Positions 1-34,174 of a stretch of DNA of 34,174 nucleotides are shown here, piece by piece (position 1 is the stretch's first letter; every line of letters begins with the position of its first letter). The notes under the pieces are model-generated. The model was not told where the DNA came from. It was given only the letters and a program-made list of their open reading frames with translations, and ran no database searches. The position numbers and the translations under genes are program-made. Source of the DNA: Promethearchaeota archaeon. Its GTDB lineage: Archaea; Asgardarchaeota; Lokiarchaeia; Sigyniarchaeales; SOKP01. Location of the stretch: NCBI GenBank assembly GCA_048938895.1, contig JBHLLU010000024.1, forward strand, positions 1-34,174, read 5' to 3'.

Positions 1-1961
1 GCTTTTGATAAAGCATTAGTCATTTTAAGTTCTTGTCGCTCCAGTTGAACTAATGATAATTCGGGAAGAAATTCATGCAAAGGTGGATCTAATAATCTAA
101 TTGTCACAGGTTTTCCTTCCATTATTTTAAAAATTTCAAGGAAATCCCCTTTTTGCATAGGTAATATTTTATTTAGAGCATCCTGACGATCCTCTTGGGT
201 CCTTGCAATTATCATATTCTGCACTACAGGTAACCTATCTTGAGCCATGAACATATGCTCTGTTCTACAAAGCCCAATTCCTTCAGCACCAAATTCTAAT
301 GCCTTTTTGGCATCATCTGGGGTATCTGCATTTGCTCTGACACCGAGTCTTTTTATTTCATCAGCTATTTGTAATAATTCAAGGAATTCTCCCTTTATCT
401 CAGGTTCAATTAATGGTACTTTCCCTTCGATAATTTTTCCTGTAGTTCCATCGATTGTAATATAATCACCTTCTCGAATAACCATGTCAGCAACCCTAAA
501 TTCTTTGTTTTCTTCATCAATTTCTATATCTGAAGCACCTACTACTGCAGGTTTCCCCATTCCTCTAGCGACGACAGCCGCATGAGATGTTTTTCCTCCA
601 AATTGAGTTAGTACGCCACTAGAAGCATATAAACCATGAACATCATCCGGTTTTGTCTGTGGACGACAAAGAATGATTTCTGTCTCTCCGTGGTTTGCTA
701 ATTGTTCGGCTGTATCTGGATCGAAAATCGCTTTTCCAGAAACTGCACCGGGTGAAGCATTAATACCATGAGCTAAAACATGTACTATAGAATTCTCATC
801 AATGCTTTTAAACAATAATTTTGAAACTTTTTTTGGATCAATACTCATGATTGCTTCTTCTTTAGATAACAAATTTTCTTTAACCATATCAACAGCAATC
901 TTTACAGCCGCGGAGGGGGTGCGTTTTCCATTTCGGGTTTGTAAAATATTTAATTTTCTATCCTCAATAGTAAATTCAATATCTTGCATATCTCGATAAT
1001 GCTTTTCTAATTTATCCATTGTTTCTATTAACTCATTATAGATTTTAGGGAATTCTTCTTTCATCACTTCCAATTTTTTTGGCGTTCGGATACCAGCGAC
1101 TACATCTTCTCCTTGAGCATTTGTAAGATATTCACCAAATTTTTTATTTTCTCCAGAAGATGGATCTCTGGTAAATGCAACTCCTGTAGCGGAATTATCT
1201 CCTTTATTACCAAAAACCATTGCTTGAATATTAACTGCGGTACCAAAATTCGGAATATTATTAATTTTTCTATACGTAATAGCTCGTCTATTATTCCAAG
1301 ATTTAAATACTGCTTCTATTGCAAGAAATAATTGTTGAAGTGGATCTTGCGGAAATGGTGAACCAATTTCCTTTTCATATAATGCTTTATAATCAGCTAT
1401 TATTTTTTGTAGATCACTAACTTTTAAATCGGTGTCTTGAGCATTTCTCCCGATGTTTCTTTTATATTTCGTTAAAATTCTCTCGAATTTGTCATCTCCA
1501 ATATCCATTACAACATCACCGAACATTTGGATAAATCTCCGGTAGGAATCATATGCAAAACGTGGATTTTTGGTTTGTTCTGCTAAGCCTAAAACACTTT
1601 GATCATTTAAACCGAGATTTAAAACAGTGTCCATCATCCCGGGCATAGAGATTGGTGCACCACTCCTTACACTTACTAATAATGGATATTTCATATCCCC
1701 AAATTTTTTTCCAGTTAATTCTTCTAGTTTACGTAGATTTTTCATCACGTCTGGTTTTAAACTTTTCATAACTTTTTCAGGTTCACGGAAATATAAAAGA
1801 CATGCTTCAGTAGTAATCGTAAAACCGGGGGGAATTGCTAGTCCCAGTTTTGTCATTTCGGCGAGATTTGCTCCTTTTCCTCCAAGTAAATTCTTTAAAT
1901 CTTTATTTCCTTCACTAAAATCGTAGATAAACTTGTTTTTTTCGCTAGTTGTCATTTTCAT
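1..1961 (-). CDS. ppdK: Pyruvate, phosphate dikinase (3' end runs off the window)
   Basis: Absent from the ORF track because there is no stop in the window. Manual translation gives MKMTTSEKNKFIYDF…LLGGKGANLAEM…PPGFTITTEAC, LVSVRSGAPISMPGMMDTVLNLG, the phospho-His motif GGKTSHAAVVARGMG (~560-600), EGIGLCRTEHMF and PVTIRLLDPPLHEFLP. An alternative ATG at 1955 lies 7 nt after GGTA. Confidence 0.97.
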   Translation of the reverse strand, partial: MKMTTSEKNKFIYDFSEGNKDLKNLLGGKGANLAEMTKLGLAIPPGFTITTEACLLYFREPEKVMKSLKPDVMKNLRKLEELTGKKFGDMKYPLLVSVRSGAPISMPGMMDTVLNLGLNDQSVLGLAEQTKNPRFAYDSYRRFIQMFGDVVMDIGDDKFERILTKYKRNIGRNAQDTDLKVSDLQKIIADYKALYEKEIGSPFPQDPLQQLFLAIEAVFKSWNNRRAITYRKINNIPNFGTAVNIQAMVFGNKGDNSATGVAFTRDPSSGENKKFGEYLTNAQGEDVVAGIRTPKKLEVMKEEFPKIYNELIETMDKLEKHYRDMQDIEFTIEDRKLNILQTRNGKRTPSAAVKIAVDMVKENLLSKEEAIMSIDPKKVSKLLFKSIDENSIVHVLAHGINASPGAVSGKAIFDPDTAEQLANHGETEIILCRPQTKPDDVHGLYASSGVLTQFGGKTSHAAVVARGMGKPAVVGASDIEIDEENKEFRVADMVIREGDYITIDGTTGKIIEGKVPLIEPEIKGEFLELLQIADEIKRLGVRANADTPDDAKKALEFGAEGIGLCRTEHMFMAQDRLPVVQNMIIARTQEDRQDALNKILPMQKGDFLEIFKIMEGKPVTIRLLDPPLHEFLPELSLVQLERQELKMTNALSK

Positions 1962-2123
1962 TTACCAAAAACTCAAAATTTTTCAAGATTTAATAATTTA
2001 AGAACAGAATCTTATGTTTTTATTCTTTATGATAATAAAAATATAACTAATTTTTACATAATAACATATCACAATAATGAGAAAAATCTTTCTAAGAATA
2101 TAAATTTGAATTAAAGCGTTTGG

Positions 2124-2933
2124 TTAGATTTTGTTGAATTCATCTAAGAGATCCCAAATTCCATTTATAATAAAATCTGGTGTATCTTCACTATTTCTTA
2201 TCATTTCCATCGTTGTTTCTCCTGATAATACACAACAAGTCGTTACTTCAGCATTAAAACCCATTCTAATATCTGTATAAAGACGATCACCAATCATCAC
2301 AGCATCTTTGGAGGATTTTCTTAACTTATTTAGTTTAAATAGGAGCATTTCTTTATTTGGTTTCCCAAACACTAATGGCATTCTTTCTGTTGCTTTATAT
2401 AATAAGGCAGCAATACCTCCAGCATCCGGAATATATCCTTGTTCAGTTGGGCATCTATTATCAAGATGAGTTGCGATATAAGGAAAGTCTTCTTTTAAAA
2501 GGAATTTAGTAGCTTTAGCTAACCGATCATAAGTTAATTCCTTGTCAAATGCAAGAACGATAATTTGAGGAACCTGCTCAGTTAGTTCAAATCCTTCTAT
2601 CTCAAATTCCTTTTTAAGAGACGTGGTGCCTAGTAAAAAGATTTTTCTATAATTATTTTGTTTCAAATATTCAATTGTTGGATGCTGGGATAGTATAATG
2701 TTTTCTTCTGTTATATTAAGCTTGAATTTATTTAATTTCTCGAGATAAGCTTTTGTGGAAAGACTGGAATTATTTGATAAGAAAAAAAAAGATTTTTGCT
2801 TTTCTCTAAATACTTCAATTAATTCTGGTACTCTCTTAAACAATTTGTTCTCTAAGTAAATAGTTCCATCTAAATCAAGGAAAAAGATTTGCTTTTTTGT
2901 TAGTTCAGAAATATTCCTTTTGGAAAAAGTCAT
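2124..2933 (-). CDS. HAD-IIA (NagD-like) phosphatase
   Basis: Motif I FLDLDGTIY, LSNNS, GKP and motif IV MIGDRLYTDI…VLSGET; 269 aa. Confidence 0.92.
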   Translation of the reverse strand: MTFSKRNISELTKKQIFFLDLDGTIYLENKLFKRVPELIEVFREKQKSFFFLSNNSSLSTKAYLEKLNKFKLNITEENIILSQHPTIEYLKQNNYRKIFLLGTTSLKKEFEIEGFELTEQVPQIIVLAFDKELTYDRLAKATKFLLKEDFPYIATHLDNRCPTEQGYIPDAGGIAALLYKATERMPLVFGKPNKEMLLFKLNKLRKSSKDAVMIGDRLYTDIRMGFNAEVTTCCVLSGETTMEMIRNSEDTPDFIINGIWDLLDEFNKI

Positions 2934-2966
2934 TACAAAATTTACAAATTAGTTCAGATACAATTT

Positions 2967-2988
2967 AAAATAAAAAAAAATAAATAAA
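2967..2988 (-). terminator. U-rich tract after the SCP2 stop; possible archaeal terminator
   Basis: The minus strand reads TTTATTTATTTTTTTTTATTTT starting ~13 nt after the stop codon. Weak evidence in an AT-rich genome. Confidence 0.3.
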
Positions 2989-3000
2989 GTTTGTTCTAAT

Positions 3001-3423
3001 TTAGTAGAATTCCGTATCAATCATTGTGGTGGAAACAACAAGCTCTTGCGCCGCTCTTGTGGCTCTTAAGACCTTAGCCATATCCCCCTGTAGTTTAAAC
3101 TTACCTGCTAATAAACCACGGATAGGATCTAATTCCTTTTTTAATACTTGTTCCCAGGCATCATAAGGACCGGAAAAAACATATTCAGTTTCTTTTTCTT
3201 CCCCTTCTTTTAGTATTTCAGCGCCAGTACATTCGCCATGATAAAGCCCAACCCACATCCTAATCTCATGATCTAAATTACCTGCAGGCTCAACAATAAA
3301 GAGAAAATCACCTTCCCACCCATTTGGTGGAAATCCATTAGGTCCAGCGGCATCTTTATAGTTTTCATTATCATTTAATGCTTTAACATAAGCAGCAGCC
3401 CATTCTGGAGTTCCGAATTTCAT
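3001..3423 (-). CDS. Stand-alone SCP2 (sterol carrier protein 2-like) lipid/acyl-binding protein
   Basis: F.TPEW…LN…Y, WEGDFLF, GLYHGEC and GPYDAW..VL…LDPI..LL.GK.KL.GDM, typical of prokaryotic SCP2 proteins. Confidence 0.85.
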   Translation of the reverse strand: MKFGTPEWAAAYVKALNDNENYKDAAGPNGFPPNGWEGDFLFIVEPAGNLDHEIRMWVGLYHGECTGAEILKEGEEKETEYVFSGPYDAWEQVLKKELDPIRGLLAGKFKLQGDMAKVLRATRAAQELVVSTTMIDTEFY

Positions 3424-3558
3424 TTTTCTTCACATCAAATAAATTTCTTTCTCTTAATTTTTCATTAGGTTATTATATTATATATTTTATTTAGTAAAGA
3501 GTTCTATAAATATTCTAGTTTTTATCAAAAAAAATCAAAAAAGGTTTTTATTAATATT

Positions 3559-5271
3559 TTAGTTAATTTCTCCTCTTTCTTTCATTTTTGCAATTTCTTC
3601 AGTTCTAAGTTTACGTTTAAAAAGTTTCATTGCTAAAGTAAGAGGGAGATCATCTCGAAATTCTACGCTTTTTGGTACTGCATATGGTTTAACCTTGTCT
3701 TTTAAGTAGTCTAATATATCCTGTTCTTTAATTTTTCCTTTGAACTCCCTATTTAAGGTAATAAATGCTTTAACTCTTTCACTACCGGGTCTTTCTGCAT
3801 CAGGAATTCCTATTACTCCTGCTATACTAACTGCGGGATGCTCATGCAGAATATCATCGATAACTCTTGAATAAACTTTATTCCCTGATACATTTATCAT
3901 ATCTTTGATACGATCTTCAATATAAAAATAGCCATCATCGTCCATTCTTCCTATATCTCCCATTGGTAGCCATCCATCATCAGTTAAACCATTTCCCGGA
4001 GTAGGCCAGTATCCCTTCATCACCTGTGGTCCACGGATCCAAATTTCACCAGATTCACCAAAGGGAACCTCCTCACCAGTTTCTGGATCAACAATTTTAG
4101 CTTCTGTATCAGGTAAAGGTACGCCAACACCATTTTTCTTTGAAGTCATAAATCCTGTAACTTTAGAAAGTGGTGAAATATTTACTGTCGATGCTGCACA
4201 AGTTTCAGTAGCACCATACCCTTCACCCATAGGTACTCCTGTTTTTTTTTCAAATTGATCTGCTAATTCAGGAGGCATGGGTGCTGCACCAGAAAGATAA
4301 AAAATAGGAGCTTTAGGGATGTCGAGTTGGAGAAATCTAATGTAATGAGCAGGAACACCCGTTACCATGAAAGGACGATTTTTTTTTATAACATCGACAA
4401 TTCTAACCATATCTCTTGGATCCATTAATAGCATTTTAAGTCCTAATGAAATACATGAATGTATTGTAAAATGACCATATGCATGAAAAATAGGAACACC
4501 AATAACAACAGCTGCTTTACCAACAATTCCAACTTTAAGAGGATCCAACATCCAATGCATTAATTGGATAACGTTTGTAGTGATATTATAATGTGTAAGC
4601 ATAGTACCTTTAGGAAGACCTGTTGTCCCTCCAGTAAAAGGTAAAAGAGCGATATCTTCCATAGCATTTACTTCAATTGTCTTATTGAGTGGCTCATATT
4701 TGTTTAATAACTCCTCTAATGAATAATATCCTTCTTCTGATACTTCCTTCATTTCAGGTAATTCATAGTCAGGAAAAAGCCTTGAAGGAGCGTATATAAC
4801 TGTATCAATCTCAACATCATTTTTTGCTTCATTAACCCGGTCAAGACGTCGATATGAACAAAATACTGTTTTTGCTCCACTTTCTTTTAACTCATGAACT
4901 AAATCATCGGTTTTATGTAAAATACTTAACGGAACGTGAATTGCTCCCATCTTCATTGCAGCATAGTCTACTAAAATGAATTCAAGACATGAGGGAAGAA
5001 CTGAGGCCACAGTATCACCTTTTTTCAGTCCCAATTTAATAAATGCATTAGCTAACTTATCAACTTTTAATTTCAAATCCTTATAGGTAATCTCATCATC
5101 AAGATAGACACAAGCAATATTATCAGGAAATTTATTAGCACTTTCTTCAAGAAAATCGTAAACATTTATCTTGGGATAAGGTTCCATAGACAGTTTTAGT
5201 TTAAATGGTCCAACTTTATAGGATTTTAACCAAGGTTTATCTGCATAGCTCAAAATTTTTTCTTCACTCAT
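3559..5271 (-). CDS. Long-chain fatty-acid--CoA ligase (AMP-binding, FadD-like)
   Basis: A3 motif FTGGTTGLPKG, GEGYGATE, GEIWIRGPQVMKGYW, GDIG and DRIKDMI. The ORF-track GTG at 5280 is part of the AAGGTGA Shine-Dalgarno, so the ATG at 5271 (6 nt after GGTG) is the likelier start. Confidence 0.92.
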   Translation of the reverse strand: MSEEKILSYADKPWLKSYKVGPFKLKLSMEPYPKINVYDFLEESANKFPDNIACVYLDDEITYKDLKLKVDKLANAFIKLGLKKGDTVASVLPSCLEFILVDYAAMKMGAIHVPLSILHKTDDLVHELKESGAKTVFCSYRRLDRVNEAKNDVEIDTVIYAPSRLFPDYELPEMKEVSEEGYYSLEELLNKYEPLNKTIEVNAMEDIALLPFTGGTTGLPKGTMLTHYNITTNVIQLMHWMLDPLKVGIVGKAAVVIGVPIFHAYGHFTIHSCISLGLKMLLMDPRDMVRIVDVIKKNRPFMVTGVPAHYIRFLQLDIPKAPIFYLSGAAPMPPELADQFEKKTGVPMGEGYGATETCAASTVNISPLSKVTGFMTSKKNGVGVPLPDTEAKIVDPETGEEVPFGESGEIWIRGPQVMKGYWPTPGNGLTDDGWLPMGDIGRMDDDGYFYIEDRIKDMINVSGNKVYSRVIDDILHEHPAVSIAGVIGIPDAERPGSERVKAFITLNREFKGKIKEQDILDYLKDKVKPYAVPKSVEFRDDLPLTLAMKLFKRKLRTEEIAKMKERGEIN

Positions 5272-5303
5272 AAGTTTCACCTTCTTTAAAAATTAGGAGT
5301 ATG

Positions 5304-7175
5304 TTAATAAATCTCATTAATTGCCCATTCTAGCCCAAGCTCTTTTAGCTTCTCCTTGGTTGGTTTTCCAGTTTCCTTATCCCAACCACGATAATCATAA
5401 TATGCATCTAATAAAGGATCAAGGTCTACAGTCTGCCCTTGTGCGGGTCCTTCCGGCATAGGCTCTTCCAGCATACGTGGTGGAAGAGTATCATCTGCTC
5501 TAGTTACCCCCTCTCTTACATTGTAAATTCTGGCCAGATTATATAATCTTTCACCCATTTTTAGAAAGTCTTCTTTAGAGAAGTCATAACCCAAGAGTTT
5601 TTGAATTAGTGACGCCCAATCTTCTGATGTCAAAACCATTCCCATAAATTTACAGCCACCAATCGCATCAAATAAGCCAAAAGCGTCTTCAAATTCTTTG
5701 ACAACTTTTGTATCTTCCGGATTTTCAGCTAGCACATCTCCAACCATAGCATCTTCTACAATCATAAAGGGCATAGATAAAAATGCGGGTCCTTCAATAT
5801 AACCAGTTATATGACATCCACCTCTATTTGCTGATGCATAAGCTAATCCTGTAATTTTTGCAGCTCGACTGTCATAAGCAGGTAATTCCAATCCTTTAAC
5901 GTGCATTGCAAATTTATGTGAATCCTTCCCTAATTTATCAGCCATTATTCTTGTGCCTTCAGCTAATAAATCTCCAATTCCCTCTCTTTTACCAATTTTT
6001 GCGATGAGATCAACTACTAAATCAGCATTTCCAAAATTAAATTCAAGACCATCAGTATCTTCTTTAGACAATATACCTTTTTCATAACACTCCATAGCAA
6101 ACCCAATGGTATTTCCAGCAGATATAACATCCAAACCATATTCATTACAAAGGAAATGTGCTAAAGTGATTGCTTCTAAATTATCTACTCCACACATGGT
6201 CCCAAGAGCTCCAAGAGATTCATATTCAGGACCCTCACCCGTACTTTTGTACTTTCCCTCCTTTATTTCTGCAACTCTTCCACAAGCTATAGGACAGGCA
6301 AAACAAGGTTTTCTTCCTGTAAGAATCGTCTCATTTATTGCTGTACCATTTATTTTATCAGCAGCGGGGAAAACACCAGTTTGCCAATTATTAGTAGGTA
6401 ATCCTCCTTTAATATTCACTAAATCCACCATTGTAGCTGTCCCAAATACCTCAAGAGTCATTTTTAACATACTTTGATTTACCCAGTCATACCTTTGTTT
6501 AGCTTCTTCTCTGTATTCATCAGGATTTGCTACTTCTATTTTAGCAGAACCTTTTGAAGCAATTGCTTTAACTTTTTTCGAACCCATAACTGTACCCATA
6601 CCACACCTCCCAGCAGCTCTTCCATAATTTTCTTTCTCACAATCGTTCATGACAGCTGCATATTTCACTAGATTTTCTCCGCCGATACCGATACAGGCTA
6701 CATTAAATTTTTCACCTAATTCTTCTTTAATAATTCTTGTTGTTTCTGAGGTATTTTTACCCCAAAGATGTGAAGCATCCTTAAGTTCAGCCTTTCCATC
6801 TTCAGTAACAAGATAAACTGGTTTAGGTGAAATTCCTTCAAAAATCACACCGTCAAAGCCAGATCTTTTTAAGTCTCTACCCCAAAAACCGGCGGAATTT
6901 GCTTCTCCCCAGATTCCCGTTAGTGGTGACTTTGCTACAATGCTATATCTCCCAGTACTGGGAGATGGAGTCCCTGTCAAAGGTCCAGTCATAAATATAA
7001 GTTTATTTTCTGGTCCTAGAGGATCAATACCTTTAGGTGTTTCATCTATTAAATATTTAGTAGCTAATCCCGATCCTCCCAGATACATTTTCAACGTCGC
7101 TTCATCAGGAAATTCTTCGGTAATTTTACCATTTGTTAAATCAACACGTAAGATTTTTCCCATATATCCGAAAAT
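5304..7175 (-). CDS. aor: Tungsten-dependent aldehyde:ferredoxin oxidoreductase (AOR family)
   Basis: GKILRVDL, AKSPLTG, GRAAGRCGMG.VMGSK, CFACPIACG (4Fe-4S), GPEYE, ANRGGCH, GGCKF, YY..RGWD. The first ATG is at 7163, but the conserved (M)FGYMGK N-terminus continues to an ATT at 7175, 8 nt after GAGGTG. Confidence 0.95.
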   Translation of the reverse strand: MFGYMGKILRVDLTNGKITEEFPDEATLKMYLGGSGLATKYLIDETPKGIDPLGPENKLIFMTGPLTGTPSPSTGRYSIVAKSPLTGIWGEANSAGFWGRDLKRSGFDGVIFEGISPKPVYLVTEDGKAELKDASHLWGKNTSETTRIIKEELGEKFNVACIGIGGENLVKYAAVMNDCEKENYGRAAGRCGMGTVMGSKKVKAIASKGSAKIEVANPDEYREEAKQRYDWVNQSMLKMTLEVFGTATMVDLVNIKGGLPTNNWQTGVFPAADKINGTAINETILTGRKPCFACPIACGRVAEIKEGKYKSTGEGPEYESLGALGTMCGVDNLEAITLAHFLCNEYGLDVISAGNTIGFAMECYEKGILSKEDTDGLEFNFGNADLVVDLIAKIGKREGIGDLLAEGTRIMADKLGKDSHKFAMHVKGLELPAYDSRAAKITGLAYASANRGGCHITGYIEGPAFLSMPFMIVEDAMVGDVLAENPEDTKVVKEFEDAFGLFDAIGGCKFMGMVLTSEDWASLIQKLLGYDFSKEDFLKMGERLYNLARIYNVREGVTRADDTLPPRMLEEPMPEGPAQGQTVDLDPLLDAYYDYRGWDKETGKPTKEKLKELGLEWAINEIY

Positions 7176-7183
7176 TTTCTTTA

Positions 7184-7189
7184 CACCTC
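7184..7189 (-). promoter_or_regulatory. Shine-Dalgarno GAGGTG of aor
   Basis: Matches the archaeal SD consensus (GGAGGTGA). It lies 8 nt before the ATT and 20 nt before the first ATG. Confidence 0.7.
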
Positions 7190-7384
7190 AAATATTATGT
7201 TTTACTATTTTTCTCTTAAATTTCGTTTTATTTTATAGTATAATAAATTTTATTCCCTTAATTATAAAACAATTTCTATTTTCTTATTTAAGAAACTTTT
7301 ACCATTTCTTTAAAATTAGAATATGATATTTGATACAGAGTTAAAGATAAAAATACAAACCAAAAAATATTAGAATTTTAGTTC

Positions 7385-8527
7385 TTAAATACCAATACCG
7401 ATTGTGTTCCCTATTCCTGCAATAATTACTTTTGAGCCCTTTTCTGTCCTTTTTCTTATAGCCATTTTTATTTTCTCAACAAAATTTGGTACACTCTGAG
7501 TAATAGGTCTTTTCATTGTAGTTATCGCATCTTCTAATGATTGCTTGCAAATGAGTGCATCAATAGGAATTGATTTACCTGTAGAAGATTCCTCAATAAA
7601 ATATTTTTCAATCCCTATACCTCCTATAGCGGCTCCAACACCAACAGATATGGATCCTGTTTTATCTCCAGTTAACTTTAATCCCGCATCAATCATTATT
7701 ATTCGGGAAATTTCTGAACCATGCTCATCAATAAGCATTTTAATTGCTTTTCCTGGTTTTCCTACTGTTCCTCCTGGTCCTTTAGCTCTAACCACATAAA
7801 TTATGCGATCTTCAAAATTTACTTCTTGAACAATTGTATCTCGAACGATTTCTTTCGCTTCTACCTCATCGTCAGCAACATCTCTGATAAAACTAGCAGT
7901 CACTAATGGTCCAAGCGCATCTCCAATAGGACTTCCTTCTGAAAAAGCTTTTGCTGCGTGGTAATATGCCTTAGCCATACTCAAGATAAGTCCTAATTGC
8001 ATTGATATTTGTAATAGTAAAATCATTGATTTTGATTTCTTACCAAGTATTAGATAATGTCTTATCAACCTATATATAAAATCAATTGACATTGTGACTT
8101 CTAACAGATTTTCTAAATTAAATCTTTGAACATCGGTAGCTTGAGGTGCTAACATCTCGACTTCTTCTTTGAAACGGTAATCCCTTACATCAACCACATG
8201 ATCAAATTTAGGTACAATACCATAGGGATCTAATGATACTGGTGGAATTGTAACAAAAGTAATAAAATCTTCTAGTTGAAGCATCAAATCTTTTTGAGTT
8301 TTCTTTTTATCAGCAAATTCTTTAAAATTACTTATTAAAATTTCTTTACATTCATCATTCCACTTTTTTAATTTTTCTAAACCTGCTTGTATGTCTTTAG
8401 AAGCCTTCCAGCCTTGAATTTTCTGTCCGTAGAAGATACTAATAAATATAAGAACAAACCATAAAAGCTGAATTATTAAACTTACTGGATCTGTGCCTTG
8501 AGAACCGAATTGAAAAAGATTCAACAT
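7385..8527 (-). CDS. DUF1512-family archaeal membrane-anchored protein
   Basis: N-terminal TM helix; I.PVSLDP.G, PIGDALGPLV, AKGPGGTVGKPG, IDAGLKL.G, GVGAAIGG.G.EK..IE and IAGIGNTIGIG match my recollection of DUF1512. Confidence 0.8.
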   Translation of the reverse strand: MLNLFQFGSQGTDPVSLIIQLLWFVLIFISIFYGQKIQGWKASKDIQAGLEKLKKWNDECKEILISNFKEFADKKKTQKDLMLQLEDFITFVTIPPVSLDPYGIVPKFDHVVDVRDYRFKEEVEMLAPQATDVQRFNLENLLEVTMSIDFIYRLIRHYLILGKKSKSMILLLQISMQLGLILSMAKAYYHAAKAFSEGSPIGDALGPLVTASFIRDVADDEVEAKEIVRDTIVQEVNFEDRIIYVVRAKGPGGTVGKPGKAIKMLIDEHGSEISRIIMIDAGLKLTGDKTGSISVGVGAAIGGIGIEKYFIEESSTGKSIPIDALICKQSLEDAITTMKRPITQSVPNFVEKIKMAIRKRTEKGSKVIIAGIGNTIGIGI

Positions 8528-8647
8528 TTTTAATAAATACCTTAATCAAAAATTGAATAGTACTATGTATTAAGGATTTATAATAACAAAATTTATTTAT
8601 TCTTTTCGATTATAAAGCATAGAAAACGTGAAATTGCGTCATTTTCC

Positions 8648-9064
8648 ATGATAGAAGAAGAAGACGATGAAGAAATATTAAAAAAAAAGGTAACTCTTAA
8701 AAGTGTCATTAAAAATTTAGTTTCAATATTACTGATTGTTTTAGGAGCAGTCTTCATTTATACTGGCATACTCCCAGATGCTGTTTCTGGATGGTCGATG
8801 GGATTTATGCTTATTTGTTTTGGGGCAACATTAATACAAATGCAGAAAAATCCAACAGAGCCAATTCGACAAACTTTAACTATACTTGTTTGTAATTTAT
8901 GTGGATTAACGAAAGTCAGAAATTATGAGAAAGGAGATTTTGTTTTTAAACGAACGGGTAATTGTGATAAATGTAATGATATGATGGAAGTTAAACATAT
9001 TTATTCAGTAAGGTTGAAAAAACCTACTGAGTCGAATATTGCTGCTAAAAAAAAAAAGCAATAA
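8648..9064 (+). CDS. Two-TM membrane protein with C-terminal CxxC…CxxC Zn-ribbon
   Basis: Two hydrophobic segments, then CNLC…RNYEKGDFVFK..GNCDKC..MMEV..IY. Confidence 0.75.
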   Translation: MIEEEDDEEILKKKVTLKSVIKNLVSILLIVLGAVFIYTGILPDAVSGWSMGFMLICFGATLIQMQKNPTEPIRQTLTILVCNLCGLTKVRNYEKGDFVFKRTGNCDKCNDMMEVKHIYSVRLKKPTESNIAAKKKKQ

Positions 9065-9103
9065 AAACAAAATAATAATATCTTTCTGGAAAGGTGTTTT
9101 TCA

Positions 9104-9544
9104 ATTTTAAATAAGGTTGGATTAGGGGGGACATTTGATCATCTTCATGAAGGACATAAATTATTATTAACAACAGCGTTGTCAGTTTCAAACAATATCG
9201 TTATTGGTTTAACGACACAATCTATGCTAAAAAAAAAGAAAGTAGCTTCTAAACTTGAGGATTATAAAACACGTGAAACCAATATCAAATCATTTATCAG
9301 TACATTTACTGAGCTTCAACGTGTTGAGATTGTAGAATTGAATGATCCTTATGGCCCTCCAATTTCAGAAGCAGATTATGAAGGAATAGTAGTAAGCCAA
9401 GAAACTTATGAATCTGCACTGAAAATTAATGAGATTAGAGAAATTAAGGGATTTATTCCCCTAATAATTATCGTAATTCCTCTTATTAAGGATAAAAATA
9501 ATGAAAAGATTAGTTCTACAAAAATTAGGGAGAAATTAAAATAA
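9104..9544 (+). CDS. coaD: Archaeal-type phosphopantetheine adenylyltransferase (HxGH nucleotidyltransferase)
   Basis: In frame upstream of the ORF-track TTG (9179) lies KVGLGGTFDHLHEGHK. Downstream motifs are LNDPYGP, IVVSQET, INEIR and ISSTKIR. No in-frame ATG/GTG/TTG precedes the motif; the proposed start is ATT 9104, 7 nt after AAGGTG. Confidence 0.9.
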   Translation: MLNKVGLGGTFDHLHEGHKLLLTTALSVSNNIVIGLTTQSMLKKKKVASKLEDYKTRETNIKSFISTFTELQRVEIVELNDPYGPPISEADYEGIVVSQETYESALKINEIREIKGFIPLIIIVIPLIKDKNNEKISSTKIREKLK

Positions 9545-9570
9545 AGAAAAAAAAAGAAATAAAATTAAAT

Positions 9571-9654
9571 TTATATTTTTGATTTGTTTTTAATCAGTAT
9601 TGATGATACTATTCCTATAATGCTTAAAATTGTAAGCAAGTGGTATCCAGGGAT
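9571..9654 (-). other. Loki-CTERM/PGF-CTERM-like C-terminal sorting signal
   Basis: IPGYHLLTILSIIGIVSSILIKNKSKI*: motif, hydrophobic helix and basic tail. Confidence 0.75.
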
Positions 9655-12360
9655 TTGTGGTTCAGATGCTTTTGAAACTATTTCCACCATAATTACATGT
9701 TCAGCTTCAATATTTCCTTCATTATCAACAGCTTGATATGTAATAGTATGCCCTCCATATTTATAACTGGATAGTGTGAATGGTCCAATATAATCAAACC
9801 AAGTAGAATCATCAATTTTATAGCGAATCAGGGATATTCCAGACCCTAATCCGTCATCCGCAGTTAAAGTGAATAATGTTGATTTCAGCACCTCATTAGT
9901 ACCGCTATATGGAGTAAAATCAATGGAAGATATAGGTGCTATTGTATCAGTGCGTTCTACTAAAAGGGTTTGAATAATTTCAGTGTTACCAACACTATCA
10001 ATAGCTTGATAAGAAATAAGTATATCTCCGTAAAGATAACTTGCTAGAGTAAATGGTGTGCTATATGTAATCCAGCTAGAATCATTAATTTTATATTGAA
10101 TAAGAGAAACTCCAGAGCCTAATCCATCATCCGCAGTTAGTGTAAAGTCAGTTGATTCATTAACTATATCAATTCCGCTATGTGGGGTAAATTCGATCAA
10201 ACTTATTGGAGCATATGTATCTTTCCAGATGGTAATTTCAGCAAATCCCTCTAGTCCCCAAGTATCATTTGCAAAAAATTGGATGGTAACAGAACCATTA
10301 GTTAATTTATCCCATTCCGTTTGATTAACCATTCCTGATAATAGATTAAAAGTTATGTTTATTCCTCCATTCAGATTATACCATGTAGAATGCAAATTAG
10401 ATTCGGTAATTGAAATTTCAAAATTAGGGGCAACCATTCCAAAGAATTCATTATAATTTGGTGAGATAATAAAAACCTCAGGATAATATAGTGTAGTAAA
10501 GTATCTAATTTCAGATTGATAGGTAATACCCATAGAAAAATTCCATAAGATTTGAATTGTATGAACTCCTTCACTTGGAAAGGGAATTGTAGTATTTCCA
10601 AATATAGTTTTATTACTCGCGCCATCTAAAGAATAACCCAACCAATCAGGGTTTATAATGGTTTCAAAACTCAATAGTAAACCTTCATTAAGATTATCTC
10701 CAACGGTATAACTAGGATCCCATGAATAACCAACAGCATCAATCCACCTCGTTGTTGTGGCTGCATCACCTGTAAATATGTTGAAGGTATCAATCGAAGT
10801 ACCATTATCACGAAAAGGTATTGAGCCTGAACTTATTCCATCTATGATAACTTCATATGTGTATTGGGATAATCCCTGGTATCCACCTGATGTTGATTCA
10901 AAATGGATTCTAAGGTGTTGCCACACATTATCTTGGGATCCAAGAACATTAGGAATTAGTGTATCAACTACTCCATCATAAGAATACCAGTGTTCATTTA
11001 TAAGTCTAATGGACACCCTATTCTCAACTAAATCCGTATCCATGAGTCTAACCATACCTCCATCTGTAGCATCACCAGGACAAAACCAAAATTCTGTCGT
11101 ACCATATGCTTGATCCGTGAAATAATTGTTTAGTCTCGCTTTTGCTCCTCCATTATTGTCATAGACTTCCAGAACATTATAATGTCCATTTTTCTCCGCA
11201 ATGACTTGTGAGCCACAATTAGAGTCTGAAGCAGAATCATCCCAATCAAGAGCATCGCCTCCGATTGCATCGCTCTCAAATCCATATGTCGCAGGGTAAT
11301 ATCCACTCATTGACTGGGAATATGTTTTATTTGTAGGAGTAAATATGTAGATTGGATAAATAGAGAAATACACTTTATTTGAATGAAACTCTTCTCCCAC
11401 TGAATCATTTCCAAAAACCTGAATATTGTGCACTCCATTATTAGGGAAAGGAATTGTTGTATTTCCCACGATAGTTTTATTAGCTAACCCATCTAAAGAA
11501 TACCCTTGCCAATCTGGGCTAAATTGCATCCCATAACTTAGTAGTAAACCTTCATTAAGATTATCTCCAACGGTATAACTAGGATCCCATGAATAACCAA
11601 CAGCATCAATCCACCTCGTTGTTGTGGCTGCATCACCTGTAAATATGTTGAAGGTATCAATCGAAGTACCATTATCACGAAAAGGTATTGAGCCTGAACT
11701 TATTCCATCTATGATAACTTCATATGTGTATTGGGATAATCCCTGGTATCCACCTGATGTTGATTCAAAATGGATTCTAAGGTGTTGCCACACATTATCT
11801 TGGGATCCAAGAACATTAGGAATTAGTGTATCAACTACTCCATCATAAGAATACCAGTGTTCATTTATAAGTCTAATGGACACCCTATTCTCAACTAAAT
11901 CCGTATCCATGAGTCTAACCATACCTCCATCTGTAGCATCACCAGGACAAAACCAAAATTCTGTCGTACCATATGCTTGATCCGTGAAATAATTGTTTAG
12001 TCTCGCTTTTGCTCCTCCATTATTGTCATAGACTTCCAGAACATTATAATGTCCATTTTTCTCCGCAATGACTTGTGAGCCACAATTAGAGTCTGAAGCA
12101 GAATCATCCCAATCAAGAGCATCGCCTCCGATTGCATCGCTCTCAAATCCATATGTCGCAGGGTAATATCCACTCATTGGTTTAACGTAAGTTTTATTTT
12201 CTGGGGTTGATATAGAAATTTCACCAGCATTAGTTTCAGGAATTAAGAATTCTGAATTAGATGTTGTATATAGCCTTGAGTTAAATCCGTTAATAAGAGA
12301 ACAAATTAAAAACAGATTGAGATATAAAAGAAAATATTTGGTTTTCCTATTTAAATTCAT
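9571..12360 (-). CDS. Secreted cell-surface protein: signal peptide, two Ig-like modules each carrying an inserted ~210-aa beta-rich (lectin/LamG-like?) domain, a third Ig-like domain, two OmpL47/Big-like repeats, Loki-CTERM-type anchor
   Basis: Basic and hydrophobic N-terminus; repeated P.NKTY…YSLDG..NKTI.GNTTIPFP..GVH.IQ; DT.APIS…TLTADDGLGSG…YQA.D..GN twice; C-terminal IPGY + TM helix + KNKSKI; many NxS/T sequons. Confidence 0.85.
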   Translation of the reverse strand: MNLNRKTKYFLLYLNLFLICSLINGFNSRLYTTSNSEFLIPETNAGEISISTPENKTYVKPMSGYYPATYGFESDAIGGDALDWDDSASDSNCGSQVIAEKNGHYNVLEVYDNNGGAKARLNNYFTDQAYGTTEFWFCPGDATDGGMVRLMDTDLVENRVSIRLINEHWYSYDGVVDTLIPNVLGSQDNVWQHLRIHFESTSGGYQGLSQYTYEVIIDGISSGSIPFRDNGTSIDTFNIFTGDAATTTRWIDAVGYSWDPSYTVGDNLNEGLLLSYGMQFSPDWQGYSLDGLANKTIVGNTTIPFPNNGVHNIQVFGNDSVGEEFHSNKVYFSIYPIYIFTPTNKTYSQSMSGYYPATYGFESDAIGGDALDWDDSASDSNCGSQVIAEKNGHYNVLEVYDNNGGAKARLNNYFTDQAYGTTEFWFCPGDATDGGMVRLMDTDLVENRVSIRLINEHWYSYDGVVDTLIPNVLGSQDNVWQHLRIHFESTSGGYQGLSQYTYEVIIDGISSGSIPFRDNGTSIDTFNIFTGDAATTTRWIDAVGYSWDPSYTVGDNLNEGLLLSFETIINPDWLGYSLDGASNKTIFGNTTIPFPSEGVHTIQILWNFSMGITYQSEIRYFTTLYYPEVFIISPNYNEFFGMVAPNFEISITESNLHSTWYNLNGGINITFNLLSGMVNQTEWDKLTNGSVTIQFFANDTWGLEGFAEITIWKDTYAPISLIEFTPHSGIDIVNESTDFTLTADDGLGSGVSLIQYKINDSSWITYSTPFTLASYLYGDILISYQAIDSVGNTEIIQTLLVERTDTIAPISSIDFTPYSGTNEVLKSTLFTLTADDGLGSGISLIRYKIDDSTWFDYIGPFTLSSYKYGGHTITYQAVDNEGNIEAEHVIMVEIVSKASEPQIPGYHLLTILSIIGIVSSILIKNKSKI
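9676..10221 (-). repeat. Two diverged tandem ~91-aa OmpL47/Big-like domain repeats (273-nt period)
   Basis: DTYAPIS… starts at 10221 and DTIAPIS… at 9948. They share FTLTADDGLGSG.SLI.YKI.DS.W..Y..PFTL.SY.YG. Confidence 0.85.
10675..11312. repeat. 638-bp direct repeat, copy A
   Basis: Matches 11542-12179 (offset 867) with no mismatch found by eye. Mismatches start immediately outside (10674 a vs 11541 g; 11313 a vs 12180 g). Confidence 0.95.
11542..12179. repeat. 638-bp direct repeat, copy B
   Basis: Identical to 10675-11312. The ORF track also shows identical antisense ORFs at 10757 and 11624. Confidence 0.95.
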
Positions 12361-12584
12361 AATTTATCACATATAGTCAAGATTTTTATCTATAAAGTAA
12401 GATATTCTAACTCCTTTATAAATTCTTTTAAATGAACTTTCAAATTAAAAGTTTTTTATTTAAAAACAGTTTTACACCCTCATTCTTATTATTAAGCCTC
12501 TTTTTATAGAAGAAAATAATCAGAAAATTAATTCTACCACTATAAAAAAAGTTCTGTAAGCATAATTTTTTTAGTAAACATACA

Positions 12585-12592
12585 TTTATATT
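12585..12592 (+). promoter_or_regulatory. Candidate TATA box for the phe leader transcript
   Basis: TTTATATT ~33 nt before the leader ATG; weak evidence in an AT-rich context. Confidence 0.35.
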
Positions 12593-12624
12593 AAAAAGTA
12601 AATATTGATTGAGATGAGATTATA

Positions 12625-12708
12625 ATGGATCTTTCTTATTACGAAATAAATAAAAATTTCAATCAAGTTCAATTTTTTTGTTTTTTCTTTATTCTGCCAA
12701 GGGATTAA
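12625..12708 (+). CDS. Putative Phe-rich leader peptide of pheS-pheT-pheA (MDLSYYEINKNFNQVQFFCFFFILPRD, 27 aa)
   Basis: ATG 12625 to TAA 12706-12708. Six Phe codons, five of them within TTT TTT TGT TTT TTC TTT (12673-12690). The stop codon lies inside the 5' arm of a hairpin, and the ORF ends 200 nt upstream of pheS. Confidence 0.55.
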   Translation: MDLSYYEINKNFNQVQFFCFFFILPRD

Positions 12709-12737
12709 AGATTCAATTTAGAAAGTGATCCCTTGGC
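12696..12737 (+). promoter_or_regulatory. RNA hairpin in the pheS upstream region (candidate attenuator element)
   Basis: GCCAAGGGATTA (12696-12707) pairs with TGATCCCTTGGC (12726-12737): 10 consecutive Watson-Crick pairs plus U-G and A-U. The U-G wobble forms only on the + strand. The stem is GC-rich within a very AT-rich spacer. Confidence 0.7.
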
Positions 12738-12840
12738 TTTGGATATTTTAAAATATTACTAAATCTGATAATTAAGTAAAAATTAAACTTATTAAGTTGT
12801 TCTAATTCAAGATCGGGTAAAATTAAACGATTTTATTCAC

Positions 12841-12854
12841 AAAAAATTTATATA
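12841..12854 (+). promoter_or_regulatory. BRE/TATA-like element proximal to pheS
   Basis: AAAAAA followed by TTTATATA (12847-12854), ~55 nt upstream of the pheS ATG. Confidence 0.5.
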
Positions 12855-12908
12855 CATTAGAGATTTTAAAAATAATAACAAAAGAATAAAGATTAACAAC
12901 TGAAGTTT

Positions 12909-14450
12909 ATGACCATCAAATTAAAAAAACAAACTATCGAAGTTTTAAAGGTGCTTAAGAAAAAGCGATCTAATGTAGTTGCTGCTGATATTGCTGAAGA
13001 AATGGAAATTGATTATATTGTGCTTATGTCCGCGATAAATGAATTAATTGAGCACACTCTAGGTGGATTCAAAGAGGAAGAGCTCTATCAAATTTCTTTA
13101 AATGATGAAGGGAAGAAATATTTGAAAATAGGTTTACCTGAGCGTCAATTATTGAATTTGATGTTAGAAGAGAAGATTAAAGAAATCCCTTTTGAGGAAT
13201 TACTGAAGAAATCAAACTTAAACGAAGATATCTTCTTCATTGGGATCTCAAATTTAAAGAAAAGAAGATGGATAAGTCAAAGTAAAGCTACTGGGGAAAA
13301 TAAAATATTTCTTATTGTAGATGAATTTCCTCAAACCAATTTAGAAAAATTCTTGAAAAGATTTGAAGAAAGGGACACATTAGATTATTCTAAATTATCT
13401 AAAGCTGATGTAAAACTCTTAGATATATTGAATAAAAGGAAATTAATAGATAAAAAGCGTAAAACAAATCGAATATTATACTTGACTGATACAGGAAAAA
13501 GTATTACAGTTTCTAAGATTAAAGAATTAACTCAAGTAAGTAAAATTACCTCTGAGATGCTCAGTTCAGGTACTTGGGAAAAGTATGAATTAAAACCTTT
13601 TGATGTAACTAAACCGGGTCCATTATTAAAAGCGGGAAAAATACACCCTTTGATAAACCTAATTAATGAAATAAGAGAAATTTTCTTATCAATGGGATTT
13701 ACAGAGATAAGAGGTCCAATTATAGAGAGTGCTTTTTACAATTTTGATGCATTATTTCAACCTCAAGATCATCCTGCACGTGAAATGCAAGATACATTTT
13801 ATCTTAATAATCCAGATAAGGCAAGATTACCAGAAAAGGATAGAGTTATGGCAGTAAAGGAAATGCATGAAAATGGGGGAGAATCAGGTTCTACAGGATG
13901 GGACTACAAGTGGGATATTGAAATAGCTAAAAAGACAGTCTTAAGAACTCATACTACAGCTACAACTATGCGTAGATTGGCTGAATTTTATAGAAATAAT
14001 GATAAAGTTCCTGTTAAAGTATTTTGTATTGATCGAGTATTCCGTAATGAAAAAGTTGATAAATCACATCTAGCAGAATTCACCCAAATAGAAGGAATTG
14101 TAATTGATGATAATGTAACTTTATGTGATTTAATTGGTTTATTATCCGAGTTTTATAGAAAAATGGGATTTAAAAAGATTATTACAAGACCCGGATTTTT
14201 CCCTTATACTGAACCATCAATGGAAGTATCTGTATATTATGATAAATTTGGGGAATGGCTAGAAATGGGAGGATCAGGAATCTTTCGTCCCGAAGTGACT
14301 TATCCTTGGGGATTAAAAGAACCAACCCGAGTTTTGGCTTGGGGGCAAGGACTTGAACGAATTGCAATTCCATATTATGGTAGAAAAGATATTAGAGATT
14401 TTTATATCAATCCTTTGAATTGGCTAAGACAACAATCATATTTAAAATAA
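12909..14450 (+). CDS. pheS: Phenylalanine--tRNA ligase alpha subunit (archaeal/eukaryotic type)
   Basis: 513 aa with N-terminal DNA-binding-like domains (GLPE), NFDALFQPQDHPAREMQDTFY, LRTHTT, VFRNE.VD.SHLAEF.Q.EG, FPYTEPS, GGSGIFRPE, LAWGQGLER. Confidence 0.98.
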   Translation: MTIKLKKQTIEVLKVLKKKRSNVVAADIAEEMEIDYIVLMSAINELIEHTLGGFKEEELYQISLNDEGKKYLKIGLPERQLLNLMLEEKIKEIPFEELLKKSNLNEDIFFIGISNLKKRRWISQSKATGENKIFLIVDEFPQTNLEKFLKRFEERDTLDYSKLSKADVKLLDILNKRKLIDKKRKTNRILYLTDTGKSITVSKIKELTQVSKITSEMLSSGTWEKYELKPFDVTKPGPLLKAGKIHPLINLINEIREIFLSMGFTEIRGPIIESAFYNFDALFQPQDHPAREMQDTFYLNNPDKARLPEKDRVMAVKEMHENGGESGSTGWDYKWDIEIAKKTVLRTHTTATTMRRLAEFYRNNDKVPVKVFCIDRVFRNEKVDKSHLAEFTQIEGIVIDDNVTLCDLIGLLSEFYRKMGFKKIITRPGFFPYTEPSMEVSVYYDKFGEWLEMGGSGIFRPEVTYPWGLKEPTRVLAWGQGLERIAIPYYGRKDIRDFYINPLNWLRQQSYLK

Positions 14451-14459
14451 GGTGAGATA

Positions 14460-16142
14460 ATGCCAACAATTGAGTTAAAGGTTGAAAGGTTAGAAAAATT
14501 AGTCGGTAGAAGATTAGATTTAAAGGAATTAGAATATGATCTCCAATGGATTAGCTTAGATTTAGAAGATATTAATGAAGAAGAACAAAAAGTTAAGGTT
14601 GAATATAATCCTAATAGACCGGATTTTTCTAGTCCGGAGGGTATTGCAAGAGCATTAAAAGGGTATTATGAAATTGAGGAGGGCCTTCCATCTTATGAAG
14701 TTCTCTCAGGAGAAACTGAATTAAAAGTAGATCCTATTGTTAACAAAGTACGTCCTTATATAGTCTGTGGAGTCATAAGAGATATTGATTTAGATGAAGA
14801 TGAGGTAGCTACATTAATGAATATTCAAGAACACCTACATTGGGCTGTTGGAAGGGATAGAAAAAAGGTTGCCATTGGTGTTCATGATTTTGATAAAGTT
14901 ACTCCCCCATATAGATATACAGCAGTAAAACCAGATGCTGTTAGTTTTGTCCCATTACATGGAGACGGATATCCTATGAATCTAGAAGAAATTTTATTAC
15001 TACACGATAAAGGCATTGAGTATGCTCATATTTTAGAAGGAAAGGAAGTATACCCTATAATTTTTGATAAAAATGATGAAGTACTATCTTTTCCACCTGT
15101 TATTAATGGAGTTCTTACAACAGTAACGGATGATACTAAAAATTTGTTTTTAGATTTAACAGGAACAGATTTAAAAGCAGTCAATTTAGCATTAAACATA
15201 TTATCGACCACATTAATGGATATGGGAGCAAAATTGGAAACGGTAAAAGTAATTTATGAAGGAAAATATGAAATGATTACACCTGATTTGAGCCCAAAAA
15301 AATGGATGGTTCATAACGATTATATAAATAACATAATTGGTTTAAATTTAACAATTTCAGAGATGATAAGATGTTTTAAAAAAGTGAGATTGGATGCTGT
15401 TGAATCGAAAAAGAAAGGGTATTTAGATATACTAGTTCCTGCCTATAGAGGGGATATAATGCATCCCATTGATTTTACTGAGGAATGTGCCATTGGGTAT
15501 GGCTATATAAATTTACCTCTTACAATTCGAGAAGGCGGAATTGGTCAATACCATCCCATACAAGATTATTCAAATCGCATAAGAAAAATATTGATTGGGG
15601 GGGGATATCTAGAAGTGATTAATTTTATTCTAACAAATTCAGAGAAACAATTTTTGTATATGAATCAAGATTCTGAGGCAGCTAATAATATTGAGATCGC
15701 TAATCCTGTCTCTAAAGAATTCGATACAACCAGAACGAAAATACTTCCCAAATTGATGGATAACTTACTTTTAAACAGATCTGAAGAAAAGCCAATTAGA
15801 ATTTTCGAAGTGGGTGATGTGATATTACTTTCACCTCAAGAAGAAACAGGAACTAAAAGAGAAGTACATTTATCTGCAGTATCTTACCATGAAAATGCAA
15901 ATTATACCGAAATAAAATCAACATTAGATTATATTATGACCTCTCTTGGGTATTATAATGATTATGAGGTTAAACCCGGAAAAAATCCAAGTTATATCGA
16001 TGGTCGGTACGGAATAATTTATTTTAGAAATAAGATAATTGGTGAAATTGGTGAAATCCAACCAAAAGTTTTATTAAATTTTAGATTAGAATTTCCTGTT
16101 TCGGCATTTGAACTAAATATCGAACCATTTTTGAATTTTTAA
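14460..16142 (+). CDS. pheT: Phenylalanine--tRNA ligase beta subunit (archaeal/eukaryotic type)
   Basis: MPTI, NPNRPD..S.EGIARAL, GRDRKKVAIGVHD, VLSFPPVING, VPAYRGDIMH..D..EE.AIGYGY, IANP; SD GGTGA at 14451. Confidence 0.98.
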   Translation: MPTIELKVERLEKLVGRRLDLKELEYDLQWISLDLEDINEEEQKVKVEYNPNRPDFSSPEGIARALKGYYEIEEGLPSYEVLSGETELKVDPIVNKVRPYIVCGVIRDIDLDEDEVATLMNIQEHLHWAVGRDRKKVAIGVHDFDKVTPPYRYTAVKPDAVSFVPLHGDGYPMNLEEILLLHDKGIEYAHILEGKEVYPIIFDKNDEVLSFPPVINGVLTTVTDDTKNLFLDLTGTDLKAVNLALNILSTTLMDMGAKLETVKVIYEGKYEMITPDLSPKKWMVHNDYINNIIGLNLTISEMIRCFKKVRLDAVESKKKGYLDILVPAYRGDIMHPIDFTEECAIGYGYINLPLTIREGGIGQYHPIQDYSNRIRKILIGGGYLEVINFILTNSEKQFLYMNQDSEAANNIEIANPVSKEFDTTRTKILPKLMDNLLLNRSEEKPIRIFEVGDVILLSPQEETGTKREVHLSAVSYHENANYTEIKSTLDYIMTSLGYYNDYEVKPGKNPSYIDGRYGIIYFRNKIIGEIGEIQPKVLLNFRLEFPVSAFELNIEPFLNF

Positions 16143-16163
16143 AATTAATATTAGTGATAAAAT

Positions 16164-17267
16164 ATGAACAATCAGACTAGTTTGAAGAAGGAGTTAGAAA
16201 ATCTAAGAGAAAATATTAATAAAATCGATGATAAGATTATTGAACTTTTAAATCACCGTGGAAAAATTGTAAGTAAAATAGGTGATATTAAAAACAAATT
16301 AAAATTGAAAGTTCATCAACCTCAGAGAGAAAAAGAAATATTTGAAAGGCTAAAACGTAAATCGGAAGTTTTCAATGGTTCAAGTATCGAAGCAATATGG
16401 AAAGAAATAATCAGCGCTAGTAAACTCATTCAAGGGATGATCAATAAAATAGGATACCTAGGACCTGAAGGAACTTTTACTCATCAAGCAGCTTTAGAAT
16501 ATTTTCCTAAAGCAGGATCAGAATTTTTTCCCACTACAAATTCACTAGAAATATTTGAGAAATTGGAAAAGGGAATTATTGATTTTGGGGTAATTCCTAT
16601 TGAAAATAGCCTTCAAGGGACAGTTAGAGATACACTTGATTTGTTAATTGAAAAAGAAATGTTTATCTATGGGGAAATCGAGTTAAGAATTGTCCAAAAT
16701 CTAATCTCTGTTGAGAATTCAGATTTATCAAAAATTCAAAATATTATTTCACACCCGCAAGCTTTTGCTCAAACTAGGATATGGCTTAAAGAGAATTTAC
16801 CCAAAGTTAATCTAGTCAGTGTGAATTCAACAGCTGAAGCGATACGTAGAGTTCAAGAATTAAATGATAATTCCTATGCTGCAATTGGACCTGAATTCTC
16901 CAGTAAACTCTATAATTTGAAGATTTTAAGTTCAAATATCGAAGATAATCCATTGAATTATACAAGATTTTTGATTATTTCAAAAAAAGAAAATAGATTT
17001 AAAGAAGGAAAACTAAAAACTTCAGTAATTTTTGTTACAAAACATACTCCAGGAGCGCTATATGCCGTATTGAAAATTTATGCTGATGCGAATATTAATT
17101 TATTAAAAATTGAATCTCGTCCGAGGAGAAGAGGACGTTGGGAGTATATTTTTTTAATGGATTTTGAGGGAGATAAAGAAGATCCTAAGATTAAGAACAT
17201 TTTTGAAAATATGAGTAATAATGTGATATGGTACAAAATATTAGGAACTTATTCTATGGCGAAATAG
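16164..17267 (+). CDS. pheA: Bifunctional chorismate mutase / prephenate dehydratase with ACT domain (P-protein)
   Basis: AroQ-type LR..I..ID..I..LL..R…K…RE; PDT motifs YLGPEGTFT, PIENS, SHPQA and NYTRF; ACT motif INL.KIESRP. Confidence 0.96.
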   Translation: MNNQTSLKKELENLRENINKIDDKIIELLNHRGKIVSKIGDIKNKLKLKVHQPQREKEIFERLKRKSEVFNGSSIEAIWKEIISASKLIQGMINKIGYLGPEGTFTHQAALEYFPKAGSEFFPTTNSLEIFEKLEKGIIDFGVIPIENSLQGTVRDTLDLLIEKEMFIYGEIELRIVQNLISVENSDLSKIQNIISHPQAFAQTRIWLKENLPKVNLVSVNSTAEAIRRVQELNDNSYAAIGPEFSSKLYNLKILSSNIEDNPLNYTRFLIISKKENRFKEGKLKTSVIFVTKHTPGALYAVLKIYADANINLLKIESRPRRRGRWEYIFLMDFEGDKEDPKIKNIFENMSNNVIWYKILGTYSMAK

Positions 17268-17385
17268 GAGAAATTTAATTAAAAGTAACTTTTTTACTTT
17301 ACAATTAATATTATTATATACATTTTTCAAAATTGAATATTAATTCATGTTAAAGATCTTACTTATAAAATTAGGTTTTCTATAA

Positions 17386-18102
17386 ATGACTGAAAATATA
17401 AGGGTTGATGGTCGGAAGTTTAATGAGATTAGAAAAATTACGATTAAACGAAATTATCTTAAATATCCAGAAGGTTCTGTATTAATTACACAAGGTGGAA
17501 CTAAAATTATAGTAACTGCTTCAATAATCGAATCTGTGCCAAGATTTCTAGTAGACACTGGAACTGGTTGGATTACAGCAGAATACTCAATGTTACCAAG
17601 AGCAACTCAAGTAAGAAATCAAAGAGATACAAATAGAGGAAGATCCATGGAAATTCAACGAATAATTGGTCGTAGTATGCGTGCTGCGTTTAATTATGAG
17701 AAACTTGGTGAACGAACAGTTAGAATTGATTGTGATGTGATACAAGCAGATGGCGGTACTCGCTGTGCGGCCATAACGGGAGCTTTTGTTGCTGTTTTTG
17801 ATGCAATGAATTACCTTTATAACCAACAGCTAATATATGATTTTCCGGATTATAAGGTTCTAGCAGCGATTTCAGTAGGCATAAAGAATGGTAAAAGTTT
17901 ATTAGATCTAAATTATATCGAGGATTCTAAAGTGGATGTTGATTTTAATTTAGTTATGAACGAAGATTCTGAAATTATTGAAGTTCAAGGAACTGCTGAA
18001 GGTGCTCCTTTTAGTCATAGTAAATTGAATGAAGTGATCGAATTAGGTCAAAAAGGTATATTAGAAATAATTAAAATTCAGAAAAAAGAACTTAATATTT
18101 AA
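17386..18102 (+). CDS. rph: Ribonuclease PH, bacterial type
   Basis: R.DGR, EGS, VPRFL…G.GWITAEYSMLPRAT, GRS.EIQR.IGRS.RA, LGERT..IDCDVIQADGGTR.AAITGA, DL.Y.EDS, EVQGTAEG.PF. Confidence 0.93.
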   Translation: MTENIRVDGRKFNEIRKITIKRNYLKYPEGSVLITQGGTKIIVTASIIESVPRFLVDTGTGWITAEYSMLPRATQVRNQRDTNRGRSMEIQRIIGRSMRAAFNYEKLGERTVRIDCDVIQADGGTRCAAITGAFVAVFDAMNYLYNQQLIYDFPDYKVLAAISVGIKNGKSLLDLNYIEDSKVDVDFNLVMNEDSEIIEVQGTAEGAPFSHSKLNEVIELGQKGILEIIKIQKKELNI

Positions 18103-18130
18103 CCTCAATCTTTTTAAAAAACTCTAAAAT

Positions 18131-19591
18131 TTATAATATATCATTAATATTTAAGCTTCTTATTGCTTTAATGATTCTCGATTTTTCTTCTGTTGAATTG
18201 ACCGCATTTTTAATATGCTCCTTTCTAATCATTCTAAATTCTTCAAAGATCACATTATTTTCCTTATGTAGACTTACTTTCTCATCAGGATCTTGATTTA
18301 AATTGAATAAATATTCTTTCTCATTCTCTTCGTCATAAATATATTTCCATTCACCTTTCTTGATTGATAAAAGGATAAAACCTTCTTTATGGTTTCTCCT
18401 TATCTGCCTATTTTTCTGATAGCATTCTGAGACAATGAACAGATCTGTATAGGTTTTTTCTCCATCGATAAGAGGGAGTAGACTATTACCTTGAAAATTT
18501 TCAGGATTAGTTATTCCAAAATAGTCTAAAATTGTGGGTGCTATATCAATTAATTGAACTGAATCCGAGATTTCTTTTTTGACTGGTTTATTGCCCATCT
18601 CAACAACTATTATAGGAATTTTTAATGCTTCTTCATATACACTTCCTTGGTGTCCAAATAGTCCATGCTCATAAAAACTTTCTCCATGATCTGATGTCAA
18701 AATTACTAAACAATTATTTTTGATTTTATCATTTAACAATCTAAATACATTTCCTAAAAATTCGTCAACAAAATTAATTTCCCCATCATAAAGCGTTTTT
18801 AAATCTTCAATCATTTTACGAGTTATTTGAATATCTTTAGAAAGTGTGTACACTTTTTTGGTTAAGAAGTCCCGATAGCCAATACTTATATCATCCTTGC
18901 TAAAATTTAAAATATTTTGCGTGGGCGGATTATAAGGGGCGTGTACATCCATAAAGTGCGCCCAAATAAAGAATGGCTTATTAATCTCGGATAAAAATGA
19001 AGTAAGCTTATTTGCAATATAAGGGGCATTATAAGCAATTGGAGTAAAGGGTAATAATACATCAGTAAGTAAAGGGATCTTATTTCTCAACCAAGATTTT
19101 ATTTTATTAAACCCTTTAAGTCGGAACATTAAAGTTCTGAAAAGATCTTTAAAATTCAAAATCTTTTTGACATAAAAACTTAATTGTTGCAAAAATGTCA
19201 TGTCTTTAAGCTCAGCTTGAGATCTTTTATAACGTTCTCCATCTAAAAAGACATTAAATCCTCTATCGTAATTAAAAAAGCGCCCTAAATTAGGATTGCT
19301 ATGGATACATAATGTATTGATTCCATTTTCACTTAATAATTGAGGAAGTGTAATCTTTTGATTAGGTAAAGGGCTGTATCCCCCATCAAAAAAAGGTAAA
19401 ACCGATGTGAAGATAGAAGAGAAAGATGATGGTGTTTCAGGTCCATTTGTAAAAGCATTTAAAAATACTGTACCTTTCTGAGAAAACTTGTTTATATTTG
19501 GTGTGGTGTTTCTGTGATAATTATATAACTGTAAATGATCTGCTCGTAAAGCATCAATAGTAATTAAGAGTACAGCTTTATTACTCTTCAT
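18131..19591 (-). CDS. Sulfatase-like alkaline-phosphatase-superfamily protein (Thr at the nucleophile position)
   Basis: LITIDALRADH, NGPETPSSFSSIFT (no C/S-x-P-x-R formylglycine motif), HFMDVHAPY, YDGEI..VD, TSDHGE, GH, EYLFNL..DP.E. Confidence 0.88.
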   Translation of the reverse strand: MKSNKAVLLITIDALRADHLQLYNYHRNTTPNINKFSQKGTVFLNAFTNGPETPSSFSSIFTSVLPFFDGGYSPLPNQKITLPQLLSENGINTLCIHSNPNLGRFFNYDRGFNVFLDGERYKRSQAELKDMTFLQQLSFYVKKILNFKDLFRTLMFRLKGFNKIKSWLRNKIPLLTDVLLPFTPIAYNAPYIANKLTSFLSEINKPFFIWAHFMDVHAPYNPPTQNILNFSKDDISIGYRDFLTKKVYTLSKDIQITRKMIEDLKTLYDGEINFVDEFLGNVFRLLNDKIKNNCLVILTSDHGESFYEHGLFGHQGSVYEEALKIPIIVVEMGNKPVKKEISDSVQLIDIAPTILDYFGITNPENFQGNSLLPLIDGEKTYTDLFIVSECYQKNRQIRRNHKEGFILLSIKKGEWKYIYDEENEKEYLFNLNQDPDEKVSLHKENNVIFEEFRMIRKEHIKNAVNSTEEKSRIIKAIRSLNINDIL

Positions 19592-19688
19592 TAAAATATA
19601 TAATAAAAATGGTTAAATAAATATTGGTATAAATAAGAGTAGAAGGACCAACTAAATCTTCCACTACTAAAATTATCTTAGTTTTTCA

Positions 19689-20840
19689 TTAATGCGCTTC
19701 AATTCCTAATTGTTCTGGGTGTGCTTTAAAGTAAGCAACACCTTCTTTTATGATATCAATAATAGATCTTGTCGGTTTCCAACCAGTATCTTTTATAATC
19801 TTATCATTCATACCAATTAGAAGAGGAACTTCACTAGGACGCATACGGTTTGAATCTATGTAAACCTCTGAAGAAATGTTAAAGATTTCTTTCGCCAATC
19901 TGACATAATTAGCAATTGTAATTCCTTTACCAGAACAAACATTATAAGGTTCACCATATCTTTTTTTCTCACTAACTAGGATGTAAGCATTTACAGTATC
20001 CTTAACATGAGTAAAATCACGAATAGAGTTCGGATTTCCTATAACTATTTTATCACGTTTATTACCTAAAATTTCTACGATTTGTCTGTGAATTACACTA
20101 GTTACGAATTGAATCCCTCTTCTTGGTCCTTCATGATTAAATCCCCGTGTAATAATACTAGGTACCCCATAAGAATTATGATACAACCATGCAATCTGCT
20201 CAGTTGCGCATTTTGATATGCCATAGATACTTCTAGGTCTAAAAGGATTTTTCTTTAAATCTTCTGTTACAGGAACTTCATTCGGATCTACTAAACCATA
20301 TTGCTCACTACTGCATGCTACTTGAATACTCTCTAATTCGGAGGTAGATCTACGAGCTGCTTCAAAAAGATTGATCGTACCTATAATATTGTTATGAGTG
20401 ACTCTAGCAGGTTCTCGAAAGGAAGTAGGCACGAATGATTCGGCGGCAAGGTGAAATACCGCATGAGGTTGAATGTTAGCAAATATTTCGAATATTCTTT
20501 CAGCGCTTGTTATATCTGCTTCATGCAAAACAATTTTTCCTCTTAAATGTTCAATATTTTCATGCATAGGTACTGAATGCCTACGTATTGTTCCGTGAAT
20601 TTCACAACCCAAATCTAGTAATTGTTCTGCTAAATAGCTACCCGCAAATCCACTTATCCCTGTGATGATTATTCGCTTTTCATTCCAATAGTTCTTGTCT
20701 GGAAAAACTGTTGATCGATTCTTAAAATCCTCTAAATATTCGGTGATCAATTCAGGATTTATCATAAATCCTTGCTTTTCAAGCTCTATAACTCGAGGAT
20801 TTATTTCAAGGACTTTATCAATAGGGATTAAATCATCCAT
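19689..20840 (-). CDS. gmd: GDP-mannose 4,6-dehydratase-like SDR with a ~50-aa N-terminal extension
   Basis: ITGISGFAGSYLAEQLL, HLAAESFV..SF, SSEQYG, PRSIYGISK (YxxxK), FNHEGPRRG..FVT, GN..SIRDF, RPSEV..L.G. Confidence 0.85.
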   Translation of the reverse strand: MDDLIPIDKVLEINPRVIELEKQGFMINPELITEYLEDFKNRSTVFPDKNYWNEKRIIITGISGFAGSYLAEQLLDLGCEIHGTIRRHSVPMHENIEHLRGKIVLHEADITSAERIFEIFANIQPHAVFHLAAESFVPTSFREPARVTHNNIIGTINLFEAARRSTSELESIQVACSSEQYGLVDPNEVPVTEDLKKNPFRPRSIYGISKCATEQIAWLYHNSYGVPSIITRGFNHEGPRRGIQFVTSVIHRQIVEILGNKRDKIVIGNPNSIRDFTHVKDTVNAYILVSEKKRYGEPYNVCSGKGITIANYVRLAKEIFNISSEVYIDSNRMRPSEVPLLIGMNDKIIKDTGWKPTRSIIDIIKEGVAYFKAHPEQLGIEAH

Positions 20841-21044
20841 AATAATTCAAATTAAATTTCGAATATAAATTAACTTAATTATTAAAAAAACGGCTAAATA
20901 TTAATAGAAATTCCAATAACAGATGATAAAATATCTATTAATTACAATCTGTGTTTTTTAAGGGAGTGTATCTAGAAATCATAATCAATTTCAAACTTTC
21001 ATTTATAAAAATTGTCTGAATATTTAGGACTTCTGTTTTATTAC

Positions 21045-22352
21045 TCAAATCTTGAAGAGGTTTATCGGATCCCCCTCCATATAATCCGGTTTTTCAATGT
21101 TATATAATCTAAGAATTGTAGGTGCTATTTCTTGATAGTCAACCAGCGGAACATTTCCCTTTTTAATATTATTTCCATAGGCAATAAATAAGCCTCTATT
21201 TGTATGGCTAAATGTTTCTGTCTTTCTCTTGATGAAATATGAGGATTCGGTAGTGAAAAGAAATTTATCATCAAGAATTACCATTAGATCTGGAAATCCG
21301 TTTATATCGAATTCAACAACTTCTTGAATATATTTATCTTCTTCTAAAACTTTCTTGATCATCTGTTTTTTTTGCCTATCCTTATCAATTAAAAATATCG
21401 CCCCTACGTTAGAGGTAAGTTTTTGAATAAATGATTGTGGTCTATCTTTATCAACATGTTGAAGGGCTCTTTCTTTCTGTATCTCCGAGTCTCTTTTTTT
21501 CGAAATAGACAATTTATTATACAATCTTTTGGATAGATCAATTTTCATGAAAGGGCGTACATAATCATAAAGTTTAATAATAATACTATTGATTTTTAGC
21601 CCTTTTGCTTTATTTAAGTAGAGTAATCTCTTTTTTTCAAGAAATCGAGGAAAATGGATAACTTTTTTATAAAATTTTAAGCCATGATCACTAAATATTA
21701 TTATATTATCGATATCTTTCCTTTTGATTAATTCTCCTATGAATTTATCAATTTTCTTATAACCTACCTGAATGTGATTATTTACTATTTTTTCAGTACC
21801 GAATATTCGGTGGGAAATAGCATCAGGGACTCTAATTACATATGCCAGTAAGTTAAAATCCTCATCTAATTTTTGTAAAAACAGATTTTTCTTAAATTCA
21901 AAGGCCTTAAATATTTCAATTAGAGTTCTACCTTCGATTATCCAATCTTTACTATATAGTGGTTCAAGTTGTTTTGGAAAAGACGAAAATGAAGGAGATA
22001 ATATACCAGTTATCATTTGTCCGTTAATCTCCCAGGCAGGATAGGTTCCTGGAACGTTCAGAGTAAATATTCGAATATTTTTTATTGAAAAAATTGATTT
22101 CTCTCTCCAAACATTGGAATTAAACACCCCATTAATAGGATGGATAAAAGTAAGATAACCTAATTTTTGAGGGTTCAAACCGGAAAATAAACATGGCCAT
22201 GAAGGGATAGTTGTGTGCGGTGTGGTGACTTCTAATTCTGAAGAGAAACCATTATTGATTAAAAATTTAAAATTTGGTAATTCATCTTTATCAAGTAGAT
22301 ATTGGATACTCTCAAAACACCCTCCATCGATGCCTATGATAACATTCTTGAT
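21045..22352 (-). CDS. Alkaline-phosphatase-superfamily nucleotide pyrophosphatase/phosphodiesterase-like protein
   Basis: The ORF track starts at TTG 22178, but 58 more in-frame codons give IKNVIIGIDGG…LPNF…PHTTIPSWPCLFSGLNP (metal Asp and Thr nucleophile). Downstream motifs are PDAISH, FSDHG and SH…G. Proposed start is ATC 22352, 7 nt after GGTG. Confidence 0.88.
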   Translation of the reverse strand: MKNVIIGIDGGCFESIQYLLDKDELPNFKFLINNGFSSELEVTTPHTTIPSWPCLFSGLNPQKLGYLTFIHPINGVFNSNVWREKSIFSIKNIRIFTLNVPGTYPAWEINGQMITGILSPSFSSFPKQLEPLYSKDWIIEGRTLIEIFKAFEFKKNLFLQKLDEDFNLLAYVIRVPDAISHRIFGTEKIVNNHIQVGYKKIDKFIGELIKRKDIDNIIIFSDHGLKFYKKVIHFPRFLEKKRLLYLNKAKGLKINSIIIKLYDYVRPFMKIDLSKRLYNKLSISKKRDSEIQKERALQHVDKDRPQSFIQKLTSNVGAIFLIDKDRQKKQMIKKVLEEDKYIQEVVEFDINGFPDLMVILDDKFLFTTESSYFIKRKTETFSHTNRGLFIAYGNNIKKGNVPLVDYQEIAPTILRLYNIEKPDYMEGDPINLFKI

Positions 22353-22658
22353 TAAAAAACACCAATTATATACGTTATATAAATCTTATGTTACTTTAAA
22401 AGTAGACTGACATATAAGGCTTATGATATATGGATTTGAATTAGTAATATCATTTTTTTTACACTCTACTTTTTACTCTTTTGATCTTTTTGTTGTTTAA
22501 AGAAAAATTCTTGACAATATAAGTCTCTTAAGAAAAATATAACACAAATTCGTGTATTTATTGTTTATATATTTACATATAGGAATATTCTAAAATTTTA
22601 AATTATTTTTGGGATTGTTTTAATATAATTTTAATTTTTATTTATTCTCAAATTTGAA

Positions 22659-23843
22659 ATGAAACCTAATCTACTTATTTTTACTCCTCTCGCTTTTGAA
22701 AATGGGAGAGGAGGAGAGATTTCTGCTATGGAATTAGCTGTAGGTTTGCAAAAATATTACAAAATTACACTTTTAGATTCAAATATCATAATTGGTAAGA
22801 AAATATTAACAAATGATGCAATAAAGAAGAAATTAAAAGGATTAAAAAGAAGTGATAAAATAAAATTTGCAATTATAAAATTTTGTGATAAAATATTTAC
22901 AGTTCCTTACCCTTGGGAAATTTTAAAACTTTATAGATATATTAAAAACAATGACATAATCTATACTTCTGCTTTAACAATAAAAACTAACTTGCTATTT
23001 ATCCTTTTTAGTTTATTACATCTAAAAGGTCAATTTGTTGTAGGTCATAGGAAACCTCTTTATAGCGATAAGTTATTTTCATTATATAATCTAAAATTAA
23101 GAACTTCTATTCTTCTATTTTCTATTTTTAAAAAAAGATTTCACCATCATACAATTTCAAATCATGCTAGAAATTTTCTAAAGCCCTTTTTTTCACCTGA
23201 AAAAATTACTCATATTATTCATGGTATCGATTTAGAGAATTTTTCAAAAGCTATTTCAAAGGAAAGGGAGATTGATAAGTTAAAATTCATTTATGTAGGC
23301 TATCTTGATGATATTCATAAAGGTATTGGGATTTTATTAGATGCAATTAAAGAATTACTACAAAATACCCAAAATTATAATATTTCTTTCGAATTTTGTG
23401 GAACAGGCCCAATGAAGGCAAGGATAGAAAAATTACAAACAGAATTTCCAGAATTTATAAAATATCATGGCTATGTGAGTAATAATATAATTCATGAGTA
23501 TTATCAAAACTGTGATGTGTTTCTCTTTACGTCAAGAAGAGAACCTTTTGGAAGAGTGCTAATTGAAGCTTTAGCATCAAAATTGCTAATAATATGTACA
23601 AAAACGTATGGATCTATAGAAATATTAAGAGGGAAAGATTTTGCTTTTTTTCTTGATGAACTTGACAAACAATGTATAATAAATAAGATAGATTTGCTAT
23701 ATAAGCTATGGGAACAGAATCCAGATAAAGTAGAACAATTAAAACAACTTGCTAAAGAATATGCATTTAAGAATTATTCTTTTACTGTTGAACTAGAGAT
23801 GTTTAGAAAGTTATTTGAAGATTTACGATTAAGGAGATCATAA
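22659..23843 (+). CDS. Glycosyltransferase family 4 (GT-B)
   Basis: GGE, HGID, YVG.L…KG, G.GP, DVFLFTSRREPFGRVLIEALA. Confidence 0.92.
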   Translation: MKPNLLIFTPLAFENGRGGEISAMELAVGLQKYYKITLLDSNIIIGKKILTNDAIKKKLKGLKRSDKIKFAIIKFCDKIFTVPYPWEILKLYRYIKNNDIIYTSALTIKTNLLFILFSLLHLKGQFVVGHRKPLYSDKLFSLYNLKLRTSILLFSIFKKRFHHHTISNHARNFLKPFFSPEKITHIIHGIDLENFSKAISKEREIDKLKFIYVGYLDDIHKGIGILLDAIKELLQNTQNYNISFEFCGTGPMKARIEKLQTEFPEFIKYHGYVSNNIIHEYYQNCDVFLFTSRREPFGRVLIEALASKLLIICTKTYGSIEILRGKDFAFFLDELDKQCIINKIDLLYKLWEQNPDKVEQLKQLAKEYAFKNYSFTVELEMFRKLFEDLRLRRS

Positions 23844-23850
23844 ATTGCTA

Positions 23851-25122
23851 TTATATCAAATTGTTTTCGTTTATTTCATTGAATAATTTAAAATACTTTT
23901 GTATTAATTCCTCCCAATTAAAATTTGTAATAACTCTTTTCTGTCCATATTCACCCATCTCGGTTTTTATTTCTTGATTATTGTATAAGAAGTTAATTTT
24001 CTCAATTAATCCGTGTATATCATTTGGTTCTATTAAAAATCCAGATTTTCCATTTATGATAGCCTCTTTTATTCCACCAGAGGAAGCTCCTATTACTGGT
24101 ACTTTAAATAAATTAGCTTCAAGGAATACCAAACCAAATCCTTCCACTGATTCTTTTTTTTTGATTGAAGGCATTACAAAGACATCGGCAATTTTATAAA
24201 ATTTATTTCTCACACTTTCTTCGATTGCACCCAAGAAAAACACATACTTTTCCACCTTCAAGATCTTAGCTAATTCTTTTAATTTAGAACTTTCGGGACC
24301 AGTCCCTATCAAATAATATTTAATCTTATATTCAGGATTTGCTTCTTTAATCTCCTTGATCGCTTGTATTACTAAATCAAAATTCTTTCGAGGCACATGA
24401 CGTCCAACGCTAAGTATTATAAACTCTTCTTTCTGGATATTAAAATTTTGTCTAATTTCTTTCTTAGTAATATCTAATTTATAATCTTTAATTGTCAATC
24501 CATAAGGAATAAGTACAAGTTGGTTTTCTTCAAGATTATGTATTTCTTTTATTAGATATTTGATTTGATGATTACTAATGATTATCTTTTTTAAAGTTTT
24601 TAAAAAACAAGTTTTAACAGAAAAAGCACTATGGGTTAAAAATTCATTTCCATGAGCCCACGCAATAACTTTTTTATTAAAAAGTAATGAAACTACATAA
24701 ACCAAATTCAAGATATTTGATCCACATGTTCCCCCTAGGATCAAATCAAAATTATACTTTTTAAAGTAAGGATATATTTTTTTAAGATTTTTTATAGTTC
24801 TCACAAGATATTGTGGCTTTAGCATGAAATAAATGCAGATCTTTAACCTTTGAGATAAGAAAACTCTTTTATCTTTAAATATCCTCCAAACTATTGATAT
24901 AAAATAATATAAAAAAAGTCTATTTTTAAAGCTTAATATGATATTTTTCAAGGAATAATTTTTCTTTTCCAAAATACCAAAAATATCTTTTCCGTTATAT
25001 CCTTGATTAAAAACATATAGTTGATGATCTGATTCTTGAAAAGCTTTACAAAAACTAGTCAGGTGTCTTGAAACACCTCCAATTGAGGGAAAGAACTCGT
25101 AAGAAAATAATGCAATTTTCAT
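23851..25122 (-). CDS. Glycosyltransferase family 4 (PimB/RfaB-like)
   Basis: FFP.IGGV, AHG.E, LSVGRHVPRKNF, DVFVMPS…EGFGLVFLEA…PVIG..SGGI.E. Confidence 0.93.
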   Translation of the reverse strand: MKIALFSYEFFPSIGGVSRHLTSFCKAFQESDHQLYVFNQGYNGKDIFGILEKKNYSLKNIILSFKNRLFLYYFISIVWRIFKDKRVFLSQRLKICIYFMLKPQYLVRTIKNLKKIYPYFKKYNFDLILGGTCGSNILNLVYVVSLLFNKKVIAWAHGNEFLTHSAFSVKTCFLKTLKKIIISNHQIKYLIKEIHNLEENQLVLIPYGLTIKDYKLDITKKEIRQNFNIQKEEFIILSVGRHVPRKNFDLVIQAIKEIKEANPEYKIKYYLIGTGPESSKLKELAKILKVEKYVFFLGAIEESVRNKFYKIADVFVMPSIKKKESVEGFGLVFLEANLFKVPVIGASSGGIKEAIINGKSGFLIEPNDIHGLIEKINFLYNNQEIKTEMGEYGQKRVITNFNWEELIQKYFKLFNEINENNLI

Positions 25123-25334
25123 AATATTAGAAGATATGAAAACAATTTAAATCTTGATAATATCATTATTTTTACTTGTATTTTGATTTTAGTAATTTAC
25201 TGTTTAAGGATAAATTTCTCATCTTAAAATTATAAGTATTTTATTATCCAAAAGCAATACGAACCAACTTTAGTAGAGATTTTAAAATAGCATTTTTTTG
25301 AAAATTATAAGTGTTTATTAGGTCAAGTTTAACA

Positions 25335-26543
25335 TTATTCAATATTTTTTCGGCTTTTGAATTTTTTATCTCCTATAAATATTAACTCTAAAGCAGTATA
25401 AATCGCTATAATACAATCTAAATATATAAAGAAAATAAGCAAAATATAAAAATAAATTGAATTTTTCCCAAAATATATTTTATCAGTTGTGTTTTTAAAA
25501 AAACATATTTTTCTTACTTTTTTTAAATAAAGATAAAATATTAATAGTATTCCAACAAAAAAGAAAGCGCTGTTAATAAAGAATAAGAGAGGGAAAATGA
25601 TTAGATATAGTCCTCCTATTATTAATATGATAAAAATTAAAATTCTCTTCTTACTTTTTCTTATAAGGTTGTGATATACATTTTGAATCCATCTGACATT
25701 TTGAGAACAATAATCTTTCAAATTTGATGGAAAATTAAAACTTTGCACACCTTTTGAGTTTAATTGATAGATTTCAAGATTTTTTTCCATTAAATCTAAA
25801 CCAATTGATCTATCGTCCCCGATTAGTCGTTTTTCTGTAAATTTACCAATTCTTTTGATTACATCTAATTTTAGAAGAGTACATTGAGAGATCGCATTTT
25901 TTGAATATCTAGTAAATTTATACCTGAATAAAGCATTACGATTAATATATAAATATCTTATAAAATTTTTTTTAACTTGGGAATGATGAGGTTTTAGAAA
26001 AGAGGCTACAATTGATTCATTTTTTTTTAAAATGATGTGCAACATATTCAGTAAATCATCATCCGTTAAGTAGATATCGGCATCTAGCAAGCAGATTAAT
26101 CCCTCTTTAACTTGAGAGATACAGTCGTTAATTGCTTTAACTTTACCACCCCCTTTTTCTTGGAGTAAATATTTATAATTATCATTTGACTTAAATGAAT
26201 CAGCAATACTAATTGTATCCTCGTTTCCCCCTGCATTGACTATTATATTTAAATGGGGATAGTCTAGTGAAAACAAGTTATTCAAGCATTTACGAAAAAT
26301 TTCTCCCTCTTTCCATGCGGGGATTATAATATTGATCAAGGGTAATTCCTTGAAATTTTCTATTTGGGGATGATTATAATCACTGAAATTCCTCAAATTA
26401 GTGATATATTTCTTATCTCTTAAGAAATACAAAAAAAAGTGATAAAAAAAAATAGTAATGAATGAAATAATTAAAAATTCAATAGAAGCAACCATTTTTA
26501 AGCTTAATTGAATTATTTTGCTAATTATTTGAATTAAATCCAT
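25335..26543 (-). CDS. Membrane glycosyltransferase family 2 (D, DxD, xDD, QxxRW type)
   Basis: IIIPAWKEG, GKVKAIN, LLDAD, GDD and QNVRW, with N- and C-terminal TM helices. Overlaps the upstream gene by 10 nt; alternative ATG at 26495. Confidence 0.88.
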   Translation of the reverse strand: MDLIQIISKIIQLSLKMVASIEFLIISFITIFFYHFFLYFLRDKKYITNLRNFSDYNHPQIENFKELPLINIIIPAWKEGEIFRKCLNNLFSLDYPHLNIIVNAGGNEDTISIADSFKSNDNYKYLLQEKGGGKVKAINDCISQVKEGLICLLDADIYLTDDDLLNMLHIILKKNESIVASFLKPHHSQVKKNFIRYLYINRNALFRYKFTRYSKNAISQCTLLKLDVIKRIGKFTEKRLIGDDRSIGLDLMEKNLEIYQLNSKGVQSFNFPSNLKDYCSQNVRWIQNVYHNLIRKSKKRILIFIILIIGGLYLIIFPLLFFINSAFFFVGILLIFYLYLKKVRKICFFKNTTDKIYFGKNSIYFYILLIFFIYLDCIIAIYTALELIFIGDKKFKSRKNIE

Positions 26544-27640
26544 AAATTATGCCTCTTAATTCTTCTTAAGTCTAGCCATTTATATAGGATTTTTGTTTTA
26601 TCAGCAATTTTTTCCCAGTTAAAAGCTTTAACATAATTTTGGTTAAAATTTCCCATTTCTTTAATCTTTTTAGGGCTATTTAACGATTCAATTAATGCAT
26701 GAGTTAACCCAGAAGAATCTTTTGTGGAATATAGAAATGCATTTTGATGATTCAGAATATTTTTCAAGCATCCAATACTAGGCGCAATAATGGCTTTACC
26801 AAAACTCATCGCTAAAAGGACTCCTGCGGACGTTAATATTTTTCGATAAGGAAAGACTACTACATCAGCAGAATTCATATAATTCTGAATTTTATCATCA
26901 GGAATAAACCTAAAGTCTACTAATATTGTTTTTGTATCTTTAATTTTATCCAAGATATTTCTTCGAATTCTCTCATTAAGAGGTTTTCCTGCAATTATCA
27001 ACTTAATTTTGTTTTGAGCTTCTATTGATTTATAACTTTTTATTAAATCTGGAACGCCTTTATATGGTCTGATAGGTCCGAAATAAAGAAAGACAAATTC
27101 TTCTTCACTTAAATTAAGATTTCTACGAGCCTGATCTTTAGAAATATTGTTTTTGTACAAATTTTCATAAGTTCCAATTGGAATAACAACTAATTTATTT
27201 CTTGGTACTTTATATTCCCTCATAATAACCTTTTTTGCTTCATCACAGTGAACAATTAACTGATCAGCTAGCATGGAAAAAAAAATTCGACCGATTCTTT
27301 CCATCTTAGGTCGAAAAGATTCATGACTATAAGTATTATGAATTGTCCATATTATCTTATAACGTAGAATGAACTTTAAAATTAGTGTATCAATAATAAA
27401 GATAAAAAATTTTAATAGAGATTTGAATTTATTTCTTAAATTGAAACCTGCGATATTAAAAATCCAATGAATATGAAATATATTACTATTCTTATTAATA
27501 GCATTTTGTAAAAGAGGAAACCAAAAGGGAAGTGTCTTAGAGAATTCCACAATAATTCCCTTTTTATTTAAAGCACGCTCGAGTAAATGCAAATAATAAT
27601 TCTTATTGCTTTTATTAGGAATCATTAATATTCTATTCAT
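26534..27640 (-). CDS. Glycosyltransferase family 4
   Basis: HIHW, WTIHN..SHE, FGPIRPYKGV, ADVVVFPY..ILTS…LLAMSFGK. Confidence 0.9.
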   Translation of the reverse strand: MNRILMIPNKSNKNYYLHLLERALNKKGIIVEFSKTLPFWFPLLQNAINKNSNIFHIHWIFNIAGFNLRNKFKSLLKFFIFIIDTLILKFILRYKIIWTIHNTYSHESFRPKMERIGRIFFSMLADQLIVHCDEAKKVIMREYKVPRNKLVVIPIGTYENLYKNNISKDQARRNLNLSEEEFVFLYFGPIRPYKGVPDLIKSYKSIEAQNKIKLIIAGKPLNERIRRNILDKIKDTKTILVDFRFIPDDKIQNYMNSADVVVFPYRKILTSAGVLLAMSFGKAIIAPSIGCLKNILNHQNAFLYSTKDSSGLTHALIESLNSPKKIKEMGNFNQNYVKAFNWEKIADKTKILYKWLDLRRIKRHNLWI

Positions 27641-27659
27641 AGAACTCTAATCTTCTGTT

Positions 27660-28601
27660 TTAAAACTGAATTTTCTTTATAGTTTTTAAAATTTTTACTT
27701 TTTCAATTAATTCTTGATTTACTATAGGTTCCTTATCTTCTGGTTCAATAATAAACCAAGGAACATTATTTAATACACGGTTTTTAAACTGTTTATTATG
27801 ACCATAAAGCCTAATTGGTAATAGGGGATGTATCATATTACCTATGGATTCACCATGGTCTGCGGTTATAATAGTTCTCCCAGGTAAACTGTTTATTAAC
27901 TTTTTTAAATACGGAAAAGTTTTGATTAAATTTCTCTTATACAGTTCAAAATGATCTTTTCTTGAGATTATGCGATAAAAATCTACACTATATAAAGCAA
28001 AGATCTTTCTATTTAGGGGCTTATTTTTTTTCTTTTTTTGAATCTCTTCAGAACAAACTGAATTTCTTAATCTTTGGGTAGCTTCAGCACCAAAAGAATA
28101 TCCGATATAAGGAAAATGGGGTTGCATAAAATGAATAATAATTCGTTTCTTTGGAAACTTTAATATAGCATCTATAGAGTGCTCATACATAGTTTCTGGT
28201 AATACGGTAGAGTATTTTTCATTCCAATCATCTCTCCAAACTGAAATTAACTTATGAAACTTACCCTTATGAAATTTATCTACATAAGGATTTGCTGTTA
28301 TGTAAACAATATTTGGATAAGTCTTTTTTGAAAAATTTTCTGATAGAAAAGTGGATGTATGGCTTCCTCTCGATTTTACCTTTTTTAAAATTCCTTTCAA
28401 TCCACTTTTATTAATCTCTTGTTTAAAAATATCATATCTACAAGCATCCAATATTATAAGGTTATCCCATTCTTCATTAAGAATATAAATACCTTTATTT
28501 TTTTTGAAGACAATAGAACTGATCTTTAAAAGGAATTGATTTCTATAGAAAATAGGATCATACCAATTTTTAAGAATCTTCTTTAATATAGTTTGTTTCA
28601 T
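27660..28601 (-). CDS. Compact sulfatase-like AlkP-superfamily protein
   Basis: WDNLIILDACRYD, SRGSHT, YITANP, HFMQPHFPY, ITADHGE, GH…VPW. I recognise this type from archaeal glycosylation clusters. Confidence 0.82.
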   Translation of the reverse strand: MKQTILKKILKNWYDPIFYRNQFLLKISSIVFKKNKGIYILNEEWDNLIILDACRYDIFKQEINKSGLKGILKKVKSRGSHTSTFLSENFSKKTYPNIVYITANPYVDKFHKGKFHKLISVWRDDWNEKYSTVLPETMYEHSIDAILKFPKKRIIIHFMQPHFPYIGYSFGAEATQRLRNSVCSEEIQKKKKNKPLNRKIFALYSVDFYRIISRKDHFELYKRNLIKTFPYLKKLINSLPGRTIITADHGESIGNMIHPLLPIRLYGHNKQFKNRVLNNVPWFIIEPEDKEPIVNQELIEKVKILKTIKKIQF

Positions 28602-28769
28602 TTTTAATTTAAGCTATAGGTAAATAAATCCTTTAGATGATAGAAATTATAATATTAAATAATTTTTAATTTTCACGAACAATTGAATTCTAATAAAAAC
28701 CAATCCATTCATTTTAAAAACACAATTCTTTTTTAAAAAAAATTATTAAGTAATGGTTAAATTAAAAGG

Positions 28770-29597
28770 TTGATGAAATTAAAGAGACTCTTATTAAAAT
28801 TTGAAAGAATATATGAAAAATATGGAGTTTTAGTCGAAAGAGGGTATTTCTTAAAATATACTTTAATTTATAAATTCTACTTAAGATTATTAAAATGTTT
28901 TAAATTTTCACCCATAGTTCCAAAAAATGTAATATGGCGTAATACTACTTTAAAAACGAAAATCGAGTTAGAACAAGCAATTGATATTATTAAAAAATCA
29001 AAACTTAATATTAAAACAAATGTTATTGAAAAGAATTGGGACTCTTTAATAGCATTAAGCACTATACTTCAAAATACAGACAGAAATGCTGTTATCCTTG
29101 ATGCAGGTGGTCAACTTGATTCTTTAATTCTTCATTGGCTTTTTCAATTTGGATATAAGAACTTAAGTTGTTTGAATTTAACATTTAAAAAAAGAATCAA
29201 AAGAGGGAATATAGAATTTCTATCTGGAGATTTGACTATGACGAATTTTCCAAATAATTATTTTGATATAATTACTTGTATAAGTGTTATTGAACATGGA
29301 GTTGATAAAGAAAAATATTTCGAAGAAATGCATCGAATATTGAAAAAAGGTGGATTATTGATTACTTCTACGGATTATTGGGAAACAAAATTAGAAACAA
29401 GTAATAAATACATATATAATAACCCCGTTTATATATTTGATAAGAATTCTATCCAAAATCTATTAGAAAAGGCTAAAAGTAAGGGGTTTCAATTATTTGG
29501 CCCCGAAGTTGATTTAAGCTGTAGAGAAAAGGTTGTACATTGGCGGAGATTTAATTTAAAGTTTACATTCTTAATTTTTTGTCTGCAAAAAGATTAA
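28770..29597 (+). CDS. Class I SAM-dependent methyltransferase
   Basis: ILDAGG (motif I), GDL….FP..YFD.ITC.SVIEH, EM.RILKKGG.L..STD; ATG at 28773 follows the TTG. Confidence 0.88.
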   Translation: MMKLKRLLLKFERIYEKYGVLVERGYFLKYTLIYKFYLRLLKCFKFSPIVPKNVIWRNTTLKTKIELEQAIDIIKKSKLNIKTNVIEKNWDSLIALSTILQNTDRNAVILDAGGQLDSLILHWLFQFGYKNLSCLNLTFKKRIKRGNIEFLSGDLTMTNFPNNYFDIITCISVIEHGVDKEKYFEEMHRILKKGGLLITSTDYWETKLETSNKYIYNNPVYIFDKNSIQNLLEKAKSKGFQLFGPEVDLSCREKVVHWRRFNLKFTFLIFCLQKD

Positions 29598-29687
29598 TAA
29601 AGATTTCATAAGTTCCCCATTTCCCAAATTTCTTATCTTATAAAAATTTTAACATAACTATAGAATGGTATTATTCCATGAATCAGA

Positions 29688-31340
29688 ATGAGTGATAATG
29701 AAAATCAAGATGATTCAATGGAAATGAGGAAGGAATATAAAATTCTGGTAAAAAATTCCTTCTATTCATTTTTGAATAGTTATGGGGTTATTCTATTTAC
29801 AACTATAACCTCTTTTTTTACCGCAAGAATCATTTCGGCTGTAAATTGGGGTTTTCTAATACTAGCCTTATCCGCTGTAAATTTATTTGTCATAATTTTA
29901 ACTTTTTTTCCTCCAAGCCTTGGATATACTCTAAATTATTATGTTCCAAAATTTAGAGCTTCAAATCAAAATCGCAAGTTGAAATCGTTCTTAAAACAGA
30001 TACTGGTTATTAGATTATTTTTTGTTAGTTTGATATTTTTGATTGCAATGATTATAGCCATATTTTTTACAGAACTTCTTAAGGTTAATTTAGGTGCTTT
30101 TTCTCATTTGTTTTTCATTTTAGCACCACTTATCTTTATTAATGGATTTGGAAAAGCTATGTTTGACTTATATAGGTCTTTGAATATGTTTAGAACTGTT
30201 CTTGTTTTATTCTTTATAAAATATCTAATCCAAATTATATCTCTTATCTATTATTTTATTTTCTTTAGGCGTATCAGTGTTGAAGCACTTGCTTATATCA
30301 CCTTATTTTCAGATTTAGTTCCATTTATAATGGGTTTTCTATATATTTTTTTTATAGTACAATTTAAGATAGAAAACACAGAAGAGGATTCTCAATCTTA
30401 TAGTGAAACTATAAAAGATTTATATAGTTATGGTATTCATTTAAGCTTCCAGGGATTCATGGATACGTTTTTTAGAAATTTTAGAATACAAGCAGTCGGG
30501 TTTTTTGAAACACCTGATATTGTAACAGGATATAGTATTGGAGTTAATTATCGAAATGTAGCATTAGAAAGCATAGCATCACTAAATAAACCATTAATAA
30601 TCTCTTTTTCAGGTTTAGATTTAGCCGAAAAGAAGGATCAAGTTTTTAAAATTTTCAGATTAACTTTTCAGTATTTTAATTTATTGAATTTATTATTTAT
30701 CGGAATATTGTATTTTATGGCTGATATTTTCTTATTTTTAATATATGGAGTAGCATTTCTTAAGTTTTCTATGATCCTCAAATTGACTATTATTACGATG
30801 ATGTTTAGTGTTCAAGAGACACTCTTCTTTGCCCTTATTAGATCAAGCAAAAAAGTGAAGTTTATTATCCCAATTTCTATTCTTTCAATTATTTTGAGAT
30901 TACCCATTTTTCTTATCAGTTTATTCTTTTTTGGGATAATTGGAGCGTTAATCGGTGTTATAATTTCAAATACCCTTTATTTCATTATCCTTGCCCTCTT
31001 AAATAAAAAAATCTTTGAAATACAATTGAAACTTGGTAAGACAGCATTACAATACTTATCATTTATAATAGCTTTGGGTTTAACTATCCTTTTAGAATTC
31101 CTATTTTACAAGGGTCTCAATTATTATATGTTAAAAAGCCTAAATCTATTGATCTTTAAAAATTTTGTAGTTTTTTCTCTTATCACATTTATAATAGTCT
31201 ACATTGCCTTAAACATAATTTTCAAAATTCTTGCTCGTTCTGATATTGACAGTCTCGAATCATTTTTTCAGAAAGATACTTCTTTTCATAAACTGATAAG
31301 ATGGGGTTTTAAAATAATGAAAAAATTTATCAGAAGATAA
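29688..31340 (+). CDS. MOP-superfamily oligosaccharide flippase (Wzx/AglR-like)
   Basis: About 14 hydrophobic helices; KNS.YS…, ARI.S…WG, L..YVP, VTGY and FGIIGA patterns; glycosyltransferase neighbourhood. Confidence 0.8.
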   Translation: MSDNENQDDSMEMRKEYKILVKNSFYSFLNSYGVILFTTITSFFTARIISAVNWGFLILALSAVNLFVIILTFFPPSLGYTLNYYVPKFRASNQNRKLKSFLKQILVIRLFFVSLIFLIAMIIAIFFTELLKVNLGAFSHLFFILAPLIFINGFGKAMFDLYRSLNMFRTVLVLFFIKYLIQIISLIYYFIFFRRISVEALAYITLFSDLVPFIMGFLYIFFIVQFKIENTEEDSQSYSETIKDLYSYGIHLSFQGFMDTFFRNFRIQAVGFFETPDIVTGYSIGVNYRNVALESIASLNKPLIISFSGLDLAEKKDQVFKIFRLTFQYFNLLNLLFIGILYFMADIFLFLIYGVAFLKFSMILKLTIITMMFSVQETLFFALIRSSKKVKFIIPISILSIILRLPIFLISLFFFGIIGALIGVIISNTLYFIILALLNKKIFEIQLKLGKTALQYLSFIIALGLTILLEFLFYKGLNYYMLKSLNLLIFKNFVVFSLITFIIVYIALNIIFKILARSDIDSLESFFQKDTSFHKLIRWGFKIMKKFIRR

Positions 31341-31459
31341 TTTTAAACTTGAATATAAGGTAAGAAGAGATTATAAATTCTAATTTTTAAAAAAAAAAAC
31401 TATATTAATGATATCTAATTAGATTTAATTAATTATAATTATATCAAATTAAATTTAAG

Positions 31460-31699
31460 ATGTCAGATAATGAACACAAGGTAGAATATACCACAGTATC
31501 AATTCCAAAACCCCTTATTGAAAAGGTTAAAGAACGAATGAAAGGAACAGGTTTTTCATCCGTTTCTAGCTATGTTACTTATGTACTTAGACAAGTTTTA
31601 TCGTCAATTGAAGAAGAAGAACGTTCAAAACAAGCATTCACCAAGGAAGAAGAAGAGAAGGTTAAACAAAGATTAAGAGATTTAGGATACATTGATTAG
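31460..31699 (+). CDS. Ribbon-helix-helix (CopG-like) regulator with C-terminal EEE.VK.RL..LGY tail
   Basis: YTTVSIP..L.EKV…GFSSVSSYV.YVLR is an RHH pattern; the tail reads EEEEKVKQRLRDLGYID. Confidence 0.85.
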   Translation: MSDNEHKVEYTTVSIPKPLIEKVKERMKGTGFSSVSSYVTYVLRQVLSSIEEEERSKQAFTKEEEEKVKQRLRDLGYID

Positions 31700-31739
31700 A
31701 ATTTAGTAAAGAAATATATGATAAAAGGTTAGAAAAAAG

Positions 31740-32888
31740 ATGATAAAACCACATGGAGGAACATTAGTAAACAAGGAATTACCAAGATTTGAAAAAGAGA
31801 GAATCTTAGGAGAAATTAATGACTTTGAAAGGATTAAAGTCAGACCTGAAACCTTGAAAGTTATTAAGAACATCTCGTTTGGAGTTTTTAGTCCATTAGA
31901 AGGTTTCATGAATGAGAATGATTATCATTATGTGCTAGATACAATGTATTTGGAAAATGACATTGCTTGGCCATTTCCAATCACTTTAGATGTGTCTAAT
32001 GAAGAGATTAAGAATCTCAAAGCAGACGATCAAGTAATCCTTACAAATGGTAATGATATCCCAATAGCACTTATGAATATACAGACCATTTATAGTTATG
32101 AGAAAAAACAATATGCTGAAAAGACATATGGTACATTAGATAAAAACCATCCGGGAGTTCAAAATGTCTATGATTACCACGAAAACCTTATTGGAGGAGA
32201 GATTTTCTTAATTCATGAACCAAAAGCAATTTTCCCGGATCTAGACTTAAAGCCAGTTGAAACAAGAGTATTATTTAAAGAGAAAGGTTGGGATCGGGTT
32301 GTTGCATTTCAAACAAGGAATCCTCCCCATTTAGGTCATGAATACGTTCAGAAAGCGGGATTAACATATGTTGATGGCCTTTTTATAAATCCAGTTATTG
32401 GAAAAAAGAAACAAGGGGATTTTCTAGATGAAGTTATAATAGAATCATATAAAGCATTAATTGAAGAATATTATCCCAAAAACAGAGTTGTTTTAAGCAC
32501 TTTCGAAACAGAAATGCGCTATGCCGGTCCAAAAGAAGCAATTTTTCATGCAATCGCACGAAAAAATTTTGGATGCGATCACATCATTATCGGAAGAGAT
32601 CATGCAGGAGTAGGAGATTTTTATGGGCCATATGATGCTCATTTCATTTTCGATAATTTTCCTGATCTAGGTATTGAACCTATTAAATTTAGATCTTTTT
32701 CAAAGTGTAGTAAATGTGGTGCAGTTGTTAATGATAAAATCTGTCCACATCCACCCGAGATGCAGAATTTTTTTGCCGGTAGGGATATTAGAACAGCATT
32801 AATGGAAGGGAAGCAACCCAGTATAGAAGTGATGCGTCCCGAAGTAGCAAAAGTTATTCTAAAATATGAAAATCCATTTGTAGTTTAG
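31740..32888 (+). CDS. sat: Sulfate adenylyltransferase (ATP sulfurylase)
   Basis: PHGG.LV, G.FSPLEGFM, WP.PITL, HPGV, AFQTRNPPHLGHEY, MRYAGPKEA.FHAI.RKNFGC.H.IIGRDHAGVG, MRPEV. Confidence 0.97.
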   Translation: MIKPHGGTLVNKELPRFEKERILGEINDFERIKVRPETLKVIKNISFGVFSPLEGFMNENDYHYVLDTMYLENDIAWPFPITLDVSNEEIKNLKADDQVILTNGNDIPIALMNIQTIYSYEKKQYAEKTYGTLDKNHPGVQNVYDYHENLIGGEIFLIHEPKAIFPDLDLKPVETRVLFKEKGWDRVVAFQTRNPPHLGHEYVQKAGLTYVDGLFINPVIGKKKQGDFLDEVIIESYKALIEEYYPKNRVVLSTFETEMRYAGPKEAIFHAIARKNFGCDHIIIGRDHAGVGDFYGPYDAHFIFDNFPDLGIEPIKFRSFSKCSKCGAVVNDKICPHPPEMQNFFAGRDIRTALMEGKQPSIEVMRPEVAKVILKYENPFVV

Positions 32889-32940
32889 AATTTTATCATA
32901 ACCTATAATTTATTGATTTGAAATCAAAGGATATATAACT

Positions 32941-34174
32941 ATGGCAAAGAATAAAAAAAAGCTAGTTGTTATAGGATTAGATTGTGCAACCCCAAAAACT
33001 TTATTTGAAGATTTTCAGGATATTTGTCCAAATATACGGAAATTAATGGACACTGGAGTCTATGGGAAGCTTAGAACGTCTGATCCCCCAATTACAATTC
33101 CTGCTTGGATGGTAATGTCGACCGGGAAGAAAGCGGGAACATTAGGATTATATGGATTTAGGCATAGAAAAGAAAATTCTTATGATGACTTTTGGATAGC
33201 AACATCCTATAATATAAAAGAACAAAAAGTATGGGATATAATCGCAAAACAAGGGTTAAAATCGTGTATTTTAGGTTTACCTCCTACATATCCTGTGCAA
33301 AAAATTAACGGTAATCTTGTTTCAGGGTTTATTACTCCAGACTCCAGATCAGAATTTACCTATCCCCCCGAATTAAAAAAAGAAATTCAAGAAAATATTG
33401 GAGAATATATTTTTGATGTAAATTTCAGAGTAGAGAAAAAAGAAGATTTATTAAAGCAAATCTATGAAATGACAGAAATTCATTTTAAAACTGTGAAATA
33501 CTTAATAAAAAATAAAGAATGGAACTACTTTAAATTTGTAATCATAGGTTTGGATAGAATTCATCATGCATTTTGGAAATACTATGATAAAGATCACCAA
33601 AAATACGTGCAAGGTAATCAATTTGAGGATGTTTTAGAAAATTATTATTCTTATCTAGATAAAGAGATTGGAGAAATTCTAGAATTGTTAGATGAAAATA
33701 CCATTATTATGATTGTATCTGATCATGGAGCAAAAGCTATGAAGGGCTTAATCTGCGTAAATATGGCTTTAGAAAAATTAGGATTCCTAAAATTCAAATC
33801 AACACCACAACCAAGAACAAGGATAGGGGAAGCAGATATTGACTGGGATAATACATATGCCTGGGGCTGGGGGGGGTATTATGCAAGAATCTTCATGAAT
33901 GTAAAAGGAAGAGAACCTAATGGAATTATTAAGAAAGAAGAATACGAAAAATATCGTGATATTGTATCAAATAAATTAAGAAGTGTTAAGGATATGAATG
34001 GAAATCCAATGGATACAAAAATCTTCAAACCAGAAGAGTTGTATGACATAATTCGGGGAGATGCGCCTGATTTAATGGTATATTTTGATGATTTAAACTG
34101 GAGATCAGCAGGAACAGTAGGATATGATACAATGTATTTAACTGAAAATGACACTGGCCCTGATGATGCTGTTC
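32941..34174 (+). CDS. Alkaline-phosphatase-superfamily (type I phosphodiesterase-like) protein; 3' end runs off the window
   Basis: Manual translation gives MAKNKKKLVVIGLDCATP…LRTSDPPITIPAWMVMSTGK..G.LGLYGFRHR…GLDRIHHAFW…VSDHG…WGWGGYYARIF.NVKGREP.G…PDLMVYF…ENDTGPDDAV. Confidence 0.93.
   Translation, partial: MAKNKKKLVVIGLDCATPKTLFEDFQDICPNIRKLMDTGVYGKLRTSDPPITIPAWMVMSTGKKAGTLGLYGFRHRKENSYDDFWIATSYNIKEQKVWDIIAKQGLKSCILGLPPTYPVQKINGNLVSGFITPDSRSEFTYPPELKKEIQENIGEYIFDVNFRVEKKEDLLKQIYEMTEIHFKTVKYLIKNKEWNYFKFVIIGLDRIHHAFWKYYDKDHQKYVQGNQFEDVLENYYSYLDKEIGEILELLDENTIIMIVSDHGAKAMKGLICVNMALEKLGFLKFKSTPQPRTRIGEADIDWDNTYAWGWGGYYARIFMNVKGREPNGIIKKEEYEKYRDIVSNKLRSVKDMNGNPMDTKIFKPEELYDIIRGDAPDLMVYFDDLNWRSAGTVGYDTMYLTENDTGPDDAV

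What the first reader, a model, noticed from the sequence alone, without database searches (positions are those of the whole stretch)
12614..12760. Candidate ribosome-mediated phenylalanine attenuator (Phe-rich leader peptide + hairpin) upstream of pheS-pheT-pheA in an Asgard archaeon
Seen: a 27-codon ORF (12625-12708, MDLSYYEINKNFNQVQFFCFFFILPRD*) with five Phe codons in six positions, one more Phe and a Tyr-Tyr pair. Its last codons and stop form the 5' arm of a 12-bp GC-rich hairpin (12696-12737) whose U-G wobble favours the + strand. The next three genes are Phe-tRNA synthetase alpha/beta and chorismate mutase/prephenate dehydratase. Established: E. coli pheST (pheM) and pheA (pheL) are controlled by Phe-rich leader peptides, and archaea couple transcription and translation; to my knowledge such attenuators are hardly characterised in archaea. 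Inference: a ribosome reaching the stop would melt the hairpin, whereas stalling on the first Phe codons would let it form. The hairpin would therefore be the 'on' structure, possibly shielding against factor-dependent (FttA/aCPSF1) termination; it has only UUU after it, unlike an intrinsic terminator. A 3-codon ATG AGA TTA TAA overlaps the leader ATG (TAATG). Caveats: T-runs give Phe codons by chance in AT-rich DNA, and a second TATA-like element (12847) lies downstream.
Basis: partly seen in the sequence, partly recalled or inferred. Interest (0 to 1): 0.85.

Follow-up and report, generated by a model that had tools for sequence, protein, structure and literature searches.

The report
Phenylalanine leader peptide before archaeal pheST
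A short, phenylalanine-rich upstream reading frame that ends inside a conserved RNA hairpin sits before the Phe-tRNA synthetase genes across a family of Asgard archaea, and similar leaders precede Leu, Ile and Trp genes, so these archaea appear to sense amino-acid supply with translating ribosomes, a mechanism so far described only in bacteria.

Summary
The ORF at 12625-12708 and the hairpin at 12696-12737 are exactly as described.

A covariance model of this element finds one copy in most genomes of the family: 79 of 101 genomes, and 96 of 121 in the order-wide draw, against 0 of 19 genomes from the other families of the order. Wherever enough flank was fetched, the copy lies 145-238 nt upstream of pheS.

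Across 44 sequences from 11 genera:
- The reading frame stays open: 43 of 44 have at least 20 open codons, against 13 and 4 of 44 in the other two frames.
- The stop codon persists but switches between TAA, TAG and TGA.
- The codon that begins 8 nt before the hairpin is TTT in 44 of 44.
- The hairpin shows compensatory changes and G-U pairs that are valid only on the + strand.
- A second helix (P1) pairs the region upstream of the start codon with the codons just before the Phe cluster.

The same genome and family carry cognate leaders before leuS, leuA, ileS, cimA, trpD and a trpB-like gene.

This is best read as a ribosome-mediated Phe sensor. The output step and its polarity remain unproven. 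No RNA data were available.

The parts
12564..12574 (+). Candidate distal promoter element (A/T-rich, TATA-like) for the leader transcript.
   Evidence: This block is conserved in the 18-sequence genus alignment. It also recurs in genera g16 and g17. Its role as a promoter is inferred, because no transcript data were available.
12605..12615 (+). P1 5' strand (segment U), just upstream of the leader start codon.
   Evidence: RNAduplex pairs this stretch with 12656-12666 in the window. On the genus alignment, helix 1 has 82% of cells paired and 6 of 14 pairs with compensatory change.
12625..12708 (+). Leader ORF of 27 codons plus TAA.
   Evidence: The sequence is. The homologous frame is open for at least 20 codons in 43 of 44 family sequences. 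An ATG is present in 38 of 44. Stop codons are TAA 35, TAG 5 and TGA 4.
12656..12666 (+). P1 3' strand (segment R2), inside the ORF and directly before the Phe cluster.
   Evidence: The helix core covaries between clades: TCTTGA:TCAAGA, GCTTGA:TCAAGC, ACTTGA:TCAAGT and GCTTT:AAAGC.
12673..12690 (+). Phe codon cluster (F F C F F F). The last two Phe codons are 12685-12690.
   Evidence: The codon that starts 8 nt before the stem is TTT in 44 of 44 sequences. The codon before it is Phe in 36 of 44. There are 3-6 Phe in the last 14 codons in 43 of 44.
12696..12737 (+). Hairpin P2. The 5' arm (12696-12707) consists of the last codons plus the first two bases (TA) of the stop codon; the last A (12708) opens the loop. 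The 3' arm is 12726-12737.
   Evidence: One search gives the fold. It is the only consensus structure RNAalifold finds in the 340 nt upstream of pheS. In the genus, 94.1% of cells are paired. Over 51 family rows, 93.5% are paired and 5 of 12 pairs show compensatory change. The G-U pairs fit only the + strand.
12738..12744 (+). Conserved motif directly 3' of P2. The window reads TTTGGAT; the family consensus is TGCGGAT. Its function is unexplained.
   Evidence: Alignments. A T-run of at least 4 follows within 30 nt in 30 of 43 sequences, against 42.5% in background.
12801..12818 (+). Conserved 18-nt element just upstream of the proximal promoter. It is unique in this genome and its role is unknown.
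   Evidence: It is conserved across the family and occurs in two copies in genera g13 and g14. No second copy with fewer than 3 mismatches exists in the window's own genome.
12838..12855 (+). BRE/TATA-like proximal promoter candidate for pheS.
   Evidence: It is almost invariant in the 17 genus sequences and conserved in all 44 family sequences. Its function as a promoter is inferred.
12909..14450 (+). pheS (Phe-tRNA ligase alpha subunit).
   Evidence: Pfam PF01409 at 4e-87. NCBIfam NF003210 at 1.1e-160.
14460..16142 (+). pheT (Phe-tRNA ligase beta subunit).
   Evidence: Pfam PF17759, B5 and B3_4 domains.
16164..17267 (+). pheA (chorismate mutase / prephenate dehydratase with an ACT domain).
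   Evidence: Pfam PDT, CM_2 and ACT domains. NCBIfam NF008865. It lies about 3.5 kb downstream of the leader or pheS in 21 of the 28 family genomes that have a pheA match.

Best explanation
The segment 12605-12744 is a cis-acting, ribosome-mediated sensor of charged tRNA-Phe for the pheS-pheT(-pheA) operon.

A short transcript, probably starting near 12590-12600, is translated into a 27-residue leader. Its only conserved feature is a Phe codon cluster placed between two RNA helices:
- P1 pairs the region upstream of the AUG with the codons just before the cluster.
- P2 has a 5' arm made of the last four codons plus the stop.

Shown: the ORF, its frame, its stop, the Phe codons at fixed spacing, both helices, linkage to pheS across a family, and cognate leaders on other amino-acid genes.

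Inferred:
- When Phe-tRNA is scarce, a ribosome waits on the two invariant Phe codons that start 11 and 8 nt before P2. From recalled toeprint and footprint figures, its leading edge reaches about 12 nt past the A-site codon. It would therefore cover the outer, invariant G+C-rich base pairs of P2 and keep the hairpin from forming.
- When Phe-tRNA is plentiful, the ribosome reaches the stop codon and leaves, and P2 folds.
- I take folded P2 to be the 'off' signal (premature termination or destabilisation of the leader transcript) and masked P2 to allow read-through into pheST-pheA. This read-through would add to basal transcription from the conserved proximal promoter.

The effector step is unknown. 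It could be intrinsic termination, FttA-dependent termination or RNA cleavage.

The confidence given (0.45) is for this statement including the polarity. That the element is a cis-acting Phe-sensing leader of either polarity I put at about 0.7.
For: Conservation and linkage:
- One copy per genome in 79 of 101 family genomes and in 11 of 13 genera. Over the order: f1 96 of 121, other families 0 of 19.
- pheS lay within the fetched flank in 27 of 29 other-genus loci. In the 25 of those 27 where the motif search placed the hairpin, it starts 145-238 nt upstream of the pheS ATG. The other two were placed by the alignment and the covariance model.
- The element stays with pheS where the upstream neighbour differs (window, L020, L021).

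Coding signature:
- Frame 0 is open for at least 20 codons in 43 of 44 sequences, against 13 and 4 of 44 in the other frames. The stop is kept but switches between TAA, TAG and TGA. The N-terminal half is variable, and the window's one gap in that stretch is 6 nt, a multiple of three.

Sensor codons:
- TTT lies 8 nt before P2 in 44 of 44. The preceding codon is Phe in 36 of 44.

RNA structure:
- P2: 93.5% of cells paired, 5 pairs compensatory, covariation above all 500 shuffles.
- P1 and P2 together on the genus alignment: 8 compensatory pairs, 0 of 500 shuffles as high.
- P1 self-duplex energy is -15.5 kcal/mol, against -10.8 for cross-genus pairings.

Genome-wide uniqueness:
- It is the only Phe-rich small ORF with a stop-in-hairpin among the 173 candidates.

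Generality, which supports an amino-acid sensing role:
- Leu-run leaders before leuS in 8 of 8 loci and before leuA in 22 of 26.
- Ile-run leaders before ileS in 4 of 4 close orthologues, and before cimA in the window's own genome.
- Trp-rich leaders before trpD in 14 of 15 loci and before a trpB-like gene in 18 of 30.
- Gene identities come from NCBIfam.

Polarity:
- In most leaders of every class, the predicted structure starts no more than 11 nt after the last cognate codon: 10 of 14, 14 of 17, 22 of 22, 7 of 8 and 4 of 4.
Against: - No transcript, ribosome or Phe-response data exist for this element, so translation and regulation are inferred from sequence alone.
- A strongly conserved BRE/TATA-like element lies between the leader and pheS (12838-12855), so pheS may not depend on read-through.
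- P2 is not a canonical terminator. The bacterial-type scan finds none. A T-run of at least 4 within 30 nt follows P2 in only 30 of 43 sequences, against 42.5% in background. From recall, archaeal RNA polymerase is not known to need hairpins for termination.
- RNAalifold found no conserved alternative (antiterminator) pairing.
- Upstream Phe codons (positions -11 to -9 from the stop) are too far from P2 for a ribosome stalled there to mask it. Severe starvation could therefore give the opposite outcome.
- A ribosome sitting at the stop codon also masks P2, so the model needs fast ribosome release or a polymerase pause.
- In genus g19 the hairpin is retained but the ORF is short or uncertain.
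- Relatives are not independent, so counts across genomes overstate the support.
Confidence: 0.45

Rival explanations
1. This rival has the same Phe-sensing leader but the opposite polarity. P2 is the 'on' structure. It forms when the ribosome stalls on the early Phe codons, and it is melted when an unhindered ribosome reaches the stop codon. The unfolded RNA then allows termination, for example by FttA/aCPSF1.
For: - The stop codon lies in the 5' arm or loop in 44 of 44 Phe leaders and in the Trp leaders. A terminating ribosome must therefore open the hairpin.
- Most leaders have further Phe codons 27-33 nt before the stop. Under strong starvation a ribosome would stall there first and leave P2 free.
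- P2 lacks a consistent U-tract, so it does not look like a terminator.
Against: - The only invariant sensor codons are the last two, 8 and 11 nt from the stem. Some leaders have no earlier Phe codon at all (L010, L073).
- In the Leu and Ile leaders the cognate run extends to the last sense codon, and in the Trp leaders the last Trp codon lies within the arm. Under this model those codons would signal 'plenty' when starved.
- No evidence was obtained that a hairpin blocks FttA.
Confidence: 0.25
2. The leader is an independent small gene. It would encode a hydrophobic micro-protein, or a small RNA with a 3' stabilising hairpin, that merely neighbours pheS. It would either not control pheS in cis or act in trans.
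For: - It has its own promoter-like element, and a conserved promoter-like element separates it from pheS.
- The frame is conserved.
- Leader-derived RNAs and leader peptides that act in trans are described in bacteria. I saw this only in the abstracts of PMC6614838 and PMC7298713.
Against: - Apart from the Phe codons, the C-terminal residues change exactly as the RNA pairs change: LPRE, PPRE, LPSEY, PPSN, SPRE. The N-terminal half is unconserved. This is not the pattern of a functional protein.
- The amino acid enriched in the leader matches the downstream gene in seven gene classes, where about 0.1-0.2 matches would be expected by chance. This points to cis sensing.
- In leuA leaders only about 30 nt separate the hairpin from the gene, which leaves no room for a second promoter.
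Confidence: 0.12
3. The stretch is not translated. It would be a conserved T-rich non-coding element, such as a protein-binding palindrome, a terminator of the upstream genes or a promoter architecture, and the ORF would be a by-product of T-rich DNA.
For: - T-rich intergenic DNA often gives Phe-rich ORFs: 173 of 3443 small ORFs qualify.
- In most genus members two co-directional genes end about 220 nt upstream of the hairpin.
Against: - The frame-specific absence of stop codons (43 of 44, against 13 and 4 of 44), start codons at the homologous position and stop-codon switching all argue for translation.
- G-U pairs that would be A-C mismatches on the other strand argue for RNA and against a DNA palindrome.
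- The element persists where the upstream genes are replaced by a divergent gene.
Confidence: 0.03

Closest known systems
Classical ribosome-mediated transcription attenuators of bacterial amino-acid operons and aaRS genes (E. coli pheST/pheA, trp, leu, his leaders; also reported upstream of trpS and leuS in Streptomyces, per a passage read in PMC1262725)
   Same: It is a short translated leader with a cluster of cognate codons near its end. The end of the leader ORF lies inside RNA secondary structure. It sits in cis upstream of the cognate tRNA ligase and biosynthetic genes. One organism carries a set of leaders for several amino acids.
   Different: - The host is an Asgard archaeon. Four full-text searches surfaced no archaeal case.
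- No three-hairpin terminator/antiterminator switch was found.
- There is no canonical hairpin-plus-U-tract terminator.
- One helix (P1) uses sequence upstream of the start codon.
- A conserved promoter-like element lies between the leader and pheS.
- There is no similarity to any Rfam family, which would include the bacterial leader families if they are in release 15.
Direct ribosome occlusion of a hairpin: the pyrBI leader and ermC/cat-type translational attenuation (recalled, not searched)
   Same: A single hairpin whose 5' side is covered by a ribosome in the leader ORF. Ribosome position, rather than an alternative RNA fold, decides the outcome.
   Different: In ermC-type systems the hairpin hides the ribosome-binding site of the next gene. 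Here pheS starts about 170 nt beyond P2, and leuA has its own TAGGT motif about 9 nt before its ATG and outside the hairpin. The pyrBI leader senses UTP through polymerase pausing, not a charged tRNA.
TnaC-type arrest peptides that control factor-dependent termination (abstract of PMC8429421 seen; the rest recalled)
   Same: The decision is taken with the ribosome at or near the leader's stop codon, and termination could depend on a factor.
   Different: TnaC works through a conserved nascent peptide and free Trp. Here the C-terminal residues vary with the RNA pairs, and what is conserved is a cluster of cognate codons. This points to sensing of charged tRNA.
T-box leaders of Firmicutes (recalled; mentioned in PMC1262725)
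   Same: The regulon logic matches: each aaRS or biosynthetic gene carries its own leader specific for the cognate amino acid.
   Different: T-boxes bind uncharged tRNA directly and are not translated. Here the sensor is an ORF.

Membership tests
Classical leader-peptide transcription attenuator | A short leader ORF with clustered codons for the regulating amino acid | tested here: met
   In the window, 5 of 6 consecutive codons are Phe. Across the family, 43 of 44 sequences have 3-6 Phe in the last 14 codons. TTT lies 8 nt before P2 in 44 of 44.
Classical leader-peptide transcription attenuator | The leader is translated | tested here: inconclusive
   The sequence signature fits translation: the frame is open in 43 of 44 sequences, against 13 and 4 of 44 in the other frames, and the stop codon switches type but persists. 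No ribosome or peptide data exist, and no RNA run was listed.
Classical leader-peptide transcription attenuator | Located in cis upstream of genes for the cognate amino acid | tested here: met
   pheS, pheT and pheA lie downstream. pheS lay within the fetched flank in 27 of 29 other-genus loci. The hairpin was placed 145-238 nt upstream of the pheS ATG in 25 of those 27.
Classical leader-peptide transcription attenuator | Mutually exclusive terminator and antiterminator hairpins (1:2, 2:3, 3:4) | tested here: not met
   RNAalifold predicts only P2. P1 was found by hand, but I could find no conserved pairing between a P1 strand and a P2 strand.
Classical leader-peptide transcription attenuator | An intrinsic terminator (G+C-rich stem followed directly by a U-tract) ends the leader | tested here: not met
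   The scan found 0 terminator-like sites in 12361-12960. A T-run of at least 4 within 30 nt follows P2 in 30 of 43 sequences, against 42.5% in background.
Classical leader-peptide transcription attenuator | The structural genes are transcribed through the leader, with no intervening promoter | tested here: inconclusive
   A conserved BRE/TATA-like element lies at 12838-12855. Whether it fires, and whether read-through contributes, cannot be told without RNA data.
Classical leader-peptide transcription attenuator | Downstream expression rises when charged cognate tRNA falls | not testable with these tools
   This requires an experiment.
Rfam bacterial leader families (Phe, Leu, Trp and similar; family names recalled) | A match to the covariance model | tested here: not met
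   cmscan of 12000-13300 at E <= 10 returned only chance-level snoRNA and riboswitch hits, all below their gathering scores.
ermC/cat-type translational attenuation | The hairpin sequesters the ribosome-binding site or start codon of the regulated gene | tested here: not met
   P2 ends at 12737 and the pheS ATG is at 12909. For leuA, a TAGGT motif about 9 nt before the ATG lies outside the hairpin.
Arrest-peptide (TnaC-like) control | A conserved nascent-peptide sequence is required for stalling | tested here: not met
   The peptide tail varies (LPRE, PPRE, LPRD, LPSEY, PPSN, SPRE, LPRN) in step with RNA pairing, and the N-terminal half is unconserved.

The most novel reading that the evidence does not exclude
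A whole family of Asgard (Promethearchaeia) archaea runs a regulon of translated, amino-acid-specific leader ORFs:
- Phe before pheST-pheA.
- Leu before leuS and leuA.
- Ile before ileS and cimA.
- Trp before trpD and a trpB-like gene.

Each leader ends in or next to a hairpin. This would be the first ribosome-mediated attenuation system in Archaea. It uses a simpler architecture than the bacterial one: a single stop-proximal hairpin, with no terminator/antiterminator switch. It would therefore have to act through archaeal termination or RNA-decay machinery, and it would be direct genetic evidence that transcription-translation coupling is exploited for regulation in the closest prokaryotic relatives of eukaryotes.
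Probability: 0.6. Interest if true: 0.92.

Novelty: new variant of a known kind. Interest (0 to 1): 0.82.

Why it matters
To my knowledge, leader-peptide attenuation is treated as a bacterial mechanism. Four full-text searches turned up no archaeal example.

If these leaders work as the sequence evidence suggests, three things follow:
- Archaea sense tRNA charging with the ribosome.
- The position of a ribosome on nascent RNA can be read out by the archaeal transcription or RNA-decay apparatus, which has no known hairpin-dependent terminator.
- There is now a set of seven natural, mutually comparable switches with which to test transcription-translation coupling and FttA-type termination in Asgard archaea.

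The leaders also flag which paralogue of a duplicated ligase gene is likely to be the regulated one. Of the two LeuRS-like and two IleRS-like genes, only one of each carries a leader.

Tried and rejected
- **Repeat or mobile element:** rejected. BLAST of 12614-12760 against the window's own genome gave only low-complexity A/T hits. The covariance model found a single copy.
- **Known RNA family:** none.
- **Expression data:** The look-up of sequencing runs listed 12 DNA or metagenome holders and no RNA holder. Read laying was therefore not used, and nothing can be said about expression.
- **Leader in the other families of the order:**
  - The upstream regions of 11 loci (L027, L029-L038) showed no tail like the family's. 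L028 had no upstream flank.
  - In seven f2 loci (L031-L034, L036-L038) a co-directional gene ends about 25-160 nt before the aligned start of pheS.
  - The model hit 0 of 19 genomes outside f1. A diverged version could still be missed.
- **Genus g19:** 0 of 5 model hits. The loci show a diverged hairpin with an uncertain short ORF, so I did not count them as leaders.
- **Antiterminator search:** I looked by eye and with RNAduplex for pairing of U or R2 with either P2 arm, for a partner of the TGCGGA motif, and for pairing of the 18-nt element 12801-12818 with U or P2.
  - I found only 4-7 bp matches without covariation.
  - An apparent GAGGA/CCAGC correlation is confined to one clade (L014, L015, L020, L022).
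- **Mini-hairpin alternative:** a mini-hairpin (TTTATTC with GAATAAA) that could compete with P2 covaries in only one clade and is contradicted in about five sequences, so I dropped it.
- **K-turn reading of the P2 base:** rejected, because there is no GA on the non-bulged strand.
- **SD sequestration in leuA leaders:** rejected, because leuA has its own TAGGT motif outside the hairpin.
- **Operator regulon:** the 18-nt element has no second copy in the genome.
- **Other tRNA ligase genes:** no cognate leader was seen upstream of trpS, a tyrS-like gene, valS, thrS, the second IleRS-like gene, the second LeuRS-like gene or a 685-aa ligase-like ORF. Only the window's own genome was checked.
- **Weak searches:**
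  - The long-protein searches for leuS and ileS recovered few orthologues (8 and 4 close ones of 41 genomes), so those conservation counts rest on small samples.
  - The MFE-based hairpin starts are noisy.
  - Supplements of papers were not consulted.
  - For papers I saw only search listings and abstract starts, plus passages of PMC2965389 (which mentions archaea only in its references) and PMC1262725.
- **First submission:** one search was returned for a missing confidence field. This report is the same text with that field added.
Full report
**What is in the window**

- An ATG at 12625 opens a 27-codon frame, MDLSYYEINKNFNQVQFFCFFFILPRD, which ends with TAA at 12706-12708.
- Codons 17-22 (12673-12690) read F F C F F F.
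- The last codons and the stop codon form the 5' arm (12696-12707) of a 12-bp hairpin. Its 3' arm is 12726-12737.
- RNAfold gives -31 kcal/mol for 12614-12760 on the + strand, z = -2.84. The - strand gives z = -1.83.
- Downstream lie pheS, pheT and a chorismate mutase/prephenate dehydratase/ACT pheA.
- The upstream neighbour (9571-12360, - strand, 929 aa) is divergent and has no Pfam match.
- The stretch matches no Rfam family and is not repeated in the genome.

**Is it more than chance?**

Phe richness alone is not unusual.
- I defined crude genes as ORFs of at least 100 aa, which left 2409 intergenic regions.
- Those regions hold 3443 ATG ORFs of 12-60 codons. Of these, 173 carry at least 4 Phe in their last 14 codons.
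- A stop codon inside a stem of at least 8 bp with at least 4 G-C pairs is rare: 4 of 2000 sampled small ORFs.
- Among the 173 Phe-rich ORFs, only the one before pheS has such a stop-in-hairpin.

**Conservation in the genus**

pheS was found in 35 of 41 related genomes. The set of 18 same-genus loci includes the window's own.
- One locus (L024) reads N over the region. The other 17 all carry the hairpin and an ATG ORF of 26-40 codons ending ...FF[I/N/D]LPR[D/E]. The stop lies at the same place in 15. It lies one codon earlier in L017 and three codons later in L025.
- The N-terminal half is not conserved. Between the start codon and the Phe cluster the window differs from the other genus sequences by one 6-nt gap, a multiple of three.
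- In most genus members two co-directional genes precede the element. In the window, L020 and L021 the upstream gene is divergent. The element therefore goes with pheS and not with its upstream neighbour.
- RNAalifold on the 340 nt before pheS predicts only this hairpin.
- 94.1% of cells are paired. GC-to-AU and AU-to-UA exchanges occur, as do several G-U pairs that would be A-C mismatches on the other strand.

**Conservation in the family**

- A covariance model of the 92-nt core finds one copy, with two exceptions on duplicated contigs, in 79 of 101 genomes of the family and in 11 of 13 genera.
- In an order-wide draw it hits 96 of 121 genomes of this family and 0 of 19 from three other families.
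- I fetched 29 loci from other genera. pheS lay in the flank of 27, and the other two were cut by contig ends. A motif search placed the hairpin 145-238 nt upstream of the pheS ATG in 25 of those 27. In L064 and L074 it was placed by the alignment and the model.
- Over 44 sequences (17 plus 27), the frame defined by the invariant CCA codon is open for at least 20 codons in 43. The other two frames manage this in 13 and 4. The median open lengths are 30, 15 and 4 codons.
- An ATG is present in 38. Five of the remaining six have TTG at the aligned start position.
- The stop codon is TAA in 35, TAG in 5 and TGA in 4.
- The codon that begins 8 nt before the stem is TTT in 44 of 44. The codon before it is Phe in 36 of 44. 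Further Phe codons lie upstream in most sequences but not all.
- Over 51 model-aligned rows, 93.5% of P2 cells pair and 5 of 12 pairs show changes on both sides. Three of those rows are reverse-strand matches that I did not remove.
- Record titles of relatives call them Promethearchaeota or Promethearchaeia MAGs, that is, Asgard archaea.

**A second helix**

It is complementary to the codons just before the Phe cluster.
- In the window, 12605-12615 pairs with 12656-12666.
- On the genus alignment this helix (P1) has 82% of cells paired and 6 of 14 pairs with compensatory change. P1 and P2 together exceed all 500 shuffles in covariation.
- Between genera the helix core changes as a pair: TCTTGA:TCAAGA, GCTTGA:TCAAGC, ACTTGA:TCAAGT, GCTTT:AAAGC. 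Genera g16 and g17 add an AATCGTA:TACGATT segment.
- Own-partner duplexes average -15.5 kcal/mol, against -10.8 for partners taken from other genera.
- The mini-ORF itself is not conserved. Many relatives have a different three-codon ORF there, and in L016, L021 and L025 that ATG reads through into the leader.

**Other leaders**

Scanning the window's own genome for small ORFs with amino-acid runs gave these hits:
- A Leu-run ORF 95 nt before leuA.
- A Leu-rich ORF before leuS.
- Ile-rich ORFs before ileS and before citramalate synthase.
- Trp-rich ORFs, for example MKLATTPEWCWQWPWRWR, before a trpB-like gene and before trpD.

Gene identities come from NCBIfam.

Conservation in the family:

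| Gene | Loci with a cognate leader |
|---|---|
| trpD | 14 of 15 |
| trpB-like | 18 of 30 |
| leuA | 22 of 26 |
| leuS | 8 of 8 |
| ileS (orthologues at >= 70% identity) | 4 of 4 |

The cimA leader was not checked in relatives.

- In each class a hairpin begins at the stop codon or overlaps it. Examples are GGCGT..ACGCC around the Trp leader stops and GCGAAACAAATCC..GGATTTGTTCGC after the leuS leader stop.
- Seven cognate matches arose among roughly 90 run-rich candidate ORFs, in a genome of about 3900 genes. By chance I would expect about 0.1-0.2.
- No such leader was seen before trpS, a tyrS-like gene, valS, thrS, the second IleRS-like gene, the second LeuRS-like gene or a 685-aa ligase-like ORF.

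**How it probably works**

Shown by sequence comparison: a translated-looking leader, Phe codons at fixed spacing to a conserved + strand hairpin that contains the stop codon, a second helix, and strict linkage to pheS. pheA lies about 3.5 kb downstream in 21 of the 28 genomes that have a pheA match, and three genus members have the leader and pheS but no pheA match.

Inferred: the ribosome's position on the leader, set by the supply of Phe-tRNA, decides whether P2 folds.

Two polarities are possible.
- I favour the reverse, at roughly 2:1. The reason is that the conserved sensor codons are the last two. They start 11 and 8 nt before the stem.
- In the Leu, Ile and Trp leaders the cognate run likewise abuts or overlaps the structure. 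The predicted structured domain starts no more than 11 nt after the last cognate codon in 10 of 14, 14 of 17, 22 of 22, 7 of 8 and 4 of 4 leaders (these MFE-based estimates are noisy).
- From recalled toeprint and footprint figures, a ribosome's leading edge lies about 12 nt beyond the first base of the A-site codon. A ribosome waiting on 12685-12690 would therefore cover 12696-12700, the invariant outer pairs of P2.
- Starvation would thus keep P2 open. With Phe plentiful, the ribosome terminates and leaves, and P2 folds.

What folded P2 does is unknown.
- It is not a bacterial-type terminator.
- T-runs after it are only weakly enriched: 30 of 43 sequences, against 42.5% in background.
- From recall, archaeal polymerases terminate at oligo-T without hairpins, and FttA/aCPSF1 is the known termination factor.

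**Problems for the reading**

- A nearly invariant BRE/TATA-like element (12838-12855) lies between the leader and pheS. It is preceded by an 18-nt element that is unique in the genome (12801-12818). Read-through can therefore only add to, or interfere with, a proximal promoter. In the leuA leaders there is no room for such a promoter.
- No alternative antiterminator pairing was found.
- The conserved TGCGGA after P2 and the role of P1 remain unexplained.
- No RNA data could be obtained.
- Genomes of one family are not independent samples.

**Comparison with what is known, and novelty**

The closest known systems are the bacterial leader-peptide attenuators, including those on pheST and, per PMC1262725 (passage read), on trpS and leuS of Streptomyces.

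The element shares their sensor logic. It fails three defining structural tests: the three-hairpin switch, the intrinsic terminator and the absence of an intervening promoter. I therefore describe it as working like an attenuator and do not file it as a member of that family.

Four full-text searches (listings and abstract starts only) surfaced no archaeal leader-peptide attenuator. I rate it a new variant of a known kind, of high interest, pending transcript and ribosome data.

Noticed in passing
G000 C104:9173-9450 (-), locus L097/L129: A Leu-run leader (...LGLCLNELTLDLLLLL*) is followed at once by a long hairpin, 95 nt before leuA. It is conserved in 22 of 26 family loci. The hairpin arms are CU-rich on the 5' side and GA-rich on the 3' side.
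   Followed up: partly
G000 C125:17568-17796 (+), locus L187/L188: A Leu-rich leader (...LLLDELLTVLLL*) plus a hairpin (GCGA.ACAAATC..GATTTGT.CGC) lies before leuS, in 8 of 8 loci recovered. A second LeuRS-like gene (C51:35221-38011) has no such leader.
   Followed up: partly
G000 C61:17619-17825 (-) and C75:6505-6677 (-), loci L185 and L186: Ile-rich leaders lie before ileS (4 of 4 close orthologues) and before citramalate synthase (window's own genome only). In three ileS leaders, two overlapping alternative hairpins share a GAAGTGAA segment. A second IleRS-like gene lies on the window's contig beyond the window (C146:40900-44047) and has no leader.
   Followed up: partly
G000 C53:28183-28405 (-) and C67:9640-9844 (+), loci L096 and L095: Trp-rich leaders (W at alternate positions, for example ..WRWQWPWRWR*) have the stop codon inside a small G+C hairpin followed by a conserved CATTGG. 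They lie before trpD (14 of 15 loci) and a TrpB-like gene (18 of 30). trpD and leuA were not found in the four other genus members searched.
   Followed up: partly
Locus L155 and relatives, about 40-90 nt before the trpB-like start: A conserved block GCATTAAT...ATTGAATTCCAAT...TAATGATACACAT contains a near-palindrome. It may be an operator or an RNA hairpin, and it is separate from the Trp leader.
   Followed up: no
Window 12801-12818: An 18-nt element is conserved family-wide just upstream of the pheS proximal BRE/TATA and is duplicated in genera g13 and g14. It is unique in this genome, which is unexpected for a transcription-factor site of a regulon.
   Followed up: partly
Window 12738-12744 and relatives: The motif TGCGGA(T) directly after P2 is conserved without any partner I could find. 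It resembles a stretch near the 3' end of this genome's own 16S rRNA, which is probably chance.
   Followed up: partly
Window 9571-12360 (-): A 929-aa ORF divergent from the leader has no Pfam match at E <= 0.001. It replaces the two small co-directional genes found upstream of the leader in most genus members.
   Followed up: no
Locus L024 (G006): A run of N (withheld bases) covers exactly the leader and hairpin region of this relative. Several genus genomes of high completeness gave neither a pheS match nor a model hit (G003, G005, G011, G013, G016). Those misses may therefore be masking rather than true absence.
   Followed up: no
Loci L091-L094 (genus g19): A diverged version of the element lies upstream of pheS. 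The hairpin CCCAAGAGA..TCTCTTGGG is kept, but the reading frame is short (for example MGVIFSLASLFVI*), ends just before the stem, and lacks an ATG in two of four genomes.
   Followed up: partly
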